From assembly GCF_028737255.1 (NCBI RefSeq), contig NZ_JAQZAN010000026.1, positions 24,301 through 48,300 on the forward strand: a stretch of DNA of 24,000 nt, in the 5' to 3' direction. Within the stretch, counting starts at the first letter, position 1. The number at the start of each line of letters is the position of its first letter. Shown piece by piece: positions 1 through 24,000 of the stretch. The translations under genes were made by a program, and so were the position numbers. This DNA comes from Actinomycetospora straminea. GTDB taxonomy: Bacteria; Actinomycetota; Actinomycetes; Mycobacteriales; Pseudonocardiaceae. The notes beneath the pieces are model-generated. The model ran no database searches, was not told the origin of the DNA, and saw only the letters and a program-made list of their open reading frames with translations.

Positions 1-149
1 CGTCGGTGGTGCCCGACCCGCAGACGGCGACGGCGCTGGGCCTGGGCGAGGCGTTCCCGGCCGCGCCCGGGGCGGTGGTGGACCTGCTGCCCGCCGGCCC
101 GGTGCTGTCGGTGCCCGACGCGCTGACCCCGCTGCCCGCGGGCGGCTGA
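1..149 (+). CDS. 3' end of an unidentified protein-coding gene (5' end outside window)
   Basis: The frame ending in TGA at 147-149 (codons phased from nt 3) has almost exclusively G/C third positions, like the confident genes here. It translates ...SVVPDPQTATALGLGEAFPAAPGAVVDLLPAGPVLSVPDALTPLPAGG*. No domain is recognisable from 48 residues. Confidence 0.35.
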   Translation, partial: SVVPDPQTATALGLGEAFPAAPGAVVDLLPAGPVLSVPDALTPLPAGG

Positions 150-153
150 GGTC

Positions 154-1545
154 CTACTGGGGCGGCGTCGTGGTCGTCGTCGTGGTCTCGTCGTCGTCCG
201 GCGGGTCGACCGGCGGCGGGACGACCACCGGCGGGCGGACCGTCGTCGTGGTCGTGGTGGTGGTCGTCGTGGTGGTGCGCCGGGTGGTCGTCGTCGAGCG
301 CCGGGTCCGCGGGGCGGTGGCCGCCTCGGTCTCGTCCTGGGTGGTCGTGACCTGGGGCGCGACCGGCAGCGGCGGCGGGGGCGGCGCGAGGGTCGCCGAC
401 GGGGCCGGCGGCGGCAGCGGCTTCTCCTCCGACAGCACGGCGTACGCGACGGCGGACCCGGCGATGAGCAGCGTCGCGGCGGCCGCGGCCACGACGGCGG
501 CCAGCCGGCGACGGCGACCCCCGGGCCGGGCCAGCGGCGACGCCCCGGTGGGCTCGGGCTCCGCGACGCGCGCCTCGGCCGCGGGCCCGACCGCGATCGG
601 CCCGGAGCCGGCGACGAGGCTCGTCGGTGCCGTCATCAGCACCGGCGAGAGCACGGTCTCGGCCTCCATGCCGACCTCGCGGGACACCCCGCGCAGGGCG
701 GCGACGACCTCCTCGGCGGTGGGACGGTCGCCCGGCTCGTCGGCGGTCATCGCCGTGAGCAGCGCCTCGAGGCCCGGCGAGAGGCCCTGCGGGACGACCG
801 GGCGGCGGTGCAGGCGCGCCACGGCCGCCTCGAGGGCGTTGCCCGGGTACTCGCGGCGCCCGGTGAGGCACTCGATGAGCACCAGGCCCAGCGCGTAGAT
901 GTCGACCGCGCCGTCGATCGGCTCGCCGCGCACCTGCTCGGGGCTGAGGTACGAGGCGGTGCCGATGACCATGCCGGCCGCGGTGACCGGCGCGGCGTCG
1001 TGCACCGCGGCGATCCCGAAGTCCGAGAGGTGCGCGCGGCCCTCGCTGTCGAGCAGCACGTTGCCGGGCTTGACGTCGCGGTGCACGACGCCGCGGCGGT
1101 GCACGTAGGCCAGGGCGTCGGCCAGCGCCGCCCCGAGCGCGACGACGTCGACGACCGGCAGCGGGCCGCTGCGCACGCGCTGCGCGAGGGTGTCGCCCTC
1201 GATGAGCTGCATGACGAAGTACGCGCGCCCGTCCTCGTCGCCGACGTCGTAGACGGTGACGAGTCCCGGGTGCGACAGGCCGGCGAGCGTGAGCACCTCG
1301 CGGCGGTGGCGGGCCTCCTGGCCCTCCTCGATGTCGCCGATCTTCTCCGCGGGGTCGGCGGGATCGCCCGGCTCGGCGTCGGCGGCGGCGACGGAGCCCG
1401 CCGCGTTGAACATCTTGATGGCCACGTCGCGGCCGAGGAGCTCGTCGCGGGCCCGGAACACGTCGGCGGCACCGCCACGCCCGATGAGGTCGCCGAGCGT
1501 GTAGCGCCCGCCGACCATCGCGGGCGGACCGGTGTCGGTGCTCAC
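154..1545 (-). CDS. Hanks-type Ser/Thr protein kinase: single TM, Pro/Thr-rich low-complexity extracellular tail
   Basis: Kinase motifs are GRGGAADVF (Gly loop), VAIKMF, HRDVKPGNVLL, DFGIA and GTASYLSPEQ. The TM segment is RRRRLAAVVAAAAATLLIAGSAVAYAVL, followed by PPPAP and poly-Thr runs. I prefer the GTG start at 1545 because GGGAGGGGGG lies 6 nt upstream. ATG at 1518 is an alternative. The track start at 1701 adds a lower-GC3 extension. Confidence 0.9.
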   Translation of the reverse strand: MSTDTGPPAMVGGRYTLGDLIGRGGAADVFRARDELLGRDVAIKMFNAAGSVAAADAEPGDPADPAEKIGDIEEGQEARHRREVLTLAGLSHPGLVTVYDVGDEDGRAYFVMQLIEGDTLAQRVRSGPLPVVDVVALGAALADALAYVHRRGVVHRDVKPGNVLLDSEGRAHLSDFGIAAVHDAAPVTAAGMVIGTASYLSPEQVRGEPIDGAVDIYALGLVLIECLTGRREYPGNALEAAVARLHRRPVVPQGLSPGLEALLTAMTADEPGDRPTAEEVVAALRGVSREVGMEAETVLSPVLMTAPTSLVAGSGPIAVGPAAEARVAEPEPTGASPLARPGGRRRRLAAVVAAAAATLLIAGSAVAYAVLSEEKPLPPPAPSATLAPPPPPLPVAPQVTTTQDETEAATAPRTRRSTTTTRRTTTTTTTTTTTTVRPPVVVPPPVDPPDDDETTTTTTTPPQ

Positions 1546-1713
1546 TGCCCGCCCCCCTCCCGGTGCGCGCTCGCCCCGATCATCCCGTACGACCGGGTCC
1601 CTCGTCTGCGTGACGTCCCGGGCGGCGCGTCGCCCGAACGGCGGGTTGCCCCCGGTGGGCGCGGCGATCGTGCCACCGCACCCGGGCGGGGCCGCGACCA
1701 CCGGGACACCACC

Positions 1714-1732
1714 CGGAGGCGCACGGCCTCCG
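1714..1732 (-). terminator. GC-rich hairpin downstream of the HelD-like gene (possible terminator, no U tract)
   Basis: CGGAGGC-gcacg-GCCTCCG forms a 7-bp perfect stem with a 5-nt loop, about 50 nt past the stop at 1783. No U tract follows on the minus strand, so termination function is uncertain. Confidence 0.25.
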
Positions 1733-1782
1733 ACCGGTGGTTCGGTGCGGAGCGTGCCGGCGTTACCCGATCGAGGGAGACG

Positions 1783-4290
1783 TCACGCGGACCCGAGCCG
1801 CTCCAGCACGGACGGCAGGTCACCGGGGTGCACGACGGCCAGCGAGCGCGTCGCGCGCGTCAGGGCGACGTAGAGGTCGTTGAGGCCGCGCGGAGAGGCC
1901 TCGATCACGCCCGCGGGGTCGACGAGGACGACGGCGTCGAACTCGAGGCCCTTGGCGTCGGCGACCTCGGAGACCACGATCTGGGCGCCGAGGTCCACGG
2001 CCGGATCGCCGTCCGCGGCGCCGGTCGGTCCCGCCGCGACCCCGAGGGCCGCGGCCAGCGCGTCGACCCGGGCCCCCGGGGCGAGCACCGCGACGCGGCC
2101 GGCGCCCTCGGCGTCGACGACGGCCGCGCGGGCCTCCCGCGCCTGGGCCACGGCGGCGTCGACCAGCCCGGCCTCGTCGGTGGGGACGGCCCGCGGCGCC
2201 AGCCCCGACTCGCGGACCGACTCCGGCGGGCGCGCGCCCGGGTCGATCGCGGCGAGCACGTCGGCCGCGACGGCCATGATCTCCGCGGGTGTCCGGTAGT
2301 TGACCGTGAGCACCTCGCGGCGCCAGCGGGCCGCGACGTACGGCGAGAGCACCTCGGCCCACGACGACGCCCCGCCGCGCGCCCCGGTCTGCGCGACGTC
2401 GCCGACCAGCGTCATCGAGCGGCTGGGACAGCGGCGCATGAGCACCCGCCAGGCCATCGGCGAGAGCTCCTGGGCCTCGTCGACGATGACGTGCCCGAAC
2501 GTCCAGGTGCGGTCGTCGGCGGCGCGCTCGGCCGCCGAGGCGTAGGTCGCCTCGCGGGTGCGGTCGGCGAGCACGCTGGCGTCGACGACGTCGGTGGGGC
2601 GCAGCAGCTCGGGGTCCCAGTCCTCCTCCATCGCCAGGATCTCGAGCACGCCCGCGGCGTAGGCCTCGTCGGCCTCGCGCTTGCGCTCCTCCGCCTCGCG
2701 GGCGGCGGTGTCGTCCTCGCCGAGCAGCTCGGCGACCTCGTCGAGCAGCACCGCGTCCGCGGGGCTCCACCAGGCGCCGTCGAGCAGGTCGGCGGGCGGC
2801 GCACCGGCGCGGGCGAGCAGGTCGCGGTCGGCGTCGGACCAGCCGCGCGTCACGGCGCGCAGGCGGCGCGGGGAGGTGAACAGGTCGGCGAGCAGCTGCG
2901 GGGGCGTCAGCGTCGGCCACAGCTCGTCGAGCACCGCGCGCAGGTCGGGGTCGGCGCGCAGGCCGGCCCGCACGTCGGCGAGGTCGCCGCGGTCGAGGAG
3001 GTTCGAGCGCCCGTCGAGATCGCGACCCACCCGCTCGACCTCGCGGCGGGCGAGCTGGTCGACCACCTCGCGCACGAAGGTCCGCTTGGCGTCGTTGTGC
3101 GGGCGACGGGTGCGCCGGGCGCGGGTGCGGGCCTGGGCGACGACGTCGCGGTCGACGACCACCGGCTCGCCGTCCACCACGAGCCGGATCGGCTGGCGGG
3201 GCAGCTCCTGGCGGTCGCGCACCGCGTTCGACAGCACCTTGCTCATGTCCGTGCGGCCCTTGAGCGCCGCCGCGGCCGGCGCCTCGGGACGGTGCGCGGC
3301 GAGGCCCGGGTAGAGCTCGCCGACCGTCGAGAGCAGCACGCTCGTCTCGCCCAGCGAGGGCAGGACCTGCTCGATGTAGCGCAGGAACGTCGGGTTGGGC
3401 CCGACGACGAGCACGCCGCGGCGGGCCAGCTGACGGCGGTGCGTGTAGAGCAGGTACGCCGCGCGGTGCAGCGCGACCGCCGTCTTGCCCGTCCCCGGCC
3501 CGCCCTCGACGACGACGACGCCGTTGGCGCTGGAGCGGATGACCCGGTCCTGCTCGCCCTGGATGGTCGCGACGATGTCGCCCATGCGTCCCGTGCGCCC
3601 CGCCGAGAGGGCCGCGAGCAGCACCGCCTCGCCGGTCAGCCCCGTCCGCTGGGTGGCGCGTGACGCGGCGGCCGCTGCTGCTTCGTCGAGGTCGAGGATC
3701 TCGTCGTCCACGGCCGTGACGCGCCGGCTGCGCGAGCGGATGTGGCGGCGGCGGGTCACGCCGTCCGGCGACGCGGCGGTCGCGGTGTAGTACGGCCGGG
3801 CCGCCGGGGCGCGCCAGTCGACGAGCAGCGGCTCGTAGTCGTGCGCGTCGTCGAGCAGCCCGAGGCGCCCGACGTAGAGGACGTCCTGGTCGAGCCCCTC
3901 GATCGGGCCCGGGTCGCCGTCCACGGGCGGGGGCGGCGGCCGGTCGGGATCGAGGTCGAGGCGCCCGAAGCACAGGCCCTGCTCGACGGCCGACAGCGTC
4001 GCGAGCTGCTCGGAGTACATCTGCGCGGCGGCGTCACGCTCGGACACCGCCTGGGGCGTGCCGGTGGTCTCCTCGCGCAGCACGCGGGCGAGCAGGGCGG
4101 CCGTCTCGGCGCGCCGCTCGTCGAGCTTGCCGTAGAGCATCGTGACGTAGGGCTGCTCGGTGGCGACGGGGTCGGCGCCGGGATCCGGCGGGTCGCCGCG
4201 CGCGGTGTCGGCGGCGGACGGGGACGTACGGGTCACGCGGGCCTTCTCCAGCGGACGGTCCGGCGTCGGTGTGCCGGGACGACCATTCAC
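1783..4290 (-). CDS. helD: HelD-type (helicase IV-like SF1/UvrD fold) RNA-polymerase-associated ATPase
   Basis: The N-terminal region reads EQPYVTMLYGKLDE...LYVGRLGL...LVDWRAPAARPYYTAT, typical of HelD. Walker A is VVVEGGPGTGKTAVALHRAAYLL. The C-terminal SF1 motifs are HVIVDEAQELSP, LTVNYRTP, KGLEFDAVVLVDP and LYVALTRATRSLAVV. The start is uncertain: GTG at 4290, or GTG at 4236, which is preceded by GGAGAAGG. Confidence 0.85.
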   Translation of the reverse strand: MNGRPGTPTPDRPLEKARVTRTSPSAADTARGDPPDPGADPVATEQPYVTMLYGKLDERRAETAALLARVLREETTGTPQAVSERDAAAQMYSEQLATLSAVEQGLCFGRLDLDPDRPPPPPVDGDPGPIEGLDQDVLYVGRLGLLDDAHDYEPLLVDWRAPAARPYYTATAASPDGVTRRRHIRSRSRRVTAVDDEILDLDEAAAAAASRATQRTGLTGEAVLLAALSAGRTGRMGDIVATIQGEQDRVIRSSANGVVVVEGGPGTGKTAVALHRAAYLLYTHRRQLARRGVLVVGPNPTFLRYIEQVLPSLGETSVLLSTVGELYPGLAAHRPEAPAAAALKGRTDMSKVLSNAVRDRQELPRQPIRLVVDGEPVVVDRDVVAQARTRARRTRRPHNDAKRTFVREVVDQLARREVERVGRDLDGRSNLLDRGDLADVRAGLRADPDLRAVLDELWPTLTPPQLLADLFTSPRRLRAVTRGWSDADRDLLARAGAPPADLLDGAWWSPADAVLLDEVAELLGEDDTAAREAEERKREADEAYAAGVLEILAMEEDWDPELLRPTDVVDASVLADRTREATYASAAERAADDRTWTFGHVIVDEAQELSPMAWRVLMRRCPSRSMTLVGDVAQTGARGGASSWAEVLSPYVAARWRREVLTVNYRTPAEIMAVAADVLAAIDPGARPPESVRESGLAPRAVPTDEAGLVDAAVAQAREARAAVVDAEGAGRVAVLAPGARVDALAAALGVAAGPTGAADGDPAVDLGAQIVVSEVADAKGLEFDAVVLVDPAGVIEASPRGLNDLYVALTRATRSLAVVHPGDLPSVLERLGSA

Positions 4291-4332
4291 GGTAGCGCCG
4301 CCCCCCGACGTCGCGCCGCCGAGTGGCCCACC

Positions 4333-5379
4333 TCAGACGGGGTGGTTGCGCGCCACCCCGTCGTCGTCGGCGGCCCGCGTGATCCGCTCCTGGGCGACGA
4401 GCACCTCGAGGTGGGCGTCGGTCTCGAGCACCGCGAGCATGCGATTGAAGGTCTCCAGCTCGTCGAGCCGCAGCTCACGGCGGGTCCAGCGCAGGGCCAC
4501 GGCGATCTCGGCGGCCGTCGTCATCCCCTTCTCCACGGCCGCGGCGATCTCGTCGAGGCGCCGGTCGTGGTGGAGCAGCAGCTCGTCGACCCGCGCGTGC
4601 ACGCTCGGCGCGACCGGCCCGTGGGCGGGCAGCAGCAGGCGGTCGGGTTCGGCGCGCAGGGCCGCGAGCGACGCCAGGTACCGGATGAGCGCGCCCGGTT
4701 TCGCCGCCGGCTCGAAGCCGATCGAGGGCGTGATGTGGGGCAGGACGTGGTCGCCGGCGAACAGCATCGGGCCGTCGGCGACGGTCCCGTCGACGTACAC
4801 CAGGTGCCCGCGGGTGTGGCCCGGCGTTTCGCGGGCGACCAGCGAGCGTCCGCCGGCGAGCAGCTCCTGGCCGTCGACGAGCCACTCGTCCGGGTCGGCG
4901 AAGTCCTCCACCGGCGGCGCCTCGGCGTCGGCGAGCCAGGCCAGGACGGTGTCGGCGAGGTCGGCGGCGCCCGCCCGCTGCAGGCCCGCGACCTGGGCCT
5001 GCATCCCCGTGTCGCGGCCCCGGACCTCCCGCAGCGACTCGGCCTCGCCCGCCCCGAGCGCCACCCGGCCGCCGTGGGCCCGGCGCAGCGCGATCGCCTG
5101 GCTGTAGTGGTCGCGGTGCACGTGGGTCACGAGGAAGCGCCGCACGTCGCCCGGCTCGGCGCCGAGCTCGCCCAGCAGGCGGCGCAGCACGTCGCGGGAG
5201 GCGTCGATGGCCCAGCCGCCGTCGACGAGCGTGAGGTCGTCGGCGCCCCCGTCGGGGGTCAGCGCGTAGACGTTGACGGCGCGCAGCGCGTCGCTGGGCA
5301 GCGGCAACGGCAGGCGATGGACGCCGGGCGCGACGGTCTCGAGCTCGGGCCTGGTCCAGGCGTGCCGGTCGGAGATCAC
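4333..5379 (-). CDS. MBL-fold metallo-hydrolase
   Basis: The HxHxDH motif is present (LVTHVHRDHYSQA), with later His/Asp ligands (ETPGHTRGH, FAGDHVL). GTG start at 5379 overlaps the upstream stop as GTGA. Confidence 0.85.
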   Translation of the reverse strand: MISDRHAWTRPELETVAPGVHRLPLPLPSDALRAVNVYALTPDGGADDLTLVDGGWAIDASRDVLRRLLGELGAEPGDVRRFLVTHVHRDHYSQAIALRRAHGGRVALGAGEAESLREVRGRDTGMQAQVAGLQRAGAADLADTVLAWLADAEAPPVEDFADPDEWLVDGQELLAGGRSLVARETPGHTRGHLVYVDGTVADGPMLFAGDHVLPHITPSIGFEPAAKPGALIRYLASLAALRAEPDRLLLPAHGPVAPSVHARVDELLLHHDRRLDEIAAAVEKGMTTAAEIAVALRWTRRELRLDELETFNRMLAVLETDAHLEVLVAQERITRAADDDGVARNHPV

Positions 5380-6098
5380 TCCCCGGAGGATGCCCCTGCC
5401 CCGGCACCCGCCGCCGCGTGGGGGTCGCTGACGCCCTCGCGGGCCGCCCGGGCCTCGGCACGGCGCGCGCCCGCGACACCGAAGTGGTCACCGCCCTTGC
5501 GGCGCGCGTCGTCGGTGCCCCAGGAGCGCTTGCGGTCCACCGGGACCATCCGCGGGATGTGCTTGCGGCAGTGGATGTAGGCCTCCTCGACGGTGACCTC
5601 GACCCACACGTCCGCCTTCCGGCCCGGCACCGACTCCTCGGGCAGGTCGGGGTGCGCGCTGCGCAGGAGCACGTCGTCGACGAGGCGCGCCGAGCCGTTG
5701 ACGTGCAGCCCGATGAGCTCGTCGGTGAAGTCGACCATGAGCAACCCCACGTGCGGGTTCTCGGTGATGTTGCCCAGGCTCGCCATGACGCCGTTGCCGC
5801 GGTACTCCGGCCAGGCCAGGTGCCGGTCGTCGAGCACCCGCAGGAACCCGGGCGGTCCCGCGCGCAGCGTGGAGTCGCACTCGCCGTGCGCGTCCGACGT
5901 CGCCACGAACGCCATCGACATGCGCGCCACGAACTCCTGCATGGCCGGGACGAGCCGGTCGCACATCTGGTCGGCGTGGAACCGCTCGGCGCGGTCCGAC
6001 GTGCCGAGCGCGTCCTGCAGGACGTGCTCACCGGCGGAGCCCGGGCGCTCGGGGTGGGGGTCGGGCTGATCGGGCTGGGGGGTGACCCGGTCGCTCAT
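5376..6098 (-). CDS. Pyridoxamine 5'-phosphate oxidase-like FMN-binding split-barrel protein
   Basis: MAFVATSDAHGECDSTLRAGPPGFLRVLDDRHLAWPEYRGNGVMASLGNITENPHVGLLMVDF matches the PNPOx-related flavoprotein pattern. ATG at 6098 is preceded by GGAGAGG 6 nt upstream. The track start at 6188 adds a Pro/Arg-rich extension that I do not trust. Confidence 0.75.
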   Translation of the reverse strand: MSDRVTPQPDQPDPHPERPGSAGEHVLQDALGTSDRAERFHADQMCDRLVPAMQEFVARMSMAFVATSDAHGECDSTLRAGPPGFLRVLDDRHLAWPEYRGNGVMASLGNITENPHVGLLMVDFTDELIGLHVNGSARLVDDVLLRSAHPDLPEESVPGRKADVWVEVTVEEAYIHCRKHIPRMVPVDRKRSWGTDDARRKGGDHFGVAGARRAEARAAREGVSDPHAAAGAGAGASSGE

Positions 6099-6229
6099 CG
6101 ACGCCTCTCCGCGATCCGCTGGGGACCGCCGTGGTCGCGGCGGCGCACCGGGCGGGGCTGGTGGGACCCGTGAGGAAGGAGGGACCACCCCGCCCGCGGA
6201 GCCGCTCCGTTCGGGGGACGTGCTCGATG

Positions 6230-6239
6230 GAACATGTTC
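6230..6239. promoter_or_regulatory. Perfect 10-bp palindrome GAACATGTTC in a divergent intergenic region (candidate operator)
   Basis: Read directly from the sequence. It is a relatively AT-rich perfect palindrome in a GC-rich non-coding stretch, about 130 nt upstream of the PNPOx/MBL/HelD array. Confidence 0.3.
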
Positions 6240-6339
6240 GTCCGGTCGCTGTCGAGTCGCTCCGTGACCCGACGCTCGCCCGGCGCAGTCGTCGTCCGTG
6301 CCGCTGCGACCCGTTCTGCGCCGAACAGCCGCACTTCCT

Positions 6340-6355
6340 TGTGATCTGTGTCACT
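6340..6355. promoter_or_regulatory. CRP/GlxR-like site TGTGA-N6-TCACT
   Basis: TGTGAtctgtgTCACT matches the TGTGA-N6-TCACA consensus of actinobacterial CRP-family regulators at 9 of 10 half-site positions. It sits in the lowest-GC patch of the intergenic region and is flanked by a GTGATC direct repeat (6341-6346 and 6358-6363). Confidence 0.35.
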
Positions 6356-6682
6356 TCGTGATCAGGCCGAGACCGGGGCGCGGTGGGACCGTGACCCTCG
6401 CTCACGGGCCTGAACAGGCGCGACGTGACGGGCACCGAGGGTCCCGTGACCGCTGCACCGGGTGACGGGGCCTTCCCCCGCCTCCTACCGTGGTGGGCGT
6501 CCGGAGACCCGTGGCAGCTGGCTCCGGACCCGCGCTCGTCCCGCCCGGGCCTGTCCGGCGGGCGCGGCCCCCGAATCCAGCGGTGACAGGCCGACAGCCG
6601 ACATCGGACTCCCCACCGGTGACGGCACCCGGCTCGCTCCCCCTCGCGCCGGGTCGCAGCGGCGGCGCGCCGGAGACCCCGC

Positions 6683-7399
6683 ATGTCCCGACACCGTGCG
6701 GCGCCCGCCCGAGCGGCGACGCCTCCCCCGACCGACCCCACGCTGCACGCGGCCGAGCCGCACCCGTCCGGGCCGCTCCCCCGCTCCGGGCGCCGGGCCG
6801 AGCCCCACCCGTCCGGGCCGCTCCCCCGCGCCCGGCGCCGGGCCGAGCCCCACCCCTCCGGGCCGCTCCCCCGCGCCCGGCGCCGGGGCCCCGACGAGCC
6901 CGACACCGCCGCGCTCGACCTCGCGGCCATCGCGCTCGCGGCCGCCGGCGCCCGTCAGGCCGGGCTGCCGGCCACCGGGACCTCGCCCGCCACTGGGGCG
7001 ACCGCCGTCCCGCGCACGACCGCCGACGACCCGGCGGGCCGCACCGCCGGCCCCGTCACGGGCGGCACGCCGCGTCCGGCGTACCCGGCCGCCGTCCCGA
7101 GCGCGCTCGCGCCCGTCACGCCGTCGCACCCGCTGCCCGCGGTGGCGCGCGACCCCGGTCGACGCACGGCCCTGCCGACCCGCACCGCCGGGGCCCTCGC
7201 CCTGGTCGGCGCGCTGGCGGGCGGCGGCGTCGCCGTGATCGGCGGGAGCGCCGTGCTCGCGGCCGACCCCACGCCGGCCTCGGTCGACCTCGCGCCCGAG
7301 GTGGCCAGCGCGGCCGCGAACGCCGCCGTGCCGGCCGACGAGCCCGCCGAGCCCGCCGAGCCGCCCGCCGACGCGGTCCTCGACCTCGGCGGCTACTGA
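6683..7399 (+). CDS. Hypothetical single-pass membrane protein with three tandem 15-aa repeats
   Basis: G/C third positions are near-saturated across the frame. ATG at 6683 has GGAGA 6 nt upstream. The N-terminus MSRHRAAP resembles many actinobacterial envelope proteins. The repeat unit is AEPHPSGPLPR(S/A)(G/R)RR x3. The TM segment is ALALVGALAGGGVAVIGGSAVLAA, and the acidic C-terminal tail ends ...DEPAEPAEPPADAVLDLGGY. A strong hairpin lies 9 nt after the stop. No known domain was recognised. Confidence 0.55.
   Translation: MSRHRAAPARAATPPPTDPTLHAAEPHPSGPLPRSGRRAEPHPSGPLPRARRRAEPHPSGPLPRARRRGPDEPDTAALDLAAIALAAAGARQAGLPATGTSPATGATAVPRTTADDPAGRTAGPVTGGTPRPAYPAAVPSALAPVTPSHPLPAVARDPGRRTALPTRTAGALALVGALAGGGVAVIGGSAVLAADPTPASVDLAPEVASAAANAAVPADEPAEPAEPPADAVLDLGGY
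6752..6886 (+). repeat. 45-bp tandem repeat x3 inside the 6683-7399 CDS
   Basis: Units lie at 6752-6796, 6797-6841 and 6842-6886. Unit 1 versus unit 2 has 3 mismatches, and unit 2 versus unit 3 has 1 synonymous mismatch. The units are in frame (15 codons each). Confidence 0.9.
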
Positions 7400-7407
7400 G
7401 CCGCACG

Positions 7408-7455
7408 GACGACGGGGCGGTCGGGAGTCCGAGGACTCCCGACCGCCCCGTCGTC
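7408..7455. terminator. Bidirectional hairpin terminator between convergent genes
   Basis: GACGACGGGGCGGTCGGGAGTCC-ga-GGACTCCCGACCGCCCCGTCGTC has 23-nt perfectly complementary arms. It lies 9 nt after the stop at 7399 and 20 nt after the mIHF stop at 7475. Confidence 0.75.
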
Positions 7456-7474
7456 GTTCGCGGTCTGCTCGCGA

Positions 7475-7786
7475 TCAGCCGAGTGCGCTGACCAGCGCCT
7501 CGCGCTGGCGCGAGCCGAGGCCGGCGACGCGCCGGTCCTCGGGGATGCCGGCCTGCTCGAGCACGGCGGCCGCCTTGGCGGGGCCGTAGCCGGGCAGGGC
7601 CCGGACGAGCTGCGACACCTTGGTCTTGCCGGCGATCGGGTCGCTCTTGCCGCGGTCGAGGACCGCGGGGATCGTCTCGTCGCCGCTCTTGATGCCGGCC
7701 AGGAGGGCCGAGCGGGCCTGGCGAGCCTCACGCGACTTGGCCTGGGCGGCCTCGCGCTGCTCGGGGGTCAGGGTCGGGAGGGCCAT
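7475..7786 (-). CDS. mihF: Actinobacterial integration host factor mIHF
   Basis: MALPTLTPEQREAAQAKSREARQARSALLAGIKSGDETIPAVLDRG...KVSQLVRALPGYGPAKAAAVLEQAGIPEDRRVAGLGSRQREALVSALG is colinear with mycobacterial and streptomycete mIHF/sIHF (MALPQLTDEQR...GLGxRQRxAL). ATG at 7786 is preceded by GAGAGGGGAGA. The track ORF extends spuriously to 8035. Confidence 0.85.
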   Translation of the reverse strand: MALPTLTPEQREAAQAKSREARQARSALLAGIKSGDETIPAVLDRGKSDPIAGKTKVSQLVRALPGYGPAKAAAVLEQAGIPEDRRVAGLGSRQREALVSALG

Positions 7787-8099
7787 CGCGGTGTCTCCCC
7801 TCTCTGTGGTGCGGGGTCGTCGCGGCAGGACCGCGACGTCGGTCGGACCGGTCGCACAGACGGTCACACGGACGGTCGGTCGACACCGCACGCCACGCCG
7901 CGACGGCTGCCGCGATCCGGACGCCCGGGCCGATGGTTGCGGGACGGTACACCAGCTCGCCGAGCACCCCGCCCCTGACCTGGGCGGATCAGCGAGCGAC
8001 CGCCACCGGTGACCGCGCGGCGGGCGCGCGATCACCCACCCGCGCCTCCCCCTTCCCGCGCGTGATCGCCCGGTCCCCCACCGGGCGAGGGGGCTGCGC

Positions 8100-8732
8100 T
8101 CAGCGACGGGGACGTGACGCCCGGTACACGATCGCCGGCGGCAGGTTCCGCCACACCACCGGCGACGTCTCGACGTCCGCGAAGCAGTCGCCGAGCTCCT
8201 CGCGCAGCGCCCGTGCCGGGGCCGCCCACGCGGTGGCGCAGTACGCGAACTGCACGAACACCCCGTCGTCGGTCAGGGCGCGGGCGACGACGGGCAGCAG
8301 GGAGTCCTCCCGGCCCGGCCGCGTCGCCGACCACCCCAGGCCGCTGACCACGGCGTGCGCGCCCCGGATGTCCCGCAGCGCCAGGAGCGCGCCCAGCTCG
8401 GCGACGTCCGCGGGCACGACCTCGACGCCGCCGAAGCGCTCGGCGAGACGGTGCGCGAGCACCGGGTTGATCTCGACGGCGAGCTGGCGACCCCGCCCGG
8501 CGAGGCGCTGGGTGAGCAGGCCGGTGAACGCCCCGCTGCCGGCCCCGAGCTCGACGACCACCGGGTCGGCGGGCGCGGTGCGCAGCGCCGCGTCGGCCAT
8601 GCCGCGGGCGAGGGCGGTGCTGCTCGGCCACACCGACGCCGTCGCGACGGGGGCGCGGACGAACTGCGCGGCGAACACCGCGCGGTCGGCGAGCGACGCC
8701 TCGCGGGGCGCGGGGGTGTCCTCAGGCGACAT
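8100..8732 (-). CDS. Small class I SAM-dependent methyltransferase resembling phospholipid N-methyltransferases (COG3963-like)
   Basis: FAAQFVRAPVATASVWPSSTALARGMA followed by VVELGAGSGAFTGLL (SAM motif I) matches my memory of the N-terminal signature of the small phospholipid N-methyltransferase/rRNA-dimethylase-like family. ATG at 8732 lies 8 nt upstream of the preceding gene's stop, giving an 11-nt overlap. Confidence 0.7.
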   Translation of the reverse strand: MSPEDTPAPREASLADRAVFAAQFVRAPVATASVWPSSTALARGMADAALRTAPADPVVVELGAGSGAFTGLLTQRLAGRGRQLAVEINPVLAHRLAERFGGVEVVPADVAELGALLALRDIRGAHAVVSGLGWSATRPGREDSLLPVVARALTDDGVFVQFAYCATAWAAPARALREELGDCFADVETSPVVWRNLPPAIVYRASRPRR

Positions 8733-9648
8733 GCTCGAGCTCCGGGGTCGTGGGGAGCGGGGTCGGCGCGCGCCGGGCCGCCGGGTGCCCGAGGGGGTCG
8801 GGCGGCAGCACCGCGGCGACGGCGTCGGCGCAACCGCGCGCGAGGGCGCGGCGCGCGTCGGCGCGGGCGCGGCCGGCGGGCAGGGTGGTCGTGTCGACGA
8901 TCGCGCAGGTGGTGACGTCGACGACGACGTCCGGGACGGCCAGCACGCGGAGCAGGGACGCGGCGAGGGTGTCGTCGCCGATGAAGGCGGCGGTGGCGTC
9001 GACGCCGCGGCCGTCGCCGGTGAGGCGCCCGTAGCGCACCGCCACCGGCACGACCGGGGCGCCGGCCTCGTACGCGGCCTGGAAGGCGGCCGGCCGGAAC
9101 GGGCCGAGGTCACGTCCGCAGCGGGTGGTGCCCTCGGCGAACACGCCGACGGGGGTGCCGGCCCGCAGGGCGTCGGCGAGGCCCGCGACCGCACCGGGCA
9201 GGTCGCGCAGCCGGTCGCGGTCGAGGAAGACCGTGCCGGCGCGGGCGGCCATGATCCCGAGCACCGGCCACTGCCGGACCTCGGTCTTCGCGAGCATCCG
9301 CACGGGGGCCACGGCGTGCAGCGCGAAGACGTCGAGCCAGGAGACGTGGTTGGCGACGACGAGCGCGCCGGGCGGCACGGGTGGGATCGCCGGCCCCCGG
9401 TGGCGCACGTGCACCCCGCAGGCCGACAGCACCGCGGCCGCCCAGACGCGCTGGACGGCCGCCGTCACCGACGGACCGAGCAGCGGCCCCACGAGCGCCG
9501 CGACGAGGCCCACGAGCAGCACCACGAGGAGCGCCGAGCCCCGCACGACCAGGCGGATCGCCCGCCGCACGCGGGCCGCCCGGCTCCCGGGCGGGACCAC
9601 CGGCAGGCAGCCCGGACCGCACGGCGACGTCGGTGACCAGGCGTTCAC
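8722..9648 (-). CDS. olsA: PlsC-family lysolipid O-acyltransferase (OlsA-like)
   Basis: The acyltransferase motifs are NHVSWLDV (HX4D) and FAEGTT. An N-terminal TM segment is present (LLVVLLVGLVAALVGPLLG). GTG at 9648 overlaps the upstream stop as GTGA. The symbol is based on pairing with the OlsB-like gene, not on biochemistry. Confidence 0.8.
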   Translation of the reverse strand: MNAWSPTSPCGPGCLPVVPPGSRAARVRRAIRLVVRGSALLVVLLVGLVAALVGPLLGPSVTAAVQRVWAAAVLSACGVHVRHRGPAIPPVPPGALVVANHVSWLDVFALHAVAPVRMLAKTEVRQWPVLGIMAARAGTVFLDRDRLRDLPGAVAGLADALRAGTPVGVFAEGTTRCGRDLGPFRPAAFQAAYEAGAPVVPVAVRYGRLTGDGRGVDATAAFIGDDTLAASLLRVLAVPDVVVDVTTCAIVDTTTLPAGRARADARRALARGCADAVAAVLPPDPLGHPAARRAPTPLPTTPELEHVA

Positions 9649-10556
9649 CCGGCCTCCCCGAAGAGGTAGCGGCGCCACCGCGGGTCGATGGCGGTGTGGT
9701 CGAGCAGCACGAACAGGTCGGCGACGCCGAAGTCGGGGTCGAGGGCCGGCGCGCCGCCGATCTCGGCGCCGAGGCGCAGGTAGCCGCGCAGCAGCGGCGG
9801 CAGGCCGGCGACGGCGGCCCTGCGGGCACCGGGCGCCTCGGGGTCGTGGTCGGCGATCGGGGCCTCGCGCCACGGGCGCACCCGCCGTGCGGCCGGGGCG
9901 AGGTGCTGGGAGGCGACGAGCGACCAGACGCCGCCGGGCATCGCGCCCGCCGGGGTGAGCGGCACGCTCGCGCACCCGACGACCCACCGGTGCCCGGTCA
10001 GCACCATGTAGCGGCCGATCCCGGCCCAGACCAGCGAGAGCACGACGCCGTGGCGGTGGGCGGGGTGCACGCAGGAGCGCCCGACCTCGACGATCTCGTC
10101 GCGCAGCGGCGCGAGCGCGGTGAGGTCGAACTCGGTGTCGGAGTAGAGGCTGCCGGCCGCGCGGGCCCCGTCCGGCGTGAGCATCCGGTAGGTGCCGACG
10201 ATCTCGCCGGTCGCGTCCTCGCGGACGACGAGGTGGTCGCAGTGGGCGTCGAAGGCGTCGGCGTCGCGGCCCTCGGCGGCCGCGGTCAGCGCGACCGTGT
10301 CGTCGGCGGCGGGACGGGCCCCCTGCTCGACGGCGAACACCGCGTGGCGCAGCCGCTGCGCGGCGGCGACGTGGGTGGGCTCGCGCGTGAGCAGCAGGCT
10401 GTAGCGACCGGCGGCGTCGGACGCGGCGTCGCCGGCCGTGTCCGCCCCGACGACGACCGGGGCGGGCCCGGTGGGCGGCGCGGGCTCCGCCGCGCGCTCG
10501 TCCTGGGTCTCGGGAGCGGGTCCGACCGACCGCGCCAGCACCTGGGATGTGGCCAT
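9645..10556 (-). CDS. olsB: OlsB-like GNAT N-acyltransferase (N-acyl amino acid / lyso-ornithine-lipid synthase family)
   Basis: RYSLLLTREPTHVAAAQRLRHAVFAVEQGA...GTYRMLTP...YSDTEFDL...VEVGRSCVHPAHR...PPLLRGYLRLGAEIGGAPALDPDFGVADLFVLLD matches the OlsB/hemolysin-like Acetyltransf_5 pattern. ATG at 10556 has no strong SD. An N-terminal Ala/Pro extension of about 50 aa makes the exact start uncertain. Confidence 0.75.
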   Translation of the reverse strand: MATSQVLARSVGPAPETQDERAAEPAPPTGPAPVVVGADTAGDAASDAAGRYSLLLTREPTHVAAAQRLRHAVFAVEQGARPAADDTVALTAAAEGRDADAFDAHCDHLVVREDATGEIVGTYRMLTPDGARAAGSLYSDTEFDLTALAPLRDEIVEVGRSCVHPAHRHGVVLSLVWAGIGRYMVLTGHRWVVGCASVPLTPAGAMPGGVWSLVASQHLAPAARRVRPWREAPIADHDPEAPGARRAAVAGLPPLLRGYLRLGAEIGGAPALDPDFGVADLFVLLDHTAIDPRWRRYLFGEAG

Positions 10557-10607
10557 GGCCCGGTGTCTACGGTCCGAGATCGCCCGGGGGCCCACCCCGG
10601 CGTGACC

Positions 10608-10629
10608 GTCGAGTGTGGTCCCGGTGAAC
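10608..10629 (-). promoter_or_regulatory. PHO-box-like direct repeat units upstream of olsB-like gene
   Basis: The minus strand reads GTTCACCGGGA-CCACACTCGAC. The first 11-mer fits my recollection of the PhoP unit G(G/T)TCAYYYR(G/C)G at 9 of 11 positions, and the second is weak. It starts 73 nt upstream of the ATG at 10556. Confidence 0.2.
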
Positions 10630-10650
10630 TCGCATGTGCGCTCCGAGCAG

Positions 10651-10690
10651 GTGAGCAGAAAGGCGTGCTCCAGCACTCTTTTCTGCTCAC
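10651..10690 (-). terminator. Low-GC 11-bp-stem hairpin between the GT4 gene and the olsB-like gene (terminator or attenuator/operator)
   Basis: GTGAGCAGAAA-ggcGTGCtccaGCACtct-TTTCTGCTCAC has 11-bp perfect outer arms plus a 4-bp inner stem. It lies 16 nt past the GT4 stop at 10707. No U tract follows on the minus strand. Confidence 0.4.
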
Positions 10691-10706
10691 GAGCCCGCAG
10701 GGCACC

Positions 10707-11864
10707 TCAGGCCGCCGGCGTGGCCACCGGCGTGCCCTCCTCGGTCCGGTCGCCGGTCATGACCGCGGTGTAGTGCCCGAGCAGCTCCTCGCAGATCGAG
10801 GGCCAGGTCCGGCCGAGCACGCGGCGGCGGCCGGCCGCGCCGAAGGCCGCGCGCGCGTCGGGGTCGTCGCGCCACGCCGCGACCCGCCCGACGATCTCGG
10901 CGCCGGCGGTGGGCGAGGTGGGGTCGTAGAGCCAGCCGGTGCGGCCCGGCTCGACGAGGTCGGCGACGCCGCCCGCGTCCGGCGCGAGCACCGGCAGCCC
11001 GGAGGCCTGGGCCTCCTGGACGGCCTGGCAGAAGGTCTCGTGCGGGCCGGTGTGCACGAAGGCGTCGAACGAGGCGTAGGCGCGGGCGAGCTCGGTGCCG
11101 CCGCGGAAGCCCAGGAAGTGCGCCGACGGCAGCAGCTCGCCGAGACGGTGGCGCGAGGGCCCGTCACCGACGACGACCACCCGCACGCCCGGCAGCCCCT
11201 CGAGCGCGGCGAGGCGTTCGACCTGCTTCTCCGGCGCGAGCCGCCCCACGTACCCGACGAGCACCTCGCCGCCGGGCGCGAGCTCGGCGCGCAGGGCGTC
11301 GTCGCGGCGCCCGGGGTGGAAGCGGGCGGTGTCGACCCCGCGCCCCCAGCGGTGCACGCGCGGCACACCGTGGGCGCGCAGCGTGTCGACCGCCCACCGC
11401 GACGGCGCGAGCGTGCGCGAGGCCCCGCCGTGCAGCCGGCGGATCCAGCGCCAGGCGGCCCGCGCGGTCAGCCCGATGCCGTACGACGCGGCGAACCCGG
11501 CGACGTCGGTCTGGTAGACGGCGATCGCGGGCACGCCCATCCGCCGGGCCACGGTCAGCGCCCGCGCGCCCAGGACGAACGGGGACGCGAGGTGCACGAC
11601 GTCGGGCCGGTACTCCTCCAGCGCCGCGCGGACCGCCGGCGTCGGCACCCCGATCGGCAGCGAGTCGACGACCGGCAGGTCGACCGACGGCACCCGCACC
11701 ACCGGCACGTGCGGGGCGCCGGGCACCTCGTCCGGGCCGGCCCCGGGCGCGATGACCATCGCGGAGTGGCCACGGCGCTGCAGGTGGGCGACGACCTGGA
11801 GCACGGAGTTGGTGACGCCGTTGACGGCGGGGAGGAACGACTCGGTCACGACGGCGACGCGCAC
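10707..11864 (-). CDS. GT4-family glycosyltransferase (MgtA/PimB-like lipid mannosyltransferase type)
   Basis: RVAVVTESFLPAVNGVTNSVLQVVAHLQRRGH closely resembles the N-terminus of the mycobacterial/corynebacterial MgtA/PimB-type enzymes. The C-terminal motif reads HTGPHETFCQAVQEAQASGLPVLAPDAGG (EX7E-type). I prefer the GTG start at 11864. The track start at 11927 adds an Arg-rich extension. Confidence 0.85.
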   Translation of the reverse strand: MRVAVVTESFLPAVNGVTNSVLQVVAHLQRRGHSAMVIAPGAGPDEVPGAPHVPVVRVPSVDLPVVDSLPIGVPTPAVRAALEEYRPDVVHLASPFVLGARALTVARRMGVPAIAVYQTDVAGFAASYGIGLTARAAWRWIRRLHGGASRTLAPSRWAVDTLRAHGVPRVHRWGRGVDTARFHPGRRDDALRAELAPGGEVLVGYVGRLAPEKQVERLAALEGLPGVRVVVVGDGPSRHRLGELLPSAHFLGFRGGTELARAYASFDAFVHTGPHETFCQAVQEAQASGLPVLAPDAGGVADLVEPGRTGWLYDPTSPTAGAEIVGRVAAWRDDPDARAAFGAAGRRRVLGRTWPSICEELLGHYTAVMTGDRTEEGTPVATPAA

Positions 11865-12124
11865 GACCGCACCGTGGCCGCCCCAGGGCCACGAGGGCCG
11901 ACGACGACGTGTCCCTCGTCCTAACACCGACCCAACACTGTGGTCGCCGCCGGCCCGGGCCCCGGCGCACGGTTCCTCGCCGACGAGATCGTGGTCACCG
12001 ACGGTCAGACCGGACCCGGAGGATCTCGAGTCGCCCGGCGTGTCGCGCCGGCGGACCCCGGCGTGTCGACCACGGTCGGTCGATCTGCGTGCGAACGCTG
12101 CGCGTGTCGGGCGATCCTGTCGTG

Positions 12125-12130
12125 TTGACA
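12125..12130 (+). promoter_or_regulatory. Candidate -35 hexamer TTGACA upstream of the DUF574 methyltransferase gene
   Basis: A perfect TTGACA lies about 100 nt upstream of the GTG at 12233. Only weak -10 candidates (GGCTAC/GCTACT) occur at 17-18 nt spacing. Confidence 0.2.
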
Positions 12131-12232
12131 GGGTCGGTGGCGCTGTCGGCTACTGGACACCGACGCCACCGAGCGGCGACGACGACGCGTGTCCGCGAAG
12201 CGGCGCGCGGCCCGACGACGAGGAGGAGGACC

Positions 12233-13069
12233 GTGGTCGACGCCCCCTCCCATCCGTGGTCGTCGGGAGTGCCGGGCCCCGCCGACTTCGACCGCCCCAG
12301 CTCCGCGCGCGTCTACGACTTCCTCCTCGGCGGCACGTCCCACGGCGCCGTCGACCGCGTCCTCGGCCGGGACCTGCTGCGCGCCGAGCCGCTCGTCGAG
12401 TCGATCGCGCGCGAGAACCGCTCGTTCCTGCGCCGCGCGGTCACCTTCCTCGCGCACGCCGGCATCGACCAGTTCCTCGACCTCGGCTCGGGCATCCCGA
12501 CGATGGGCAACACGCACGAGGTCGCCCGCCGGGTCCGGCCGGACGCGCGGGTCGCGTACGTCGACATCGACCCGGTCGCCGTCGCCCACGGCGAACTGCT
12601 GCTGGGTCCGGGCAGCCAGGGCATCACGGCGACGCACGCCGACCTGCGCCACCCCGAGGCCGTGCTCGCCGCGCCCGCGGTCACCCAGGTGCTCGACCTC
12701 GACCGGCCCGTCGCCGTGCTCATGTTCTCGGTGCTCCAGCACGTGCCCGACGCCGACGACCCGGCCGGCGTGGTCCGGGGCTACCTCTCGCGCGTCGTGC
12801 CCGGCAGCGCGCTCGCCGTGTCCCACTTCTCCGGCGACGACCCGCGCATCGACAGCGAGGCGATCCGCCGCCTCACCCGCGCCTACGCGGGCGGCACGGC
12901 GACGCCGCGCTCGGGCGCCGACCTCGCCGCGATCATCGGCGACGTCGAGCTCGTCGAGCCCGGGCTGGTCTACGCCGCGCAGTGGCGCCCGGAGGCCGGG
13001 CGGCACCAGGGCCCCCTCGACACCGCGTGCTGCGGGCACCGCGCGGCCGTGGGGTTCGTGCGGGGCTGA
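12233..13069 (+). CDS. SAM-dependent methyltransferase, DUF574/Methyltransf_19 family
   Basis: SSARVYDFLLGGTSHGAVDR...ENRSFLRRAVTFLAHAGIDQFLDLGSGIPTMGNTHEVARRV...VAYVDIDPVAVAHG...ADLRHPEAVL...LDLDRPVAVLMFSVLQHVPD is colinear with this actinobacterial family. GTG at 12233 directly follows AGGAGGAGGA (12221-12230). Confidence 0.8.
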   Translation: MVDAPSHPWSSGVPGPADFDRPSSARVYDFLLGGTSHGAVDRVLGRDLLRAEPLVESIARENRSFLRRAVTFLAHAGIDQFLDLGSGIPTMGNTHEVARRVRPDARVAYVDIDPVAVAHGELLLGPGSQGITATHADLRHPEAVLAAPAVTQVLDLDRPVAVLMFSVLQHVPDADDPAGVVRGYLSRVVPGSALAVSHFSGDDPRIDSEAIRRLTRAYAGGTATPRSGADLAAIIGDVELVEPGLVYAAQWRPEAGRHQGPLDTACCGHRAAVGFVRG

Positions 13070-13395
13070 TCGGCCCCCGGGCCCCTCGGCACGCGGACCG
13101 CTCACCTCGACCCCCGGCGGCCTGGTCGCACCGAACGGAGCAGCTCTGGACGCCCCTCACTACTCCGTTCGCCGCCCGACGCCCTCGGGCGACCACTCAC
13201 CGCGACACCAGCGCGTTCGCCGGTCACGGCTCGTCACGAAAGGTCTCGGTTCGGTTACGGTCCCTGACAGCGCCGTCCCGCTCCCCAGCACGACCCGGGC
13301 GGCGGACGGGGCCGCCCGGCGGGGTCCCACCCCGCCCCCGCGCCCGCCCACCTGGACGACATCCGAGACGAACCCCCGAACGAATCGGAGCCCCG

Positions 13396-13779
13396 ATGTC
13401 TGGTCGCCACGCCATGCCCACCGCCCCCTCCCGCCCCCTGCTGCGCGCCGGCGTCGTCGCCGCGGCCGCGGTCACCGGCCCGCTCGCCATCAGCGGCACC
13501 GCGATGGCCGCGCCGTCGGTCTCCCCCGACTCCAACGCCACCTGGGACCGCCTCGCCATGTGCGAGAGCACCCAGAACTGGGAGGCCGACACCGGCAACG
13601 GCTTCAAGGGCGGCCTGCAGTTCACCGAGTCCACCTGGGAGGAGTTCGGCGGCGAGCGCTTCGCCTCCTCCCCCGACCAGGCCAGCCGCGAGGAGCAAAT
13701 CCGCGTGGCCAAGAAGGTCCAGGACGAGCAGGGCTGGAACGCCTGGCCCACCTGCTCGGAGAAGCTCGGACTGCAGTAG
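13396..13779 (+). CDS. rpf: Resuscitation-promoting factor (Rpf transglycosylase-like domain), secreted, domain-only form
   Basis: WDRLAMCESTQNWEADTGNGFKGGLQFTESTWEEFGG...ASREEQIRVAKKVQDEQGWNAWPTCSEKLGL matches the Rpf domain, including the catalytic CES Glu and both Cys residues. The signal peptide is ...AAAAVTGPLAISGTAMA/AP. ATG at 13396 has GGAG 5 nt upstream. Confidence 0.9.
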   Translation: MSGRHAMPTAPSRPLLRAGVVAAAAVTGPLAISGTAMAAPSVSPDSNATWDRLAMCESTQNWEADTGNGFKGGLQFTESTWEEFGGERFASSPDQASREEQIRVAKKVQDEQGWNAWPTCSEKLGLQ

Positions 13780-13852
13780 GACGTGCACGCCTGGCGTCCA
13801 CGCTGGCACCGGACGTCAGGAAATCCCCCCGCTCGCCGCCACCGCTGCCACG

Positions 13853-15505
13853 ATGTCGCTCATGCCCGACGCCGACGTCATCGTGGTGGGGGCGGGGCTC
13901 GCGGGCCTCGTCGCCACGGCCGAGCTCGCGGACGCGGGCCGGCGGGTGGTCCTGCTCGACCAGGAGCCCGAGGCCTCGCTCGGCGGGCAGGCGTGGTGGT
14001 CGTTCGGCGGGCTGTTCCTCGTCGACAGCCCCGAGCAGCGCCGCCTGCGCGTCCGCGACTCGTTCGACCTGGCCTGGTCCGACTGGACCTCCAGCGCCGG
14101 CTTCGACCGTCCCGACGAGGACCGCTGGGGCCGGGAGTGGGCCCGCGCCTACGTCGAGTGGGCCGCCGGTGAGAAGCGCGCCTGGCTGCACGCGATGGGC
14201 GTGCGCTTCTTCCCCGTCGTCGGCTGGGCGGAGCGCGGCGGGGCGTCGGCCACCGGGCACGGCAACTCCGTGCCCCGCTTCCACATCGTCTGGGGCACCG
14301 GCCCCGGCATCCTCGAGCCGTTCCTGCGTCGGGTCCACGCCGCGGTCGCCGACGGGCGCGTGACGATCCGCTGCCGCCACCGCGTCGATGCCCTCACGAG
14401 CTCCGGCGGCGCGATCACCGGCGTGTCCGGCGCCGTGCTGCAGCCCTCGGAGGTCGCGCGCGGCGAGTCCAGCTCGCGCACCGTCGTCGGCGACTTCGCG
14501 CTGAGCGCCGACGCCGTCGTCGTCACCTCGGGCGGCATCGGCGGCGACCACGACGCCGTGCGCGCCGCGTGGCCCGAGCGCCTCGGCCCGCCGCCGCAGC
14601 AGATGATCTCCGGGGTGCCCGCCCACGTCGACGGCCGCATGATCGGGATCAGCGAGGACGCCGGCGCGCGCGTCGTCAACCGCGACCGGATGTGGCACTA
14701 CACCGAGGGGATCGTCAACCACTCCCCGGTGTGGCCGCTGCACGGCATCCGCATCCTGCCCGGGCCGTCCTCGCTCTGGTTCGACGCGGAGGGCCACCGC
14801 CTGCCCGCGCCGCTGTGGCCCGGGTTCGACACGCTCGCCACCCTCGAGCACATCCGGCGCACGGGCCACGACCACACCTGGTTCGTGCTCACCCAGCGGA
14901 TCCTCGAGAAGGAGTTCGCGCTCTCGGGCTCCGAGCAGAACCCGGACTTCACCGGCCGGGACGTCCGGCTGACCCTGCAGCGCGTGCGACCCGGGCCCAC
15001 CGAACCGGTCGCGGCGTTCCAGCGCTCGGGCGAGGACTTCGTGCAGGCCGACGACCTCGGCACCCTGGTGGACCGGATGAACGCGCTGACCCCGACGCCG
15101 TTGCTGGACGGGGCCCGGATCGAGCGGGAGGTCCTCGCCCGCGACGCCGAGCTCGCCAACCCCTACGGCAAGGACGGCCAGCTCGCCGCGGTCCGCGGCG
15201 CCCGCGCCTACCTCGGCGACCGCCTCGTGCGCGTCGCCCCGCCCCACCGCATCCTCGACCCGGCGGCGGGGCCGCTGGTGGCGGTCAAGCTGCACATCCT
15301 GACGCGCAAGACGCTCGGCGGGCTCTGGACGGACCTCGACGGCCGGGTCCTCCGGGCCGACGGCACCCCACTGCCCGGCCTGTACGCGGCGGGCGAGGCC
15401 GCGGGCTTCGGCGGCGGCGGGGTGCACGGCTACCGCTCGCTGGAGGGCACGTTCCTCGGCGGCTGCCTGTTCTCGGGGCGGCAGGTGGGACGCGCCCTGG
15501 CGTGA
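13853..15505 (+). CDS. FAD-binding dehydrogenase (fumarate reductase/KsdD-like flavoprotein fold)
   Basis: The N-terminal dinucleotide fold is DVIVVGAGLAGLVATAELADAGRRVVLLDQE. The C-terminal FAD motif is GLYAAGEAAGFGGGGVHGYRSLEGTFLGGCLFSGR. The protein is 550 aa with uniformly high GC3. Confidence 0.8.
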   Translation: MSLMPDADVIVVGAGLAGLVATAELADAGRRVVLLDQEPEASLGGQAWWSFGGLFLVDSPEQRRLRVRDSFDLAWSDWTSSAGFDRPDEDRWGREWARAYVEWAAGEKRAWLHAMGVRFFPVVGWAERGGASATGHGNSVPRFHIVWGTGPGILEPFLRRVHAAVADGRVTIRCRHRVDALTSSGGAITGVSGAVLQPSEVARGESSSRTVVGDFALSADAVVVTSGGIGGDHDAVRAAWPERLGPPPQQMISGVPAHVDGRMIGISEDAGARVVNRDRMWHYTEGIVNHSPVWPLHGIRILPGPSSLWFDAEGHRLPAPLWPGFDTLATLEHIRRTGHDHTWFVLTQRILEKEFALSGSEQNPDFTGRDVRLTLQRVRPGPTEPVAAFQRSGEDFVQADDLGTLVDRMNALTPTPLLDGARIEREVLARDAELANPYGKDGQLAAVRGARAYLGDRLVRVAPPHRILDPAAGPLVAVKLHILTRKTLGGLWTDLDGRVLRADGTPLPGLYAAGEAAGFGGGGVHGYRSLEGTFLGGCLFSGRQVGRALA

Positions 15506-15509
15506 TCGC

Positions 15510-15797
15510 TCAGGCCGGCGCGCCCGACTCGGTGCCGATCCAGATGCGCACGATCGACCCGGTCGACACCGCCGTGCCGGGCTCGGGGTCCTGGCGGGCG
15601 ATGTGCGCACGCCCGGCCGCGGTGTGCCAGGCGTTCTCCGGAACGGCGAGCAGACCGGCGTCCAGGGCACGGTCGTGGGCCTCGGCGGCCGGGACGCCGA
15701 CCAGCTCGGGCACGCGCGCCGTGGTGCCGCTCTCCGCGGCCACGGGAGTGGCCGGGACGTCGTCGGGCACGGGGTCCTCCTCGGGAGTCGGTTCCAT
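15510..15797 (-). CDS. Small single-PASTA-domain protein without signal peptide or TM segment
   Basis: VPELVGVPAAEAHDRALDAGLL...IARQDPEPGTAVSTGSIVRIWIG fits the PASTA pattern (VPxLxG...A...L...GL...V..Q.P..G..v..Gs.V.l). The N-terminus is acidic (MEPTPEEDPVPDD) with no hydrophobic stretch. ATG at 15797 has GAGGGG 5 nt upstream and lies 9 nt after the whiB stop. GC3 is high. Confidence 0.65.
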   Translation of the reverse strand: MEPTPEEDPVPDDVPATPVAAESGTTARVPELVGVPAAEAHDRALDAGLLAVPENAWHTAAGRAHIARQDPEPGTAVSTGSIVRIWIGTESGAPA

Positions 15798-15806
15798 CGC
15801 CACCCC

Positions 15807-16130
15807 TCAGGCCGCGGGGGTGTCGCGGCCGGCGTGCTCGCGACGGGCGTCACGGCGACGGCGGGCGAGGAGCGTGCGGCGCTCGTCCTCGCTCTCCCCG
15901 CCCCACACGCCGTAGGGCTCCTCCACCGTCCGGGCCCACTCGCGGCAGGGCGCGAGGACCGGGCAGCCCGCGCAGATCTCCTTCGCGCGGGCGACCCGGC
16001 GTTGCCGCGAGGGGTCCCGCTCGCCCTCCGGGTGGAAGAACACCGCGAGATCCATGTCGCGACAGGCCGCGCGGCGCTGCCAGTCCCAGTGCTCCACGAT
16101 CGCGGCCGGTAGGCGCGACACGTCCGCCAC
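15807..16130 (-). CDS. whiB: WhiB-family (Wbl) Fe-S transcription factor, WhiB3/WhiD-like
   Basis: WDWQRRAACRDMDLAVFFHPEGERD...AKEICAGCPVLAPCREWA...EPYGVWGGESEDERR carries the four Cys residues (C-Xn-C-X2-C-X5-C) and the GVWGG turn. I prefer the GTG start at 16130, which has AGGAGG 8 nt upstream. The track start at 16139 overlaps that SD. Confidence 0.9.
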   Translation of the reverse strand: MADVSRLPAAIVEHWDWQRRAACRDMDLAVFFHPEGERDPSRQRRVARAKEICAGCPVLAPCREWARTVEEPYGVWGGESEDERRTLLARRRRDARREHAGRDTPAA

Positions 16131-16383
16131 GGCAACCACCTCCTACAGCTTGTCGTAGGGGGCGCATACCCCCGGGGGCGGTGTCACACCCGGACCGGCC
16201 GGAGATCGGCGGTGGCGGCATCCGCTGCGCCCGGGGTCCCCCTCGGCGCCGCGCCCACACCACCGTCGGCACCCGGTGCTGTGTCCACCGTCATCCGCGG
16301 AGGTGTGCCGCGATCCGCCACCGACCCGTCGACGGGCCGCGGGCGCGATCTCCGTCCCGCGGGCGATCAGCGCGGCCGCGGCG

Positions 16384-16866
16384 TCAGGCCCGCGCCCGCC
16401 GCCGACGCAGCAGGACCATGACGGCCACGATGACGAGCAGCAGCGCCGCCGCGCCCAGCACACGCCAGGTGGTGCCGGCGCCGGTGTCCGCGACGGTGAT
16501 CGTGGTCTCGAGCCGCTGCTCCCCGCAGGTCGCGGTGACCTTGACGGGGCCCGGTGCCGCGTCGGCCGCGATCGTCACCGTCGACGAGACCGCCCACGGC
16601 TGGTGGCCCTCGGGGTCGCGCTCCCACGCGGTCCCGGTGACGCCGGGGCCGGCGGCCGGGGTCGTCGCCGGCTCCTCGCAGCCCATCTGCGCGGGCAACG
16701 ACGTGCCCGGCGCGAGCGGGGCGCCGTCACCGATGACGAGACCGGGATCGGCCGCCGCGGTGCCCGCACCCAGCGCGAGCAGGGCCACCACCAGCGAGGT
16801 CAGGAGCAGGCGCACCCGCTCACGGTGCCACCGACGGGCCGTCCACGGGCCGGCCCGAGCGCACAC
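16384..16866 (-). CDS. Hypothetical secreted protein with C-terminal sorting-signal-like anchor
   Basis: The signal peptide is [23 protein letters not shown]. The C-terminus reads [36 protein letters not shown] (motif, hydrophobic segment, basic tail). The start is uncertain: GTG at 16866, or GTG at 16815, which gives a cleaner signal peptide. Confidence 0.55.
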
Positions 16867-16901
16867 GTTCAGGGCGGATCGGCCCGGGGCAGCCAGCGGC
16901 C

Positions 16902-17903
16902 ATGGAGCAACGCCACCTCGGCGGCCAGGGCCTGCGCGTCTCCGCGCTCGGCCTCGGCTGCATGGGCATGACCTTCGCCTACGGCGGTCAGGACGACACC
17001 GAGTCGCGCGCGACGATCGAGCGCGCGATCGATCTCGGCGTCACCTTCCTCGACACCGCCGACATGTACGGCCCGCACACCAACGAGGAGCTGCTCGGCT
17101 CGGTGCTGGCCGGGCTGGGCCCGAGGCGCGACGAGGTCGTGCTCGCCACCAAGTTCGGCAACGAGATCGGCCCCGACGGGCAGGGCACCGGCCGCGTCAA
17201 CGGCCGCCCCGACTACCTGCGCGGCCAGATCGACGGGTCGCTGCAGCGGCTCGGCGTCGACCACGTCGACCTCTACTACCAGCACCGCGTCGACCCCGAC
17301 GTCCCGATCGAGGAGACCTGGGGCGCGCTGGGCGAGCTCGTCACGGCCGGCAAGGTCCGCCACCTCGGCATCTCCGAGGCCGCACCCGACACCATCCGCC
17401 GCGCCCACGCCACCGCCCCGATGAGCGCGGTGCAGACCGAGTACTCGCTGTTCACCCGCGACGTCGAGGACAACGGCGTCCTCGCGACGTGCCGCGAGCT
17501 CGGCATCGGGTTCGTGCCCTACAGCCCGATCGGCCGCGGCTTCCTGTCCGGCACGATCCGGCGCACCGAGGACCTGCCCGAGGGCGACTGGCGGCGCAAC
17601 TCGCCGCGGTTCCGGGGCGAGGCGCTGCAGGCCAACCTGCGGGTCCTGGACGAGGTGAACTCGCTGGCCGAGCGCAAGGGCGTCACGCCGACACAGCTCG
17701 CGCTCGCGTGGGTGCTCGCCCAGGGTGACGACGTCGTGCCGATCCCGGGCACCAAGCGCCGCACCTACCTCGAGGAGAACGTCGGCGCGGCCGACGTCAC
17801 CCTCAGCACCGAGGAGCTCGCGGCGATCGAGGAGGTGGCCCCGGTCGGCGTCGCCGCCGGCGAGCGCTACCCCGCCGCCGCCATGCGGACGCTCAACCAC
17901 TGA
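16902..17903 (+). CDS. Aldo/keto reductase
   Basis: LGLGCMGMT...[25 protein letters not shown]...VLATKFG...[14 protein letters not shown]...[11 protein letters not shown]...QTEYSLF...[14 protein letters not shown]...PIPGTKR is the canonical AKR motif series. Confidence 0.9.
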
Positions 17904-17909
17904 CCCCGA

Positions 17910-17951
17910 CGTGCGTGATCTTCTGAGCTGTGGCTCGGAAGATCACGCACG
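17910..17951. terminator. Bidirectional hairpin between convergent AKR and esterase genes
   Basis: CGTGCGTGATCTTC-tGAGCtgtgGCTCg-GAAGATCACGCACG has 14-bp perfect arms plus a 4-bp inner stem. The right arm overlaps the esterase stop codon at 17943-17945. Confidence 0.65.
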
Positions 17952-19016
17952 ACGGGTCGCCTCCTCGCGGGTCGTCAGGGCGACCCCGGCGCGCAGGGAC
18001 GAGGCGGCGTCGAGGATCGCGTCCCGCGCCGTCGGGACGACGCCGGCCAGGCCCGCGTAACCGTGCACCAGCCCGGGGAAGCGGCGGAACGCGACCGGCA
18101 CGCCGGCGGCGCGCAGCGCCACGACGAGCTCCTCCCCCTCGTCGCGCAGCGGGTCGAACCCGGCCGTCGAGACGTAGCAGGGCGGCATGATCCCGAGGTC
18201 GTCGACCTCGAGCAGACCGGTCGCCCGGATCGGCTCGATCCCGTCGGGCAGGTAGTAGCGCTCGAAGACCTCGATGTCGACGGTGCGCAGCCCGAAGCCC
18301 TCCGCGAACAGCTCCCGCGAGCCGCCCGCGCGCCCCGCGTCGGTGACCGGGTACATCGCCAGGACGAACGCCGGGGACTCGCCGCGGCGCCGGGTGAGCT
18401 GGTGGGCGGCGGTGAGGGCGAGGTTGGCGCCCGCCGAGTCGCCGCCCGTGGCCACGGCCGTCGCCCGGAAGTCCTCGCGGTGGGTCAGGACGTGGTGCAG
18501 CGCCGACGCCGCGTCGGCCAGTCCGGCCGGGAACGGGTGCTCGGGCGCCAGTCGGTACTCCACCGACAGCACCCGCACCGCGGCCTGGTGGGCGAGCACG
18601 CGGCACAGGGGCTCGCTCGAGACGAGGCTGCCCAGCGCGAACCCGCCGCCGTGGAAGTGCACGAGCAGCGGCGCGTCCCGGTCGGCCACCTCCGCCGGCG
18701 TGTAGAGCCGGGCGGCGAGCGTGCCGGGCTCCTCGCGGCCGGGCCCCGCGTCCACCGGGATCGCCACGTCCTCCGCCGCGACCCCGGGCGTGGCCGACCA
18801 CGCGAGGCCGGCCGCGCGGTCGGTGGCCGCGCGCTGCTCGTCCAGCGGGGGCTCCTCCCCGCCGGCGACGAGGCCGAGCAGGCGGATGACGACCTGGACG
18901 TCGAGGTCGAGGGTCTGCCCGTCGCGGTGGACCGGGGGACCGGCGATGAGCCGGCGGGCGGGGCGCGGCAGCGCGATGATGGCGCGCAGGACGCGCCGGA
19001 GGGCACCGAACATCAC
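17943..19016 (-). CDS. Alpha/beta hydrolase, hormone-sensitive-lipase-type esterase/lipase
   Basis: The oxyanion motif is HFHGGGFALGS, the nucleophile elbow is GGDSAGANLA, and the C-terminal catalytic His context is FPGLVHGY. The start is GTG at 19016 or the adjacent ATG at 19013. Confidence 0.85.
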   Translation of the reverse strand: MMFGALRRVLRAIIALPRPARRLIAGPPVHRDGQTLDLDVQVVIRLLGLVAGGEEPPLDEQRAATDRAAGLAWSATPGVAAEDVAIPVDAGPGREEPGTLAARLYTPAEVADRDAPLLVHFHGGGFALGSLVSSEPLCRVLAHQAAVRVLSVEYRLAPEHPFPAGLADAASALHHVLTHREDFRATAVATGGDSAGANLALTAAHQLTRRRGESPAFVLAMYPVTDAGRAGGSRELFAEGFGLRTVDIEVFERYYLPDGIEPIRATGLLEVDDLGIMPPCYVSTAGFDPLRDEGEELVVALRAAGVPVAFRRFPGLVHGYAGLAGVVPTARDAILDAASSLRAGVALTTREEATRRA

Positions 19017-19034
19017 CCGGCGAGCCTAGGACGA

Positions 19035-19412
19035 TCAGGGGCCGGGGCGTCGCAGGCGGACGGGCCCCGTGGCGGTCGACGGGTCGACGACGCGCCCCTG
19101 CTGGGTGATCTCCACCGATCCGGCGGCGACGAGCCGGCGCGCCGCCCGGCGGGCGTCCTCCATGAGCTCGCGCCACCCCTCGGGATCGACCCGGCGCGCC
19201 GCCTCCGACGGGCAGATCGTCGCGCCGTGCCGGCGGTGGTCGAGCAGGTCGACGATCGCGGCCTCCAGGTCGTGGTCGACGTCGCGCAACCCCCGGCGGC
19301 GGCAGGCGTCGCTGCACCAGCGCACCTCGTCGAACGACCGTGCCCAGCGCTTGCGCGGCGTCATCCGCCGCCCGCAGCCCGCGCAGGTCTTCTCGGCCGT
19401 CCCGTCCGCCAC
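19035..19412 (-). CDS. DUF2256 zinc-ribbon fused to DUF3253 domain protein
   Basis: The N-terminus CAGCGRRMTPRKRWARSFDEVRWCSDACRR matches the DUF2256 CxxC...CxxxC pattern. The C-terminus ICPSEAARRV...GWRELMEDARRAARRLVAAGSVEITQQGRVVDPSTATGPVRLR matches the DUF3253 pattern. Confidence 0.7.
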   Translation of the reverse strand: MADGTAEKTCAGCGRRMTPRKRWARSFDEVRWCSDACRRRGLRDVDHDLEAAIVDLLDHRRHGATICPSEAARRVDPEGWRELMEDARRAARRLVAAGSVEITQQGRVVDPSTATGPVRLRRPGP

Positions 19413-19422
19413 GACGTGGGGT

Positions 19423-19459
19423 TACCCCGCGCGCGGGTGCCCTGCCCCCGTGCGGGGTA
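19423..19459. promoter_or_regulatory. Inverted repeat TACCCCGC-N21-GCGGGGTA in a 57-bp divergent intergenic region
   Basis: The arms at 19423-19430 and 19452-19459 are perfectly complementary. The repeat lies between the DUF2256/DUF3253 start (19412) and the SRPBCC start (19470). Confidence 0.3.
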
Positions 19460-19469
19460 GTGGGGGGAG

Positions 19470-19904
19470 GTGAGCACGCCGGTTGTCCGCGAGGTGACCA
19501 TCGCCGCCCCCGTCCCCCGGGTCATCGAGGTGATCTCCGACCTCGAGAACACCGACCGCTGGGCCAACGAGGCCAAGTCGGCGAAGGTCCAGGAGCACGA
19601 CGACCAGGGCCGCCCGACGCGCATCGTCGTCACCCTGGGTGCGCTGAGCTTCACCACCGACTCGACCTACGAGGTCTCCTACGGCGACGGGTCGGTGACG
19701 CTGACCTGCGTCGCCGGCAAGTTGATCAAGGAGAGCACGATCGACTACCGCGCCCACGACGAGGGCGACGGGACCACGCGGCTGGTGATGTCCTCGACGA
19801 TGGAGGTCACCGTCAAGGGCGTCCCGCGCTGGGGGCTCGACCGCGCCATGGGCTCCAGCGCCGAGAAGAACCTGCAGTCGATCAAGAAGGACGCCGAGGG
19901 CTAG
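19470..19904 (+). CDS. SRPBCC-family (polyketide cyclase/dehydrase-like, START fold) protein
   Basis: The length is 144 aa. The N-terminus VVREVTIAAPVPRVIEVISDLENTDRW and the alternating beta-strand pattern are typical of SRPBCC ligand-binding proteins. GTG at 19470 directly follows a G-rich SD-like run, so the spacing is tight. Confidence 0.6.
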   Translation: MSTPVVREVTIAAPVPRVIEVISDLENTDRWANEAKSAKVQEHDDQGRPTRIVVTLGALSFTTDSTYEVSYGDGSVTLTCVAGKLIKESTIDYRAHDEGDGTTRLVMSSTMEVTVKGVPRWGLDRAMGSSAEKNLQSIKKDAEG

Positions 19905-19911
19905 CAGCGCC

Positions 19912-21108
19912 CTAGACCACCTTCTCCGCGGCCAGGGCCGCGAGCTGCTCGTCCGACAGGCCCAGCTCGCGGTAGACCTCGGCGTTGTGGTGCCCCGGCA
20001 CCGGCGGGCCGGCCCAGCGCACCGCGCCCGGGGTGTCGGAGAACACCGGCACGACACCGGGACCCAGGACGTCCTCGTCGAAGCGCTCGTCGAAGTGCGG
20101 CGCGAGCATCCCGCGGGCGCGCAGCTGGGGGTCGGCGACGACCTCGGCCGCGGTGTTGATCGGCCCGCAGATGACGCCGGCCTCGTCGAGCACGCGGCGC
20201 ACCTCGTCGGCGGGCAGCGACCCCACCCAGTCGCCGACGATGCCGTCGAGCTCGTCCTGGCGCTCGCCGCGGGCGCGGTGGTCGGCGAAGCGCGGGTCGT
20301 CGGCGAGCTCCGGGCGACCCATCGCCCCGCACAGCCGCCGGAACACCGTGTCCTGGTTGGCGGCGACGACGAGCCACAGCTCGTCGGCGGTGCGGTAGAC
20401 GTTCGACGGGGCGATGCCCTCGAGGCGCGTGCCGCCGGGCTGGCGGATGCGGCCGAGCTTGTCGTACTCCGGGATGATCGACTCGAGCACCGACAGGCAC
20501 GCCTCGGTCAGCGCCACGTCGACGACCTGGCCCCGGCCCGTCACCGAGCGGTGGTGCAGTGCGGCGAGCACGCCCTGCACCGCGACCATCCCGGCCAGCG
20601 AGTCGCCCAGCGAGATCGCCTGCCGCGGCGGCGCCTGCCCCGGGTAGCCGTTGATGTAGCGCAGGCCCGACAGCGCCTCGGCCACCGACGCGTAGCCCGC
20701 CTTGTCCGCGTACGGGCCCGTCTGCCCGTAGCCCGACACCCGCGCGAGCACCAGGCCCGGGTTCACTGCCGAGAGCCGGTCCCAGCCGAGGTTCCAGCGC
20801 TCGAGCGTGCCCGGCCGGAAGTTCTCGACGATGACGTCGGCACCCTCGACGAGCTGCAGGAACAGCTCCTGGCCGCGCTCCGAGCGCAGGTCGAGGGTGA
20901 TGCAGCGCTTGTTGCGGGCGTGGACGGTCCACCACAGCCGGTGGCCCTTGTACGACTCCTGACCCCAGTCGCGCATCGGGTCCTGCCCGCCCGGCGGCTC
21001 GATCTTGACCACGTCCGCGCCGTAGTCGGCGAGCAGCCGACCGGCGAACGGGCCGGCGACGATCGTGCCGAGCTCCAGCACCCGGACGTCGGCGAGCGGA
21101 CCGGTCAC
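19912..21108 (-). CDS. Family III CoA-transferase (CaiB/BaiF type)
   Basis: GPLADVRVLELGTIVAGPFAGRLLADYGADVVKIEPPGG...NKRCITLDLRS..GQELFLQLVEGADVIVENFRPGTLERW is the canonical N-terminus. GTG at 21108 overlaps the upstream stop as GTGA. The track ORF extends spuriously to 22959. Confidence 0.9.
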   Translation of the reverse strand: MTGPLADVRVLELGTIVAGPFAGRLLADYGADVVKIEPPGGQDPMRDWGQESYKGHRLWWTVHARNKRCITLDLRSERGQELFLQLVEGADVIVENFRPGTLERWNLGWDRLSAVNPGLVLARVSGYGQTGPYADKAGYASVAEALSGLRYINGYPGQAPPRQAISLGDSLAGMVAVQGVLAALHHRSVTGRGQVVDVALTEACLSVLESIIPEYDKLGRIRQPGGTRLEGIAPSNVYRTADELWLVVAANQDTVFRRLCGAMGRPELADDPRFADHRARGERQDELDGIVGDWVGSLPADEVRRVLDEAGVICGPINTAAEVVADPQLRARGMLAPHFDERFDEDVLGPGVVPVFSDTPGAVRWAGPPVPGHHNAEVYRELGLSDEQLAALAAEKVV

Positions 21109-21596
21109 TCCGACGCCGCCGGGCTCGTCCGCGCGTAGCTCCCCCGGTGGAACACGAGCGGCGGGTCGCCCGGCGCGCCGAGGTCGTGCACGGCGCCGAC
21201 GACGATGAGGTGGTCGCCGCCGTCGTGCACCGCGTGCAGCGTGCAGTCGATCCACGCGGTGGCGCCCCCGAGAATCGGCGAGCCGAGCCCGGAGGTGCGC
21301 CAGTCGACGCCGGCGAACTTGTCGCCGCCGGAGATCGCGAACCGCGTGGAGAGCTCCTCCTGCTCCGCGGAGAGGACGTTGACCACGAAGCGGCCCGTCG
21401 CCTCGATCTTCGGCCAGCTCGACGACGAGCGTCCCGGCAGCACGAGCACGAGCGGTGGGTCGAGCGAGAGCGAGGAGAACGACTGGCACGTGAAGCCCGC
21501 CGGCCCGTCGGGGGTGGTGCCGGTGACGACGGTGACGCCGCTGGGGAAGTGCCCCAGCACCTGGCGCATCGTCGAGGGGTCGGTGCCCTCGCTCAT
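21105..21596 (-). CDS. Flavin reductase (HpaC-like NAD(P)H:flavin oxidoreductase domain)
   Basis: MRQVLGHFPSGVTVVTG...GFTCQSFSSLSLDPPLVLV...FVVNVLSAEQEELSTRFA...GDHLIVVGAV...PLVFHRGSY matches the flavin reductase pattern. ATG at 21596 has GGGAGG 7 nt upstream. Confidence 0.85.
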   Translation of the reverse strand: MSEGTDPSTMRQVLGHFPSGVTVVTGTTPDGPAGFTCQSFSSLSLDPPLVLVLPGRSSSSWPKIEATGRFVVNVLSAEQEELSTRFAISGGDKFAGVDWRTSGLGSPILGGATAWIDCTLHAVHDGGDHLIVVGAVHDLGAPGDPPLVFHRGSYARTSPAASE

Positions 21597-21746
21597 TCGC
21601 GTGCCTCCCGGGAGCTGTGCCTTTGGAGAGCACCGTATTGCCCCCGTGCACCCGTCGCAGGCATGAGCCCGCGCTCGCCGACCAAGACGCTGGACGTCTC
21701 GGTCGATCTGCACTTCGCTCTTTTTCGTCCGGGATGGGTCGTGTCA

Positions 21747-21776
21747 CGCTCGTCGCGACCCGGTCACCGACGAGCG
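21747..21776 (+). promoter_or_regulatory. 5'-leader hairpin abutting the SD of the monooxygenase gene
   Basis: CGCTCGTCG-cgacccggtcac-CGACGAGCG has a 9-bp perfect stem. Its right arm ends at the first G of the GGAGGG SD (21776-21781), upstream of GTG 21787. Confidence 0.35.
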
Positions 21777-21786
21777 GAGGGCAGCC

Positions 21787-22977
21787 GTGACCCGCGTGCT
21801 CGTGGTCGGCGCCGGCATCGGCGGCCTGACGCTCGGCATCACCCTGCAGCGCGCGGGCGTCGCGGTCGAGGTCCACGAGCGCGCCGAGGAGCTGCGCGAG
21901 GTCGGCGCCGCCGTCGCCATCTCCGCCAACGGCACCCGCGTGCTCGCCCGCCTCGGGCTGGGCGGCGAGCTCGAGGCGGCCGGCACCCAGCCCACCGAGC
22001 TGGTCTTCCGCGACGGGCGCAGCGGCGAGCGGATCGCCGCCCACCCCGGCGGCGCCGCGTACCGGGAGCGCTTCGGGGCCCCCTACCTCGGTATCCACCG
22101 GGTCGACCTGCAGCAGGCCCTGGCCCGCGCCTTCGGCCCCGAGCACCTGCACCTCGGCTCGACGGTCACGGCCGTGAGCTCCGACGACCGCGGCGCGACG
22201 GTCACGTTCGCCGACGGGTCGACGACGCGCGCGGACGTCGTGGTCGGCGCCGACGGGGTGCACTCGCTGGTGCGGGCGTACGTCGCCGGGAGCGACGCCC
22301 GCCCGGAGTACACGGGCACGAGCGGGTTCCGCGGCCTCGTGCCCCGCGACGCGCTGGCGACCCTGCCCGACCCGCTCGCCATCCAGTTCTGGGCGGGGCC
22401 GGACGCGCACCTGCTGCACTACCCGCTCGGCGGCCCCCGCGCCGGCGACGACACCGTCAACTTCCTGGCCGTGCTCTGCGGACCCGCCACCTGGGAGGGC
22501 GGGAACCGTCCGGCGCCGCCCGGCGAGCTCCTCGCGGCGTTCGCCGGCTGGCACCCGGCCGTGCTCGAGATGCTGGGCGCGGTCGAGCAGAGCCCACGGT
22601 GGCCGCTGCTCGCCCTGCCGCCGCTCGCGACCTGGACCCGCGGCCGGGTCGCCCTGCTCGGCGACGCCTGCCACGCGATGCTGCCCCACCACGGACAGGG
22701 CGCCGGGACCTCGATCGAGGACGCCGCCCACCTCGGCGCCCTGCTCGCGACGACCGGACCCGACGAGGCCCTCGCCGCCTACCCCCGGCACCGGCGCGCC
22801 CGCACGCGCGCGATCGCCCGCAGCGCCTGGGAGACCGGGACCCTCCTGCACCTCCCCGACGACCACCCCCGCGTGCCGGAGCGGGACGCCCGGTTCGCCG
22901 GCTACCTGCCCGCCAACGCCTGGGTGCACGACCACGACGTCGCCGCCCGCGACCACCACCCGAGGAGAACAGCGTGA
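21787..22977 (+). CDS. FAD-dependent aromatic-ring monooxygenase (salicylate hydroxylase-like)
   Basis: The motifs are [14 protein letters not shown] (GxGxxG), [10 protein letters not shown] (DG motif) and [24 protein letters not shown] (GD motif). GTG at 21787 has GGAGGG 5 nt upstream. Confidence 0.85.
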
Positions 22978-23867
22978 CCACCACCGAGCACCAGTCAGCC
23001 TCCCCCACCTCCCCGTCGGACGCCGTCACCGCCGGCGCGCACGCCACCGAGTCCGCCCGCTCCGGGCTCTCGAACCTCCGCGGCCCCGGCTCCGGCGAGG
23101 TCGACCAGCAGCGGATCGCGACCGTCGTCGGCGCCGCGCTCGAGGGCATCCGCGCCGCGATCCGCGAGCACGAGGTGACCTACGAGGAGTTCGACGCGTT
23201 CAAGCGCTGGCTGATCGCGGTCTCCGACACCGGCGAGTGGCCGCTGTTCCTCGACGTCTATCTCGAGCACGAGGTCGAGAAGGTCGCCGCGAAGCGTCAG
23301 CAGGGCTCGGTCGGCACGATCCTCGGCCCGTTCTGGCTCGACGGGCAGGTCCAGCTGGACACCCCGGCCACGCTCCCGATGCGGGACGACGAGCCGGGTA
23401 CGCCGATGATCCTGGCCGGCCAGGTCACCGCCACCGACGGCACGCCGCTGGCCGGCGCGACCGTCGACATCTGGCACACCGACGACGAGGGCTGGTACTC
23501 CGGCTTCGCCTCGAAGCCGCCGGCCGGCAACCTGCGCGGCGTCGTGCGCTGCGACGACCAGGGCCGCTTCGAGATCCACACCCGCAAGCCGGCGCCGTAC
23601 ACGATCCCGCTCGACGGCCCCACCGGGCAGCTGACCCAGGCCGCCGGCTGGAGCCCGTGGCGCCCCGCGCACATCCACCTGCTCGTCGCCGCGCCCGGTC
23701 ACCGCACGCTGACCAGCCAGCTGTTCTTCACCGGCGACCCCTACCTCGGCAACGACGTCGCCTCGGCCGACAAGCCCGAGCTCACCCTCGACCCGCAGCC
23801 CACCGGCCGCGGCGACGAGATCCGCGCGGACCGCGACTTCGTGCTGGAGCCGGGGTCGGACGACTAG
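22974..23867 (+). CDS. Intradiol ring-cleavage dioxygenase (catechol or hydroxyquinol 1,2-dioxygenase)
   Basis: The N-terminal dioxygenase helper domain reads [16 protein letters not shown]. The catalytic core carries [29 protein letters not shown] and [12 protein letters not shown] at 22974 overlaps the upstream stop as GTGA and has GAGGAG 6 nt upstream. Confidence 0.9.
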
Positions 23868-24000
23868 TGGAGACCCGCCAGCTGCGCTACTTCGTCGCGG
23901 TCGCCGAGACCCGGCACTTCGGGCGGGCGGCCGAGCGGCTGCACATCGCCCAGTCGCCGCTGTCCCAGGCGATCCGGCAGCTCGAGTCGCAGCTCGGCGC
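23867..24000 (+). CDS. LysR-family transcriptional regulator (N-terminal HTH; 3' end outside window)
   Basis: [44 protein letters not shown] is the canonical LysR wHTH. The GTG shares its first G with the preceding TAG stop (TAGTG). Confidence 0.8.

Follow-up and report, generated by a model that had tools for sequence, protein, structure and literature searches.

Organization of the locus

The window, a stretch of 24,000 nucleotides of DNA from Actinomycetospora straminea, a member of the Pseudonocardiaceae, carries on its minus strand a GT4 glycosyltransferase gene (10707-11864), an olsB-like gene (9645-10556), an olsA-like gene (8722-9648) and a gene for a SAM-dependent methyltransferase (8100-8732). 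The last three genes overlap. The stop codon of the olsB-like gene (TGA, 9647-9645) shares a GTGA at 9645-9648 with the start codon of the olsA-like gene (GTG, 9648-9646), and the methyltransferase ATG (8732-8730), preceded by a GGAG Shine-Dalgarno sequence, lies 8 nt ahead of the olsA stop codon (TGA, 8724-8722), giving an 11-nt overlap. Comparison of 11 loci (the window, L001-L008, L086 and L087) showed that the olsB/olsA overlap, in the form (A/G)TGA, and the 11-nt overlap with its Shine-Dalgarno sequence are kept in 9/9 Actinomycetospora-type genomes, and that both overlaps also occur in L086 and L087, which are more distant metagenome contigs. Thus, the overlaps are not due to chance. The three genes form a genuine translationally coupled unit, and an earlier note on this DNA was exact in its description of the four same-strand genes, both overlaps and the coupling.

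The olsB-like product has 303 residues when read from a conserved ATG at 10556, which the alignment of nine genomes indicates as the likely start rather than the first GTG at 10676. It contains an Acetyltransf_5 domain (PF13444, 1.5e-32) and shares 54-60% identity with OlsB orthologues from Pseudonocardia, Saccharothrix and Streptomyces. Among the NCBIfam models, two for OlsB score best (150.9 and 144.9 bits, short of their equivalog thresholds, 350 and 320), and the protein is putatively an ornithine N-acyltransferase forming lyso-ornithine lipid. The olsA-like product (308 residues, GTG start) has a PlsC-type acyltransferase domain (PF01553, 9.4e-27), a TIGR00530 domain above cut-off, and the PlsC motifs HX4D (HVSWLD) and EGT (within AEGT). 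Its best NCBIfam models are OlsA models (115.8 and 109.6 bits vs. a cut-off of 300), and it is a putative O-acyltransferase that would turn lyso-ornithine lipid into ornithine lipid. The domain searches thus agree with the OlsB-type pattern and the PlsC motifs that the earlier note had recognized in the two proteins.

The GT4 open reading frame is open to 11927, and reading from the GTG at 11864 yields a protein with the typical N-terminus MRVAVVTESF (PF13439, 8.6e-26; PF00534, 5.8e-22). The gene lies upstream of olsB in 8/8 Actinomycetospora-type loci. However, ~150 nt separate it from olsB, with a hairpin and a promoter-like stretch that is conserved, so that the coupling is limited to the last three genes. 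The best NCBIfam model is that of a GpgS-type GlcNAc-PG synthase (159 bits vs. a cut-off of 480), a match that says only that the protein is a GT4 enzyme similar to a lipid-directed one. This weakens the glycolipid theme that the earlier note drew from the GT4 gene.

The region upstream of olsB

Between the GT4 stop codon and the olsB promoter region lies a perfect 11-bp inverted repeat, GTGAGCAGAAA-N18-TTTCTGCTCAC, on the minus strand at 10651-10690. The predicted RNA fold of 10640-10706 has an energy of -35.6 kcal/mol (z = -3.6), with 0/200 shuffles equally stable. The repeat is a species-specific insertion, absent from the other eight loci aligned, and is a candidate for a terminator or insulator of the GT4 gene lacking a T-tract, or for an operator. 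Downstream of it, at 10597-10630 (minus strand), three direct repeats with an exact 11-nt spacing and the cores GTTCAC, CCACAC and GGTCAC form a PHO-box-like element. The window holds a single occurrence of the pattern vs. 0.04 expected by chance, and its cores are kept in all nine genomes aligned. Judged by pattern and conservation only, PhoP may bind this triple repeat; the Streptomyces olsBA genes (sco0921-20) are PhoP-activated and have putative Pho boxes (PMC7937720). The third element is a 12-mer, CCGTAGACACCG (10561-10572, minus strand), whose 3' end lies 4 nt ahead of the olsB ATG and which is identical in nine genomes. The olsB ATG has no Shine-Dalgarno sequence, and the 12-mer may include a -10 element (TAGACA) of a promoter for a leaderless or short-leader transcript. 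A scan of this high-GC region upstream of olsB for E. coli-type sigma-70 promoters found nothing.

Family and structure of the methyltransferase

The methyltransferase (210 residues) matches an A. straminea protein with 100% identity and contains the motifs WPSSTALARGM and VVELGAGSG, by which the earlier note had likened it to the small phospholipid N-methyltransferases. Pfam gave only weak generic methyltransferase matches, whereas the top NCBIfam model is OlsG (79.3 bits, 3e-22; equivalog cut-off 350), aligned over its full length (positions 2-184 of 191), followed by Agrobacterium PmtA (33.1 bits, 3.6e-8; cut-off 250). The Erm and KsgA models match at ~1e-5. The top PDB match of the family profile is A. 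tumefaciens PmtA (9KO3, E 8.5e-17), with KsgA and Dim1 at ~1e-4, and the same structure gives the best TM-score (0.78 to target) in a comparison with an AF2 model of the protein (pLDDT 87.7). These comparisons bear out the earlier likeness and place the protein in the Sinorhizobium-type Pmt/OlsG superfamily, as a predicted lipid head-group N-methyltransferase. Its resemblance to OlsG is family-wide, common to all homologues not linked to olsBA, which score 77-128 bits against the OlsG model, with the window protein at the low end.

Fixed substitutions at sites that hardly vary elsewhere in the family distinguish the clade of the window protein. ELGPGTG is changed to ELGAGSG, and SGLPW is changed to SGLGW (P133G) in 69/69 clade proteins. 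Of the 162 family members outside the clade, 159 have the proline, as does A. tumefaciens PmtA (SAVPM). The residues essential in PmtA, namely the E and G of VLEXGXGXG and the second acidic residue (PMC3972451), are all retained, and within the clade the methyltransferase is more conserved than OlsA. The substitutions, the retained residues and the conservation fit a changed constraint on the protein rather than its decay.

Distribution and origin of the linkage

The coupling of olsB, olsA and the methyltransferase gene is confined to one genus-level clade (at least 59% identity), where it is present at 11/11 loci examined. Among 72 loci of methyltransferase homologues in other actinomycete genera, none has olsB, olsA or this GT4 gene within 6 kb, and olsBA is likewise not beside the homologue at three further loci, making 0/75 outside the clade. 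Synteny with olsBA therefore holds within the clade and does not extend to the other actinomycetes compared. The closest methyltransferase relatives outside the clade, from Pseudonocardia (54% identity) and Saccharopolyspora (51%), are apparent orthologues, and the orthologous genes of other genera are located elsewhere, away from olsBA. In Pseudonocardia and Saccharothrix, olsBA lies within a mycobacterial-type etfBA-olsBA-iscS-mnmA context without this methyltransferase. Going by these gene contexts, the operon is newly assembled, both parts having left their ancestral surroundings and been joined. One copy of the methyltransferase family was seen per Actinomycetospora species.

A possible methylated ornithine lipid

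It is plausible, with a probability of roughly 45%, that the product of the operon is a methylated ornithine lipid. The three genes would be transcribed and translated as one unit from a promoter of their own, with phosphate starvation as the probable inducer. OlsB would N-acylate ornithine with a 3-hydroxy fatty acid, and OlsA would esterify a second fatty acid to give ornithine lipid. The third protein, a peripheral-membrane SAM methyltransferase descended from a Pseudonocardiaceae phospholipid N-methyltransferase, would then place one to three methyl groups on the free delta-amino group of ornithine lipid, and may additionally methylate phosphatidylethanolamine (PE). We infer the ornithine head group, the control by PhoP, the methyl acceptor and how many methyl groups it receives. 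There is a precedent for dual specificity in the superfamily, as OlsG acts on both ornithine lipid and PE (PMC12971839).

The conserved exact coupling, the newly assembled operon and the fixed clade substitutions were counted for this reading, as were the upstream triple repeat, taken with the PhoP-activated Streptomyces olsBA, and OlsG as the nearest curated model. Counted against it were the 0/75 linkage outside the clade, the OlsG score of 79 vs. 350 and the single family copy per species in a genus containing phosphatidylcholine (PC). Also counted against it were the rhizobia and Agrobacterium, which are not known to contain methylated ornithine lipid. Sinorhizobium-type PmtA and ornithine lipids coexist in these bacteria (PMC3972451). 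The methylated aminolipid predicted earlier for an actinobacterium thus keeps the coupled unit and the lipid-type methyltransferase on its side, against a clade-limited linkage and a PE-to-PC rival.

According to that rival, the enzyme is the phospholipid N-methyltransferase of the genus, converting PE to its mono- and dimethylated forms (MMPE, DMPE) and PC, and is co-transcribed in a general membrane-lipid locus in which ornithine lipid stays unmethylated. PC is the diagnostic phospholipid of the host genus Actinomycetospora, which makes this a serious and strong rival with a fair chance of being correct, somewhat lower than that of the methylated ornithine lipid. Polar-lipid patterns of the Pseudonocardiaceae include PC (PMC6113628), and the apparent orthologues of Pseudonocardia and Saccharopolyspora are stand-alone genes in genera for which PC is reported. 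With one copy per species in a genus that contains PC, the enzyme may be needed simply for this conversion. Annotation pipelines label close homologues as PE/PME N-methyltransferases, and among solved structures PmtA is the closest. In actinomycetes, a PE monomethyltransferase has been established by experiment, namely CinL/Cinorf10 (PMC5408092), and many family members adjoin a cinKR-like two-component pair, the layout of HisKA_3 kinase, NarL-type regulator and methyltransferase occurring at 22/72 unlinked loci as well as at L084 and L088. However, a plain PE-to-PC role leaves unexplained that olsBA and the methyltransferase gene both moved and were joined, with the 11-nt overlap kept clade-wide, and that residues which otherwise hardly vary, the motif proline among them, changed in this clade only. 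Moreover, a phosphate-starvation promoter would switch on a PE methyltransferase while phospholipid is being spared, an argument that hinges on the putative PHO box.

It is improbable that the enzyme acts on another product of the locus, be it lyso-ornithine lipid only, a lysine- or glutamine-type aminolipid or a GT4-derived amino-glycolipid. OlsB homologues can form aminolipids with different head groups (PMC12971839), and the NCBIfam scores of OlsB and OlsA lie well under the equivalog cut-offs; however, the actinomycete OlsB group with 54-60% identity includes S. coelicolor SCO0921, an ornithine lipid maker. For the amino-glycolipid, the conservation of the GT4 gene beside the operon and its best model, an amino-sugar phospholipid synthase, are set against the hairpin and promoter-like region separating the two and against the finding of no deacetylase partner. 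An rRNA or protein methyltransferase lying behind olsA by chance is very improbable: there is homology between Sinorhizobium-type Pmts and rRNA methylases (PMC3972451) and the Erm and KsgA models match weakly, but the OlsG and PmtA models score far higher and over the full length, the family profile favours PmtA over KsgA and Dim1, and the coupling to olsA is kept clade-wide.

A methylated ornithine lipid made by this operon would be a phosphorus-free PC-like lipid in a genus whose membrane is normally PC-rich. Outside the planctomycetes such a lipid is not yet known, and an Actinomycetospora would be a new source of it; no report of it from an actinobacterium was found in the literature searched.

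Comparison with known systems

OlsG (Sinac_1600), the ornithine lipid N-methyltransferase of Singulisphaera acidiphila, belongs to the same superfamily, is the best curated model, is likewise encoded within an ornithine-lipid synthesis operon and also converts PE to PC. However, its operon is of the GH3 type (olsH-olsG-olsI) in a planctomycete without olsBA, whereas the partners here are olsBA in an actinomycete, and the window protein stays far below the equivalog cut-off with a resemblance that the unlinked homologues share. A. tumefaciens PmtA (Atu0300; PDB 9KO3/9KO5) is similarly small (~22 kDa) and has the SAM motif VL(E/D)XGXGXG. It is only 22% identical to the window protein and retains the proline that is a glycine here, and pmtA is stand-alone and constitutively expressed (PMC3972451), whereas the window gene is in an operon.

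CinL/Cinorf10, like KyaL and DurL, confers immunity to cinnamycin-type lantibiotics by monomethylating PE. This actinomycete lipid N-methyltransferase has 226-236 residues and is controlled by an adjacent kinase/regulator pair, whereas the window gene has no two-component neighbour. No S. cinnamoneus protein is among the top matches of the methyltransferase family and no cinnamycin-type precursor was found in the family loci; the likeness is one of layout and size.

The olsBA genes of Streptomyces coelicolor and S. lividans (SCO0921-SCO0920) have the same order and overlap, and are required for ornithine lipid; the Streptomyces OlsB orthologue is 58% identical to that of the window. They comprise two genes with no attached head-group methyltransferase. 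In S. fradiae, the gene next to olsBA is a Methyltransf_33 gene in convergent orientation, which belongs to an unrelated cluster of the ergothioneine type. The BtaA/BtaB betaine-lipid (DGTS) system of Rhodobacter and Sinorhizobium has a diacylglycerol-homoserine backbone and an unrelated synthase, but is alike in logic. That logic is analogous to the proposed operon: in a phosphate-starvation operon, a SAM N-methyltransferase adds three methyl groups to an amino-acid head group, yielding a phosphorus-free surrogate of PC.

Organization of the gene block

The genes for GT4, the OlsB-like and OlsA-like proteins and the 210-aa SAM methyltransferase (MT) run head to tail on the minus strand of the window, whose G+C content is about 77%. 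The GT4 ORF starts at 11927 or 11864 and ends at 10707. The olsB-like ORF has its 3' end at 9645, and its stop codon (TGA, 9647-9645) overlaps the GTG start codon of the olsA-like gene (9648-9646). The MT gene has its ATG (8732-8730) 8 nt ahead of the olsA stop codon (TGA, 8724-8722). The window sequence thus confirms the statement of the earlier note that the four genes share one strand and that GTGA and 11-nt overlaps couple the last three. Comparison of nine genomes showed that the olsB/olsA junction, (A/G)TGA (GTGA in the window), is invariant (9/9), and that the 11-nt olsA/MT overlap and a GGAG Shine-Dalgarno sequence 5' of the MT start are unchanged in all nine. The exact 11-nt overlap is also kept in two short metagenome contigs encoding the most divergent MTs (60% and 63% identity) of the linked clade, that is, the Actinomycetospora-type olsB-olsA-MT loci; both contigs carry mIHF downstream of the MT. 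The block conserved across the genus comprises genes for a FAD enzyme, Methyltransf_19, GT4, OlsB, OlsA, the MT, mIHF, PNPOx, MBL and a helicase.

Some further features of the region were observed. In a locus from an uncultured-Actinomycetota MAG (L007, 2779-4983), the GT4 and olsB frames are apparently continuous with no intervening stop, which points either to a true fusion or to an artefact of assembly or of a frameshift. The spacer between the PNPOx-like and mIHF genes is 1.3 kb long in the window (about 1.3 to 2.4 kb across related species) and contains a 45-bp tandem repeat of three nearly perfect copies (6751-6887, 95% matches); a Pro/Arg-rich ORF over this repeat (6683-7399, plus strand) has no Pfam match. 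Four other window genes have no obvious tie to the olsB-olsA-MT operon. They encode a Methyltransf_19 (PF04672) SAM methyltransferase divergent from GT4 (11909/12200-13069, plus strand), an Rpf-type transglycosylase-like protein (13351-13779, plus strand), a WhiB-family regulator (15807-16139, minus strand) and an Abhydrolase_3 esterase/lipase (17943-19016, minus strand).

OlsB-like, OlsA-like and GT4 proteins

The olsB-like product matches PF13444 (Acetyltransf_5) over the whole domain (1-102 of 102, E 1.5e-32, 112.7 bits). Its scores against the NCBIfam OlsB equivalog models (150.9 and 144.9 bits) are below the cut-offs of 350 and 320; proteobacterial clades served to build these models. The gene lies directly 5' of, and is coupled to, the PlsC-type olsA, and its actinomycete orthologues (54-60% identity) are paired likewise. 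The olsA-like product matches PF01553 (9.4e-27) and TIGR00530 (110.3 bits, above the cut-off of 102.95), reaches 115.8 and 109.6 bits against the NCBIfam OlsA models (equivalog cut-off 300), and has HX4D (HVSWLD) and EGT (AEGT) motifs. None of the OlsB-like, OlsA-like and MT proteins (0/3) reaches an NCBIfam equivalog cut-off. The hmmscan calls of PF13444, PF01553 and the N- and C-terminal GT4 domains agree with the earlier note, whose OlsB-type N-acyltransferase and PlsC HX4D/EGT motifs are borne out by the two Pfam matches and the window translations. Formation of lyso-ornithine lipid from ornithine and 3-hydroxyacyl-ACP has been demonstrated only for S. coelicolor SCO0921 and proteobacterial enzymes (PMC12971839), and the window OlsB-like enzyme is predicted to catalyze the same reaction.

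The best curated model for the GT4 protein is the Pseudomonas GlcNAc-phosphatidylglycerol synthase GpgS (NF053787, 159 bits, under the cut-off of 480), and no gpgD deacetylase or gpgF flippase partner gene was found near GT4. Membership of GT4 in the coupled unit is ruled out by the 150-nt spacer with its conserved promoter-like elements and a hairpin. GT4 is uncoupled from olsB; the glycolipid theme of the earlier note can reasonably be guessed for this neighbouring gene, which lies outside the operon.

The region upstream of olsB

The 150-nt interval separating GT4 from olsB contains three units with an exact 11-nt spacing (10602-10628, minus strand), shared by 9/9 genomes, with the cores (G/A)TTCAC, xCACAC and xGTCAC. 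Within the window there is a single occurrence of the three-unit pattern, compared with 0.04 expected by chance. The sequence CCGTAGACACCG, invariant in 9/9 genomes, ends 4 nt 5' of the conserved olsB ATG at 10556, before which the nine genomes have no Shine-Dalgarno sequence. A scan for promoters and terminators of the E. coli type gave no match, which carries no information at 78% GC. Actinomycete PHO boxes are 11-nt direct repeats with a GTTCAC core. The element upstream of olsB follows this pattern, showing at least two 11-nt repeat units with a GTTCAC-like core 5' of a candidate -10. In Streptomyces, PhoP activates the olsBA operon, which has putative Pho boxes (PMC7937720). The region is probably a phosphate-starvation promoter with a putative PhoP site, which would yield a leaderless or short-leader olsB-olsA-MT transcript.

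Just 3' of the GT4 stop is a perfect 11-bp inverted repeat (GTGAGCAGAAA-N18-TTTCTGCTCAC, 10651-10690, minus strand), with an RNA fold of -35.6 kcal/mol (z = -3.6). Compared with eight related genomes, this repeat is an insertion in the window species alone, and it sets GT4 further apart from the operon.

The methyltransferase belongs to the Pmt/OlsG superfamily

The best NCBIfam model for the MT is OlsG (NF041658, 3e-22, 79.3 bits), with an alignment nearly spanning the model and a score that misses the equivalog cut-off of 350. The next matches are Agrobacterium PmtA (3.6e-8, 33.1 bits, cut-off 250 missed) and then Erm/KsgA (about 1e-5). Ten homologues from unlinked loci, which lie outside the linked clade, all have OlsG as their best model (77-128 bits) and PmtA as their second (40-72 bits), placing the window MT (79 and 33 bits) at the low end of both ranges. 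The resemblance to OlsG is not peculiar to the olsBA-linked MT. Foldseek comparison of the AlphaFold model (pLDDT 87.7) with solved structures gave A. tumefaciens PmtA (9KO3) as the best match, with a TM-score to target of 0.78. Searching the PDB with the family profile likewise placed PmtA 9KO3 (8.5e-17) far in front of KsgA and Dim1 (about 1e-4). Residues E61, G63, G65 and G67 of the SAM motif VVELGAGSG, as well as E87, are conserved throughout the family. Sinorhizobium-type Pmts are homologous to rRNA methylases and share the motif VL(E/D)XGXGXG, of which the E and G, with a second acidic residue, are essential in Pmts (PMC3972451). The MT is a member of the Sinorhizobium-type Pmt/OlsG superfamily. 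An identity as rRNA methylase is rejected on the OlsG/PmtA HMM scores and the PmtA-first profile search of the PDB, and the likeness to small phospholipid N-methyltransferases noticed earlier stands (OlsG 3e-22 vs Erm/KsgA about 1e-5; PmtA 9KO3 8.5e-17).

The MT is 100% identical to an A. straminea protein, and its next relatives (65-93%) are all from Actinomycetospora or metagenome contigs. This places the host in the Pseudonocardiaceae, and an origin from a streptomycete is rejected. The family contains 7392 clusters at 50% identity with E <= 0.001; the best 150 of these all have E < 1e-46, nearer than would be expected of OlsG, and the comparison with OlsG was made by HMM scores. By identity, the clade MTs are nearest to those of Pseudonocardia (54%) and Saccharopolyspora (51%), and MTs of other Pseudonocardiaceae are mutually 56-60% identical. 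These values are in keeping with vertical inheritance of an orthologue that has changed at a modestly accelerated pace.

Assembly of the operon in Actinomycetospora

A search of species-representative genomes with a profile built from 22 family members yielded 80 loci, in which the window proteins were then looked for. The order GT4-olsB-olsA-MT is the same in 8/8 Actinomycetospora-type loci. None of the 72 other loci, from Pseudonocardia, Saccharopolyspora, Nonomuraea, Micromonospora, Dactylosporangium, Streptomyces and others, has olsB, olsA or GT4 within 6 kb of the MT, and three later loci are likewise unlinked. Conservation of the neighbourhood in related Actinobacteria, a check proposed in the earlier note, holds for the olsBA-MT linkage in 8/8 Actinomycetospora-type loci and fails beyond them (0/72). 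The MTs of these 72 loci are 40-53% identical to the window MT. Homologue contexts in Verrucomicrobia (L030) and Vicinamibacteria (L064) contain no ornithine-lipid genes.

In Pseudonocardia and Saccharothrix, whose OlsB orthologues are about 55-60% identical to that of the window, olsBA occurs in the order etfB-etfA-olsB-olsA-(iscS)-mnmA, a context known from Mycobacterium tuberculosis, with no Pmt-like gene present; olsBA of S. fradiae has yet another context. The mycobacterial-type olsBA neighbourhood is lost in Actinomycetospora, and no second Actinomycetospora OlsB was found among the 120 best homologue matches. Because the relatives' olsBA and MT contexts are separate and there is no second OlsB, olsBA and the MT were evidently both displaced and fused in the clade ancestor. 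Judged from these gene orders, the olsB-olsA-MT operon is newly assembled. In this Rv3024c-Rv3032-like neighbourhood (L081 1-2583 and L082 1-334), Pseudonocardia has genes for a GT4/GT5 glycosyltransferase, GH57, a class I methyltransferase, etfBA, olsBA, a cysteine desulfurase and mnmA, and the Saccharothrix stretch read covers the methyltransferase-etfBA-olsBA-desulfurase-mnmA portion. Rv3030-3032-like methyltransferase, GH57 and GT4 genes lie further upstream in this mycobacterial-type context.

Substitutions specific to the linked clade

Comparison of nine linked with 72 unlinked MT sequences showed eight substitutions that are fixed or nearly fixed in the linked clade at sites 86-100% conserved elsewhere: P64A and T66S (ELGPGTG to ELGAGSG), I73L, Q74A/T, A110V, P133G (SGLPW to SGLGW), T160V and R175A. 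The Pmt motif S-x-(L/V)-P-(W/M/F) after strand 4 is therefore absent from the window MT, and the aligned residues of A. tumefaciens PmtA read SAVPM. Among all proteins fetched, SGLGW is present in 69/69 clade proteins, the window included, and the motif proline is retained in 159/162 other family members. Of the best 150 of 7392 cluster representatives, 84 have SGLPW and only one SGLGW. By position, we take this site to be the (N/D/S)-x-P-(Y/F/W) motif of amino-methyltransferases, as the fold suggests. Within the clade, the MT is better conserved than OlsA (67-84% vs 56-68%), and with the SAM-binding residues intact, the substitutions look like altered constraint rather than decay.

Acceptor of the methyltransferase

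Our main reading, that the MT methylates ornithine lipid (OL), presumably on its delta-amino group, with or without PE methylation, falls somewhat short of even odds (probability roughly 0.45). It would rest on the de novo fusion, the strict coupling throughout the clade, the linked-clade substitutions, the starvation-type promoter and the precedent of OlsG, which acts on OL and PE. A more specific course of events can be proposed tentatively. In the Actinomycetospora ancestor, the family's PC-forming MT would have been taken up by an olsBA operon that had been relocated and was under PhoP control, and then retuned, including the change from SGLPW to SGLGW, so that the phosphate-starved cell may replace PC with mono-, di- or trimethyl-OL.

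The chief rival, that the MT methylates PE only, is possible though somewhat doubtful. It takes support from the MT family being unlinked to olsBA elsewhere, from the one family copy per Actinomycetospora species seen, and from the many unlinked MTs that adjoin a HisKA_3/NarL pair in a cinKR-cinL layout, where membership of CinL in the family is a lead. MT family members are found in genera noted for PC or methyl-PE, which also counts for PE as the only acceptor, as does the fact that bacteria with both PmtA and OL are not reported to methylate OL. Actinomycetospora itself contains PC. For Pseudonocardiaceae, PC is listed (PMC6113628). Conversion of PE to MMPE, DMPE and PC is a candidate activity of the MT. 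Action on some other lipid acceptor is unlikely, and a role outside lipids highly improbable.

If OL is methylated, the product would be the first N-methylated OL outside Planctomycetes and the first made via the OlsBA route. The range of this lipid class would come to include Gram-positive bacteria, through an actinomycete genus that can be cultivated, and the classical OlsBA pathway. The operon would provide a compact cassette for zwitterionic, phosphorus-free, PC-like lipids in heterologous hosts, and the clade would be a natural experiment in acceptor change of a phospholipid N-methyltransferase, with candidate specificity residues pinpointed. If PE is the only acceptor, the locus gives the hitherto unassigned PC-forming enzyme of PC-containing actinomycetes, a useful though unsurprising result. 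The Pmt/OlsG-type MT embedded in this olsBA operon makes for a clear, cheaply testable prediction of a lipid product.

Comparison with known systems

Roughly one third of the unlinked loci have genes for a HisKA_3 histidine kinase and a NarL/GerE response regulator, usually a divergent pair, adjacent to the MT (around 3300-6000 in L013, L016, L018, L019, L024, L032, L036, L037, L047-L049, L053-L055, L058, L060-L062, L067, L070 and L073; further L084 10650-12571 and L088 2135-4032). This layout is that of cinK-cinR-cinL, an inducible PE-methylation immunity against cinnamycin-type lantibiotics, of which CinL is a proven PE monomethyltransferase (PMC5408092). By analogy, they may represent orphan modules of lantibiotic resistance in Micromonosporaceae, Streptosporangiaceae and some Streptomyces. 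The 80 loci contain no cinnamycin-type precursor motif, and no S. cinnamoneus protein is among the best 120 matches of a search with a Streptomyces member; membership of CinL/Cinorf10 in the window MT family is a lead. The window MT adjoins no two-component system.

Other lipid-related surroundings were seen in the family. In Streptomyces sp. NPDC002536 (L085), the MT gene (10001-10585) overlaps the end of an MmpL-type (PF03176) transporter gene (7804-10008) by 8 nt, a further instance of lipid-related coupling in the family. In eight Streptosporangiaceae loci (L018, L037, L061, L062, L069, L071, L073 and L074), a gene of about 190 aa, identified as CDP-alcohol phosphatidyltransferase-like from its motif, is 1-4 genes upstream of the MT, a nucleotidyltransferase/phosphomutase fusion (about 830 aa) is within 1-4 genes of it, and an acyl-CoA dehydrogenase-like gene lies 3' of it.

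One of the closest parallels is OlsG, which handles both OL and PE (PMC12971839). N-methylation of OL is given only for planctomycetes, via OlsG, in a 2026 review (PMC12971839), in agreement with the earlier note, and a full-text literature search for trimethylornithine and actinobacteria found no actinomycete report of such a lipid. An olsBA operon with a Pmt/OlsG-type MT would therefore be new. Like OlsG, the window MT sits inside an ornithine-lipid synthesis operon, as the third gene with an 11-nt overlap. Planctomycete OlsG has the GH3-type OlsH/OlsI pathway as its partner, and unlike the olsH/olsI-type operon of S. acidiphila, that of the window is of the olsBA type. Substitution of trimethylated OL for PC in a PC-rich organism under phosphate stress would parallel the proteobacterial BtaAB betaine-lipid strategy.

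Follow-up and report, generated by a model that had tools for sequence, protein, structure and literature searches.

The Wbl proteins of the WhiB3/WhiD clade are small, carry a [4Fe-4S] cluster and bind to the principal sigma factor at its region 4. PASTA domains are typically found outside the cytoplasm, C-terminal to a membrane-anchored Ser/Thr kinase or to the transpeptidase of a PBP, which is where they usually occur but does not define the fold; to our knowledge, all of the PASTA domains that have been characterised are extracytoplasmic. Binding of muropeptides, lipid II or beta-lactams is regarded as one of their features. Both families meet in the whiB4-ponA2 region of mycobacteria, in which a Wbl gene adjoins the gene of a class A PBP that has one PASTA domain. 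In the review by Ogawara, the PASTA domains of Actinobacteria were treated solely within class A PBPs and kinases (PMC6273383).

Here, we analysed a stretch of 24,000 nucleotides from Actinomycetospora straminea (G000:C18:24301-48300; hereafter, the window), in which a Wbl gene is followed by a small gene that encodes a PASTA domain. The domain shares its fold and its HMM family (PF03793) with the PASTA domains of PknB, PrkC, StkP, PBP2x, PBP1 and PonA2. In contrast to those of the kinases and PBPs, however, it is a stand-alone single copy that lacks the usual context, with no kinase or transpeptidase part, no transmembrane helix and no signal peptide; it is presumably cytoplasmic and has a family-specific set of invariant residues (H43, D48, N57, H60, T61, R65 and W88). 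The Wbl protein shares the (S)RLP...WDWQ N-terminal motif, the FFHP motif, the four cysteines and the GVWGG turn with M. tuberculosis WhiB3 and Streptomyces WhiD, but it differs from them in its conserved C-terminal PAA and in the PASTA gene downstream. As in whiB4-ponA2, a Wbl gene is associated genomically with a PASTA-bearing protein; there, however, the genes are divergent and the PASTA domain sits at the C-terminal end of a PBP that is exported, whereas here the domain is free and its gene appears to belong to the same transcription unit. In the full-text literature that was searched, neither a Wbl-PASTA operon nor a PASTA protein that is cytoplasmic or stands alone was described; the author of the original prediction knew of no described example. 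The novelty would lie in a family of PASTA domains that have no export or membrane signal, are presumably cytoplasmic and include one clade that is fixed beside a Wbl paralogue. Since PASTA domains are regarded as extracytoplasmic wall sensors, a free and conserved family of them raises the question of an intracellular ligand.

Gene starts, spacer and upstream region of the pair

Both genes lie on the minus strand, with the Wbl gene upstream and the PASTA gene downstream (Table 1). The frame of the Wbl gene is open from 16139 and ends with the TGA at 15809-15807. In a MAFFT alignment of the 13 loci, the Wbl orthologues are preceded by a conserved AGGAGG that is followed after 8-10 nt by GTG-GCG/GCC-GAC (M-A-D-V-S-R-L-P), and because this sequence and the MADVSRLP start are conserved across the 13 loci, the start was assigned to the GTG at 16130, which gives a protein of 107 aa. 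The original prediction had placed the Wbl stop at 15807 and had ended its range at 16130, with which these coordinates agree, but its start of the PASTA gene was corrected. The PASTA frame is open from a GTG at 15803 (97 aa) or from an ATG at 15797 (95 aa), and it was the latter, 9 nt past the Wbl stop, that had been chosen. The orthologous starts, however, align to the GTG at 15770 of the window in all 12 of the 12 loci (M-P-D-D-V in the window; MSDD, MSED or MTD in the orthologues). A GGAGG at 15776-15780 lies 5 nt before this GTG, and in every one of the 13 loci a GGAGG is found 5-7 nt ahead of the conserved ATG or GTG. Based on the orthologue starts and on its own GGAGG, 86 aa is therefore the most likely length of the PASTA protein, and its database entry (P0001) has the same length.

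Table 1. Features of the Wbl-PASTA locus, in window coordinates
Feature	Coordinates	Strand	Basis
Conserved cassette upstream region, then leader	16131..16205	-	MAFFT alignment, 13 orthologous loci
-35-like GTGTGAC	16189-16183	-	13-locus conservation
Invariant GGGTA	within 16163-16173	-	13-locus conservation
Invariant inverted repeat CTACGAC-N4-6-GTAG	16143..16158	-	invariant in 13 loci
Wbl Shine-Dalgarno (SD) AGGAGG, abutted by the inverted repeat	16144-16139	-	
Wbl-alpha gene	15807..16130	-	Pfam Whib, conserved SD and MADVSRLP, 13-locus alignment
Intergenic spacer, 36 nt, PASTA SD GAGGAGG at 15782-15776	15771..15806	-	comparison of 13 loci
Clade-A small PASTA gene, most likely 86 aa, stop codon 15510-15512	15510..15770	-	Pfam, orthologue starts, GC3, dN/dS
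Acidic disordered N-terminal tail of PASTA protein	15717..15770	-	pLDDT, pI
PASTA domain (beta-alpha-beta-beta-beta-beta)	15534..15716	-	Pfam, AlphaFold2, Foldseek, 86-sequence alignment

From the Wbl stop to the PASTA start there are 36 nt in the window and about 25-64 nt in the orthologues, and a consensus scan found no terminator-like site between the two genes. Because both genes are preceded by SDs of their own, 25-64 nt separate them and a terminator-like site is lacking, the two genes look like closely spaced cistrons of one operon that are initiated independently, and the translational coupling that had been proposed for them was not upheld. In the window (15804-15809) and at L012 and L015, the two ORFs share a frame and have one TGA between them, while L011 has two. 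Read-through of the TGA could in principle recode such an arrangement into a Wbl-PASTA fusion. At nine of the 13 orthologous loci, however, the frames differ, and because of these nine loci we regard the shared frame as probably a coincidence; moreover, the PASTA SD and start codon are conserved at every locus and no fusion protein is on record, and recoding appears to us highly improbable. On the other side of the PASTA gene, a convergent gene for an FAD-binding dehydrogenase (NF009472, 957 bits) ends 4 nt from the PASTA stop (window 15503-15512), a distance that leaves no space for a terminator, and the downstream neighbours of the cassette differ in other species.

Upstream of the Wbl gene, the conservation extends over only about 75 nt, and the sequence farther out is not conserved between the genomic contexts of the 13 loci. 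A consensus sigma-70 promoter scan of the region upstream of Wbl gave no match, and the spacing of about 14 nt between GTGTGAC and GGGTA is atypical for sigma-70; the region is a candidate promoter that was recognised only by its conservation. The inverted repeat may form a 5'-terminal hairpin or serve as an operator. The folding energy of the leader hairpin was not better than that of shuffles (z = -0.25), and the stem is without covariation because it never varies. A similar GTACGAC-N-GTAGGAGG precedes the sister Wbl gene on contig C44. Rfam returned nothing relevant for the window region or for three clade-B loci.

The PASTA protein and its family

The single PASTA domain that had been proposed from the sequence was confirmed by the profile and by the model. 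PF03793 matches residues 30-90 of the 97-aa frame with 32.8 bits (gathering cut-off 23.2; E 7e-8) and over positions 2-63 of the profile (62 of 64), and no other domain was found in the 86-aa protein. The AlphaFold2 model, which was based on an 86-sequence alignment, has a core pLDDT of about 90 at residues 30-50 and 70-90 and the secondary structure E-H-E-E-E-E of the small alpha/beta PASTA fold. The top 30 matches of the model in a Foldseek search of the PDB were all PASTA domains (PBP1, PknB, PonA2, StkP and PBP2x), the best of them being that of S. aureus PBP1 (7o4c; rmsd 1.6 A over 67 columns). A sequence search of the solved structures with the family profile gave no match, and PHROGs and PADLOC returned merely generic WhiB or kinase-PASTA similarity. 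The tail that precedes the domain is disordered (pLDDT 52-65) and, as had been stated earlier, acidic, with a pI of 4.05 and no K or R in residues 1-29 of the 97-aa frame. The tails of the orthologues are rich in Thr and Asp, e.g., MSDDTTTMTTTTD or MTDTTTD; their sequence varies but this character is kept.

The original prediction had also considered that the ORF might be unconserved, as the relic of a gene for a kinase or PBP, and its weak NCBIfam similarity, which is to the PknB PASTA repeats, could be taken as a trace of such an origin. This is contradicted by a median dN/dS of 0.17 (maximum 0.38) and the absence of indels in the 59-codon core of the 13 orthologues, which come from 13 species, by the 87 database members, nearly all of which are short, and by an identity of merely 29-35% to the PASTA domains of the genome's own kinases and PBPs in full-length domain alignments. 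We consider a decaying remnant to be refuted by this conservation, its probability being close to nil. The strong coding bias that had been noted for the ORF is reflected in a GC3 of 0.93, and taken together the values point to a real, conserved gene under purifying selection.

With regard to its location, the description of the protein as signal-less and TM-less held throughout the family. None of the 86 family members reaches a Kyte-Doolittle value of 1.6 in any 19-residue window; the maximum is 1.39 and sits within the PASTA core or just ahead of it. Likewise, no Sec, Tat, lipoprotein, sortase or hydrophobic signal was found in these 86 members. In the window and at L012 and L015, a hidden upstream signal peptide is not possible because the Wbl stop closes the frame, and at L011 it is the second TGA, located 6 nt farther downstream, that closes the PASTA frame. 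Because a signal peptide and a membrane segment are both lacking, the PASTA protein is probably cytoplasmic. The alternative, export by a non-classical route and action on the wall in the manner of the canonical PASTA domains, would bring the protein into line with the extracytoplasmic location of all characterised PASTA domains (PMC6273383), but it would have to proceed without any of the above signals and from an acidic N-terminus that has no basic n-region, and we find it very unlikely.

The 86-sequence alignment revealed 12 family-invariant residues (H43, A46, L47, D48, A49, A53, V54, N57, G64, Q71, G76 and W88 in the numbering of the 97-aa frame) and a further four that are near-invariant (D44, H60, T61 and R65). 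The conserved polar residues (H43, D44, D48, N57, H60, T61, R65 and Q71) map to the helix and to the beta2-beta3 loop, which suggests a specific binding surface.

A word-indexed search found 87 relatives of the PASTA protein, nearly all of which are 62-170 aa long and 85 of which have a precomputed PF03793 match; the relatives that carry a name belong to Actinomycetospora or Pseudonocardia. Genome scans placed the family in all six of the other Actinomycetospora genomes and in four of 194 other Pseudonocardiaceae genomes. A profile search of 1.84 billion representatives was dominated by multi-PASTA repeat proteins, with nine short proteins (71-142 aa) among the 150 best matches, three of which were already members of the family. 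When 70 genomes of the class were scanned with the Pfam PASTA profile, the matches listed were mostly kinases.

Four clades of small PASTA proteins are present, all of them in this genome. Clade A (about 80 aa; here on C18) is always found behind a Wbl gene, while clade B (78 aa; C8) has its own conserved leader of about 150 nt and no Wbl gene within 4 kb. The proteins of clade C (C31) have a Gly-rich C-terminal tail and are encoded between an Nramp/Mn-catalase pair and a cytoplasmic hydrolase of the beta-lactamase family, and the divergent clade D (C52) has an RsbW-like ORF upstream in this genome. The clade-B leader (L002 3186-3340, G000:C8; L016-L023) contains GGGCCCGG...CCGGGTCCC, and hairpin-like GACCGG-N4-CCGGTC repeats lie directly before AGGAGGAG. 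In the clade-C cluster (L027 291-5558, L033 and G000:C31 around 6483-6875), the genes are arranged in the order divergent BTAD/SARP-type regulator, Mn catalase, Nramp transporter, 77-aa ORF, PASTA-C, 80-aa ORF and PF00144 hydrolase, the last of which belongs to the beta-lactamase family and has no signal peptide. The clade-D gene starts inside the stop of the RsbW-like HATPase_c_2 ORF (ATGA overlap; L001 3330-4144, G000:C52:10329-11143), and PASTA-D occurs without this ORF in three other Actinomycetospora genomes. A general pairing of TM-less PASTA paralogues with sigma-related regulators was considered and rejected, as the RsbW-like ORF accompanies clade D only in this genome.

The Wbl paralogue and the linkage of the two genes

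The Wbl assignment of the original prediction was supported by a score of 82.4 bits against Pfam Whib (PF02467; E 3e-23). The best solved relative of the protein is M. tuberculosis WhiB3 (8cyf, E 3e-26), ahead of WhiB1, WhiB, WhiB4 and WhiB7. Its four cysteines are spaced C-X29-C-X2-C-X5-C and occur together with the GVWGG turn and a basic C-terminal tail; a 67-sequence alignment shows no variation at C26, C56, C59, C65, W79 and G80 or in the GVWGG turn, and the aromatic residues W18, W20, F34 and F35 are conserved in the alignment to WhiB3. With the HMM match, the four cysteines for a predicted [4Fe-4S] cluster, the turn and the basic tail, the protein has, as far as its sequence can tell, the features that define the Wbl family.

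The genome carries 17 Wbl genes, four of which belong to the WhiB3 clade. In a comparison with the WhiB3 fragment, the window Wbl scored 91.5 bits and the C11 copy 137 bits, and this top-scoring C11 gene adjoins groEL/groES, which is the arrangement of whiB3 in M. tuberculosis. Because the C11 copy has both the best score and this neighbourhood, the window Wbl is a lineage-specific paralogue of the WhiB3/WhiD clade and not the WhiB3/WhiD orthologue; its earlier description as WhiB3/WhiD-like is accurate at the level of the clade only. Its nearest relative is Wbl-beta on C44 (G000:C44:151516-151809; 69% identity), and neither a PASTA gene nor a remnant of one was found downstream of this sister gene on C44 or in the clade-B species. 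The nearest relatives outside the genus have 58-61% identity and belong to genomes in which a small PASTA protein was not detected.

A Wbl orthologue lies directly upstream of the PASTA gene at all 13 clade-A loci, and in the six other Actinomycetospora genomes sampled, a set that overlaps with the 13 loci, the Wbl and PASTA genes are adjacent by coordinates in every case. The genes that flank the pair form at least five different arrangements. Because these flanks vary and the upstream conservation reaches no farther than about 75 nt from the Wbl start, the comparison of the loci shows the pair to behave as a self-contained cassette that is mobile between genomic contexts. In a maximum-likelihood tree, all PASTA genes that are linked to a Wbl gene group into a single clade, which is explained by one change (support 87/89) and is sister to clade B; this fits a single recruitment event followed by retention. 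Synteny of the pair, which the original prediction had proposed to look for across Actinobacteria, was found within Actinomycetospora, to which the pair is restricted in the genomes searched.

In four species and in this genome, the PASTA gene of clade B and the Wbl-beta gene are not linked. The four clade-B species, which have no clade A, contain only a beta-type Wbl that lies far from their PASTA-B gene, the distance being about 580 kb in one complete genome, and one clade-A species has only an alpha-type Wbl. Because the beta/B arrangement is unlinked, adjacency of the two genes is not obligatory. This genome holds both sets, namely the linked Wbl-alpha and PASTA-A and the unlinked Wbl-beta (C44) and PASTA-B (G000:C8:2949-3185), whereas each of five other genomes examined has one set or the other; this difference suggests a duplication or a horizontal acquisition of one set in this genome. 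The alpha/A and beta/B sets look like the same two genes in a linked and an unlinked arrangement, and this pattern tracks the relationships of the species and is not independent evidence for an interaction.

The linkage as such may be incidental, i.e., an ancestor of some members of the genus may have acquired a PASTA gene behind its Wbl gene, and the two may have been co-transcribed and inherited since then with no shared function. A linkage that is limited to one genus and one clade is phylogenetically shallow and could persist by inertia, the other clades (B, C and D) have their function in different contexts, and the clade-B species carry the sister Wbl with no PASTA gene or remnant behind it, all of which would fit such an origin. 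It accords less well with an arrangement that is kept while the neighbours change in at least five contexts, with a spacer that retains a strong SD and never acquires a promoter-sized gap, or with the similar purifying selection on the two genes, the dN/dS of the Wbl core being 0.20 in the orthologue set. We therefore regard incidental co-transcription as rather unlikely.

The original prediction had suggested that the PASTA protein could be a partner or an anti-factor of the Wbl protein. In such a case, it would bind the Wbl protein itself and modulate the binding of the latter to sigma-A or its contact with DNA; for instance, the acidic tail could bind to the basic C-terminal tail of the Wbl protein, or a face of the PASTA domain could bind near the cluster. 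Such a partnership would be consistent with the operon linkage kept at 13 of 13 loci by a pair that moves as a unit, with the complementary charge of the PASTA tail (pI 4.05) and the Wbl tail (ARRRRDARRE) and with the family-specific conserved polar surface residues. However, none of the 123 homologues of the 210-aa translation obtained by reading through the TGA carries both PF02467 and PF03793, and the closest PASTA clade and the closest Wbl, B and beta, are encoded far apart. In an AlphaFold2 model of the fused chain (TGA read as W; alignment of four fused rows and 63 Wbl homologues), pLDDT was about 90-98 in the Wbl half and about 80-89 in the PASTA half, and the 40-residue connector and tail did not become ordered (pLDDT 56-68, compared with 52-65 alone; pTM 0.53); with no PAE and only four aligned sequences in the PASTA half, this last point weighs little. 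Direct support for a physical partnership was not obtained, and we judge it to be a rather unlikely explanation of the linkage.

A proposed role in the Wbl response

We propose instead that the pair is a self-contained two-gene operon, restricted to Actinomycetospora in the genomes searched, which arose when a clade-A gene was placed once behind a Wbl gene and which has since been kept under purifying selection. The first gene encodes a WhiB3/WhiD-clade Wbl paralogue that is expected, by homology, to contain a [4Fe-4S] cluster and to bind sigma region 4. The product of the second, presumably an 86-aa cytoplasmic protein, consists of one PASTA domain behind a tail that is disordered, acidic and rich in Thr. 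Both genes would be transcribed from the conserved promoter and leader and translated from separate ribosome-binding sites. From the gene order, we infer that they may be co-expressed because the PASTA protein works in a Wbl-controlled pathway, where it could be a small cytoplasmic binding module either for a precursor that bears a stem peptide, with UDP-MurNAc-pentapeptide or inner-leaflet lipid II as the candidate ligands, or for a protein. The PASTA protein would then be an accessory or an effector of the Wbl response and not an obligate Wbl subunit; the unlinked clade B and Wbl-beta and the lack of a fusion protein argue against an obligate complex. We are confident of the genetic and structural description of the pair, whereas the role proposed for the PASTA protein in the Wbl response is tentative and less likely than not; as a compromise between the two, we regard the explanation as a whole as about as likely as not.

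PASTA domains can bind lipid II, as was found for PknB (PMC6428115), and they can serve as protein-interaction modules, as is reported for PBP2B-DivIB (PMC7654742). In M. tuberculosis PknB, the residues reported to contact the ligand belong to the PASTA3-4 linker (PMC6428115), and because this linker is located between domains they cannot be mapped onto a single PASTA domain; that they have no counterpart in the single-PASTA protein is a counterpoint to the proposed role. Because the invariant polar residues H43, D48, N57, H60, T61 and R65 are not those of the canonical PASTA domains, the ligand could be quite different from theirs. A version in which a free cytoplasmic PASTA sensor reads the pool of peptidoglycan precursors and signals by binding the sigma-A-bound Wbl directly seems quite unlikely to us; if true, precursor sensing and Wbl binding by the PASTA protein would link the supply of the wall with transcription initiation in one step, with no need for a membrane kinase.

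The operon with the Wbl gene provides a simple genetic handle, consisting of two small genes and one predicted promoter, and the pair could help to probe the connection between Wbl-dependent transcription and the status of the peptidoglycan precursors. The system is a narrow one, found mostly in one non-model genus, and its value lies in generating hypotheses and in being a clean case of a domain that would have changed its compartment.

Two further observations concern the Wbl genes. On C5 of this genome, a Wbl gene (5879-6067) and a PASTA domain within an 827-aa frame (8477-8653) lie on opposite strands about 2.4 kb apart, which looks like a neighbourhood of the whiB4-ponA2 type. Additionally, all 13 of the Wbl-alpha orthologues end in Ala-Ala (window 15807-15818; L003-L015) behind tails that are variable, 12 of them in Pro-Ala-Ala (TPAA, HPAA, RPAA or VPAA) and one in TSAA, and the Wbl-beta proteins end instead in RSA, RTA or RAS. 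A C-terminal AA resembles the degrons of Clp proteases that have been described for Streptomyces ClgR/PopR.
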